Positions 1 through 64,000 of a stretch of 64,000 nucleotides of DNA are shown piece after piece. Each line of letters starts with the position of its first letter. Positions within the stretch are counted from its first letter, which is position 1. The notes beneath the pieces are model-generated. The model was not told the DNA's origin, made no database searches, and saw only the letters and a list, made by a program, of their open reading frames with translations. The DNA is taken from the NCBI GenBank assembly GCA_964016885.1, contig OZ024742.1:293632001-293696000 (forward strand). Reading direction: 5' to 3'. Source of the stretch: Eledone cirrhosa (taxonomy: Eukaryota). Both the position numbers and the translations under genes were made by a program.

Positions 1-868
1 CACAGGAGATAATTTTTACAAGTGTGTAACCACACATAGCTAGGTAGGTAACTAAATAAAGTTGACCAGAACTTCAAAAATAGATACCTTATAATATGAT
101 TAATCTTCCCTGTATATATTCCATTAAAGAAATATATTTCACCAATTAATCGGATGGTAAACCACAGAAGTGGAGACTTGGATTTTCAACAAGGAAGAAG
201 TTCCAGCATCCGTGTTTACACTTCAAATTTAAATCAGCGACTGGCCAGCACCACGTGTAGTATTTACTAGAAATATACACATTAACTTAATTTTGGATAT
301 AGATATATAAATACGGCTCCTTAATTGTAGAGCTAACTCTGTTGAAAGGACTCGACTGTTGTTTCTAGTTGTCGATAACCCTATTCACGCCACTGGGACG
401 AAGCTAGTATGATGTGTGTATTTCTAGTAGATATAACACGTGGTGCTGGCCAGTCGCTGATTTGAATTTGAAGTGTAAACACAGATTGCTGGAACTTCTT
501 CCTTGTTGAAAATCCAAGTCTCCACTTCTGTGGTTTACCATCCGATTAATTGGTGAAATATATTTCTTTAATGGAATATATACAGGGAAGATTAATCATA
601 TTATAAGGTATCTATTTTTGAAGTTCTGGTCAACGTTATTTAGTTACCTACCTAGCTATGTGTGGTTACACACTTGTAAAAATTATCTCCTGTGATTATT
701 CATGTTTATTTATATGTTAATCAATCTCTAGTTATTATAAAATGCTCAGACCTACTCGTTAGAATCTTAGAGCTTATTTTGCGGGTGATATGGCGCATGT
801 CTTTCTGGCATGACACCCATAATTTTGATTTAGATTAAATTCGTTTGATTTATCTTAATTTTGGATAT

Positions 869-877
<9 letters not shown>
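1..877. repeat. Fold-back element: ~280-bp inverted arms (1-280 vs 413-694) plus a 24-bp direct repeat (286-309, 854-877), ending in (TA)n
   Basis: 1-34 cacaggagataatttttacaagtgtgtaaccaca is the reverse complement of 661-694, and the arms match almost throughout. cttaattttggatatagatatata occurs twice, 568 bp apart. The left arm may continue outside the window. Confidence 0.85.
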
Positions 878-912
<35 letters not shown>

Positions 913-1954
913 ATACACATGCACATATATATATACACACACATAATCACAAACAGATATATATATATATACATGCATATACACATGCACACACATAATC
1001 ACAAACAGATATATACAAATATATATATATGTGGACATACACAGAAATACACCCACAAACAAACTTATACACACACATACATGTTTTTTAAAGAAAAAAA
1101 AACACTTCATGGACACACATCTTTTGATTTAGAAGAGAAATTTAGTTAATAATTGCTGTGATGGCATCCATCCTCTCAAGAAAGCTTGTGTAGTGTGCTT
1201 TACATGTGAGTAGGGTTACACTGAAGCAGGTGGCAAAGTTCAAGTATCTCAGGGCTGCTTTCACAAGTGATGGAAGACAGAAGGCTGAATTAAATGCAAG
1301 AATTGCTGGAGTTGGTGTACCAGCTTCACCACTTCACACATTTTCTAAATTTTCAAACCTGCCTCTCTCTTAATTTTTTTTATTTTTATAAAGTTTGATT
1401 TTTTTTTTAAATATCTAAATGGCAAATTTCAAATTTCTGGAGTAAATACAGTAATTAAAAGTCTACTCCTTCCCCTCTCTCTTTATCTCTATGATTCCTC
1501 CTCTTTCTTTCTGTCTTCTCTCTCCTTCTGATAACCTGAACATTTTAATCACTAGTATATTTCATTATATATGAAAGTATCAAATTAATTAGATATGTAA
1601 TTACTCTGTATTTTATCTTCATATTTTCATGGTTTTTAGTAGTATCTCGATCTCCTCACCACCACCACCATACACCACCACCTTTACCAACAACAACAAC
1701 ACCACCATACACCAAATCACAAACTGCTGACACCAGTCATACTAATATAATTTTTCATGAAATACACTATTCCAATTTAATGTTGAAGAGATTGGATGAA
1801 TTTATTAGAATTATTCATTTACTAAGATGAGTAACTTAAATGGTTTTTATATAAAATCATATTGGAAAATTTGAATTTAAATAGGGTCCCATAAAATGGG
1901 TGGTTTTGTTTAGTAGAAGGTGAGCTTGTTTTAACCAGGCTGGTATCAAAAGCA

Positions 1955-2351
1955 TTAAACCTTTAGCATTCACATTACTCTATAGTGGATTGGCAGTATC
2001 GGTAGAGGGTCGGACGCCATGCTTTCCAGCATAGTTACGTCCCTTTACGATCTGAGTTCAAATCCTGCCGAGGTTGACTTTGCCTTTCATCCTTACGGGG
2101 TCGATAAAATAAAGTACCAGTAATGCACTGGGATAATTGCTGGCCTTGTGCCTAAAGTAGAAACAATTACTCTATATTTACTATTATATTTTCACGATAA
2201 AAGCTTTACCTCTCATAATTATCTCACATAATATCGAATCTATGAGATTTTGATATTATTTATTTTGAGAACAATACCTTAACATCAGTATGAGTGGTTG
2301 GTTACAACTGATTTGAACAGAGAGAGGTGAGAGAATCCTGGCTGGGTTAAA
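1955..2351 (-). mobile_element. piggyBac-type MITE family A (partial), interrupted by a SINE
   Basis: TTAAacctttagcatt terminus; body matches the intact copies at 13329, 16708, 26870, 35223 and 37740. Confidence 0.75.
1985..2165 (+). mobile_element. tRNA-derived SINE family 1, young copy with 11-bp TSD
   Basis: A-box-like tggcagtatcggt, B-box gagttcaaatcc, conserved core gcctttcatcc..ggggtcgataaa..agtaccag. TSD attactctata at 1974-1984 and 2166-2176. Confidence 0.85.
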
Positions 2352-3070
2352 CTGATGTTGGAAACGTAATGAAGGTTCTTACATAAAATTATATTGGAAG
2401 GTTTTTAGATAAATATAAATATTTGAAAACAAACAGTCTTGCACTAGGGACATTTTCAAGAGCTTTGGTATCAAGAGACTTAATACAGAAATTGAGATGG
2501 TTTTTAAAATAAAAAAATATCAACTTGAAAATTTCAGTATTTTTCATTATTGTACAAACTTTGTCGGTGTCTGCTTCTATCTTTTAGTATTCACATTCCT
2601 TTAGAAAGAAAGTAACTTTATATTCTAGACAAGATGGCAGATTTTTTTCCCCACAGATGACAATATTCAAAGAATTTTCATATTTATTGGAAAATAATTA
2701 AAATCATGTGTAAATATTCAGAGAAGTCTGTAGTTCAATGTTTGTTTGTTTTTAATCAATATATGAATTTTTCTTTTTTTAATTGCTACATGTAAGTTAG
2801 CTCCAGTTACAGTTCAACTATTTTGAGGGAGGAGTGTACAGTGGGGTACTGGTGGTGGAGGTGACAACATGATGAGTGATGGTAGCTGTTAGTTGAAGTA
2901 GGAGGCCAAGGAAATTTTAGACTGTTTATGGTCCAATTTCAAGAGAACATTTACCCAAATTTAAGAGAAAGAATTTACTCAAACTGTGTCTGACACCTCC
3001 TCCCATTTTGAAGAGGAAATGATTAAACAAGTAGAAACATATAAAGATGATAAATGATGTTAACATTTTA

Positions 3071-3267
3071 GGTGCAGGCATAGCTGTGTGGTTAAGGGGT
3101 TCACTTCTCATCTACATGGTTTTGGGTTCACTCCCATTGAGTGGCACTATAGTCAAGTGTCTTCTTCTATAGTTTCATAATAACCAATGCTTTGGGAGGT
3201 GCAATTGTGCAATGTCAGATTTTATCACAAAGTCTTCCTAGGTCTACCTACTCCATAGCTGCCATCA

Positions 3268-3325
<58 letters not shown>

Positions 3326-3550
3326 TGTGTGTGTATGTGTATGTGTGTGTGTATCATGTTTGTGTGTGCCCATTAATGTGTTTATGTTTATTATTTATTT
3401 ATACTTCTGTAACCTAATGGTTAAAAAAAACAGATTGATAAGATAAGAACCAGACTTGAAAAAATAAATACTGACATCAATATGATCCATTAAATCTATT
3501 CATGGTGGTGCCCTAGCATTGCTGCAGTCTAATGACTAGTAGAAAAAAGA
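3071..3550 (+). mobile_element. tRNA-derived SINE family 2 with internal (CA)/(TG) microsatellite
   Basis: ggtgcaggcatagctgtgtggttaag head, gggttcactccc B-box-like motif, caagtgtcttct..tatag core. Related copies near 15505, 17460(-), 22040, 35070(-), 36340, 38880(-) and 48115. Confidence 0.65.
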
Positions 3551-3879
3551 AATAAACATTTGTTTTTTAATAAAATGTTTATATTTGAAAAAAAATTGTA
3601 ACATTTAAGTTAGCTGCAGTTACACTGCACCACCACCACCACCACCCAATCAAAATAGTTGAAGTGTAATTTATTTTTTTCAAGACTGATATTTATCTTA
3701 TAAATCTCTATTCATTGAACCATGACATCATAAAAATTGATGATTGCAAAAGATATTTGTGGTGGTCCACTTTCAAGAGAACATTTATCCAAATTCTAGA
3801 GAAATAATTTAGCAGAACTTTTTTTTTTTTTTGCCCCTTGGTTTCTGTCATTAAACTGCAGCCATACTGAGGCACCACC

Positions 3880-4329
3880 TTAACTCTTTAGTTACCAACC
3901 CGGCCAAAACCAGCTCTGGTTCTATCAAATATGACCAACCATTAAATATTTTTTTCAATTTAAATTAAAATCTTTCAACATAATTCTATATAGGAACCCT
4001 ATATTAAGTTACTATCTTACAAATGAAATAATTAATAATTGTTTCTACTTTTGGCACAAGGCCAGCAATTACCCAGTGCATTACTGGTGCTTTATTTTAT
4101 CGACCCCATAAGGATAAAAGGCAAAGTTAACCTCGGCGGGATTTGAACTCAGAACGTAAAGGGCCATAACTCTATACTACAAAGCAAGGTGTCTGACACT
4201 CTACCGATACAGCCAATCCACCGCCCTTAATGAAATAATTAATAATGATAGTAAATCTCTCAAAATTCTTCATTAATTAACTAAAAAAAAGAGTGTATTT
4301 CATTAGAAATGTGGTCATGAAAGGGTTAA
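3880..4329 (+). mobile_element. piggyBac-type MITE family B containing a SINE1 insertion (4040-4228, minus) with 18-bp TSD
   Basis: ttaactctttt...gaaagggttaa termini; TSD aatgaaataattaataat at 4022-4039 and 4229-4246. Related bodies at ~1730-1957(-), 32605-33034, 33430-33670, 43010-43195, 59575-59940 and 61370-61760. Confidence 0.75.
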
Positions 4330-5950
4330 AGAGATTTAGACAGTCATATATACCCAAGTGCTTATTTTTTCAAGTCTGATACTCATTTTATCTTTTTGTT
4401 GAACCACTAAGTTGCAGGTTATAAACACACATGCGCGCACGATAGACTTCAGTAATTTCCATCATATTTTACTCACTCACAAGGCATTAGTCAATTTGGG
4501 CTGGGCTGGGTGTATTATATCATGGCATCAATATTTCCACTTTACTAAGTAAGCTGGATGCATTTTATTGTTGCACCAGCACAGACTGGCAACTCAAGCT
4601 AGCTGTGGACAAGTGTACCACCATGCATTTTGGGAGTAAAAACCCTTACCTTACAGTGTGGGCTGGGTGCATTTTCTCATGGCACCAATACTTCCACTTT
4701 AAGTAGGTTGGATGCATGTTATTATTGCACCAACACCTTACAGTGTGAGCTGGGTATATTTTATCATAGCACCAATACTGCCACTTTATGGTGGCAAAAA
4801 GAAAGGGGTGACAAAGACAATAACTTATTTTCCTTCATAGAAATTAGAGTTACCCAAATTCATTGTTCAGACCCAAATCTTTAGACAACAGTTTAGCTTC
4901 TTATATGATTATAAAATATTTTCTTTTCTTTGTTTGTTATCTTTACTACAGACCTTCTTGAAAGACTGAAGGGAATAACACTACCTTTCTCTCCACTTGA
5001 CTGATATATTGTGAATTATAGCTGAAGTAGGTGAGGGGAACAATATTTCAACACCTCCTTACCATGTCTTTACATATCTTAAGATACTTAGGAGAGAAAA
5101 TAATTTCGCCAGAGATAGATTAGCAAAATTTAATAAGAGCGACAAATTAATGGGTGTGGGTTATTTGAGACCCGATAGTATTTCTTTGTATTTTGATTTT
5201 TAATTTGTACCTTGTAATTTTAATTGGCCTTAGGGCTGTAGTAACTAATGGCTAGGTCCCTAGGCTTTCACATATTTCAGGCTCCGTCTAACACTTAAAT
5301 CTTTCACATAACAGCCATAATGATTGACAGACTCCTAAAGGCGCTAGGCTTCAGCATAGCAAGCCTTATGAATAATGTGACTCTAGCTCCCCACCACCTA
5401 CAAATTTGCATCTCATAGGAGGTTTCTCAGGCGTATTAACAATAGGGACCCCGGTCCTATCATACATCCTTCATATCTCTAACTAAAAGGTATTTGAAAA
5501 GTTTGTTTGATAAGACTAAGAAGTAATTAAAATTGACTTTGAATATTTTTATATATTAATTAGTTATACTAACAAGATGGTTGGATAGCATTCATGAGCT
5601 TGGCTGGTCTCACTTGGTGATCCAACCAGATTAGTTGGAAACAGTTGCTTCTGTCAAGACCTGCTGGAAGAAACGTTTGAGGACTCTACCCCAACAATTC
5701 TCTCAGGACATAAGTGAGCAGAGAGAATTTCTGAAATAGTTTACAGTGAGTTTTCATCTAAACATATTTCAGCAACATATGGAGACCTATAACAATAATA
5801 ACAATAATGAAATTATTGTGTAAAGTCCTCAGGCGCACCACAACTCGTCAAAAGTGCATGTATAGTACATAGAACAACATACAAATGTCAGGGAAGTGAA
5901 TAGTGTATGAGTCATGATATACATGTGTGTATGTGTATGGAGGGGGAATA

Positions 5951-7189
5951 TTAGGTGTAATGTTGGAGAATCTCAGGAAGCATGGAGGTTTTAAAGGATG
6001 TAGTGTTCCATGCTTCAGCAACTCTGAACATGAAAAAACGTTTCCAAAAGTCATGGGAACTGTGCTGTTTTCTGACTTTGTGAGCATGCCCACGTGTGTT
6101 AGACACATGGAAATCAAAAAGGTACTCAGGGTTGTTATTGGCAAGATGGTTAATAATTTTGTGGATGTTTACCGAGTCAGTTGCCAGACGTCGGAGCTTC
6201 AATGTATCCATGCCCAGGGAAGCAAGGCGTTCAGAGTATGGTAGATGCCTGATGGAGGGTATTCGCTTGGCTGCACGTCTCTGAACAGTTTCTAGGCGGT
6301 CAATGTTCTGAGCAAGATAGGGGTTCCAGACTGGCCGCACCATAGCCATGTACAGCTTTAAATAGATAGCTGGAGAGCAGCTGACAAAGGTCTTGCTGAG
6401 TGATGCTAAGACACCCTCGGCCTTCTTGACAATTTTAGAGACGTGCTTCGTCCAACGCAAATCGTTGCTGACCATAATGCCCAGGTCACGTTCACAAGAA
6501 GACTTCTTGATATTAGTGTTGTGGAGGGAGTATGTGGACGCTGGGTTTTTACTCCCAAAATGCATGGTGGTGCACTTGTCCACAGCTAGCTTGAGTTGCC
6601 AGTCTGTGATCCATTGTTGCATTGTGTCCAGGTCAGACTGCAAGCAATGTCTATAGTGTTCAGGATCTGCCCTTTTTATCTCAAGGTACAGCTTGATGTC
6701 ATCTGCATATTTCAGTACTGTGGCATTCTTTAAGTTGGCATCTATATCATTAATATATGCCACAAACAAAAGGGGGCCAAGAACAGATCCCTGTGGTACA
6801 CCAGATGACATCTCATATGGTGAGGAATGCTGTCCTAGAACCGTGACTATCTCTCTTCGACTGAGAATGAAGGATTTCAACCAATTAAAAAGATCATCCT
6901 TCACACCCATTGCAGAGAGTTTTGCCATAAGCCTTTTGTGTGGCACAGAATTGAAAGCTTTAGCAAAGTCAAGGTAAACAACATCCACCCATGAGCCGCC
7001 ATCAGTGATCCGGGTGATGTCTTCAAGAAACTCGATAAGTTGATCACAGCAGCTGGAGTTAGGGATAAATCCAAATTGCGAGGGCCAGATAAGACTGTGA
7101 GAGTTCCAGAAGTTCCAAAGTGTTTCTCTGACACAGGATTCCATCAGTTTGGCAATGCAACTAGTAAGACTGACTGGACGATAGTTCAC
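5951..7189 (-). pseudogene. LINE ORF2 reverse transcriptase domain
   Basis: QFGF, LDFAKAFNSVPH, SGVPQGSVLGPLLFVAYIND, KYADD motifs; separated from the upstream ORF2 part by a stop. Confidence 0.93.
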
Positions 7190-7822
7190 AGGTGATGTGC
7201 GGTCACCCTTTTTGAACAGAGGAATGACACTGTCAGTTTTCTACTGTTCTGGAGTAGCACCGTTGTTCAGACAGAATTGAAAGTAGCATGATAGCTGGTG
7301 CAGTAGGAAGTACCCACCACATTTGAGAAGCAGGTACGTAACACCATCAAGACCAGGAGAGGCATGGTTGCGTTTATTTTTAAGGTGATGTCGCAGCATT
7401 GCAGGTGTAAATTCCATGGTTGTAATAGAGTCCGGTGTCATAGGTGGTGGAGATGGTACACTCTGGTCTTCAATAGTGAAAATGCCTGCATAACATTCAG
7501 CAATGAGCTCTGCACATTCCTTGGGGTCGTGAGGAACTTGGCTTGTGTGGGGATTGCGAAGCAGACCAACTGGAGAGTGAGGCCTCCGCTTTGAGTGAAC
7601 ATACTTCCAGAACACCTTACTGTCAGGGCTGGTTGCTATGCGCTGCTCAAATTGAAGCACTGCTTTTTTGTCACCTGTTTGAGATGGTTGGATGATTTTC
7701 GCCTCTTCCTATTGATATCTGATTTATGCAGTTTGTACTCACGTTCAGCATTACAATGTTCTTTTCTGGCAAGACGGACTGCTGCAGTCTCCTAAATTGC
7801 ACTTTTGGGATGTTTTTTCTGC

Positions 7823-8638
7823 TTACGTGGCACCGATGCTGCACATGCTGTCCATATTGAGCTCAGGATATTCTGGAGTACAGTTGACATCTCCAGAGTC
7901 GTAGAACTCAAGCCAGTTTGAACATTGCAACTCGGTGCAGTAACAGTTCCAGTCTGCTTTATTCCAGTCACAGTTCCAGTCTGCTTTATTCCAGTCAAAG
8001 TGAGCAGTTTGGAGATGGTTGTGGTTTTTGTTACTGCCCATGAGGGATAGATTGGCAATGATCATAGCATGATCAGAGTCACCTAAAGGTTCCTCAGCAG
8101 TAACACTAATAACCGTTTCAGGAGTAGTGGTGAAGAGTAGGTCCAAAGTGTTGTCACCTCTTGTTGGGGAAGTGACTACTTGGGACCAATTCGAGTCCAG
8201 CACTAGCTCAAGGAAGTCATGGCTTTCCCAGTCAATCTCAGGGTGAATGAAGTCCCCTGCAATAAAAACATAAGTGGCTGTTTTCCTGGCAGCAACTCTG
8301 AGGATATCACAAAGTTGAGTGTCCTGATGGTAATTTGGGGGACGGTAAACGACTCCAAGTAGCAGTGTTGAAATAGCCATACATATATCGCAGAAAAATA
8401 CTTCCTGCTGTGATTGGTTCAAATCAACACAAGGAATTGCCGACAAATTTGACCGAACGTAGACCATTGCACCACCACCACCACGATTAATGTGGTCTTT
8501 ACGAAACAAGTTGTAGCCAGTTATGCTGAAAACCCCATGACAGAGTAAGGAATGTGCCCAAGTTTCCGTGACTGTAATGAAGTTAGGGTTGATACTTTTG
8601 ACGTAGGAGTCAAATCTTATTGCATAGACTACGTGCAT
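7823..8638 (-). pseudogene. LINE ORF2 apurinic-like endonuclease domain
   Basis: ETW, RKD..RGGGG, YRPP, AGDF, TR..NTLDL and SDH motifs; in-frame 27-bp tandem duplication at ~7943-7997. Confidence 0.9.
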
Positions 8639-8725
8639 TCAAGGACAACAATTTGTACCTTGATTCCAGTCTATGATTATGTGCAGGAGATGGCAGGTTG
8701 TTCTGATTTAGTTTCCCAGAGTTTT

Positions 8726-9994
8726 TTAAGTTTTTTTATTGTCAGTTGTTGTGGGTACAGTGTTTTCAGACCAGCTGGTATCTTTTTTCCATGTTTCACC
8801 AACCTTAACAAACTTCCATATCTGCCCATCATCATGTAGGCTGAAGCTTTCATGTTCTGCCGAACTGCGGTTTAAGGAAGCTGCAGCACGCAGCTTTGGG
8901 CGGACATCTGGTGGAAGACCAGGGCGTGTTCGAAAAGCAATCCGACTTTCACGCCTAGCTTTATCAGAGGCTACAAGGTATGAACGTACCTCAGTTGAGT
9001 TCGAAAAAGGCAATCTAATTAGCCTGGGTTTCGGACCTGGTCGGCCAAGGCATAGAGCACCCTTCATGGGAACACAGCCCAAGTCTTTGGATGAACTGGC
9101 AGCAAATGCCTGAAGATCAACTATGTCTTCTGGTACACCAATGGCAATCACTTTGTGGTTAGCAGATTCAGTGGCATTCTCAATGCGTCTAGGTTCAACA
9201 AGAGGTACGCGGAAATTTTTTTAACAAGGCACTCCGGTAAGATCCCTCATTGTGAGGTTCTACACGAATGCTTGAAGCTATTTCTCAGCTTAAAGCGGAA
9301 ATCATTTGCTATATTTCCTCAAACTCCGTATTGATGGTCAATTTTTGTTGTTGTTCTTCTCCTTCAACAGGCATGGTAGGGGAAGACACAGTCGTCGGTT
9401 GTTGTTGTTGAAAAGTAACGGGGGAGGAAGACATGGGTTGCTGTTGTTGATGAAGTCCTTCAACGGGGGTCGTAGTAGAAGCTACGGTCGTTGGTTTTTT
9501 GGTTTTTGCTGTTGTTCAGGAACAATGGTAGAGGAAGACATGATCTTCAGTTTTTGTTGTTGTTGTTCAGCAGCAATGGTAGAAGCAGACATACAAGCCA
9601 GGCACTGAAAGGACCAATTTGTGAGCTGGACCATTTCCCACAGCCCATCCATCATAGAAGTATGGTGTCTCTTTTTCTGACCCGGGATCTTTCGAAAGTT
9701 TGTGGCACATTGAAGGCAAACAGAAACACAACATTTGCCACATTCGACCCATCGATTTCGGAAGGAGTTCTCTGGTTCTGTACATAGATGACAGACGTGA
9801 TTTTCTGGGCAATGTTCTATTTTGGCACATTGCCCAGTTTTATTGCACACTTCATCCATGGATGTCACAATAATTATTTTGTCCTGCCTGTCCATCCGTA
9901 TAGTAAATGTAAATGTAAACAAATAAATATGCTGCGTAAGTTTAGCACATTTGTTAACGAGATAAATGTTTGTTATTTGGAGCAGTGAAAACAA
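8726..9994 (-). pseudogene. LINE ORF1 remnants (PHD-like zinc finger, Gln-rich linker, RRM-like C-terminus)
   Basis: CHLC..CGKC..CLQC..CLAC spacing; GRPGPKPRLIRLPF...RPGLP.DVR; lies immediately upstream of the APE. Confidence 0.65.
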
Positions 9995-10089
9995 TTACAT
10001 GCAAAAACAAAACCACGTTCATTGATTTCTTCTAATAGGGAAACTTACATTCACTATCACTTAGAACTCCAGCTAAAACAAACTTTCCA

Positions 10090-11128
10090 GTTGTTGTCTT
10101 CCTGTTTCTTCTACAACAACTACAACGGTACGCAATGGGGCCCACCCACAGCCCCGGCGGACAGAATGGAGAAGGCGTTTCCCCAGAGGACGGCAAGGGA
10201 GACATGCTGGAAAAGCCACTCCAACTCACAAGGCTCACACCTGCGGCTGGCCAGCTCAGCGCCTATGGTAGTGAATAAGGAGGTAGCCCTGGCCGAGGAC
10301 ACCAGAAGTCTCCACTGCCGGGGTACGACCACAAACCTGTCGGAGAGCGACCGGTATTTGAGGAGTTTGGCTCCCTCAGCCCGACGTGAAGCAGAACCTG
10401 GGTCAGTCGCAGGTTGCAGCTGCAGAAAGTGTCAATGCAAGTGGCATCCCAGACGAGGGGTTTGCCACCGCGGATCGGGAAGATGGTCATGCCATCTGGC
10501 CTTTTGCCATCCCCTCAATCCAGCCCCACCGGCTCGAGCTGGGAAGGGAAGCCTGCAGCATCCAAGCCATGCTTAATGACCTCGTTGAGGGCAGCATGGC
10601 GTGGAATGCGGCCGACACTGCGGCAACAGGAAAGCGGGTGGAGGCCAAAAGCGTCCATGGTGTAACTGCAGCAACATTGGTGTGGCTGGCAGATCCGGAG
10701 GCCGAGCCTCAGGGAAATGCCAATGTGCAGACTATGGTTATCTAGCTGCGTGCCAGTGGAGAAGGAGGGCAGGGCATGGAGCCAGGCACCACTGTGGGGT
10801 TTGAAGGCCGCACGAAAACAAGCAAGGTGGTGCTGGTTGAGCTGGCGCATGAGCCTGTCTGAGGCCAGGCTGCACTGGATGGCATCCCAAGTGCATTGGG
10901 AGGACTTGACGTCAATAGGGGGAGAAGGAGGAGGGTCGTCTACTGGGCTAAGTCCCAGCCGGTCCCACGTCTCACAGGCGGCCTCACATTCTCTGAACAC
11001 AGAGGGTTCTGTTGTGTTTTGAAGAACCCTGCTGACGAGGATGCAGCACGAGGTTACCAACGAAAGATACGCCGGCAAAGCTAGTGAGATTGGGGACCGG
11101 AGGCCAAGGCCGCCATACCTGACAGGTA
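10090..11128 (-). mobile_element. 5'-truncated CRE-clade non-LTR retrotransposon (restriction-like endonuclease C-terminus)
   Basis: PVRYGGLGL (RT thumb), GAWLHALP, CCHC knuckle (CCC...HPLSC), RHAALNEVI, frameshifted KRPDGMT...LVWDATC, WLFQHVSLAVLWGNA. Confidence 0.85.
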
Positions 11129-12241
11129 AAATGACCTGTTACCACCCTATGTCGTCTATGTTTTGTTTTTGTATTTCTGTTTCTGTTTTCCTATGTATTA
11201 TGTGTGTGTGTATGCAAAAAGATCTGCACACGAATATATAATTATATATATATATAATTAAAATGTGTATGTGGGTTAGAAGCGAAGTCAATGTTCAGAA
11301 AGATTTTACAAATGTACGTAAGATTGGCCGGTATAGTGTCTCACACGAAATAGTGTGGTTTCTTTTCACTTGTGTGTATATGCGTGTGGTATGCATCTGT
11401 ATATAAATCTGTGTGTATATTGTTGTTTATAGATTTTGTGAAGTACTTACTGCGATCCCTAAGGGATGTAGTGATTTTTTTTTTTCTCCATCCATGTCCA
11501 CACGTGGTTTGTTGGTGAAAATCAAATCAAATCAAATATACTTCATTAAAATAATTCTATGTTGAAGCTGGTACTAGAAGTCAGGGAACAGTCAAAGTAT
11601 TTATAATAATGAATATTGTAATCCATCTGACGTGTTTAAAGGGCAGTTTTTGGTGAAAATATTATATTTTGTTTGGTCAAGACGTGGTCAAACGTCCTTC
11701 CTTGTCACCATTTTGCACCTGGAGCTTCAAAAAAATGATCATTTTGTTTATTATTAACCACACCTATGGAAATGAAATGTTTTTAATTTAATTTACATCT
11801 ACACTTCTTTTTTTTAAATTACTGGCTTGACCTTCAGTCGTCATTAGTAGCTTTATTTCTGGATATGTAGAGATTGGATTTGAACTAAAAATTTTTAATT
11901 TTAAACTAAAGATAATAAAGTTTTTTCTCCTGCGCAATTGAGAAGAAGAAAAAACTTACAAATACAGACACACTAACTTGCAAAGCTCATAAGTCTAAGC
12001 TAAATGTAAAAGGTAAGTCCTCAAAGTTGGTAATAGTCTGAGGCCATAAAATGTAGATGCTCAAAATTGGTATTAGGCCCAAACCAGACATCAAATGTAG
12101 GTGTTCAAAACTTATAATAGGACAAAGTCAGGTGTAAAATGTAAGTCTCCACAAAGCTGGTAATAGGCCTAAGCTATATGTAAAATGTAGGCAACCATTG
12201 CTCCTCATGCTCAGCTCTAGCTTGCATTCCCTGATATCAGA

Positions 12242-12543
<302 letters not shown>

Positions 12544-13328
12544 TCACAAGAACTGTAGTACTAATACTAATGTGGGTGTAGCTACATAAATTAACTGTTG
12601 AAATATGATCCCAGTAGAGAATCAAGCTGTGATATTGGAACCTAGATATTACTAGTAAGGCTTTTCTGCACAGTCATCATAATAATTCCCAACATTTAAA
12701 CTGGTGGAAAATTACAATTTCTTACAGAGATGCCTTCTCAAAGCGGGTTAAAACTGATACACAAAACTGACCCATTCACTGTGTTTTGTGTCAACTTACT
12801 AATACACTAAATACAGTATGAGTTATTAAGAAATAGTAATACTACTTAGTAAGATGATAGATGTCAACTTAGCACCCATAGGAGTGCAGGATTAAATACT
12901 TTGAAGTATTTGTTCCAGCTCAATTTTTGCCGAGTTCAACGTTTCCTTTCAACATTTTGAGGTTGAGAAAAAGTACCAGTCCACGACAGTGGATTAATGG
13001 AATCATTAGAGCGTTCAATGGTATGTCTTGTGAAATTTGTTCTCAATCTTTGCCTTCAGGATTCAAATTCCCGCTGAGGCCTACCTGGGTGGTAGACTTA
13101 CTCTGTAGCAAAGTTTAACACCACCAGCTGCTCCTTTGGTGCATTTAGTTGAGTTTTCTCTGTGTCAAACATTAAACCAAGTTTGTGATTTGAAGATGAT
13201 ACCTTTCTCCCTCTCTCCCACCTATGCCAGAAACCATAAAATGGGTTATGGGCTCAATCCTTCACTCTAACTAAACAGTAAAAGATAAAAAGAAAATGGG
13301 TAACACTGAGACACCCTATTTTCCTTCA

Positions 13329-13556
13329 TTAAGCCTTTAGCATTTAAAGCGGCGATATCCGTCCAGAATTCTCTCACCTCTTTCGTTCAAACCAGCCATA
13401 ACTGGTTGTTCATACTGATGTTAACATATTGTTCTCAAAATAAATAATATCAACATCTCATAGATTCGATATTATGTGAGATAATTAGGTGAGGTAAAGC
13501 CTTTAGCATAAAAATATAATAGTAAATATAGAGTAATGTAAATGTTAAAGGGTTAA
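13329..13556 (+). mobile_element. piggyBac-type MITE family A
   Basis: TTAA-gcctttagcattt...aaatgttaaaggg-TTAA, ~228 bp, non-coding. Confidence 0.85.
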
Positions 13557-13855
13557 ATAATGATTACCAACTCACACCAGTGTTCTCATTTTAACTCTTA
13601 TCTTGTAATGATTCAATCAAAAATATCTAAAAACTGGTTTGTTAATCCAGATGTTTATAGTATCTTTACTGGTGGACAGATTATTGTGAAAACATGCAGT
13701 ATTAAAATAAAAACTTTAGTTTTAAATGTGATGCAGTTATGGTGCTGTTTTATACTTTTCAAGAAGTCTTGCTAAAGTGATTTCATATAGTACATAATGA
13801 CTTACTTCTCTCCACTAAATTGATGGCCTTCTCATTATTACTTAGGGTCATAGGC

Positions 13856-14300
13856 CTGTGGATGGCAGTATCAGTAGAGTGTCGGACAACATGCTTTGTG
13901 ACATAGAGTAACGGCCCTTTGCGTTCTGAGTTCAAATGTTGCCACGGTTAGCTTTGCCTTTCATTTTTATGGGGTTGATAAAATAAAGTACCAATAATGT
14001 ACTGGGGTCGATTTAATCAACTTTCCCCTTCCCCAAAATTGCTGGCCTTGTGCCTAAATCAGAAACCATTATTTCTGAGGGTTGTGGATTGGCTGTATTG
14101 GCAGGGCATCAGACAACATACTTTGCGGCATATAGTTACAGCTCCTTATGTTCTGAGTTCAAATCCCTCCAAGGTTAGCTTTGCTTTTCATCCTTACAGG
14201 GTCGAAAAAATAAAGCACCAGTAATGCACCAGGGTCAATTTAATCAACTTACCCTTCCCCAAAAACTGTTGACCTTGTATCTAAATCAGAAAGGATTATT
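13856..14300 (+). mobile_element. Two tandem SINE1 copies
   Basis: Two consecutive gtggat(t)ggc...gagttcaaat...gcc/gcttttcat...ctaaatcagaaa units; further copies at 15234-15450(+) and 32777-32962(+). Confidence 0.8.
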
Positions 14301-16499
14301 TTACTAACCCCTGCTGAATTTGTGATTATTTTGAAAAGAAATTGAAACAAATTATTGCTAAAAAAAAAAGACTGCCCTAAAGTAGTTAATTGGAGCTGTA
14401 GGCTCTCAAATCTCCAGTAGTATTCCCATGACATCTAAAGTAAACACTCTTCAACAGTAAGTAGGATTATAAATAATATATCTCAAATAGAATTTTTGAT
14501 TTTGCAAGAGAATATTTCATTTTGTATATGATGTACAGTAATCTCAGAACACACACAGACTCACATAGACATGTATGCATACATGCTAACATGCACACAC
14601 TACTTAATCTAATTTTACATTAAACTCAAATCCTGCTAAATAAGCAAATAAGCTGATCAACCTTGTCTCCAAGAAACCCATTATAAGCTACCAGACTGAC
14701 CCAAGAATATAAACAGCTCAAACCAACAATTAATTTACATTAGGTGAGACGGTTTCATGTGGAAGAGGTCATTAAGAATTTGATGATTTTTTTAAATTAA
14801 AAAGAATATATATATTTTCCAACCAGGTATGATGTATAAAACTGTATAAGGCAAGAAAATGACAAAGATGAAAGACATGACAGATATCCCAACAGTTTAG
14901 TTCATTCATCCATGGGCCCTGAACTCCATTAATTCACAGTGGTGTCATATATTAAGCATTTAACCCTTTTGATACAAAACTACTTGAAATTCAGCAAATT
15001 CCATTATAAACATGGTAATGAAAGGATTAAACCTGGTGAAGAGAAAGGGAGAGTGCAAGAGAGAGAGAGAGTAAGTGAGAAAGATATACAGAGGAAGAAT
15101 TGCCCCCAGTACTGGACTGGTACTTTATCTACCTCAAAATGACGAAAGGTAAAGTTGACCATGGTGGGATTCGAACTTAGACAGCAAAGGGCTGGAGCAA
15201 ACACTAGCATTCTAGCCAATATAACAACTCATGCCGGTGGATTGGCAGAATTGGTAGAGCATTGGACACCCTGCTTCGCAGTATAGTTATGGCCGTTTAT
15301 GTTCCAAGTTCAAAACCTGCTGAGGTTTGCTTTGCCTTTCATCCTTATAGGGTTGATAAAATAAAGCACCAGTCACACACTGGGTCAATTTAATCGACTT
15401 TCTCCTACTCCAAAATTGCTGGCCTTGTGCCTAAATCAGAAACCATTATAACAACTCAGCTAACTCACTGTCATTAAGTTTAGTACTTTAACTAAACATA
15501 GACACAGCATGGCCAAATCATTAGCTTCACAATCATGAGTCCCCAGGTTCAATTCCACTACATGGTATAGTGGTTAAGTGTCATTTACCATAAACTGAGG
15601 TTAATTTTTTGAGCAAAGCCAACTAGATGGAAACTGTTGAGAAGCCCATCAGATAGACTGTACCTGTAATTCAAAGGACCTGCCTTGTCACACACTGTGT
15701 CATACTGAATCTCCCCGAGATATATATTAAGAGGACATGTGTTTGTGGGAATGCTAAGCCATAAAACAAGTTAATTTTATGAGCAGGTTCTTCCGTTGAT
15801 TAGAACAACTAGAGCATTCAACATTGAAACTGACAGAGGTTGATTCCATTCAACTCTAACTAAATAGTAATGGGTGACCATTTGATTGTTTCCGCTATCA
15901 TAATTTAATGATAATAATACAACAAAGCATCAGAGATAAATAAATGGTAAAATGGTTCCTCTCTTAAATGTCAAATTTAGTTGGGGTTTTTTTTATTGGA
16001 GACATGTTGGTAAAGAAACAATTGTATAACTGAATGTTGATTGTTGTTGTTGAAGGAGGTGATAGTAGTGGTGGTCATGATGGTGGTGTCGTTGCTGTTG
16101 TTGGTGGTGGTGATTTACTTGACTAGATGACTAGTTTATATATATGTTGGAAAGTATTATGTTGGGATATGGAAAGGTGGGGGAGAGAAAGATAGTAAGA
16201 GAGAGACACAGACAGAAGAGAGAAAGACAGATCACAGGAGAAAGAGAGAGGGCATGCTGCATGTGTGTGTATGAGAGAGAGAGGGGGTAAAAGAGAAAGA
16301 CAAGAGTACAAAAGAGAGAGAGAGAGGCAGGAGAAACAGTGATAAACAATTCCAACAAATATCTGTTTTAAAATTTCACTGCAAGTATCACTTATAATCT
16401 CACTTTAAAATTGATAATTATATAATTACATATAATTAGCCGTTTTTGTTACTTAGATGACTTAATTAGCATCGGAGAGGGTTGTTCTCATATCAAAGT

Positions 16500-17230
16500 A
16501 GTTAGAATAAGAACAGGCTGGAAAAAAATTTACAGAGCTACTTACTACCTCTGTTGACAACAAAAGAATCTTCTGGATGAGTGAAAGGTATATTTTATGA
16601 TGCCTGCATGAGAAGTGTGATGTTGTATGGCTATGAGACATGGGCAGTAAATGCAAAGGATATATAAAGACTGGCGAAAAATGAGGAGACCATGTTCTGT
16701 TGGATATTTAACCCTTTAGCATTTAACCAGCCATATCCAGCCAGGATTCTCTCACCTCTTTCTGTTCAAACCAGCCATAATTGACTGCTCATACTGACAT
16801 TAAGGTGTTCTCAAAATAAACAACATAAAAATTTCATAGATTTGATATTATATGAGATAATTATGCAAGATAAAACCTTTACCACAAAAATACAAAAGTA
16901 TATTATAGTAATGTAAACGCTAAAGGGTTAATGTTAGTGTGCATGAACAATGGGGCATAGATGAATTGAGAGAAAAGCTGTGTATAAGAGGAATCAGATG
17001 TGTGCAAGAGAGAAGACTGCACTGGTTTGAACATGTGATGCATATGGATGAAGAACACTGGATGAAAATGTGCCAGATGGTACTAGTGGAAGTAAGCTGC
17101 AGTTGAGGAAGACAAAGAAAGACCTAGCCAGAGGTGGTTAGAGCTGATCTCAAAATTTCTGAATCTCAGAGAAAATGACAAAGGAGGTCTACAATAGGAG
17201 GGAGGCTGTGCTGAACCTTTGCAAGCATGG
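16500..17230 (+). mobile_element. Old RTE-clade LINE fragment interrupted by MITE A (16708-16931)
   Basis: Degenerate VKGIFYDACMRSVMLYGYETWAV...ERRLHWFEHVMHM homologous to 56543-56944; the MITE has TTAA at both ends (16708-16711, 16928-16931). Confidence 0.8.
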
Positions 17231-17252
17231 AAAAGCATACATATGATGATAG

Positions 17253-17294
<42 letters not shown>

Positions 17295-18059
17295 ATGTGT
17301 GCATGTGTGCGTGTGCGTGTGCGTGTGCGTGTGTGTGTGTGTGCGCGTGCGCGTGTGCATGTGCGTGTGTGCGTGGAAATGTTTATGTAGGATACAAACA
17401 AATATCACCAATTGCCCAAGCAGTGTCAATGTGAAGACACATGGAAACATAAACACAACAGGCATCTATATAGTTTCGCCCTTCCAAATTTCAGTCACAG
17501 AGCAGTGTTCAGTCCAAAGAAGACACTTTACCAAGAGGCCACACAATAGAATTGAACCCAAAACCAATTGGTTACAAAACCAACTTCTTAACCATAGACA
17601 TGACTGCACCTGTAATGTCAATAAATCCACTGAATTTCTTTATACAAAAAGAATATTAATTTTTTTAACTCTATATGACCAGTGACATTTCCAAACAGAA
17701 CTAACCAATCTAAAACCAACTAGATCAAACAAAAGTCAAAAGGTTTGGAGATGATAAAATAAATGAAAAAAATATTCAAACTAACATGAAAATATTTTGT
17801 TTCTATGTTATTTTTCCATAAATGCATTAAAATTGACACCCTGAAAATATTGATTTTCTATAACAGACCAAGAATCTGTTCATTAAAAGAAAGGGGCTAA
17901 TCATAGGATAGCACCAAGGAAACTATATTACAATTAGTTTTTCCATTGTTAATATTATCTGCCAGTTGCAGAAGTAGGTGAGATTTGAACTCAGAATGAA
18001 CTGATACTGTAAAGCATTTCATCCAACTCTTTAATAATTCTGCCACTCCACTACCCTTA

Positions 18060-18590
18060 GACTAGTTGGATGTTATCCAACTATCATGCTCAGGATCTAC
18101 TTCTGGGTCTCCTGCCAGTTGGCTTTGCCCATAAAATCTGTCCAGCAATTCTTTCCTGAGACATTCTAACTACATGCCCATAGTATCAGAGCTGTAATCT
18201 CTCAATTCGGAGAAGTAGCAGCTCTACCTGGTGCGACTCTGATCTCTGAGTTACACACTCTGAGTAACGTTACTCCAAAGACCCTTCAGCAGAACCCCAT
18301 TTCAGCCACTTGTATTTGCAATCGTATTCTTTCAGTCATTACCCAAGATTCATGACCATAAGTATGGGTTGGCACGAATACCAAATTGAAGATAGCAAGT
18401 TTGGCTTTTACACCTACTTCCCTTTTTCTGGTTACTGAGTACTGAGGCTGACACATTACTGCACCAGCTCCTGCAATCCTTGCACTTAATTCAGCCTCCT
18501 ACCTTCCATCACTCATAAACACAGCTCCAAGATACTTGAACTTCTCTATCTGCTTCAGTGGAACTCCACTCACATGTAGAGTGCACTGCG
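18060..18590 (-). mobile_element. Degenerate RTE-like RT C-terminal fragment
   Basis: Minus strand reads LHVSGVPLKQIEKFKYLGAVFMSDGR.EAELSARIAGAG...YGHESWVMTERIRLQIQVAEMGF; a related fragment lies at ~1195-1320(+). Confidence 0.7.
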
Positions 18591-19010
18591 CAGTATAATT
18601 CATTTAAAAAGAAACAAAAATTAAACTAAAATATTAAATTCTAATTCCACATATTTTCTGTCCAACCGATTTCACTCAAACGGTTTAGGTTGACCCAAGG
18701 TTATGGGGGAAAAAAAATTGGTCAAAATGCCAGACATGACCTCATGATTGAGAAGCAAACATCTAAACCACTCCGCTATTCCAGCACCCACTCAGCTATG
18801 CTAGCACCCAACATTTGAACTCTGTCATCCATGACTCTTTAGTAATATAACATTCCATTTAGCTTTCTAGTGACTGTTAAATTCACACAATTATAAAAGT
18901 ACATTTATAATTTAAAAAAATAAAAATAGATGTTCAAAAAATCCAACAAGAAATTTTAAAAAAATCGAATTCATTGAGAAAACATTTATAAAGCAAAGTG
19001 TCCACGAATT

Positions 19011-19160
19011 AATTGTTTTATGTATTAAAATAAAGTGTACGTGAAGACAAATTTATTTTGATTTGTTTTATGTATTAAAATAAAATGTACGTGAAGACAA
19101 ATTTATTTTTATTTGTTTTATGTATTAAAATAAAGTGTACGTGAAGACAAATTTATTTTT
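19011..19160. repeat. 50-bp tandem repeat, 3 copies
   Basis: atttgttttatgtattaaaataaagtgtacgtgaagacaaatttattttt x3. Confidence 0.9.
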
Positions 19161-20054
19161 ATTATGTTTGACTCGTGCTTCGATATCCTGCTTATGAGTG
19201 GATCTAGAGAAGAAATATCATATTTGTATGTGGTGTTTGCAGTTTTGTCATTAAAATTGGTATTTTTATTTTAAAAATCTTTCTTCTTGTTAAACGTAAG
19301 TGATTGTAGTCAATTTCTCTAGACTTCTGGCCCCTTAAAATGTAAGTTTAGCCACTGAAAGTAAAATGCTACATGGCTTGGAAGTGGATATATTGGTAAA
19401 TTTAGATTTCAAACAGTCGCCATTTTGAAGCCCTAAGACGGCTATGTTCGGAACCCTAAAAAAATGGCAACATTGATTTTTGTGTTCAATACATCCTAAC
19501 ATTTCCAAAAATGTATTGTTTAGTAAATCTCCAAAAAATTTGAACGAAAATACACAAGGAACTGGACTAAAGGTTTGAAGAAACCAATTTATAAAACTGA
19601 AGTGATAAAGAAAAAATTATTTGAAAATTTATATTATCTTTTTATATTAATTATATTTTTTAATGAGACTGTAACAAACTATAGTAGTCTTCTCAGAGTA
19701 TTTTCCTGATCCACAAATATCTAATGTTAAGCTGTACTGTGAAGAATACAATTAGTATTCATTGCTGAGCTCTCTCATTATCTCAACTGTAATTAAATAC
19801 TAACAGAACACCATACTTTTGAGGTTTATCTTGGATCTCAGATAAAGAACTACAAGCATTAAAACTTGTAATTGAAACTTGATAGATCTGTGTTTAGTTC
19901 ACTTTGAAATGTGTGCATCCCAACACAAATGACCATAATAATAGATGATTTTCTCAACTATCATTTATAGTGATCAGTTATTATGACGGTCATTTGTGTG
20001 GAACAAATACAAAACACATTTTAACAAGTTTGCTAATCTACCACCCTCAGTAAA

Positions 20055-20608
20055 AATGGTTTCTGATTTAGGCACAAGGCTAGCAATTTTGGGAGGAGGA
20101 GAAAGTAGATTAAATCAACCCCAGTGTATTACTGGTGCTTTATTTTATCAACCTCATAAAGATGCAAGGCAAAGCTAACTTTGGTGGGATTTCAAATCAG
20201 ACCGCAAAGGACCATAACTCTATGCCACGAAGCAGAGTGTCCGACAATCTACTACCCTACCACTCTCAGTAATAATTGTTTCTACTTTTGGCACAAGGCC
20301 AGCAATTACTCAGTGTATTACTGGTACTTTATTTTATCGACCCCATAAGGATGAAAAGCAAAGTTAACCTCGGCTGGATTTGAACTCTGTCTTTAAAGGA
20401 GTAATAATGATTTCTAGTATAGGCACAAGGCCAGTAATTTGGGGGGAGGGAAAAGTCGATTAAATTGATCCCAGTACATTACTGGTGCTTTATTTTATCG
20501 ACCCTGTAAGGATGAAAGGCAAAGTTAACCTCGGCGGGATTTGAACTCAGCGGCGTAACTATGCTCAAAACATGGTGTCCGACTCTACCGATACTGTCAA
20601 TCCACTAC
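20055..20608 (-). mobile_element. Cluster of three SINE1 copies
   Basis: Three tttct..ttaggcacaaggc...gatgaaaggcaaagttaacc units; a similar pair at 50175-50622 and a single copy at 61144-61363. Confidence 0.8.
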
Positions 20609-20617
20609 CATCAGTAA

Positions 20618-21104
20618 TCTAAACTATAATAAAGGAAGGTCTGCGGGATTGCGTACGGTTTTTTTTTTATCCCATTTGTCAAATAAGTTGGATTACTTTA
20701 AATAAATAATGAATGAATATTACATAATTTATCTACTAAATTTCGTGGCTGTTCATTAAATATATTTTGTTTATTTAAAGATTCACTTCTTTAACATTTC
20801 TGAAATGTCACACTTCCGGTGGCAATCGCTTAAATAAACATACTAATTTTTCGTCACTAATTTTCTCCTAATGCAGTTTATATATAATATCGTCATTTTT
20901 AATGTATCATGGATTACGTTACTGATTAAATAAGACAGTGTAACACAGTCTTCGTTCAATTTCTATGTATTATATATTGTCAATTACGATTTTATTTGAT
21001 GTATCATATCTACATGTATATATATATATATACTTGCGTATAATATCAATATACACACTACACATACTAGCAGAAAACCACCCAAAGCGTGGTTTTTCTG
21101 CTAG
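20618..21104 (+). mobile_element. Putative non-autonomous Helitron
   Basis: A|TCtaaactataataaag 5' end; subterminal hairpin and CTAG|T 3' end (ctgCTAGt, 21101-21104); no TSD. Confidence 0.6.
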
Positions 21105-22289
21105 TAATGATAATGGATCCTGATTTACATGGTAATGATCATGATTTGTCCAGTAGTAATGATATTATAAACATTTTCACTAACAAACACATTTTTAGAC
21201 ATTTTCTGCTAAATCATTACACACATTTCTAAGCAGGAAGCTTATGAAATGAACCAGTAGCTTGGGGAAACCAATAAGGAAATATAATGAAATAAAAGCA
21301 ATGAAAATAATATCTGCATGAACCCTTCTTGTATCTGTGACCAGTTTGACAGTAAACTCTTTAAATATTTACATTTTAAATGGAGCAAGTGTATTACTTT
21401 CTGTACTATGTGAAGAGAGCCAAAATTTTCGTAAAATTACTCTCAAGTCTTCCTAGATTTTCTTATCAGCGACACTTGTAGAGTGTGATGGAAAAATCCT
21501 GGTATATAATGATATGCTAAATTACACTTGTATGAAGATAAGGAGGAGAAAGATAAAGATGGCTTTATTAATGTTAGTGGTTGTGGTTTTGGTCTTAATA
21601 GTGTTAATGTGAACTAAGCATGGCCCATACTGATTATAGTAATGGTCGCTTCTGATAAGTGTAATGTATGAGCGTTTTAACAAATGATAATAGTGATAGT
21701 GTTCAGGATATATTAACTTCATTATCCATTTAACTCTTCTACTCCTCCCCCACCTTTCTTCCTAACTAGAAATAAAATGTCATACTTTACCATTTGAGTA
21801 AATATCTTATCCTAGCTAAACTAGCAGATCTAACCAGCTTGATAAAGTGCTGATATGGCTGAAAGGTGATGTATCATGGGGAAATTATTAAATAGATAAG
21901 AGCCTGAAAATAAACAAGCAAAGCTATTTAAAAGGCCAAGCTGCCTTGAAGAGGAAACGTAAACAGGTATTGTATACAGGGATTATTTTACCCATACATT
22001 ACACCAAAGACACAAACATGGAGAAGACACAAACATGAAGAAGTTCACTTTGCAATTATAAGCTCCAGGGTTCCATTCTAGTGTTTATCATCTTAATCAA
22101 GTATCTTTACCATAGCCCTGGGTCAACCTAAGCCTTGTAAGTAAATTTGAGTAGACAGAAACAGTAAGTCCATCAAATGGACTGTACTTGTAATTCAAAG
22201 GTCCAACTTTATCATGTATTATATTACACTGATACTGCCTGAGAATTACATTTATATATATATATAGTAATAATAAATGTGTGAAGACT

Positions 22290-22334
<45 letters not shown>

Positions 22335-22337
<3 letters not shown>

Positions 22338-22822
22338 TAAACGGAATAGAAAATGCTGACAAATTGTTCACAGTGAAAAATAGTTTAATTAGGAATAAGT
22401 GAGAATTAGTAATTGTATTGGTTAGTATTCAATTTTGGTTTTAAGTTTTACCGGTTGCGCATTTCTAATGCTTTTCAAAAATAATTTTGAGATAGAGTGT
22501 CCGTGATGTTTGCTCTGATCTGATTAGTTTTGGGAATTCTACCTGTTTTTATGTTAAAAAAGTGGCTCCAGCGGTATTAAAATAAGTTTTGCGCCAATTC
22601 GTGTTGCAAAAATTCTTGTGGTCAAAACAATTTTGATTGGTCGGTAGAGGTCATGTGAATGTAAAAAATTGATTTTGCGGCAAATGACTCTTTGACAACA
22701 AATATGTGTGTGTGTGTGTGTGTGTGTGTGTAGTAGTAGTAAAGTGTTTGTTGTTGTGATAATGGTCAGCAGGGATGTGTGTGCGAACCGCAGCCTGTTG
22801 ACAGTTCAAATGCCTATTAAGA

Positions 22823-22861
<39 letters not shown>

Positions 22862-23032
22862 CAGAGTAATTCGTGGTAGAGGGATGGTCAGTAGGAATGT
22901 GTCTGTAAGTGAGTGGGGGATATTTTAACATGTTAAAAGAACCAATACAATTACTAATTCTCACTTATTCCTAATTAAACTATTTTTCACGGAACAATTT
23001 GGCAGCATTTTCTATTCCATTTACCAATATAT
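22335..23032. repeat. (TA)n-flanked element with ~90-bp terminal inverted repeats
   Basis: tggtaaacggaatagaaaatgctg...gtaattgtattggtt (22335-22422) is the reverse complement of aaccaatacaattac...ctattccatttacca (22940-23026). Confidence 0.8.
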
Positions 23033-23087
23033 AATAACTTGTGTGTTACACCTCTATTCTTTTATATATATATATAGATATATATAT

Positions 23088-23203
23088 ATAGGAAAAAGTT
23101 TGACCCCGATGGCAGAGTTCAAGCCGTTTCGATGGCTATTTCTGGACAGAAATAACCGTCGAAACGGCTTGCGCTCTGCCATCAGGGTGAAATTTTTTCC
23201 TAT
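23088..23203. repeat. ~116-bp near-perfect hairpin between (TA)n tracts
   Basis: ataggaaaaagtttgaccccgatggcagagttcaagccgtttcgatggctatttct-ggac-agaaataaccgtcgaaacggcttgcgctctgccatcagggtgaaattttttcctat. Confidence 0.88.
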
Positions 23204-23571
23204 TACCCACTCTACTACCCTAAGTATTGAGTACTCTGGTGTGTTATGGTCCATCTGGTTCCTTACCACACCTCCTTCATTATATATATATATATATATA
23301 CATATAACGTAATATGATTTCAAATATGAAAGCAAATAGATGAAGTTATACAGCTCAAAAATACAGGATTTTTACGTACATAAGGCTTTCCTACAATTTT
23401 ATAGATAAGTATGAAATCCTAATATGAACAATTATGAATTCACGTATACATTTTTCAATGTGTGTATGTATGCATATGTGTATGTGTGTGTGCATGTGCA
23501 TGTGTGTATATATATATATATATATAAACAAAATTAGTTTTCGCTCTAACAGCGGATGCGTAAATGCATTC

Positions 23572-23758
23572 GTAAGTTTTATATCAAATAATAATAATAT
23601 TCGATTCGTTTGCAAGCAAACAGTCTCATTACAGTAAGGATGATGATAGTTGTTTAAAACACATAGCATAATGAGGCTGTTTGCTTGCAAACAAATCGAT
23701 TATTATTATTACTATTAATATTATTATTATTATTATTATCATTCGATATAAAACTCAC
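23572..23758. repeat. Inverted repeat (~60-bp arms, ~37-bp spacer)
   Basis: ttcgattcgtttgcaagcaaacagtctcatta vs taatgaggctgtttgcttgcaaacaaatcgat, with outer gttttatatc/gatataaaac. Confidence 0.75.
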
Positions 23759-24504
23759 AAATACACACATATATATATATGTCTGTGGAATACTCAACCA
23801 TTAACACATTAATTCACAAGTAAGATATTCAGTTGATCTCACAGTTGCACATGTGAATGGTTAGAGATGACAATATGTAGGTTGTGAATTATAGAGAAGA
23901 AATAGTGTAGAAAAGATAAGTGTAATCCAAGATACATCTTGGTGCACTGATAGGTCAAAGTGTTCTGTCAATACAGGAGTGGTCAAACAGAAAACTTCAC
24001 CTAATCAAAGCTGATTATTAAATCTCAGACAAATTTTATAGCCAGTTAATCAGCTTTGTCAAAAGATTCCTAGTAAATAACATTGTTGCTGTCAAAATAA
24101 ACTATTTTCTTAAGATTAAAAGACTACTGGTTTTTTTAACTCTTTTGTTACTATATATCAATTTGAAAATAATCAAGAATTAGAAAGGATTTAGAAACAT
24201 AATTCTTCTTCTGCCTCCACTTCTTCCTTCTCTACTTCCTCCTTTTCCTCCGCTTCCTCTTTCTTTACCCACTTACTCCTGAGAGAGTCATGGAGGGCAG
24301 AGTCCTTAAACACTCCTTCCAGCAGGTGCTGTCAAAAGCAACCGTCTCCAACTGATCTGGCTGGATCCCTGAGCAAGACCAACCAAGCTCATGGATGTTA
24401 TCCAACCATCTTGCTTGGGGTCTACTCCTGGGGTCTCCTTTCATATTATTAAGTTTATGTTTGGAGCATAACTTAAAGACACTGACATAAAAATTGGCAG
24501 GTCT

Positions 24505-25080
24505 TTAGATAAATATAAACACTTTAAAGTAAACAGGTTTATACCATAACACCAGGACCAGTTTCAGGTAGTTCAGTATGTAGCGCTCTCTAGACAGGAA
24601 GTAGCTGGAGTTACTTCCCATTGAAATTCCAGAACCTTCTTTGTAACTTCCATCCAGGGAACTATAAAGGAGAGAGCTCAAAGCTATCTTTCTCTTTTTC
24701 ACCTCTTGGCCGCCTGGCCTTAAGGCCAAGCATGGTTACGCCAAAGGTATACTCTCTTTCTGGCGGTTTTCTTCTCAAGCTGACAACACTGAGCACAAGG
24801 ACGTTAACTTTTCTCTAACCACCTATCATGGATCTGGACTATACCTAATTATGTACGAGAATATTTGTTTACAACAATTATAACATGGAGCTACAATAAA
24901 ATGAAGACTTATATTTGATACTCGTTCCGAGAAACTGCTTACGTTTTATCATTACCTTTGTAATGGGAATTAACTCTCATTTGACATGGTGTTATGTAAA
25001 AATATCTTATCCTTTTCTTTATAAAAATTAGTGGTTATAGTTACGTAGACATTACACTAAAATGGTGACCCTGACGGAGT
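24505..25080 (+). mobile_element. Putative Gypsy LTR followed by a tRNA primer-binding site
   Basis: TATAAAG at ~24664, AATAAA at 24895, ...ttaCA end at ~25056, then TGGTGACCCTGACG (tRNA-Trp-type PBS, consensus TGGTGACCCCGACGTGA) at 25063, partly repeated at 25100. Lies upstream of a Gypsy pol fragment. The LTR start is uncertain. Confidence 0.5.
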
Positions 25081-25581
25081 GAAACACCAACCACTAAAAT
25101 GGTGACCCTAACATAAAATAACACCAACTGAAGAATGAAGAAAAAAAAAGTACAAAAAAAAATTTCTATTCCCACCTCACGTGGTGACAACGTTCAAATG
25201 CTTCTAACTTGGCTGTTTATACTTTTGCTACATCTTACTACGAACCATTCATTAAATTGGACTCTTTCATTTTTTAACATGATATTTCTTTTTCTGAAAA
25301 TTACACCTCGTGTCTTTCTCGTTCAACCAAGCTTTTGTTTAAGACCAACAACCAATATGGCGACTGCTGCCTTCCTCTTTCATTTTCGAGCAGCCATCTT
25401 GTCTTCTTCGTTTCGTCATTTTCCCGCGCGATGGATTTTACCAACACACTCATTGCTATTCATCTCAAAGAATAGTTCGGCCACGAGCTACTTTATTAAT
25501 GCCAGTAAAAAAATTGCAACACCTTGTGTCGTAAATTGACGTCACGTTCATTCTGCGGTCAGCTACTTAAAAGAAACTTAT

Positions 25582-26412
25582 CTGGACATTTCCTCTGACC
25601 AGTTCTCCTGCTGCAAATTGGAATATTTACCTCTTCCATCTTCTGAAGGAAAAATTCTCTGCAATATCTCTACTGGCTCACCCAGACCACTTGTTCCAGA
25701 TTGCCAGCTAGAGTAGAGGCTATTCAGCAATTAGCACCACCAACATCCTTGAAACAATTATGGCATTTTGGGGGATTAATTAACTTTTATTGGCGCTTTA
25801 TTCCTAACTGTGCGGACAAGTTATTCCCCTTGACACAGTTTTTAAGGGCTGCAAAAAAGATGGAAAAATTTCACTTTCTGCCGATGCATTGCAGTCTTTT
25901 AAATCCGTCAAGTCTGAGCTAGCTAAAGTTTCCTTCCTTGCCCATCCTGTTGCAAATGCGAGACTTTCCTTATCTGTTGATGCATCTGATCGTGCTGTTG
26001 GCGTAGTTTTGTATCATGTAATCAATCACCAAGTTCAACCATTGACATTTTTCTCTCGCCAATTAAAACCAGCAGAACAGAGATACAACACCTTTGACAG
26101 AGAACTTTTGGCGATTTATCTTGCCATGAAGCACTTCCACCATCTTTTGGAGGGGCGGGAGTTCACGATATTCACGGACCACAAACCGTTAACGTTCGCT
26201 TTACCATCCAAGTCCGACAAGTACTCTCCGAGAGCGTATAGGCATCTGGATCTCATCCCACAGTATATCAGTGACATTCGACACATAGCTGGAACTTCCA
26301 ACATACCTGCGGACGCATTATCTCGACTTTCTGTGTGTTCTCTTGCGTCTCCTGCACATATCGATTTAGTTGCCATTGCAACTGACCAACCTACCTTGGA
26401 ATCGCTGGACAT
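25582..26412 (+). pseudogene. Ty3/Gypsy pol fragment (RT end, RNase H, pre-integrase linker), rearranged
   Basis: GLINFYWRFIPN, SVDASDRAVG, FFSRQL, DRELLAIY, FTDHKPL, NIPADALSR; the linker ILCNISTGSPRPLVP lies upstream of these instead of downstream. Confidence 0.9.
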
Positions 26413-26869
26413 GAACAGCATCATCAACAACAGCAGCTACTGGTAAAACATTTACCACAACAACTACTAGTATTAGAAGGGTTAGTTATTTAGTTAATTC
26501 TTTAGTCCAATCTGTTGCAAGAATTCAAAACGTGTCTCTAGTTTGAAAATACCTTCTCTGTCTTCCTCCATCCCTCCCTCCTTCCCTCTCATAAGTCATG
26601 AAGGCCCTAGAAAGGGTTATGGATGCTCTTTTTCTCTCCTTGACTAAATGGTAAAAAAATAATGTAGAATTTGATGTGTCTAGTAAAAAAGATTGCTATG
26701 TGAGAGAGGAGTTAGAAGTCAATTGAGCATTAAAGATGATGATAGCCTGTGAAAGTACTCCCTAAGAAAAGTCTCATGATGAGAGCAGAGACATGACCAA
26801 TGACTAAAAACAAGGAATAGAAAAATGTGTCAATGAATAAGAGGGCTAACAAAAGTACATCATAAAAGA

Positions 26870-27099
26870 TTAACCCTTTAGCATTTAAACTGGCCATATC
26901 TAGCCAGAATTCTTTCACTTATTTCTGTTCAAACTGGCCATAACCAGCTGATCATACTGATGTTAAGGTATTGTTCTCAAAATAAATAATATTAAAATCT
27001 CATAGATTTGATATTATGTGAAATAATTATGTGAGGTGAAGCCTTTTTTTGTGAAAATACAATAGTAAATATAGAGTAATGTAAATGCTAAAGGGTTAA
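26870..27099 (+). mobile_element. piggyBac-type MITE family A, intact
   Basis: TTAA-CCCTTTAGCATTTA...TAAATGCTAAAGGG-TTAA perfect TIR with TTAA duplication. Confidence 0.9.
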
Positions 27100-28138
27100 G
27101 AAGTAAGAACAGAGATAGGCAGGGTATATAGAATAAACAAATGACAACAGCTTGAGGAAATGACCAGGAGAGACTGGTTCACATAATCAAGGAAAATAGA
27201 GGATGAGATTGATGAAGTTTATTGGTGTTATTATATGGATGAGAGTGGCACAGTATAGGCACAATTGGTACCAGCTTTGGAGTGGGCATTTGCTTTGCAG
27301 TGGACAAGTAATGGCTGAGAATGGCAATGATGGAGAGATGAAAAGATGTGAAAGTTGGATGAAAAGAATGTAAGTTCTGTAGTTACTGTAAATATTCTCA
27401 ATGAAATTATAAAACAAAAACTTACAATATATTCTCTATAACTAGCAACAAATTTATAAACACAATCTTTCTTTTTCATGGTTATATTAGACGATGATGA
27501 TTATGATCATAGCAACAATGATGATAATGGCAACAATAATGGTGGTGGTGATAGTGATGGTAATGAAAATGAATAAGAGAATACAGACATATTCACATCA
27601 AATATTCATGGATTTCTGAAAAACTAAAAACTGGCCGAAGCAAAAAAAAACTGTAAGAAAACTTTATTGGAAATATTTCATATTTTTTACTAACAGTTTT
27701 AAAAACAACTAACAGATTTTCCAATAACTGAAGATGTTTTGTTCAGAAAAATACAAAAGTATTAAGTCTTAATGTCCTGTACCACATGAAACCACATTAG
27801 CAAAACATTCTTGAAGAGTACAAAGTGGCATTATGATTGAATCACATTAAAAATTGAACTCTTTAATATTGCAAATTTTCTCAAAGTATCCTGGGGTAAG
27901 CACTCAACATCCTGAGGCATCCCAGATTACATCTGGTGGTCCAGGCAGAGTACTTATTGTTCTTCACTATATATATTTATTATTAGCTCTACGGGTTTAT
28001 ATATTCCTTATTGAGCCCTCTTCGGATTTTGGTCTTCATAATTATTATTATTCTATATATATATCATCATCATCATCTATATCATATATATATATATATC
28101 GTATATATCATCTATATCATATATATATATATATATAA

Positions 28139-30517
28139 GAGGGTGTTAAAGTTTGCTTGAATCATTGTGAAATGTGTAAAATATGTAGTTTAGAAAGCCA
28201 CAACAATGCAGAGGGAAATCTCGAGGTAGGAAGTGAATGATAGATAGGAGAAATAGGATAAAGTGAAAATTGAGAGAGACAAAGATGAAAACAAAACAAA
28301 GGTAGAAGGGTTACCGTAGTGGAGATTTAATCCCAATATTTCGGGCTCACGCCCATCAACGGGGGAAAGTTCCAAAAGGGGGGGAACAGGCTAAGCGGAG
28401 AAAGTTGTGATGTCGTTAAAACAGGAATGCCGTTATGGGGAGAAAAATTATTTAAAATTTAAATGAGGGAAAGAAAGCGCGTGCGCGTGATAGGCTGTGG
28501 CAAGAGCTACTGACCAAATGGGTTAAATCAAGAGGGTGCGCTAGCGTGTGAAAGCCATAAAATATGTGTGTGTAAATATATATGTGTGTGTAACTGTGTG
28601 TGTATATGTGTAAGTGTGTATATGTGTGGGTGTGTGTGTGTGTGAAAGATAGTGGGCTGTAGAAGCTGGAAATCAAAGGGTGTGAAAGGTGGTAGGTTGT
28701 AAAACATGTGTGCGTGTATAAATATAGATGTGTGTGTGTAAGCGTATGGGTATACATGTGTGTGTAACTGTGTGTGTATATGTGTGAGTGCGTGTGTGTG
28801 TGAAAGATAGTGGGCTGTAGAAGCTGGAAATCAAAGGGTGTGAAAGGTGGTAGGTTGTAAAAACGTGTGCGTGTATAAATATAGATGTGTGTGTGTATGC
28901 GTATGGGTATGCATATATGTGCGTGTGTGTGAAAATAGCAGGCCGTAAGGGCTGTGAATGGTCACTATGGTTAAGTTAGCCATGTCAGCTCATTTCTCTC
29001 AGCCCGGTTGTTAAGTGGGGGTCTGAGGTTCTTAATAACAAGTGCTTCCTTTATCCTTAAGGATCCGATGCTGCGTTCAGTCGCTAGGACTGTGACCAAG
29101 GGTCTACCCTGTGTGTTTCCGCATTTAAGGATGTGTTTACGGAAGGAAGATGCGTTGGTGTTGATATGTTCCTTGATACGAACATGTAGGGGTCGGATGG
29201 TGCTACCTATGTAAAACTTGTTACATTTATCGCATTGAATCTTAAATACGACATAGGTGCGTAGGCAATCTGGCCCCCATATGGGGCAGTTGCTGAGGGA
29301 ACACGTCCCATCTGACTCGTCGGGTTTGTTGGAGAGGCATCTTCGCAGCGAAGGTCCTGTGTGGGCCAAATGTATGTCAAGTCCCTCCGTCCGTATGGCC
29401 CTGCGGATGGCGTTCGTGGTATATTCACTCAGGTGGGGGATTTTAAAGAAGCACCTGCTTTTATTTAAGTTTCTAGTGGGTGTCTGTCTATTGGGTCTGG
29501 GGTCTCTAATTCCGTTAATCAGTCACTTGGGATATCCATTAGACCTGAGTAGATTACGGAATTGCGTGGTATGGGTGAGACCACCCATCGGGTCGCTGCA
29601 TCTGTTAGTGATCCGTGTCAGTTCATTTAGGACATAGCCTCTCTTAGCGTTGTTGGGGAGGGCTGAGTTGTAATGCACAAATAAGTCCTTGCACGCTGCT
29701 TTGCGGTAGAAGGTGGTGTTTATGTCTCCTTCTTCCGAGATGTTGATACGGAAGTCGAGGAGGGCGAGTGACCCGTCTTCTCCTGGGTGTTCGATGGTGA
29801 AATCGACGTGATGGTCAGTATCGTTGAAGATTTGGTGAATTTCATTCGCCATCTCCCGGGAAGAAGTAAGTATCAGGATGTCATCAACGTATCTGGAGTA
29901 GAAGGCGACGGCGTTGGGTTGGCCTTGCGTTCCAGGTGGTCCATGTACGAGATCGCAAGTATGCCGGACAGACTAGAGCCCATAGGTAGCCCAGAGATTT
30001 GTTTGTACGTGTGGCCGAGGAAATTGAAGAGTGCATTATCCACAACGAAGGAGAGGAGTTGGTGGATGTCCGTGTGTGTGAGTCCGAAGCAGTGTAAGTT
30101 AGATGCTCAGACTCGTTCGGTCAACAGGTCGACGGCTGGGGATGCTGGTACGGAGGTATAAAGGGCGACCACATCAAGACTGAAGGCATAACCGTTGTCC
30201 TTTCTGGTGTTGGGCGCCAGATGGTGTAGTCGCTCCAAGACCTCCTTTGAGCTGCAGACGTGGGCTGGTAGTGTGTGTAGAATAGGTTTCAGTAGTGTGG
30301 AGAGCAGCCAGGATATTTTTTAGAGTGGGCCCTCCACGCTAGAGACAATGGGCCTGATTTTCAAATCGGGTCCTTGTTTATGTGTTTTAACCAGGTGGTA
30401 GAAGGTGGGTAGTTTGCTGTTTCGAGTCATTATGTTGTTTTTTACCTTCTTTGGCAGTTTTCGTTGGACACAGATGTTAGTCCATATGGTGTTAATGCCT
30501 TCCTCGATTACCTTCAA
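28139..30517 (-). mobile_element. 5'-truncated Penelope-like element (RT + GIY-YIG endonuclease + 3' pseudo-LTR) ending at (TA)n
   Basis: FYHLVKTHK...IRPIVS, FSLDVVALYTS, GLPMGSSLSG, RYVDD, FTIE, YRK (PLE RT); YVVFKIQCDKCNKFYIGSTIRPLHVRIKEH...IKEAL...LN (GIY-YIG, 28971-29369). Several frameshifts and stops. Confidence 0.92.
28331..28366 (-). ncRNA. Degenerate minimal hammerhead-like motif in the Penelope 3' region
   Basis: RNA UCCC-CCGUUGA-U-GGGC GUGA GCCC-GAAA-UA-UU-GGGA: stems I and II and GAAA are present, but the core has two substitutions relative to CUGANGA. Confidence 0.5.
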
Positions 30518-31149
30518 AGACTTAACATTCCTGTTTGCCTTTCAACATCAAACATGGCTCTACACAATTTTCGTACATTCTGATCTCTACATGAATAGAG
30601 AATCCTTTCATCACAACAGCAATATTATTGAAGGAGCTCTTTGAACTGTCTCTACTTTCTTATCTCAGCAATTATGTAATCATGAGCATTATATTGGAAA
30701 CTAATTACACTATCACCAACAGCCCACCATCACCACCACATCCATAGTAGTCTACAAAGGCTGTAGGTGCAACAGATGAAACCTCCCTCACCATCAGCTA
30801 ACACCGGCCCTACCTCATAAGTGAATGAATGAGTATTCATGTTATATGTATGAGTGAGAAAACCTTCTGTTGGATGAGCAATATAAATGTGAGAGAAAGG
30901 CAGAACCTGGATGAAGTGAGGGAGAAACTGGGTTTAAGAGGAATCCAAGATGGTGTGCAGGAGATTCAGTGAGATATGGTATGACAGGCTGGCCTTTCGA
31001 ATTACAGGTACTGTCTATTTAATGGGCATTCAAAAAGTTCCTATTTATCCAATTTCACTCACAAAGCTTCGATCAACACTTACCAAAGATGCCAAGCAGT
31101 GGAATAGATCTTGGGATTTTTCGTATTTATATAAATATGCATTTGCCTA

Positions 31150-31400
31150 ATACACAGGTAATACACACATCTAGGACCACACACAACAAAAGGCAAGATG
31201 GACAAACGAACCACTGCCAGAACAAAAGATAACAATATCGCAAGGAGCACTGAAAACCTCTCTAATAATTTTTAAGGCAAACCAGCATGCTTGCAGCATT
31301 ACCTTGGTGATGGCGAGGCTGATGCGCTGGAACAGTCAAGTGCCTTCTCGAGCATCACCAGTTACCTCAGTTAGGCGGGCTGCCAGTGAAGACAATGACT
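31150..31400 (-). mobile_element. 3' end of a second CRE-type element
   Basis: SLAARLTEVTGDAREGT*LFQRISLAITKGNAASML parallels the C-terminus encoded at 10120-10332. Confidence 0.65.
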
Positions 31401-31609
31401 ACAAAACAAACATTCAACTAAGCTACATCTAGTAACACTCTAGTCTGTAATAAACATGAAGGTGGTTCACTAAGTTAACACTGGCACAGGGGAAAATAAA
31501 AAGGATAGGATGAACATTAATATAATTTTGAAGCCAAGAAATAAACATCATATCATAGATTGAGAAGAATTACTTTTAGCAGGAAAAAGAGATAATACTG
31601 ACAGACACA

Positions 31610-31646
31610 AACACACACTTACGCATACATGTGTGTGTGTATATAC

Positions 31647-31677
<31 letters not shown>

Positions 31678-31688
31678 TACATACACAC

Positions 31689-31721
<33 letters not shown>

Positions 31722-31754
31722 TACATATACACATATATATATATACACACACAG

Positions 31755-31785
<31 letters not shown>

Positions 31786-31885
31786 TATACATATATATAT
31801 ACACACATACATACACACACACACACACATACACATATACACACACATATATATATATACACACATAGACACACAAGTATATATA
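31610..31885. repeat. Compound CA/TA microsatellite
   Basis: Directly visible; source of the ORFs at 31548-31969. Confidence 0.95.
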
Positions 31886-33133
31886 AATTACTTTGTAAAT
31901 TTTTTTAATTTTTTTCTTGCTTACTTTCTTCTTCAATATTTTGGTGGGGAAGAAGTATTAAGACAATGAAATGTATATAAAAGGAATACTGTTATTTAAA
32001 TCTTGAAACACATTCCATTAATTCTTTTTCTTCTTTTGAGACAAAAAAAAAGACAACTTCCAGACAAAAATATCTGCTAATAAACATCAATCAATGTTGT
32101 GCTTATATTTTTTCATTGTTAAAATATACAACAGAACCAATAATGAAATAATATTAGGTCAAATATTATTTTGATCTTTGTTGTTTTGCTTCAAGCAAAA
32201 TAACCTAACGAAGTGTTTTTAACACAATGTAATGTATAAACACTACATTTAGATATCACAGAGTCAAGGTCATCACATACACAAAGTATTTTACAGTATT
32301 TTTCAGTGTATATTTATTTATCTATTTATTCAATTTAAACGTCTGTGTAGAGCTAGTAAGCCATGACTGACTAGAGGAAGTATCGAGTACTCCTTAGAGT
32401 TGGTAGTCAAAAAGATACAGCCAGCTGAGGAAGGAACCCCCGTAAGACTGTGGCAGCAGGTCTTGCTGGCCATGCTTCACAATACATTTGTCATTCTATC
32501 TACAGAGCATTGAGACTAGGGTGTAGAGCCAGCCCCTCCCTCTCGTTCCTTCATTCTCTTTTTCTTCTTACCTTTTCCTTTTTTTTTTGTTCCATAAAGT
32601 TACTATCTTACCAACCTGGCCAAAACTGGCTCTGATTCTATGAAATAAAACCACCCCATTTTAAAGGATTCCAATTTAAATTAAAATCTTCCAACATAAT
32701 TTTATAAGAACCATATGTTAAATTACTATCTTACTAATGAAATAATAATTTTAGTAAATCCCTAAAAATTCTTCATTGGATTGGCAGTATCTGTAGAGGG
32801 TCGGATGCCATGCTTTGACGCATAGAGTTACGGCCCTTTCCATTCTGAGTTCCAATCTTGCCGAGGTTAACTTTGCCTTTCATCCCTATGGGGTCGATAA
32901 ATAAATAAAATACCAGTAATGCACTGGGTAATTGCTGGCCTTGTGCCAAAAGTAGAAACAATTAATTAATTAAAATAGAGAGTATTAGTTAACCCTTTCA
33001 TGACTGCATTTCTAATGCGGATATGAAAGGGTTAATCAGTAAAAGAATAAACCAGATCCATGTTGAAAGACTAGAAGAGACTGTTGTGATGATAGAAAAA
33101 GAGTGTTGTAAAATTAAAAACATGAGATCTTAC

Positions 33134-33323
33134 CTGCCTGTCTTGCCTCTTGACATGCTTCACACATTTCATTTTTAATCTCAGGATTTTCTTCAGCTAT
33201 AGACTCTCCAACTGTCACAAACTTCCCAACAGCCCTGTTCACAACTTGGCCAACTTGTACTAACACTCGCAGTGTCTTCTCTGATATTTTAGTTTTTTCT
33301 TTATGGTTTACCAGTGTTGTAAT
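33134..33323 (-). CDS. CTNNAL1: Internal coding exon of alpha-catulin (vinculin/alpha-catenin family), equivalent to an early exon of CTNNAL1
   Basis: Minus strand: ttgttttctag|ATTACAACACTG...AGACAGGCAG|gtaaga, 190 bp, open frame ITTLVNHKEKTKISEKTLRVLVQVGQVVNRAVGKFVTVGESIAEENPEIKNEMCEACQEARQA(G). This matches the remembered alpha-catulin N-terminus (ITTLINHK...VGQAVNLAVGRFVKVGEAIANEN...ACIEAKQAG). Canonical AG/GT sites. Not in the ORF track. Confidence 0.92.
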
Positions 33324-34017
33324 CTAGAAAACAAAGGAAATATATAGAAATAAATCTCTTTGATAATTGAAATTTTGTTTGTTTAATTTTCAAAGGCTTC
33401 ATTTTAAAATATAAAAATGATATACAGTTAGCTTTAGGCATTTTGATACCAGTCTGGCCAAAACTGGCTCTGGTTCTATGAAATCAAACTACCCATTTTA
33501 AAAGGTTTCTATCTAAATTTAAATCTTCCAACATAATTTTATATTAAGAACCTTCTGTTAAGTACTATCTTAGTGATGGAATAATCAATAATTTTAGTAA
33601 CTTCCACAAAATTCTTAATTAATTGAAATAGAGTGTATTTCAGTAGAAAGAAACAATCACAAAAGAGTTGAACAGAGGAAATTACAGTATCTAATACAAA
33701 TATTTCATGGTCCTGGCAGACAAAATAGTGGATGTTACTCTGAAGAATGACAAGGCAGATAGATGCACTGAAAGAGCAACTCTACCCCACTTGGCTTGTT
33801 TTTACAGATGGTTATCTCTATCCTAATCAATTGAAGAGTTTGATTATAAGGTCATTTACTACAACAGTCCCATACCAGGTATGTACACTTCATTAGCCCT
33901 GAGGACCAATTTGATCAACCAGTGCCAATGAAAATGACCTGGAAAATATTTACTCAAAGAGACAGAACCCCAAATCAAGGGCAGATAATCTGTGTGGTCT
34001 CTCTCTCTCATTATATA

Positions 34018-34290
34018 CAATATATTAATAAATGGAAACTCTATTTATAAAACCATAATTATTTTATTATATATATTTCAAGAGCAACCAAGCCCATCTT
34101 GGTGCGCTTTCATCAGATAATAGGCTTGGTCGCCCTTGAAATATATATAATAAAATAATTATGGTTTTATAAATATAGTTTCCATTTATTAATATATTGA
34201 ATATTTACTCCAGTAATCTGTTGAGTGCTCTATATCAGTTATAAACATTTAAGTTTGTTGGAATCCCAACAAATTAAATATAACTTCTAC
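34018..34290. mobile_element. Fold-back element (arms 34018-~34094 and ~34123-34199) of the same family as 46441-46859
   Basis: The palindrome is visible; 34160-34290 is homologous to the reverse complement of 46441-46555; ends in (TA)n. Confidence 0.8.
34064..34120 (-). ncRNA. Minimal type I hammerhead ribozyme motif
   Basis: RNA UUAU-CUGAUGA-AAGCGCACCAAG AUGGG CUUGGUUGCUCUU-GAAA-UAUAUA-UA-AUAA: intact core, long stem II, palindromic stem III, only 4 bp of stem I retained. Confidence 0.7.
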
Positions 34291-34302
34291 ATATATATAT
34301 AT

Positions 34303-34653
34303 ATCACGCAGTAATACAGGGTACTCGACCTCCCATGGGTACATGCTGAAGCATATAAACAATATGCCCCCACTCCCCCCACCGCAAGGTGGTCGTGGAG
34401 GTGCCACGGCAAAAAAGCACCCAGCCCACACTGTAAAGTGGACGTGTAGGCGCCACGAAAAAGCACCCAGCACTCACTGTAAATGAGGTTGGTGTTAGGA
34501 AGGGCATCCAGCTGTAGAAATCAAGCCAAATCAGTTCCTGTATGAGCAAGGCATGGTCAGCCGACCAGACACTGCCCACAACAGGACAACCCGTCTAACC
34601 CATGCTAGCGTGGAAGAACGGACGTAAAACGGTGATGATGATGATGATGATGA
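34303..34653 (+). mobile_element. RTE-clade LINE 3' end with (GAT)n tail
   Basis: Near-identical reverse complement of 56208-56540 and 62625-62960; ends catgctagcgtggaagaacggacgtaaaacggt(gat)n. More diverged copies at 42270-42662, 46900-47164 and 53988-54150(-). Confidence 0.88.
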
Positions 34654-35222
34654 TATATAATGTTCAAAAATACATACACGTACACATAATCATCATCATC
34701 ATCTTCGTTTAATGTCCATCTTCCATGCTAGCATGGGTTAGACTTTTGACACTAATACACACACATTTCACTTTGCGTTCCTAAATTGTTACCAAGACTA
34801 CCTAACGGTTTGTCTTGCTTACTCTTTATTTTGTTTTTTTGTTTGTTTGTTTTTTTACTTGAACTACCTTTAATTTTCTGTATCTATCCTTTGTGCTCCT
34901 GACTATTTTTGTACTCCCGAAGAAGGACTTAAGCCAAATACATCAAACTTTCTTTCCCTTTTTCTATATAAAGCATGAAACTAATAAGACTTTTTGTATC
35001 TCTGTTTTGTCATTTCCTTGAGTTGTATACATATATATATATATATAAATACACATACACACATAAGACTTTCAAATAGTTTCCACCTATCAAATTTTAC
35101 TCACAAGGTTGAGATTATGGTAGAAGACTTTTAAGCCACATAGTATTATTAAACCCAAAACCACATAGTTGCAAAGCAAAATGCTTAACCACAGCACAAT
35201 GCTTATGCCTGAGACAAATACA

Positions 35223-35460
35223 TTAACCCTTTAGCATTTACATTACTCTATATTTACTATTATATTTTCACGGTAAAGGTTTTATCTCACATATTATCGA
35301 ATCTATGAGATTTTGATATTATTTATTTTGAGAACAATACCTTAATGTCGGTATAAGCGGCTGTTTACGACCAATTTGAACAGAAAGAGGCGAGAGAATT
35401 CTGACTGGATACGGCCAGTTTAAACAGAAAGAGGTGAGAGTTTAAATGCTAAAGGGTTAA
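35223..35460 (-). mobile_element. piggyBac-type MITE family A
   Basis: TTAA-CCCTTTAGCATTTA...TAAATGCTAAAGGG-TTAA; internal duplication of tttgaacagaaagaggcgagag. Confidence 0.88.
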
Positions 35461-35881
35461 ACACAAATGATTTGACTGTGAAACAAAAGAAATATATAAA
35501 GTATACAATAGTTATTATTATATTACACAGATGTAATACATTCAACAGAATTTTATTAGATAACACTAAACATCAGATAACAGTCAGTCAGAATTTAAAT
35601 TTAATCAAAATTTAAATTCAATTCATTTAAGGACAAGAAAATTACAGCTAGCAACCTCAAGTAAATTAAAATACACCAGATTTTACAGTAGGACTTCTAA
35701 TTTTTAAACATTCATTGAGAAATCATTATTGCCTCCATCATCATCATTATAATCATCACCATCCTCATTACCATAGTCATCATTACTATCACCATCATTA
35801 TCATTACCATCAAAGTTTGGTATGGAAATAATGGTAAGAGGAATTCAAAGAAAGATGGAAACTGCAGAAGCCACTCTCTCT

Positions 35882-36332
<451 letters not shown>

Positions 36333-36397
36333 GAGCTTCAGGTTGACCAATGCTTTGTAAGTGAAATTTGGGAGATGGAAACTGCAGAAGCCTGTTC

Positions 36398-36431
<34 letters not shown>

Positions 36432-37739
36432 GAGTGGCTTCTGCAGTTTCCATCTCCCAAATTTCACTTACAAAGCATTAGTCAACCTGAAGCTCTAGTA
36501 GATGACATTTGTCTAAGATGCTGCACAGTGGACTGGGCCCAGAACCAAATGATTACAAAGCAAATTCTTTCCACACAGCTATGCCTGTGTCTTCTCAACT
36601 AATTAACTGAAATCCAAAGATTGCAATCAAGATTGAAGGCACTTAAGATATGTCTGCTAGTAAGGATTCCATTTCCTTCTCCATCTTTACAACAGACATC
36701 CAATAGACAGAGAAACAAGACAAATCAGAAGACCAAAGACAATGCTAACTAGATAGAAAACCAATTAATGTGTCACATCTTTATAAGAAACACCATAAAT
36801 ATACAATTGTTGCAGTTTGTTTAATTAAAATCTTCCAACAATCTGATTAACTTGCTTTTTCAACGAATCCTAATTAGATTTCTTTAGTTTTACACACAAA
36901 ACAATTTATATTATATTATATATAAACAACTTCTGAAAGAGTGAAACTAAAATAACTCAGTATTTTCACTTAATTTTATTAAAATAATTTAATTAGCTAA
37001 CACATAGGAAAGACAACATACTACTGGTATGTGTTGAATATATTCAACACTACATGCAGCAACATGTGAAATATATCCAACACCAACACAAATCAGGATT
37101 AAACTTTGAAAAGCTACTTACTCATAGCAAAACTGGTTAGCACAAAAATGAGATAATTATAACTATGTCTGAAAGCCCATCTATATCTTTAAAAAAAAAC
37201 TATAATTTGTTTTTGTATGAACTAATTTCTTTTTGTTGTGTATTGTAAATTTTGATGAATATCAAAAACATTAGGAACATCTTCAAATTTTTAGTATTCT
37301 CCCTTTATGTTATTTGGACAGAATTCCTTAATTTTCTAATGCTTTAATTTGTTACTATATATATATATAACTTTTAACAATATGGTACATGCCCCTGATA
37401 AACCAGCATGTGTCTTTACCAGTACTGAACCAAGAATGTTCTATCTAATATACAAGTCTGACATACATGAGTTACTGATTATTTTAATGTGCAATTGATC
37501 CCTTCCTGCTTGTGTAGTTTTAAATCTAATTCTGTGCAGCTCTTAATCAAATTTGGTTCAGTGAGTGTGCATTTTGTGTCAAGTCCTATATGTTCTTATA
37601 TAGTTAAAGGGTGGTTCAACAACTTAAAACACTCAGAAAATGTTAAAAATAGCCATAACAAATGCTTCTCAGACTTAAAAAATATCAAACATTGAGTCAT
37701 GGTACCTACCTTAAAGATTTGTTCAATTCTAAAATTACT

Positions 37740-37951
37740 TTAACTCTTTAGCGTTTAAACCGGCTATATCCAGCCAGAATTTTCTAACCACTTTCTGTTC
37801 AAACCAGTCGTAACCGGCCGCTCATACTGACATTAAGGTATTGCTCTCAAAATTAATATCAAAATCTCGTAGATTTGATATTATGTGAGTTAAAGCCTTT
37901 ACCACAAAGATACAATAGTAAATATAGAGTAATGTAAATGCTGAAGGGTTA
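37740..37951 (+). mobile_element. piggyBac-type MITE family A (diverged)
   Basis: ttaactctttagcgttta...taaatgctgaagggtta. Confidence 0.8.
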
Positions 37952-39312
37952 GAATAGACCCTGGCATGAGTATATACAATACAATGTATCTTATATTTAC
38001 CTCCATCAAATTACAATAGCATAATTGAAACATTCTCCTTATATCTAAAAGTAATTTTTACACCTTTAATCTTCTATACAATTTCCCGAAATAAAATAAA
38101 TTTTAACACTCACTGATTCTGCCTGCTTTTACAACAAAAATAAAACATTGATTTTGTAACAAAGAAAACAGGAAAAAGTATGTCACTAAGTTACATTTAA
38201 TTGGTGTTAAATTAAATATCAAATTTATAGAATATTATTACAAGTGAAAACTAAAACTAGCTTTAAATAATAGTAATGTCTTTTGTTCTTTCTTTTTTTT
38301 ATTCAAGTGATTTATGAGTTTTTAATTAAAGAGTTGGTATAGTTCTGAAGCTCTACAGAAGCAGAATGTCAGCTTGATTTAAAAGACAGTTAATCTTTAA
38401 CTAAAGTCATTTGTTAGGGAAATGATACAGTCCAACACTTTTATAGAAATAGAGTAAGGAAGTGGTTGAGACACAAAGAGCAAATGTTACAGAAAAGGGA
38501 GAGGAAGGAGTTAAGATGAGGAACAGATATTGTAAAGAGAGAGGGGGAGTTAAGAAGAACAGATATTGTAAAGAAGGGAAAAGAAAAGGAAAAAAGGAGA
38601 AGATAAAGAGAAAGTGAACAAAGGAACAAAATATCTCAAAACACATCAGACAAAATTAACGAAAGACATTATCGTTATCTTCATCATTATTATTATGATC
38701 ATTTTTACATCAATTTTTCCATGTTGGCATGGGTTGGATGAGACTTTTTGAGGCATTAATCTACAGCTAGATTCCTTTCAGGACACCAACCCTCACATTT
38801 TTTCACCACTAAAATATAAGACATAAACATTTGTTAGTTTCTGTGAAGATATACACAGAGACAAACACACAAAAATGACAGGCATCCACACAGTTTCTGC
38901 CAACCAAATTTCACTCCTAAAACATTAGTCAAACTGAAGCTACAGTAGAAGGCCCTGTTGCAAAGTGCCATGCAATGGGATTAAACACAACACACCTATA
39001 AAATCATGTACAAGAATATATCAAATACCCAACAATAACTGTCTTAGCAATGTTAATGTACATCAATCTTACTTCTTCATTTCCCCTTTACTAATACTGT
39101 AAGGCTTCATTACTAACTATGATAGGATTTATTTCAATGTTTTATAAATCCTAGACCAAAACATACGATTCTGCCAGCGACATTTATTCTTAAGAAGTAA
39201 AGTAAGCATTGCTTACCTTATAACACATATAATATCCAATTATATCTAATAGTGTGGACTCAGCATGGACAAATGGTCAAGAAGTTTGCTTTGAAGTCAT
39301 TAAATCATGGAT

Positions 39313-40332
39313 ACTGCATGGCATTGTGAGCCAGTGCCAATTACTATAGCCTCCTGGGTCAACCTCACTGGATGGCATCTTGGGTCAACCCTGCTGCATG
39401 ACATTGTGAGCCAGTGTCAACTACCAAAGCCTCCTGGGTCAACCTCACTGCATGGCATCTTGGGTCAACCCTGCTGCATGACATTGTGAGCCAGTGTCAA
39501 CTACCAAAGCCTCCTGGGTCAACCTCACTGCATATGGCATCTTGGGTCAACCCCACTGCATGACATTGTGAGCCAGTGTCAACTACCAAAGCCTCCTGGG
39601 TCAACCTCACTGCATGGCATCTTGGGTCAACCCTGCTGCATGACATTGTGAGCCAGTGTCAACTACCAAAGCCTCCTGGGTCAACCTCACTGCATGGCAT
39701 CTTGGGTCAACCCTGCTGCATGACATTGTGAGCCAGTGTCAACTACCAAAGCCTCCTGGGTCAACCTCACTGCATGGCATCTTGGGTCAACCCTGCTGCA
39801 TGACATTGTGAGCCAGTGTCAACTACCAAAGCCTCCTGGGTCAACCTCACTGCATGGCATCTTGGGTCAACCCTGCTGCATGACATTGTGAGCCAGTGTC
39901 AACTACCAAAGCCTCCTGGGTCAACCTCACTGCATGGCATCTTGGGTCAACCCTGCTGCATGACATTGTGAGCCAGTGTCAACTACCAAAGCCTCCTGGG
40001 TCAACCTCACTGCATGGCATCTTGGGTCAACCCTGCTGCATGACATTGTGAGCCAGTGTCAACTACCAAAGCCTCCTGGGTCAACCTCACTGCATGGCAT
40101 CTTGGGTCAACCCTGCTGCATGACATTGTGAGCCAGTGTCAACTACCAAAGCCTCCTGGGTCAACCTCACTGCATATGGCATCTTGGGTCAACCTCACTG
40201 CATGGCATCTTGGGTCAACCTCACTACATGGCATCTTGGGTCAACCCTACTGCATGACATTGTGAGCCAGTGTCAACTACAAAAGCCTCCTGGGTCAACC
40301 TCACTGCATGGCATCTTGGGTCAACCCCACTG
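39313..40332 (+). repeat. 80-bp minisatellite, about 12-13 copies
   Basis: Unit ctgcatgacattgtgagccagtgtcaactaccaaagcctcctgggtcaacctcactgcatggcatcttgggtcaaccctg; central copies identical. Confidence 0.95.
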
Positions 40333-40564
40333 TATTCGTTCAAAAGGCCACACGGAATGGCATAGAAGGCCACATGCATCTTAAGACTGCAAGTTCCCCA
40401 TCTCTGGTTTAGTCAATCATATTGACCGCAGTACTTACTTAGTCAGGTGGTTGGTATTAGGAAGGACATCCAGCTGTAAAAACTGTTAAATATGAAACAT
40501 TTGAGGTCACTCCAACCTATCTGGTTTTGAACTGTGACAATGCAAGCATGGAGAGTGAACATGA

Positions 40565-40845
40565 AAATGATGACAATATGGCGACGATGATGGCGACGAT
40601 GACAATATGGTGACAATATGGTGACGATGATGGTGACGATGTTGGGACGATGACGGTGATGATGATGACGATGATGGTGACGATGATGGCGACGATGACG
40701 ACAATGATGGCGACAATGATGGTGACGGTGGCGATGATGACGATGTTGGGGATGATGATGTTAGGGACGATGACGGTGATGATGATAATGGTGACAATGA
40801 TGGTGGTGATGATGATAATGGTGACAATGATGGTGGTGATGATGA
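40565..40845. repeat. Degenerate (GAT/GAC/GGT)n trinucleotide tract (expanded RTE-type tail)
   Basis: Follows caatgcaagcatggagagtgaacatgaaaa, an RTE 3'-end-like motif; a similar tract lies at 63347-63690. Confidence 0.85.
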
Positions 40846-41151
40846 ATTGACCACATATCCTAGTCTTAATGTACCCATTATGAAAAGGCATTTCTGGTAG
40901 CAATAAATAAACATGAAAGCATTTTCAATAGAAAGTAAACTCATACATGAATGTATACTTGCCCCTCTCCACCCTGAAACACACATAGTTGAAACTAAAA
41001 GTAAGAGACCCTCCCAATAACTTCAGCCACACTTGAAAGACTATCAGCTAGCTATGCAAAACTGTTGACTCATAACTATTCAATAATATTCCTCTCTATT
41101 ATTGGTCTAATGTCATTCCTCTAAGTTTTCACACAATAGAGTTATAATAAT

Positions 41152-41337
41152 TGTTTCTACTTTTGGCACAAGGCCAGCAATTACCCAGTGCATTACTGGT
41201 ACTTTATTTTATCGACCCCGTAAGGATGAAAGGCAAAGTCAACCTCGGCGGGATTTGAACTCAGATCGTAAAGGGACGTAACTATGCTGGAAAGCATGGC
41301 GTCTGACCCTCTACCGATACTGCCAATCCACCGCCTT
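41152..41337 (-). mobile_element. SINE1, young copy with 19-bp TSD at the tail of a CR1 copy
   Basis: TSD acaatagagttataataat at 41133-41151 and 41338-41356; nearly identical to 1985-2165. Confidence 0.88.
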
Positions 41338-41348
41338 ACAATAGAGTT

Positions 41349-42088
41349 ATAATAATGAAAATATTGTGTACAGTGCTCAGGTGCACTACAACTCATCAAA
41401 GGTGCATGTATAGTACATAGAGTAATGTACAAACGTCAGGAAAATGAACAGTGCAAGAGTCATGATATACACATGTGTGCATGTGTATGGAAGGGGTACA
41501 TGAGGTGTAGTTTTGGCGAATTTTGGGAAGCATGAAGGTTTTAAAGGATGCAGTGTCTTGGCAGCTAACAACTGACGCAGGCAGTTTGTTCCATGCTTCA
41601 GCAACTCTGAGCGTGAAAAAATGTTTCCGAAAGTCATGGGAGCTGTGCTGTTTTCTGACTTTGTAGGCATGTCCACGTGTGTTAGACACATGGAGATCAA
41701 AAAGGTGCTCAGGGTTGTTGTTGGCGAGATGGTTAATAACTTTGTGGGTGTTTACCAAGTCCATTGCCAGACGTGGGAGCTTCAATGAATTCATGCCCAG
41801 GGAAGCGAAGCATTCAAAGTATGGTAGGTGTCTGATGGAGGGTATGCGCTTCATTGCATGTCTCTCAACAGTTTCCAGGAGGTCAATGTTCTGAGCAAGA
41901 TAGGGGTTCCAGACTGATGATGCGAATTCCAAGTGTGGTCGTACCATAGCTGTATACAGCTTTAAATAGTTGGCTGGAGAGCGGCTGACAAAGGTCTTGC
42001 TGAGTGATGCCAAGACACCCTCGACCTTCTTGACAATTTTAAAGATGTGCTTTGTCCAACGCAAATCGCTGCTGACAGTAATGCCCAG
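41349..42088 (-). mobile_element. 5'-truncated copy of the CR1-type LINE
   Basis: ORF 41396-42064 aligns with the C-terminus of 5951-7189 (VRPHLEFASSVWNPY, TRGHAYK, WNKLP) and has the same 3' UTR. Confidence 0.92.
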
Positions 42089-42873
42089 TTCTGTGATATT
42101 TTACCATAATGGGGAAACCAACAGCATCAGTTTTCATTCCATTCCATTTCAAGTTGCAGCTTATTCACACAAGCACAGATTTTACCTTTGTTTATATTCA
42201 ATATTAAGTAGTGCGTGTGTGTGTGTACACCATCTCAATCCGCCCCCACTTCCATTTACCGCCCATGTCCTAACACTCTGTCCCTCTCACACGCCCAAAT
42301 ACCAACCTCCCCAATCCACACACACCTCCCCCACCAAAGTCCCCAGCCCACACTGTAAAGTGGTCGTGATGGTGACACAATAAAAAGCAGCCAGCTCACT
42401 CTGCAATATGGTTGTGTAGGTGTCACAACAAAAATCACCCAGCCCACACTGTAAAGTGGTTGCGTAGGTATGACAATAAAAAGCACCAAGTACTCATGCT
42501 AAATGTGGTTGGTGCTAGGAAAGGCATCGAGTTGTAGAAATCAAGCCAAAATCAGTTCTGTATGAGCAAGACATGGTCACCTGAACTGGCATTTCTCACA
42601 ACAGGACAACTCGTCTAACCCATGCTAGCATGGAAAATGGACATTAAATGATGTTGATGATAATATATATATATATATATAAGAAAGAGTTGGAGCTCTT
42701 GGCATTTTGTCAGCTAGTTCCAGACCAGTTCAGCTGGTGGACCCAGGCTCTTTCTAATATAGTCACACTCTACTATCCCAAGTATCGAGTACTTTGTTGA
42801 ATAATTGTCTAACTAGTTTAATACTGGTTCAATCCTGATATACACACACACACACACACACACATACATGATA

Positions 42874-42904
<31 letters not shown>

Positions 42905-43321
42905 CAATTAATGGTAGCTGTAATAGTATATTTATGTCACTTATGTCATTGCTGTCACGTTATCTTAGTCATTCTCCCCCCCCCCCCTTCCTTCCTCTTC
43001 TCTCTCTCTCAACCTTTTTATACCAACCCAACCTAACCAAAACCGACTGATTCTATGAAAAAAAAAACATGCATATTCTTGCATGGTTTTATATTAGGTT
43101 AGTATCTTAGTAATTAAATAATTAATAATTTTAGTAAATCACACAAAATATTTCATTAATTAATTGAAATAATCATATGGTCACGAAAGAGTTAATTTAA
43201 ACTGAACTTTGTATATATTCCAGCTAATGGTAGCAGCAATAGTGATGTGTCACTATAGTCTGTTATATGCAGACTATACATACACTTTCATTATCATATT
43301 TCCAATGAAAGAAACTGCTTA

Positions 43322-44540
43322 GTCATTAACTCTTTCATAACCATATTTCTAATGAAAGGCACTGTCTATGTCATTACCCCTTTCCTTACCATATTTCTAA
43401 TGAAAGACATTACCTATGTCATTAACCCTTTCCTTACCATATTTCTAATGAAAGACATTACCTGTCATTAACCCTTTCACTACCATATTTCTAATGAAAG
43501 ACATTACCTGTCATTAACCCTTTCATTACCATATTTCTAATGAAAGACATTACCTGTCATTAACCCTTTCACTACCATATTTCTAATGAAAGACATTACC
43601 TGTCATTAACCCTTTCATTACCATATTTCTAATGAAAGACATTACCTGTCATTAACCCTTTCATTACCATATTTCTAATGAAAGATACTGCCTGTCATTA
43701 ATCCTTTCATTACTGTATTTCTAATGAAAGCCAGTCATCATCATTATCATCGTTTTACGTCCGCTTTTCCCTGTCTATGTCATTAACCCTTTCCTTACCA
43801 TATTTCTAATAAAAGACACTGTTTATGCCATTAACCCTTTCATTACGATATTTCTAATGAAAGACATTACCTATGTCATTAACCCTTTCCTTACCATATT
43901 TCTAATGAAAAACACTGTTTATTTCATTATCCCTTTCATTACGATATTTCTAATGAAAAACACTGTTTATGTCATTAATCCTTTCCTTACCATATTTCTA
44001 ATGAAAGACACTGTTTATGTCATTAACCCTTTCATTACGATATTTCTAATGAAAAACACTGTTTATGTCATTAACCCTTTCCTTACCATATTTCTAATGA
44101 AAGACACTGTCTATGTCATTATCCCTTTCCTTACCATATTTCTAATGAAAAACACTGTTTTTTGTCATTAACCCTTTCATTACGATATTTCTAATGAAAA
44201 ACACTGTTTATGTCATTAACCCTTTCCCTACCATATTTCTAATGAAAGACACTGTCTATGTCATTATCCCTTTCCTTACCATATTTCTAATGAAAAACAC
44301 TGTTTATGTCATTATCCCTTTCCTTACCATATTTCTAATGAAAAACACTGTTTATGTCATTAACCCTTTCCTTACCATATTTCTAATGAAAAACACTGTT
44401 TATGTCATTAACCCTTTCCTTACCATATTTCTAATGAAAAACACTGTTTATGTCATTATCCCTTTCCTTACCATATTTCTAATGAAAGAAACTGCCATTA
44501 TCCCTTTCCTTACCATATTTCTAATGAAAGAAACTGCCTA
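43322..44540 (+). repeat. 44/48-bp minisatellite (~25 units) built from a piggyBac-MITE terminus
   Basis: Unit ttaaccctttccttaccatatttctaatgaaaaacactgtttatgtca (48 bp; 44-bp variant in the 5' part); interrupted at ~43733-43772 by an RTE tail fragment. Confidence 0.93.
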
Positions 44541-45079
44541 TTATTTTCAAATCATATTAGAAATAATTAAGAATTAATCTAGTGTTTAGAAATCTAACTA
44601 ACTTTAGTTCTTTGTGTTCTGAGTTCAAATCTTACTGTGGTCTACTTTTGTGCTATACTTAATCCATCACCTACTTTAACACCTCCACTGGCCCTTTTAG
44701 CAATCATTTTGACACAGCTGGAGGATAACTGCCTCTCTCCTACCGAGACCCTGACTTCCAGTCTCAGTGATTGTGACTAAACTAAAAAAACAAAAATCCC
44801 TACTTAAAACCATTCTCAGAGGCGCTGAAAAGAGTCATGGGCACTGCCTTTCTCTCCCTGACAATAACAAAAAGAAAAAAAAGAACTATTTAAAACTACT
44901 GAGAAAATTCTGTGAAGTAAAACCTATGAGTTCTGACTTACTGTATCTCTTTATCTGTAAAGTAAAAGTATAAAGTTCAGTTTACATAAACAGAAGGAAT
45001 TATTAAGTTAACTAAAGATAACATGTGACAAAAATGACATAACCACACCCCTACTACTGTTACCATTAGTTAGTATCTA

Positions 45080-45277
45080 TGAGGGTGGACTGAAAAGTTC
45101 ATAGGTTCACTATGAAGGAGTGATGCTAGAGCTGTGAAATGTTGCATGCATGAATTTCAACTTTTCTTATTAGTAACTGCATTGTTTCTTTCCAGGGACT
45201 ATGTTGAAAATGAAACCTCATTTGGTCATTCCACAAGAGTACCTTGGTCAGCCTATGAACTTTTCAGCCAACCCTCG
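45080..45277. mobile_element. Mariner-type MITE
   Basis: TA-tgagggtggactgaaaagttcatagg ... cctatgaacttttcagccaaccctcg terminal inverted repeats (~27 bp). Confidence 0.75.
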
Positions 45278-45518
45278 GTTACAAAGTTCTGCTTATCATT
45301 AGCAGAGGGAGTGACTAAGATAACATGACATCAGTCACATAAATATACTACCATACCAACATTAGGTGAAATATATACTAAGTCTAATTTACACAATGAA
45401 GGTGCATGGCTTAGTGGTTATAGGGTTCAGCTGAGGATTGCAAGATAATGAGTTCAATTCCAGCAGATATTGAGTTCTAATAGGGTTATAAGTCCCAGCT
45501 TATTTGAATAGAATATTA

Positions 45519-45553
<35 letters not shown>

Positions 45554-45558
<5 letters not shown>

Positions 45559-46418
45559 GGAAAAAAAATGAAACGAAATTTCATTTCCCACTCTTAGTAC
45601 GGCTGTTGCTTAAATATAAGTATGTACACGTACATACATATATGTATATAGACATACAGTAGTATGTATATATATATATATATACATGCACACATATATA
45701 TATGTACGTATGGATTCATCAAACATTTATTATAATGCTCGGTGTGTCTGTAAACAAACATCCCGTATTAAGCCGTAGTGTCCAGCCACCATCGTTGCTC
45801 GTTTGTTCAACACTGACAAAGGAACGCTGTACTAGTTTCAAGCTTATTAGCTATCGATGTTTGTTTACAAACACACCGAGCATTATAATAAATGTTCGGT
45901 GAATCCATACGTACATATATATATGTGTGTATGTATATATATATACATACTACTGTACATCTGTATACATATATGTATGTACGTATACATACATATATTT
46001 AAGTAACAGCCGTACTAAGAGTGGGAAATGAAATTTTGTTTCATTTTTTTCCATTTATTGTTTTCGGTGGACCCGACCGATTAACCCACTTGATATGCAA
46101 ATTGGGCTACTCAGCCGTTAATACACATAAGGTAAGTATATACGTTCAACAATCTGGCAGGAAGGTATACGTTGCTAACGATAGCTAATAAGCTTGAAAC
46201 TAGTACAGCGTTCCTTTGTCAGTGTTGAACAAACGAGCAACGATGGTTGCTGGACACTACGGCTTAATACGGGATGTTTGTTTACAAACACACCGAGCAT
46301 TATAATAAATGTTCGGTGAATCCATACGTACATATATATATGTGTGCATGTATGTATATATATATACATACTACTGTACGTCTATATACATATATGTATG
46401 TACGTGTACATACTTATA
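45554..46418 (+). mobile_element. (TA)n-flanked element: inverted copy followed by ~1.35 tandem copies of a 417-bp unit containing a hammerhead-like motif
   Basis: 45554-45762 is inverted relative to 45856-46057; 45614-45856 is inverted relative to 46179-46418; gatgtttgtttacaaacacaccgagc recurs at 45856 and 46273. Confidence 0.82.
46169..46211 (+). ncRNA. Minimal type I hammerhead motif with G5A substitution
   Basis: RNA ACGUUG-CUAACGA-U AGCU AAUA AGCU U-GAAA-CUAG-UA-CAGCGU: 6-bp stem I, palindromic ACUAGU stem III, GUA cleavage triplet. Confidence 0.65.
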
Positions 46419-46554
46419 TATATATATATATATATATATAAGCAAAAGGGATATTTAATTTATTGGTAATTCAACAAATATAAATGTTTATAACTGATTC
46501 GAAGCACTCGACAAGTTTTCTGGAGTATAATATTAAATAAATGGAAACTATATT

Positions 46555-46615
46555 TATTCTATTATATATATTTCAAGAGTACCAAAACTTTGGTACGCTC
46601 TCATCAGATAAAATA
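46555..46615 (-). ncRNA. Minimal type I hammerhead ribozyme motif (minus-strand copy)
   Basis: RNA UAUUUUAU-CUGAUGA-GAGCGUACCAA AGUU UUGGUACUCUU-GAAA-UAUAUA-UA-AUAGAAUA. Confidence 0.8.
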
Positions 46616-46752
46616 CAAAGTTTGTTTTATAAATATTGACATATCCAGGAAGGAGATCTTAACGGTTCAAGTTTTTCCTGGATAGTAAAGGAAAAACTTG
46701 AACCATTAAGATCTTCTTCCTGGATATGTCAATATTTATAAAACAAACTTTG

Positions 46753-46813
46753 TATTTTATCTGATGAGAGCGTACCAAAGTTTTGGTACCCTTGAAATAT
46801 ATATAATAGAATA
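46753..46813 (+). ncRNA. Minimal type I hammerhead ribozyme motif (plus-strand copy)
   Basis: RNA UAUUUUAU-CUGAUGA-GAGCGUACCAA AGUU UUGGUACCCUU-GAAA-UAUAUA-UA-AUAGAAUA; 8-bp stem I, predicted AUA cleavage after 46805. Confidence 0.8.
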
Positions 46814-46853
46814 AATATGGTTTTATAAATATAGTTTCCATTTATTTAATATC

Positions 46854-46896
<43 letters not shown>

Positions 46897-49800
46897 CATC
46901 CAGCCTGAAACAAATGAGGTCGTGTAGGTGTCACGACAAAAAAACAGACAGTCCACGCTGTAATGTGGCCGTGTAGGCAACACAGTAAAAACCTCCCAGT
47001 TCCACACTGTAAATGTGGTTGGTGTTAGGAAGGGCATCCAGACGTAGAAAACCCGCCAGACAGTCCTATGCGAGCAAGACAACCACTCTTGCCTCTAGTG
47101 GGAAAACTCCCGTCCAAACCCATGCAAGCGTGGAATATGGACGTTAAACGATGATGATGATGATATATATAGAGAGGGGGGGGGGGCACAGCCCCACTGG
47201 AGATGGCCTTCTATTGGGACTATACCATATATCTATCTATTTTATACCTCTACAACTAAGAACCAACCTGATTCTCTGTCTTCCTGGTCTTTGAACTATG
47301 AACAATTCATATACAAGTGTGTGTATCTTTACAGTATATGTGTATGTTTCCTATATCTTAACAGTTAAACAAAAGGAATCAATAAAATAAGTACCAAATT
47401 TGGAAAAATAAGTACTAGGGTCAATATGATTGACTAAATTTCTTCAAGATAGTGCTCCAGTAGTATCACTTCAGGCTATTAACTAAAACCAGTAAAAGAA
47501 TATATGATTTAACATTGTTGATAGCTGAAGGTTCTGAGGACTGTGTGAAAAAAACAACAAAAAACCAGTGGTGGTGTATGTTATAAAAATCAATATAACA
47601 GTGAAAAGATTACACAATAGTTTGATAAAGAAGTATTCTAAACATTGCTTCTATTCCATTTCAATACTGCTCCGATACTATGACTATTCCAGTTCCCTGA
47701 GACCAATATCTACCAATCTACTATCTAAAACTATGTCTGTTTTACTAAGTTTTCTCTGCACCAGTAATCAATAGTCAAATACTAACAATATTCACTCAGC
47801 TATATCTCTTCACAGTATCATAACACTTCCATCTTGTTGCAGACAATATTAAATAGTTCCGATATATAAGTATTATTTAACCATTTCCAACGTCTTCCTC
47901 CAATAAGTTATAGAAAAACCAAATTTAATATGATGAAGTTGGTCAGCATGAAACAATCACAAACTTTACTGCAGTAATTTCATTGGTTTCTCCTTATATT
48001 GCTCAGATGGGAAATGTTGTTGTTTTTGTTGTTGTTGTTCTAAATACTTAGTTGATTGATGTAACAGTGGAACAAAATGTATGAAAGAACCGAGATCTTT
48101 GATATGAAAAAAGTGTTGGCATGGCTATCTGGTTTAGAAGTTTCATTTGCAACCACATGGTTTTAGGGCTTGATCCTGTTGCACAGCACCTTGGGCATGT
48201 GTCTTCTACTATTTCTTTGGGCTGACCAATGCTCCTTATGACTGAATTTAGTAGACAGAAACTGTGAAGAAGCCTGTCAGCCTGTTGTATGTCTGTGTGT
48301 GTGTGTGTGTGTCTTTCTGCGTCCTTTTCTCAAAAGTTTATAGAAATCTGATTTTCTTTATTAACAATATACCCTAGCTACCTGGTGTGATGAAGATGAG
48401 TGGAGTGGTACATTCCATACTTATAAATAAACTATGGGTTTAGCATAGTAGAGCATCCAGATGTAGGAAAAACAAACATAAAAATGATGATGAAACTAGT
48501 AATAGCATATCTATAACACCTAATTTAAAATACTTAGTATCTTCTTTTGAGGAAATTTACATAATAGAATTTAAAGAGAAGATGACATTGAAACAAGGTT
48601 TGAAAACTGCAATTTTTCCTGTTGTAATCCATGCCTTCTAATCTAGAAAGCTCTCAAGGGATCATATGATCAGAGGTTATGGAGTGTATTCTTGTTTAGT
48701 CCTATGTTTATTCTCATCAGGCTGAATTATGATCAAAATTCTTCTTCGACTCTGCTAAAAGCCCCTAAGGACCAGATAAAGTTGAACTATGCAAATGAAT
48801 TACATTTCCCATCTAAGAACATATACAATCAACCCAGAATTTTTGTGAAACCAATTACACTTCTACAGTTGGGGTCACTATAGTATGACCATCAACTTAT
48901 GAAAGCCTACTCTCAGATCCCCAATAATATGGGGAGGGGGGGAATCGGTAAATTTTCTAAGTTATCTCTCTTGGGTCTTTTTAAAAACCAGAATTAGTCG
49001 TTTAGTTTACATATTGTGATCCCAACTCATCCTATTTATTTCATAAAGTATGGGATTTCTAGTACTGTTATTTTACTGTTATTTTTTAGTAATTTTTTAA
49101 TGTATAAAGAAAATTAATTGTCACAGGAATGCTACCACTTAAAATAAAAAATTTCACCAAAGTTTAATAAAGAGGGGAGTTGAAATAAGATGGGGGGAGG
49201 GGGCTCTGAAAAATCAATGAGGGGGAACAATTATTCGAGAGAACCATCTTGGGTCAAACCTATGGTTCTACAATACAAAACTGCTTTATTTAAATTATAT
49301 TACAAACACCAGCTTAATAATGAAAAAGTTAATTATATTCTATTACAAAATTTCTCCAAATTCTTGATTATTTTTTAATTTATTTGAAACTCATAGGCAG
49401 TGTCTTTCAGTAGATATTTAATAAATGTAGCGAAATTGAGCTTGGAACTAAATAATTGTGAAGTGAACATCTTAACCACAGAGCCATGTCTGCATCCAAT
49501 GTATGATGTCCATAGTCCATAGCAAATACCAGTAATATGCTTAACAACTTGCTAATAAAAGCTTACCATTCATATTTGAATAAGATGTGTATGTTGGCAC
49601 TAAATGTAGCAGTTAACTAAACATCTCCCACCTACTTTGTAACAATACTTCTACTTGAAACTAATTAAGCTTTCTTAGGAGCAGACATTATGTATGTATG
49701 TGTAATCTCTCCATCAACCTTTTCTCAGCAGATCTTCCTCTTCAACACTTCACTGTTGGCACCATTATCCTTATGATTTCACTCTTGTAAAGCCATTGTT

Positions 49801-51288
49801 TATAAGGGAAAACAGACATTAACTGATGATGATGATATATACACATACATGTATATATGTATATGTGTGTGTGTGTAGATAAATAGATATGTTTAGGCTT
49901 CGATATAATAATAAAGTAACTTCATTTAATCACACTCACTCATAAGAGCAAAATGTTGACCTTGTGATCTGCTGTACTCTAGACTAAATTATTTATTGGC
50001 TTAAATAGATCAAATTTACACATTGTTATTAATCATATGCTTACTATATAAAAGACACAGGTGTGACTGAGTGGTTAAAAGTTCATTTCATAACCACGAC
50101 ATCCCATGTTCGATCCTGGTGGTGATGATGATTGTAGAGAATCAGTGGATAATGATGATGATGATGATAATAATAATAGTTTCTGATTTAGGCACAAGGC
50201 CAACAATTTTTTGGGGGGAGGGGAAAGTGAATTAAATCAACCCCAGTGCATTACTGGTATTTCATTATTATCTTATTTTATCGACCCCCATAAAGATGAA
50301 AGGCAAAGTTAACTTCAGCAAGATTTGAACACAGAATGTAAAGGGCCGTAACTATGTCATAAAGCATGTCCATTGCTCTACCGATACTGCCAATAATAAT
50401 TGTTTCTACTTTTGGCAGAAGGCCAACAATTTGAGGGGAGGGGAAAGTCGATTAAAACAACCCCAGTGTGTTACTGGTATTTTATTTTATCAACCCCGTA
50501 AGGATGAAAGGCAAAACTAACCACGGTGGGATTTAAACTCAGAACGTAAAGGGCCATAACTATGCCATGAAGCATGTCGTTCGACACTCTACTGATACTT
50601 GATACTACCAATCCACCACCCTTAATAGTAATAATAATATAAATAATAATAATATAATAATAATAATAATTCTAAATTATCAAGTAGAAATATAAAATAT
50701 AATAAAACAACTAAACAAATCATGGTTTCATAACATTCTCCTATTTACTTCACTTTACCATCCTCACCATCCTTTGTACTTCCACTTCGATTTGGAGATT
50801 TCTAAAAATATGGCAGTTTTTAGAAGGAAAAAATGTCCATAGGCAATTTTCAATTCAATTTTAATGCTGGTTTTTATTTTTATGCTTACTAGTTATGTAT
50901 GAATGAAGCAGATGAAATGTGTATAATGTGTATGTATGTATGCCTACATGTATATGTGCATGTTTGCATGCAAATATGTATGCACACATATCCACACTTT
51001 CAAATGTACGGCATAAAATAATTTATATAAAAGAGTTGTGAAACATTAACAGACTTTATCCCCATCCACTATCCCACAATCATATTTCATTAATGCCATT
51101 TTATATTCATGACATATGGGAACTATTTCTTCTCTCTTAACACACTTCTATCTCATGTCTGAGACAAAATATCTTCTTCAGGTTTTATACAACTTTCAAC
51201 TGTCAAGAGGCTCTTTCAGATTCCAATTTATTTAATATTATTTAATATTATTGTGTGTCTGTTTTTGAATATATGTATGTGTGTCAAG

Positions 51289-51620
51289 CCACTTGGCTTT
51301 GTGGTTAGAGCATTGGGCTTGCAATTGAGAGGTTGTGAGTTTGATTCTTGGACAGGGTGATGTGTTGTGTCCTTGAACAAGACACTTTATTTCACGTTGC
51401 TCCAGTTCACTCAGTTACAGAAATGAATTGTGACGTCACTGGTGCCAAGCTGTATTAGCCATTGCCTTTCCCTCGGACAACATCGGTGGCATAGAGAGGG
51501 GAGACTGGTATGCATGGGCAACTGCTGGTCTTCTGCAAAAAAACCTTGCCCGGGCTTGTGCCTCAGAGGGAAACTTTCTAGGTGCAAAACCATGGTCATC
51601 ACTGACCGATGGGGACCTTT
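51289..51620 (+). mobile_element. tRNA-derived SINE family 3
   Basis: tggctttgtggttagagc A-box, gagtttgattc B-box, tgttgtgtccttgaacaagacacttta core. Confidence 0.65.
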
Positions 51621-52760
51621 AAAATGTGTGTCAATGCACTGAGAGAGAAATCTAGACATAATAGGGGGTCAGATGCAGTGTATATACTTTTATGTATTTT
51701 CTTAATTATCTTATATTCTTAATCAGCCTAAGTGCTTTTTCTTCCATGTAACCTGCTTACTTATCTATGAAATAGAAGTCTAATCCGTTGTTCCTGAGGG
51801 TAGAAATTGAGTAGATATGCTATTTTGGAGAATAATAGCCATTGATAATTTTGCTCTTTGAAACAACTGTAAAACAATGAATTAACTACTTCACCTTGTT
51901 TTTCTTTATTCTTTCATTTTTTAACTTTCCTAATTATTTCAAATGAATAAAACATTTCTTGTTCTGCATAAGTCATCTCCATACAAAATAAATAAGGACC
52001 TTCTCTAATGACTACCTTATTAACTGCGGTTCCCTTCTATTCCTCTTTGGAAAACCATTCCTATAAATATAAACATACTTACTATTAACTAAAATGAGTG
52101 CACTCTAAACTACTGGTTCCAGTAACATTACTGCAATCTAGCAGATTTATTGAATAGGCAAAGCATTAGCTGGAGACTGTTGAGTTAATATCAATGATTT
52201 TCATAAATATTGTATGTATATGTGTGTGTGTGGGTGTGGGTGTGTACACACACACACGCACACACACATTTTCAACCATTTGAATTGCAACGTTCCAATT
52301 TCTATACTGGGACATGACAAATTATATTTGGAAGTTAACCTATATATATATATATATATATATATACACGCAGAGAGAGAGAGAGGCTTTTAAACTTATT
52401 CTAAAATTTCTAATTTGTGATTTAGTTAAATCTGAATTTCTATAATGTCTTTGTTAATCTCAATTCTTGCTTCTGATATTCTGTCTCTACTGATTCCTAA
52501 TGAAGCGTATTTGTATGTAGTATATTAATTTCTTCATTTAAAATGTCAAAACATTTTGGATAAAGACGATTTTTATATATAAAAGCAACATATATAAAAG
52601 CAACATATAAATCACTGAAATGTGCTGAATTGAAGTTAGTTTTAATCACTTGAAAACATTTTTTTTTTTTCCTTTGCACAAATGAAGCCATAGTCATGGA
52701 TGTCATACTCTGCAAATATGTAGTTTGTCATATATCATATACACATGGAAGGAAGAGAAG

Positions 52761-53078
52761 GCACTCCGTTGATTATGACGATGAGTGTTCCAGTTGATCA
52801 GATCAACGGAACAGCCTGCTTGTGAAATTAACATGCAAGAGGCTGAGCATTCCACAGACATGTGTATCCTTATCATAGTTTTCAGGGAGATTCAGCATGA
52901 CACAGAATGTGACAAGGCTGAACCTTCGAATTACAGGTACAACTCATTTTTGCCAGCTGAGTGGAATGGAAATAAAATGAAAATAAAGTGTCTTGCTGAA
53001 GAACAACACGCCACCAGGATTTGAACTCATTAACTTATGATTGTGAGTTGAACACCCTAACCACAAAGCAAAACGCCT
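52761..53078 (-). mobile_element. tRNA-derived SINE with a family-3-like head and a different tail
   Basis: Minus strand: tgtggttagggtgttc, gagttcaaatcctgg, gcaagacacttta, then tgtacctgtaattcgaagg...gccttgtcaca tail shared with 15659-15840 and 22180-22250. Confidence 0.65.
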
Positions 53079-54778
53079 TCATATATACAAAACCCATCAA
53101 CATTTAACATCTGTTTTCTCAGTGAGCAAGGGCTGAATGTATCTTGACAAGCTGAGTTGATACTGAAGTGAAGCTACTGACCTCTCGAATGGGCTGGGGG
53201 CCCTGCATCTCACATACAATCGTGTGTTCTACTGAGTCCATTTTATCATGACTCAAGCACTGGTGAAGTTGTCATGTCTTTGACATAACTGAAGCGTTTG
53301 GCAATTGGATGTGTTTATCATATAGATTACCAACATTAACACAACTGAAGGGTCCCTTGACTTCTTTTTTACATGGTGTCTACAACAGGATGCCCTCCCT
53401 ATTGCCAATCAACTAACATATGCATACAGAGTGCAGTCAGGCACCACTGTCAGACACCACAGTCAGACATAACAATGAATAGACATCAGAGTCAGACACC
53501 ACAGTTAGACACCATTGTCAGACACCATTGTCAGACATAACAATGAACAGATTCACAGGCACTATAGTTAAACACTATAGTTAGATTGTGTATATATTGG
53601 ATTAATTATTCATAGAATTTACTAGAAACATATTTCAAAGTTGGAAGTATTCCAACTAAGTTATTATTCTAAAGAGATACAATACATGCAGAATTACTTC
53701 CATCATCACTACCATTAGTATTGTTGTTTTTAGTTGTTTTTATTCCATCCTTAAAGGAAGTATTTGTCAGTAAGGAACAAAAAAATGACTTTCTGCCAAG
53801 AAAATACATTTTGATTAGCCGTTCTGTGACAGTTGAGTTGGCTTGCTAACCAGTCTTCAATGATGTAACAAAACAAAGATGAATGATGTAACAGAAAGAA
53901 GAAATAAGCTACAGTAAACATCATTACAGTGGTTGATATATGTGTGTGTGTGTGTGTGTGCATATATATATTTATATATGTGTATATATCATCATCATCA
54001 TTTTACGTCCCCTTTTTCCCTGCTTGCAAGGGTGGGACGGGAACTGATTCTGGCTTGATTTCTACAGCTGGATGCCCTTCCTAACACCAACCTCATTTAC
54101 AGTGAGTGCTGGGTGCTTTTTTGCCGTGGCACTCCCACGACCACTTTGCAGTGGAATGAGAGGGACCCCAGTCCCTATCATCTCATTTCTACAGCTGAGT
54201 AAACTGGAGCAATGTGAAATAAAGTGTCTTGCTCAAGGAAACAACACATTACCCGGTCTGAGATATATATATATATATATGTGTGTGTTCATATATGTGT
54301 TCATATATGTGTGTATGTGTATATATATATCTTTATAAATAAAACACAAGTCATAAGAAAACTACTTTGGGAAATGGTAATTTGATATCTTCCTTCCTAC
54401 CCATCTCACGCCCAACAATATGACAAGATGGTCAATAATCAAACAAGCAGCTATCAATACTTAACTTCATTCAACAATAATAAATACACTATTTACATAC
54501 CTACCTAATTGTATATCTATCTGACTGTCTATCTATCTATCTAATTATCAAGCTGCATATCTATATAAATATCTGTATACCTAGGTATCAACCTGCCTCT
54601 CTATCCATGAGTCTGTTTACCTGTCTATTAGTCTATAGCTATCGATTTATGTATATTTAACTTGTATATTTAACAATATATCTATCTTTGAACAAGAACA
54701 GAATGTATAAATTCCAATAGCTGTCCTGAAAATAGATAGATGGATAAATAGATTAATGAACAGATAGATAGATAGATT

Positions 54779-55544
54779 TCTTTATTAGCCACAAGGGCGC
54801 AACAAGAAAAGGGGACAATACAAAGACATGCCGGGGATTTTACATACAGTCGTGTAAAAATATAAAAACAAACAATTTCAACAATCGAAATCCCCAATAG
54901 GGGGGAGGCGCCACAAATGGGTTGTTTAATACCCCGTCGATAGAACAACCCTCAACTCCAGGAGCGTGTTGTGCAAGTGCTCCTTTCTTCCTTTTGCTCT
55001 CTTCCTCAACCTACAGGCTTATAAACAGAGAAGGCCCAATTACTCGGGCCATTTTCGCTTCATTCACCCACTTTTCAGTAAATTTACTGGGGTGCAGTGC
55101 CTCTCTCTCCACCCTGATTCTCCTTCTAAAGTGATACTTAAAGAAGGGAATCAATTGTTGTCCGGAGAGAAAGGCATCTGTCCTCAGTCCTCTCAACCTC
55201 GTCCACCATATAACTTCTTTCACCATAGCCACCGTACAGAAGAAAACCGCCTCTCTTTCGTTTTTGAAAGAGTCTGGCGGTTTGATCCTTACTATGGACT
55301 CGGCAGTCAACTGTATTTGTCCCATACACAACAGCAGTTGTTCTGCATAATTCCACAGGTCGCTTACGCCCGGGCAGTGTACAATTGCGTGCAGAACTGT
55401 TTCAATGTCCTGCGCACATCTTGGACACGTCCTCTTGGAAGGATCCCTGCCAGGGCGTCCGTGCCTGTAGATCTTGTCACGAACCGGTAGAGCTCCTCGG
55501 TAGCACTGCCAGGCCAGGGACCTCTTGAAGTTGTCCATAGGTCC
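54779..55544 (-). mobile_element. 5'-truncated Tx1/L1-clade LINE 3' end (zf-RVT) with 15-bp TSD in (GATA)n
   Basis: ORF 55011-55571 RSLAWQCYRGALPVRDKI...CPRCAQDIETVLHAIVHC...IWWTR; AATAAA-containing 3' end; TSD atagatagatagatt at 54764-54778 and 55545-55559. Confidence 0.85.
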
Positions 55545-56206
55545 ATAGATAGATAGATTCACAGTCACCATAATTTAGTGGATATATGTTTGAGGAGAGT
55601 TAAAGAACAAATGAAAGGTAATTATCATATTTGATTTAATTGAATGTAAAATGGAATACCATAATGGCCAGGGTGACAAGAAGGAATAGGTCAAGGATAA
55701 TCCAGGATTAAAGCATCTTTACATGGAATGTTGTAATCAAAGAATTAAATTAAATATATTTTTTACCATAAACCTTGTCATTTTTGATGGGTGCTATGCT
55801 AGTATTAGATATACATATATACATATACACACATCTATACATACATATAAATACATATGTACACACATATATATATACATACATACACATATATATATGA
55901 TGATTGCTTCATCTTGTCAGATGATAGCCATATCAACATCTCAATCATTCCTGCAAGTTTACACTTTCCCATGTGCACCGAGGTAACTTTTCAATCAAGC
56001 AACTGGTTTACACACACACCGTTTCACTCTACTTTTAAAGAGGCAGGGGATAACGGTATGTCTGGTATTAAAATAACATCATCATCATCTTCATTTAACG
56101 TCCATCTTCCACATTAGCATGGATAACATTTTTTTCAAATCACTTTACTCTATTTTCAAAGCAAGAGTAGATAACAGCTGTAGGCATATATATATATATA
56201 TATATA

Positions 56207-57150
56207 TCATCACCGTTTTACGTCCGTTCTTCCACGCTAGCATGGGTTAGACGGGTTGTCCTGTTGTGGGCAGTGTCTGGTCGGCTGACCATGCCTTGCT
56301 CATACAGGAACTGATTTGGCTTGATTTCTACAGCTGGATGCCCTTCCTAACACCAACCTCATTTACAGTGAGTGCTGGGTGCTTTTTCGTGGCGCCTACA
56401 CGTCCACTTTACAGTGTGGGCTGGGTGCTTTTTTGCCGTGGCACCTCCACGACCACCTTGCGGTGGGGGGGGGGGAGCATATTGTCTATATGCTTCAGCT
56501 TGTACCCATGGGAGGTCGGGTACTCTGTATTACTGCGTGACGCTAGAGGTCACGGCCATGTGTCATCACCTTTGAGAGGTGTAATTGGGTAAGGTCGGCT
56601 TTTATCACCTCATCCCAGGTCATCTTGGGTCTCCCCACTCCGCGGTTTCCATCGACTTCTAGTGCTCTGCACCTTTTTATGCAGCTGTCATCCTTCATAC
56701 ACATCACATGTCCATACCAGCGCAACCGCCTCTCCTGCACACAGCATTTGATTCCTCTTATGCTCAGTCTCTCTCTCAATTCATTTATGCTTTGTCGTTC
56801 GCGTATATTACTGTTACACATCCATCGGAGCATGCAGGCTTCGTTTCTCTCTAATCTACGTAAGTCTTCCACCTTCAGTGCCCAGGTCTCACTACCATGC
56901 AACATCGCTGTTCGGATACACGCATCATACAGTCTGCCTTTCATTTTGAGGGAGAAGCCTTTTGAAGCTAGCAGTGGTAGTAGTTCCCTAAACTTCTTCC
57001 ATCCCGTTCTTACCCTAGTTATTTTACTTTCTGAACACCCACCTCCGCTGCTAATTCGGTCACCTAGGTAGCAGAAGCTGTCTACTGTTTCTACAGAGCC
57101 CTCCCAGAGATTGGTGATACTTGTTTCCTGTGGCTGTTTGCTGTCCCAGC
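56207..57150 (-). mobile_element. 5'-truncated RTE-clade LINE (RT C-terminus + 3' UTR)
   Basis: VDSFCYLGD...KGRLYDACIRTAMLHGSETW...RRLRWYGHV...GRPKMTW; (GAT)n tail; flanked by (TA)n on both sides. Confidence 0.9.
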
Positions 57151-57437
57151 AATATATATATATAAGTTAAATATATATATATAAGTTAAAACATTAGAGA
57201 AAGCAATACTACATTCTTGAACAAATATAGTTAATGGCTGACAATTGTTTTGGGAATTGTATCATTATTCCTAACCTGCAGATGATAATTATTGATTATA
57301 AAGTCAATAATAGTAAGTGATATTGAAAAGAAAAGATTGATACAAGTCTCCTCATCGGAGTCAAAAAGAAAAAATATAAAAATTCAAAAATGCATGCGAC
57401 TATAATAACTGTAAAATTTGAAGAATACCAGTCCACA

Positions 57438-58498
57438 TCTACTATATAAATTGGAAGTGGTCGGACGTTGTATATTTAAGTAAGTAGGTATAGTCGGATA
57501 AACGTCTAAACGGCTTGGTGGAATGCAGCGAAAATTTGCACAGTTATGCAGAATGACCCGAAGAGGCGTTGGGTCGACTTTTAGGGTATAAGCTTCCGTG
57601 GTTACAGAGAAAATCGACGAAACAGGACTTTCCCATTCAAATTGAACTGAGAGTAATCTGTGAACGCAGAAGTCAATATTTCGAGAAACGTTCCAACCAA
57701 ACGAGAACAGGAAGACGATATTTTGGTTCGTGAAGACGTTCCCTGGCAATGAACGGGAAAAACAGCGAGGATAATATGTCGTTATGTGAAGTGAGAAGAA
57801 CAATTTCATGCAAAGACAAGACCAAGTTTATGGTAGAAATGGAGTCGCTAGACTAATATTCTATTTAACATAACAGAATGATTTCCAGCCTCGGAGTTTA
57901 AGAATGATGTAAATAAAATTGAAAACGAAAATGACAGAGGTTATTAAAATAGTAAAAGTAAATAGTGAAGATTTAGGCCAGTACATACGTATGCCCTGAC
58001 GGACATACACATACATACGCACACACAAATACATATCCCCACCACACACACACACACACGAGCGCGCGCGTGTATAAACCTTATGCATTTCTACAGTATT
58101 TTCACCAAACTTAAGACATAGGTTACTTATGTACTCCGGATGGTCATGGGCACTTTCATTTTTACAGATATTGATTATAGGGCTCCCTGGCAGATAACCT
58201 CCTTTAACCACTTCCTTGGATTCGACTGAAGAACTGCAGTGCAATGCAACAAAACGTCATAACTTCTGGAGTTTGCAACCGATTTTCACAAAACTTGGCT
58301 ACGTTTGTCCTACAGATGAATGTGAACTCTCAGAATTGGCACATATTGAGTAGGGGACCCCTGGGGGCAGGAACCCTCTTTTGGAAAAAGCCGATGATTT
58401 TGTAAAAGTATAGTTTTCGAAGTAGCACTGAAGTATTGACATAAATGGCATACACAACTGTTATTTAATACCTGAGCAACGCCGGGTACCTCTGCTAG
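57438..58498 (+). mobile_element. Non-autonomous Helitron
   Basis: A|TCtactatataaa 5' end; 3' hairpin tacctgagcaacgccgggta followed by cctctgCTAG|T; higher GC/CpG content than the flanks; no TSD. Confidence 0.75.
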
Positions 58499-58701
58499 TA
58501 TTAAATATGCAAGTAGGAAAATAATACATTATGAATCTAACAATTTTAACCGGTTGGCTTACTCACTTTGTTCGCTTGTCTTGCATCTAATATGCGTTGA
58601 GCACACTGTCCCCCCTCACTATTGGCATATAATTCTCATAACTAATCACTTTTTTCTCCTCTTCGATTAGGTAGTATACATACTTTTGATATATATATAT
58701 A

Positions 58702-59186
58702 CCATATTTGATGGCTTATAAGACACAGGCATTTAAAAAAATAATAAATGGGTTTAAACTACAAATGTCAGGTGAAGAGTATAAAGTTTGTACATCGTAT
58801 TTTTCATTATCACGTTGTAATTCAAGTTGAAATATTTAAGTACTTCTTTACTTTATTTTCTAAATCGTATTTTTTTTTTGTTAAAATATTTAGTTGATGT
58901 TACTACATATACATGGTTAAGCATCATCACTTAATTTTCTTTCTGACTTGTGTTATTTTATATGAAGTATCAGGAAGTACGACTGTTATACATTGTTACC
59001 TTAGAAAAGAGCTGCCATTGTTGGTGTAGAAGCGATTGCTACCTTGTTTACATTTGTGGAGATGTTTACATTTTAATTTAAGGGCTACTGTAGCACTAGA
59101 ACTCCACTAGCTACTAACCCAAACTGACCCTTGACCTTATAAGTCACAGGGAGATTTTCTCGGACATTTATAAGCCATCAAATATG
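58702..59186. mobile_element. pogo/Tc2-type MITE
   Basis: TA-ccatatttgatggcttataa ... ttataagccatcaaatatg terminal inverted repeats. Confidence 0.7.
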
Positions 59187-60129
59187 TGTGTGTGTGTGTG
59201 TTAGAAAAAGTAGGAAATGGATTTTTCAGTTAAGACATCATTTGCTTCAGTTAAGTGCCTATGGTTATCAATGGCGTATTTCAGGTATAGTTCAGTGTCA
59301 TAAACAGTATAGTGAGAGGATGACCAGCCAACCACATATAACTTGAAAGTGCCTGTAGCAGTGGAGACCTTGGGCAACTGCATTCAATGCTATCCATACA
59401 TCCACTTACATGAAATATCAAAGTATTATGTCTGATGCTCTACAGATTCTACCAATTCTTCAGTTAATACTGTCAACTGAAATAGTTCCAGTTTTTCAGT
59501 TGGTTTATATGTCAACATGTTAAACTATGAACTGTGTAATATGAATTGAAAATGTCAGCCCTTTTACATCTAAAAAACCCTTTTGATACCAAACTATCAC
59601 AAACTACCTCTGTTTCTATGATTAAAAATAAACTTTATTTCAACCCTTTTTATGCCAAACAACCTAAAACTGCCCATGGTTCTATGGTACTTTTGATACC
59701 AACTTGTTAAAAATCAATTTGGTTTCTATGAAACAAAATCACCCATTTTAAAAAGTTTCTACTTAACCCTTTAGTTATCAATCTGGTTCTATGAAATAAA
59801 ACCACCCACTTTAAAGGTTTCCAATTTAAATTAAAATCTTCCAACATAATTTTATATAAGAACCTCACATTAAGTTAATATCTTAGTAATGAAATAATTT
59901 TAGTCAATATAATTTTATATATGAAAATACTTATGTTAGAAATACTATCTTAATTCTATCACACCATGGGAATATCGAATTTGATACTTGGCTAAATTCC
60001 TAATGTGGTGAGAAGAAGAAAAATGTATTTTAAAACCGGATCAAACTAAAAATAAATCAGCCAATCACAATAAAGACTGACCTTCACTACAGAATTATCT
60101 TTCTTGGGATGAGGAGAAAAGACAAGGAT

Positions 60130-60850
60130 GTTGACTACAACTGAAATAGTAATGCAGTCATTGGATAATTCTGATGAGGAAGAAAGAATGAGAATTTAAT
60201 TAGACATATCTGGAAGATGATTTGGAATTGGTTAACGATGATGATAGTTTTGAAACTGAAGATGGAATGGGGAGTGATGTTGATATTTCAAGAAGTAGAT
60301 ATGGTGCAGCTCTGACAGTGGAGATGGTAGTAGCAGAGATGAAGGGGATTTTGATTCAGGGTGGAATAGTAAGGGATTTTTTTTTTAGTGGGGGACAGAA
60401 CCAAGTGTTGACAGTGGTGACACAGACATACAAAATATTGTTAATTTCATAACAGCTAAAAGTATAGCTATTGAATTTTTTATATTTTGATCAAGTATTT
60501 TGGGAGTACAAGTGTGATATGAGAAATTTAAATGCATCTCATATTTTTATAATGCTAAAAGCGTTACACCACTGTCACTAGCAGAAATGAAAGTATACAT
60601 TGGAGTTATACCAGGCATGGGCAACCATTGGCGACCACACTACTAAAAAATTCAAGGCAAATGGGCCACGTGCATTTCACAGGCCATAGATTACCCGTGA
60701 CTGTCTTAGACTATATATGGAATATTTGATTATCACACCAAGCTATAGAGACTATTGGTTGATTAAAAGGAAAGACTTTGTTATGTTCACACCTGGTTTC
60801 TATCAACTTATAGCATGTGATCAAATACTTGCAATATGGATATTTTTCCT
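60130..60850 (+). pseudogene. piggyBac transposase relic (N-terminal part)
   Basis: Acidic Ser/Asp/Glu N-terminus, then IAIEFF..FDQVFWEY..DMRNLNA, LSLAEMKVYIGVI, TPSYRDYW and FTPGFYQLIACDQILAIWIFF, matching the piggyBac pattern E.kaFiGl...P...dYW...tp.f...msrdRF..I. Interrupted by a small insert at ~60612-60703. Confidence 0.7.
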
Positions 60851-62511
60851 GACACCAACCGCGTTTACAGTGTGGAACTAGGTGGTCCCGTTATGAGTGT
60901 CTGTCCAGCAGGCCGTACTATACCTTGTTCATAGTGGAACTGTATTTTGAGAGCTAAGAATGAGGAATGCCTGGCCAATTGGCCATGATGTACCTTACTT
61001 GTAGCAGGACCACGTTTTAGCTGGGCTTTTACTGCTGCTAGATGCCCTTCCTAACACCAACCACACTTACAGTATGCAGTATTTTCTGGAAAGCTCAGGT
61101 GCAGACATGGTTTATTTCCCTCTGCCCAGAGCTGAAAGGGGTTAATAATGATTTCTGATTTAGGCACAAAGCCAACTATTTTGGGAGAAGAGAGAGTCGA
61201 TTAAATTGACCCCAGTGCATGTCTGGTATTTTATTTCATCAACCCTGTATGGATGAAAGGCAAAGCTAACCTCGGTAGGATTTGAACTCAGAACGTAAAG
61301 GGCCGTAACTCTGTCACACAGCATGTTGTCCGGCGCCCTACAGATTCTGCCAATCCACCACCCCAAAAGGGGTTAATAATGAAATAATAATTTTAGTAAA
61401 TCCTTCCCAAATTCTTCATTCATTAAAACAAAGTATTCATTTGAAATACCATAACAAAAGGATTAAAGTGCTCATATTTATCTAAAACCTTCCCTTAATT
61501 TTATGTAAAAACTTTTGTTATATGTTCCAAACACCTGCTTAATAACAGAGAATCTTATATTATTAAATCCTTCCAAATTCTTGGTTATTTTCAAAAATCT
61601 TTGAAAATAATAGGCAGTGTCTTCTATTAGATATATAACAAAGGGTTAAAGTGTTTATATTTATCTAAAATATTCCATCATAATTCTATGTCAGAACCTT
61701 TGTTAAGTTGTGTTCCAGGCAGTGTCTTTCATTAGAAATATTGCAATGAAAAGGTTAATAAACTTTCAATTAACTTCTCTTTATATGCAGAGAAACAAAA
61801 CAAGCTACATAAATTATAAATTAAGTATAATAACAAAAGGGTAATTCTATGAAGATCCACAAATTATTTCACCATTCTTGTTCTATGAAACAAAAGCACT
61901 CTTAATTTAATTTAAAACCTTCCAAGAAAATTTGATATAAAAATCTATTTATATAAAAATTTGTCATGAATGCCATATAATACCTCCAAATAATTCTTTA
62001 ATTAATTTAAATACTATGCTTTCCATTATAAATAACTTCTTCACCCAACTATTCCCAAGAGGGTCATGGGGGCAGAGTCCTCAAACACTCCCTTCAGCAT
62101 GTCCTGTCAGAAGCAGCCATCTCCAACTGATCTGGCTGGATCCCAAAGCAAGACCAGCAAAGCTCATGGATGTTATCCAACCATCTTGCTCAGGGTCTAC
62201 TTAAAAGGACCCATCTAACCCATGCAAGCATAGAAAAGCGGATGTAAAAACGATAATGATGGTGATGTATTTGTGTTTCTCCCCAATGTCTTCACATTGA
62301 CACCACTCAGACAGCTGGTGATATTTCTTTATGTGCTGCATAAACAATGTTCTACAGCTCAGCAATTCAACAAAGATCAGTTGACTTTTTTTTTAAAGTT
62401 TCATACTTGGAAACAAGGTTTGGCATCAAGAAAGGCATTTGGTCATAGTAAAACTACATCAAGTCATCTAAACCATGCCAACATGAGAGAAGTATGGTTA
62501 AAAATGATAAA

Positions 62512-63348
62512 AAATAATAATAATGAAATTATTGTGTACAGTGCTCAGGTGCACTACAACTCATCAAAGGTGCATGTATAGTACATAGAATAATATACAA
62601 ATGTCATGGAAGTGAATAGTGTATCATCATCATCACCGTTTTACGTCCGTTCTTCCACGCTAGCATGGGTTAGACGGGTTGTCCTGTTGTGGGCAGTGTC
62701 TGGTCGGCTGACCATGCCTTGCTCATACAGGAACTGATCTGGCTTGATTTCTACAGCTGGATGCCCTTCCTAACACCAACCTCATTTACAGTGAGTGCTG
62801 GGTGCTTTTTCGTGGCGCCTACACGTCCACTTTACAGTGTGGGCTGGGTGCTTTTTTGCCGTGGCACCTCCACGACCACCTTGCGGTGGGGGGGGGGGCA
62901 TATTGTTTATATGCTTCAGCATGTACCCATGGGAGGTCGGGTACCCTGTATTACTGCGTGACGCCAGAGGTCACGGTCGTGTGTCATTGACTTTGAGAGG
63001 TGTAGTTGGGTAAGGTCGGCTTTTATCACCTCATCCCAAGTCATCTTGGGTCTCCCCACTCCGCGGTTTCCATCAACTTCTAGTGCTCTGCACCTTTTTA
63101 TGCAGCTGTCATCCTTCATACGCATCACATGTGTATGAGTCATGATATACATGTGTGCGTGTGTATGGAGGGGGAATATTAGGTGTAGTATTGGCGAATC
63201 TCAGGAAGCATGGAGGTTTTAAAGGATGCAGTGTCTCGACAGCTAACAACTGATGCAGGTAGTTTGTTCCATGCTTCAGCAACTCTGAGCATGAAAAAAT
63301 GTTTCCGAAAGTCATGGGAGCTGTGCTGTTTTCTGACTTTGTGGGCAT
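62512..63348 (-). mobile_element. CR1 3' fragment split by an RTE insertion (62625-63130) with 6-bp TSD
   Basis: CR1 3' UTR continues across the insert (compare 5901 tagtgtatgagtc); gtgtat is duplicated at 62619-62624 and 63131-63136. Confidence 0.9.
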
Positions 63349-64000
63349 GGTGGTGATGGGTGTTGGTAATAATGATGATGATGGTGATTATAATGATGGT
63401 GTTGGTAATGATGATGACCATCATAATGGTGGTGATGTCGGTAGTGGTGATGGTGATAATAATGGTGTTGGTAATGATGATGATAATGGTGGTGATATTG
63501 GTAGTGGTGATGTCACTAGTGGTGATGGGGATGATAATAATAGTGTTGGTAATGATGATGATGATGGTGATAGTAATGGTGTTGGTGATGGTGATGGTGA
63601 TAATGGTATTGGTAATGATGTTGATGATGATGATTATAGTGATGACAGTGGTAGTAGCTACTAGTATGGGTGATGATGATGATGACAAGATGAATTTTAT
63701 GGTATCAATCTTGCTGAAAATATTCTTTAATTACTGCCATAAAACATATCTGTGATGTCAGTTCATATAAGGCTCCTTTCCTAATTGTCCTCCACCACAT
63801 GTGGTGAAGTCTATGTCTTAGGTCTGAAGTATGAAATTAGTTTTAGTCATTAACTCCAAGATAGCTGTTAATTACTACACTTGACAATATAATATAACGA
63901 AGTGAATCATTTGAACAGGATATTAATGATGATTGACTGTCAACTGAATGATTATTGCCAATATTATTGGGGTAGGGGGAGACTTCACACCCAATTGAGT

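What the first reader, a model, noticed from the sequence alone, without database searches (positions are those of the whole stretch)
45554..46418. Unrelated 417-bp tandem unit with its own hammerhead and an inverted upstream copy
Seen: an inverted segment followed by ~1.35 direct copies of a 417-bp unit. The unit contains ACGUUG-CUAACGA-stem II-GAAA-CUAG-UA-CAGCGU, and the inverted copy stops inside the ribozyme core (…ttagctatcg| at 45856). Established: an inverted 5' pLTR plus partial tandem is the classic Penelope integration structure; a few-hundred-nt monomer with one hammerhead is the retrozyme layout; G5A inactivates hammerheads. Inference: a second independent family, copied from a circular or tandem RNA template, whose ribozyme has since been inactivated.
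Basis: partly seen in the sequence, partly recalled or inferred. Interest (0 to 1): 0.75.

Follow-up and report, generated by a model that had tools for sequence, protein, structure and literature searches.

The report
Decayed copy of Penelope-type retrozyme
This is one aged insertion of an abundant, protein-free 422-base repeat that carries a predicted self-cutting RNA motif and was likely pasted into a TA repeat by a Penelope-type jumping-gene enzyme; the motif is broken in this copy but intact in about 99% of the family, so the locus is an ordinary member of a known kind of element.

Summary
Observation confirmed: an inverted 0.71-unit arm (45553-45856) joined 5'-to-5' to a direct 1.35-unit arm (45856-46420), between two (TA)n tracts, with one full type I hammerhead carrying G5A. 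The unit is a dispersed family: 6,134 exact matches to the 30-nt core, 55 with G5A. So this copy is dead; the family is not. Usual unit length is 422, not 417, and it is a 76% sister of a 467-nt family, so it is unrelated only to its neighbour. Across 152 loci, arm 3' ends fall at two fixed sites 59 nt apart (209 of 265 arms). In 42 of 46 fully classed two-armed loci each arm uses a different site. That is the Penelope tail/(TA)n footprint, also seen in an autonomous Penelope family here. Best reading: a non-LTR retrozyme mobilised by a Penelope enzyme. Circular versus linear tandem template is unresolved, no partner element was identified, and no RNA run was listed. The scan has already described what is very likely this family on other DNA (e1-8665316). 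New member of a known kind; low interest.

The parts
45524..45555 (.). (TA)16 tract, left target flank
   Evidence: 191 of 209 arms ending at the two fixed sites have TA repeats just outside
45553..45856 (-). Arm 1, 0.71 unit; inner (5') end at unit position 46179, outer (3') end at fixed site E2 (equivalent to 46058)
45824..45856 (-). Truncated hammerhead in arm 1: lacks the 5' strand of helix I and core positions 3-6
45856..46420 (+). Arm 2, 1.35 units; inner end at unit position 46273, outer end at fixed site E1 (46416-46420, blurred by TA microhomology)
46000..46058 (+). 59-nt tail between E1 and E2, with a purine/pyrimidine hairpin just before E2; inferred binding and initiation region for the Penelope enzyme
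   Evidence: ends; fold of the homologous tail in L017; role inferred from PMC11167929
46144..46230 (+). Long hairpin extending helix I; one pair with change on both sides in the extension
46169..46211 (+). Type I hammerhead: 6-bp helix I, U.U-closed 4-bp helix II, 2-bp palindromic helix III (ACUAGU), predicted cut after 46205
46177..46177 (+). G5A change in the catalytic core; 55 of 6,134 exact core matches carry it
   Evidence: G5A abolishes cleavage (PMC4027429, passages)
46330..46420 (+). (TA/TG)-rich self-complementary part of the unit; source of unit-length variation
46417..46440 (.). (TA)n tract, right flank, shared with the neighbouring fold-back hammerhead element

Best explanation
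This is a mutated copy of a dispersed, non-coding 422-nt hammerhead repeat (a non-LTR retrozyme) that was likely inserted by a borrowed Penelope reverse transcriptase/GIY-YIG enzyme. Shown: high copy number, no ORF over 51 codons, two back-to-back arms, two fixed 3' ends 59 nt apart, (TA)n flanks, scattered 5' ends, intact core in about 99% of copies. Inferred: the enzyme binds the tail of a multi-unit or circular RNA, cuts both strands of a TA tract and primes cDNA from each cut end, one at E1 and one at E2. The two cDNAs stop at arbitrary points and are joined 5'-to-5' with little or no microhomology. Arms longer than one unit need a template that runs through the cut site, either an uncut tandem transcript or a circle. 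The palindromic 2-bp helix III predicts cleavage only as a dimer. G5A here most likely arose during or after insertion, and this locus, with one broken and one truncated ribozyme, would not self-cleave.
For: Family: 1,631 first-look candidates, 40 scored, full-length matches at 92-97% apart from the window itself; 6,134 core matches, control 0. Ends: of 265 arms in 152 loci, 108 end at E2, 101 at E1, 52 elsewhere, 4 at a locus edge; of 72 two-armed loci, 46 have both ends classed and 42 of these are E1+E2 (p=3e-9). TA flank at 191 of 209 ends. An autonomous family with RT and GIY-YIG shows the same build: L076 has two opposed ORFs, a hammerhead after each, and ends about 50 nt apart at TA. Its hammerhead and that of a second Penelope family share the U.U-closed helix II and palindromic helix III. 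Helix I covaries: U-G 7, G-U 4, A-U 2, unpaired 1 of 14. Opposite arms share rare variants at 30 of 423 variant sites against 129 of 20,190 between loci; of 61 shared variants A>G 15 vs T>C 2 and G>A 21 vs C>T 2, a strand bias expected of an RNA/cDNA template. Literature: tandem plus inverted copies, tail at one end, (TA)n targets (PMC8557442 passages); both-strand cleavage and extension, two internal start sites bounding the tail (PMC11167929 main text).
Against: No autonomous element with sequence homology to the unit was found in 50 GIY-YIG loci examined, of 150 listed; tail alignments to six Penelope terminal regions were matched by shuffles in five cases (173, 88, 118, 41 and 29 of 300), and the sixth (5 of 300) is a T-rich stretch. 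The tail is 59 nt against 30-40 nt described. The A>G excess (164 vs 117, p=0.003) vanished when only alleles seen in at most 2 loci were kept (38 vs 37), and A>C vs T>G was also skewed (p=0.045). Sharing between arms could come from gene conversion. Core columns were no better conserved among copies than other columns (36 of 1,730 vs 1,098 of 49,086, confounded by how loci were picked). No cleavage or expression data.
Confidence: 0.85

Rival explanations
1. Template variant A: the RNA is a hammerhead-processed monomer or dimer circle that the enzyme copies round and round (the retrozyme model).
For: Median arm 1.05 units, up to 10.2. 0 of 207 inner ends within 3 nt of the cut site (3.4 expected, p=0.03), so cut linear monomers are not the usual template. 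The circular monomer of an intact copy folds at -133 kcal/mol, z=-7 against 60 shuffles. L238 and L188 have units alternating with period 2. Circles were shown for mussel retrozymes (PMC7229834 section 14).
Against: Neighbouring units within an arm share only 99 of 1,337 variant sites. G5A sits on both arms of L187 and in adjacent units of L189 and L141, so cleavage-dead units were probably copied. Period-2 arrays can also arise by later tandem amplification.
Confidence: 0.45
2. Template variant B: the RNA is an uncut linear read-through of a genomic tandem array, with the hammerhead dispensable for insertion.
For: For PAc, hammerhead mutants did not affect insertion and unprocessed RNA was the dominant substrate (PMC11167929). 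In-register arm segments share more variants than out-of-register ones (45 of 338 vs 26 of 385, p=0.004). In this locus the inverted arm shares 46384A with the in-register unit only.
Against: After dropping two subfamily loci and one period-2 array (L097, L110, L238) the difference is 20 of 262 vs 9 of 223, p=0.12. Hairpin gene conversion would also favour in-register sharing. Covariation of helix I implies selection on the ribozyme fold.
Confidence: 0.4
3. The unit is simply a solo pseudo-LTR left by 5'-truncated insertions of a full-length Penelope element.
For: Hammerheads of the same build lie in the pLTRs of autonomous families here. GTAAGT at 46132 and TTTGTCAG at 46222 resemble a pLTR intron.
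Against: Units are joined head to tail with no ORF between; longest ATG ORF 51 aa; no GIY-YIG locus of 50 runs into the unit as its own terminal repeat. The donor GT is GA in the sister family and in a subfamily.
Confidence: 0.1
4. A DNA-level fold-back element or satellite spread by recombination, with the hammerhead incidental.
For: Large arrays exist (C1:51.77-51.79 Mb); the unit has a microsatellite-like part.
Against: Fixed asymmetric 3' ends, variable 5' ends, dispersion over many contigs, TA targets, strand-biased shared variants and helix covariation.
Confidence: 0.03

Closest known systems
Metazoan non-LTR retrozymes (Cervera and de la Pena 2020, PMC7229834, passages and section 14 read; Li, Clavereau and Pollet 2026, 10.64898/2026.07.22.740005, parts 1-3 of 5 read)
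   Same: Short low-GC (36%) tandem unit with one type I hammerhead, no ORF, thousands of copies, highly self-paired monomer, coexisting with autonomous PLEs.
   Different: Unit slightly above the 170-400 nt range of the first paper, inside the 51-972 bp range of the second. The two-armed insertions with fixed ends are not described in the parts read. Circles and cleavage are not tested here. This locus fails the second paper's 'active' criterion of two complete hammerheads.
EN+ Penelope-like elements and their non-autonomous derivatives (Craig et al. 2021, PMC8557442, passages; Frangieh et al. 2024, PMC11167929, main text)
   Same: Partial tandem plus adjacent inverted 5'-truncated copy, tail at one end only, (TA)n targets, two start sites bounding the tail, hammerhead in the repeat. 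Non-autonomous multicopy head-to-tail Chlamys elements such as MRC1 are described.
   Different: No RT/GIY-YIG ORF; tail 59 nt rather than 30-40; partner not identified. In vitro PAc showed no difference in start site between strands, whereas here the two arms nearly always use different sites.
PLE hammerhead variants (Cervera and de la Pena 2014, PMC4209133, passages)
   Same: Type I topology, short palindromic helix III implying dimeric cleavage, extra base between position 9 and helix II.
   Different: Helix II is closed by U.U rather than the conserved G10.1-C11.1; helix I is extended into an 87-nt hairpin.

Membership tests
Non-LTR retrozyme | Short tandem unit with one type I hammerhead | tested here: met
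   422-nt unit, one motif per unit; covariation in helix I
Non-LTR retrozyme | No protein coding | tested here: met
   longest ATG ORF 51 aa in a dimer of an intact unit
Non-LTR retrozyme | Many dispersed copies as monomers to multimers, low GC | tested here: met
   6,134 core matches; arms to 10.2 units; GC 36%
Non-LTR retrozyme | Intact catalytic core (family level) | tested here: met
   6,079 of 6,134 have G5
Non-LTR retrozyme | At least two consecutive complete hammerheads at this locus ('active' copy) | tested here: not met
   one G5A motif and one truncated motif on the other strand
Non-LTR retrozyme | Expressed as a circular RNA | not testable with these tools
   only assembled contigs of runs of unrecorded kind were available
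Non-LTR retrozyme | Self-cleavage in vitro | not testable with these tools
   needs a bench assay
Autonomous Penelope-like element | RT plus GIY-YIG ORF between pLTRs | tested here: not met
   no ORF in the unit or the insertion
PLE-mobilised (non-autonomous) element | Partial tandem plus inverted 5'-truncated copy | tested here: met
   72 two-armed junctions in 152 loci
PLE-mobilised (non-autonomous) element | Tail at one end; two fixed 3' ends | tested here: met
   E1 101 and E2 108 of 265 arms; 42 of 46 E1+E2; length 59 nt against 30-40 in print
PLE-mobilised (non-autonomous) element | AT-rich or (TA)n target | tested here: met
   191 of 209 ends
PLE-mobilised (non-autonomous) element | Sequence similarity to an autonomous family at the 3' end | tested here: inconclusive
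   none above shuffles in 50 of 150 listed GIY-YIG loci; shared hammerhead build only
LTR retrozyme (plants) | Type III hammerhead in LTRs with 4-bp target duplication | tested here: not met
   type I topology, tandem units, TA flanks

The most novel reading that the evidence does not exclude
Each insertion records one Penelope enzyme dimer gripping the 59-nt tail of a single multi-unit or circular retrozyme RNA and priming the two cut DNA strands from the two different ends of that tail, so that every full insertion is an E1 arm plus an E2 arm. Ribozyme-dead units can ride along. This would explain the inverted-plus-tandem structure and one-sided tail of Penelope elements in one step.
Probability: 0.45. 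Interest if true: 0.6.

Novelty: new member of a known kind. Interest (0 to 1): 0.3.

Why it matters
The locus itself is a decayed copy. The family matters modestly: it gives genomic support for the proposed link between animal retrozymes and Penelope enzymes, and it supplies exact start sites (E1, E2) and a minimal 422-nt RNA for an in vitro test of two-strand priming. The scan has noted this pattern for what is very likely this family and for several others.

Tried and rejected
Rfam scan of the window: 0 matches at gathering score. RNA evidence: no RNA holder listed; six runs of unrecorded kind were laid as contigs and cannot show expression or circles; in three of them 99.8-99.9% of depth at 46177 is G. 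The small shares in runs X4-X6 are not used. Intron idea (GTAAGT at 46132, CAG at 46222, enclosing the hammerhead): no precisely spliced copy in the genome (2 matches to a gapped pattern, neither precise, control 1), no such joint in the laid contigs, donor not conserved; PLEs retain introns, so this is unsupported rather than excluded. Autonomous partner: 50 of 150 listed GIY-YIG loci checked, no homologous terminal repeat. The L077 end that matched E2 was a variant, since most of 30 relatives end differently. Pile-up of inner ends at the cut site: none (0 of 207); pile-up in the core not significant after correction; piles at 46002 and 46322-46332 look like alignment artefacts. 166 of 209 arms cross the cut site, but loci were largely chosen by a pattern next to it, so this count is biased. 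Register test inconclusive. Sequence look-up in earlier findings returned nothing, so identity with e1-8665316 rests on unit length and end spacing. Three paper searches listed no description of this family; one octopus repeat annotation has no mention of ribozymes or retrozymes in its main text (PMC13282606, passages). No supplements were read; those of PMC7229834 and PMC4209133 may list related motifs.

Full report
Observation. The sequence is as described. Bases 45553-45856 are the reverse complement of unit positions 46179 to 46420 followed by 46002 to 46058. From 45856 the plus strand carries a partial unit (equivalent to 46273-46422) and then a full unit ending at about 46420. The two arms overlap by one base. 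(TA)n tracts lie on both sides. The 417 spacing reflects a 4-nt deletion in the first copy; the commonest spacing in 152 loci is 422 (12 of 65). The hammerhead folds with a 6-bp helix I extended into an 87-nt hairpin, a 4-bp helix II closed by U.U, and a 2-bp palindromic helix III; the predicted cut follows 46205 (numbering recalled). Rfam gives no match at gathering score.

Family. A 281-nt query gave 1,631 first-look candidates, of which 40 were scored; full-length matches other than the window were 92-97% identical. Copies lie a median 2.5% from the column majority (164 pieces). A 17-nt marker of a related family occurs 15,286 times; that ~467-nt unit aligns end to end at 74-78%. The unit is not related to the neighbouring hammerhead element at 46441-46858 or its relative near 34116 (44 of 200 and 34 of 200 shuffles score as high). 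On 14 chosen distinct hammerhead regions from both families 95% of cells pair, and one helix I pair occurs as U-G 7, G-U 4, A-U 2, unpaired 1 (shuffles ignore relatedness).

Insertion anatomy. Of 265 arms, 108 end at E2 (46058), 101 at E1 (about 46420, equivalent to 45999), 52 elsewhere and 4 at a locus edge. Of 72 back-to-back pairs, 46 have both ends classed: 42 E1+E2, 3 E1+E1, 1 E2+E2 (p=3e-9). TA repeats follow 191 of 209 such ends. Inner ends are scattered; none of 207 lies within 3 nt of the cut site and 11 lie in 46171-46179 (4.4 expected; not significant after correction). The window's locus is a plain E2+E1 case. Craig et al. (PMC8557442, passages) describe partial tandems, an adjacent inverted copy, a 30-40 bp tail often at one end only, (TA)n targets and non-autonomous multicopy forms. 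Frangieh et al. (PMC11167929, main text) show that a purified Penelope protein cuts and extends both strands at AT-rich DNA, starts internally at two sites that bound the tail, is predicted to be a dimer, and does not need hammerhead cleavage. They saw no strand difference in start site, so the one-each pairing here goes beyond that paper.

Machinery. The genome holds GIY-YIG elements (150 scored of 10,597 candidates). Of 18 long ORFs scanned, 8 matched both RT and GIY-YIG, 8 GIY-YIG only and 2 RT only. L076, of the same family as the RT-bearing L064 and L065, is itself two-armed with ends about 50 nt apart at TA. That family's hammerhead and that of a second family with a CxxC motif before GIY-YIG (Neptune/Nematis type by the passage) share the U.U closure of helix II and a palindromic helix III; the second has a U3/A8 core (that this swap is tolerated is recalled). 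No examined locus, 50 of 150, shares significant sequence with the unit as its own terminal repeat; L055, L071 and L072 hold independent insertions of this or the sister family. The partner is unidentified.

Template. Opposite arms share rare variants far more than separate loci do (30 of 423 vs 129 of 20,190; 94 loci). Among 61 shared variants in the larger set, A>G is 15 against T>C 2 and G>A 21 against C>T 2; after dropping three loci with more than four shared changes, 11 against 0 and 11 against 2 of 37. Over all 152 loci A>G is 164 against T>C 117 (p=0.003), and 102 against 68 in 97 pattern-selected loci (p=0.009). Against this, the excess disappeared for alleles seen in at most two loci (38 vs 37), and gene conversion could also make arms alike. 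Half of the arms exceed one unit (median 1.05, maximum 10.2), so the template ran through the cut site. A register test favoured a linear multimer (45 of 338 vs 26 of 385) but not after dropping L097, L110 and L238 (20 of 262 vs 9 of 223, p=0.12). Among 31 loci with G5A and at least two cores, 27 have it in one unit only; L187 has it on both arms, L189 and L141 in adjacent units, L188 in alternate units. Cleavage-dead units were thus probably copied at times. In the window the inverted arm starts two bases past position 5, so the timing of G5A cannot be read. The circular monomer of an intact copy is strongly folded (z=-7, 60 shuffles), as for known retrozymes (PMC7229834, section 14).

Comparison and verdict. 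The family meets the sequence-level definition of a non-LTR retrozyme and the insertion footprint of a Penelope-mobilised element; the 2026 preprint (parts 1-3 of 5) already argues that animal retrozymes are non-autonomous Penelope derivatives. Circularity and cleavage could not be tested. This copy is not an active retrozyme. The scan's earlier notes describe a 422-nt family with ends 59 bases apart in this genome and like families elsewhere; these are unchecked AI notes, and the end pattern was re-derived here. Verdict: real, a new member of a known kind, already noted by the scan; interest 0.3.

Noticed in passing
window 46441-46858: A separate fold-back element (arms 46545-46679 and 46689-46823, 97%) with an intact CUGAUGA hammerhead on each strand (46607 minus, 46761 plus), sharing the TA tract with this insertion; related to an element at about 34000-34304.
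   Followed up: partly
L077, L078, L247-L276 (for example G000:C2:298231-298639): An abundant Penelope family (1,692 first-look candidates) whose pLTR hammerhead has a U3/A8 core, U.U-closed helix II and ACCGGU helix III; it has an internal TA tract followed by a tail of about 35 nt.
   Followed up: partly
L076 (G000:C1:97885000-97893000); also L066: Autonomous Penelope insertions with two opposed ORF-bearing arms; in L076 the two arms end about 50 nt apart.
   Followed up: partly
L238 and L188: Arrays of 8-10 units in which variants alternate with period 2, in L188 including G5A in alternate units: a dimeric template or later dimer amplification.
   Followed up: partly
L185:1501-1523: A unit lacking the whole hammerhead (86 nt removed at a short microhomology), in tandem with an intact unit.
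   Followed up: partly
G000:C1:51772506-51788728: A tandem array of at least 16 kb of ~428-nt units of this family.
   Followed up: no
window 46132-46222: Splice-like signals (GTAAGT, TTTGTCAG) bracket the hammerhead; no spliced copy found and the donor is not conserved.
   Followed up: yes
L061:3809-6622, L062:1488-4019, L063:775-4062: Long open Penelope-type ORFs of 938, 844 and 1096 aa, candidates for expressing an enzyme from this genome.
   Followed up: partly
window 43285-44541: A 46/48-bp minisatellite of about 27 copies, 1 kb upstream of the insertion.
   Followed up: no
window near 7240, 8638, 42100 and 57166 (minus) and 25808 (plus): Open frames of 200-430 codons that look like fragments of LINE and LTR retrotransposon proteins (labels recalled from motifs, not searched).
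   Followed up: no
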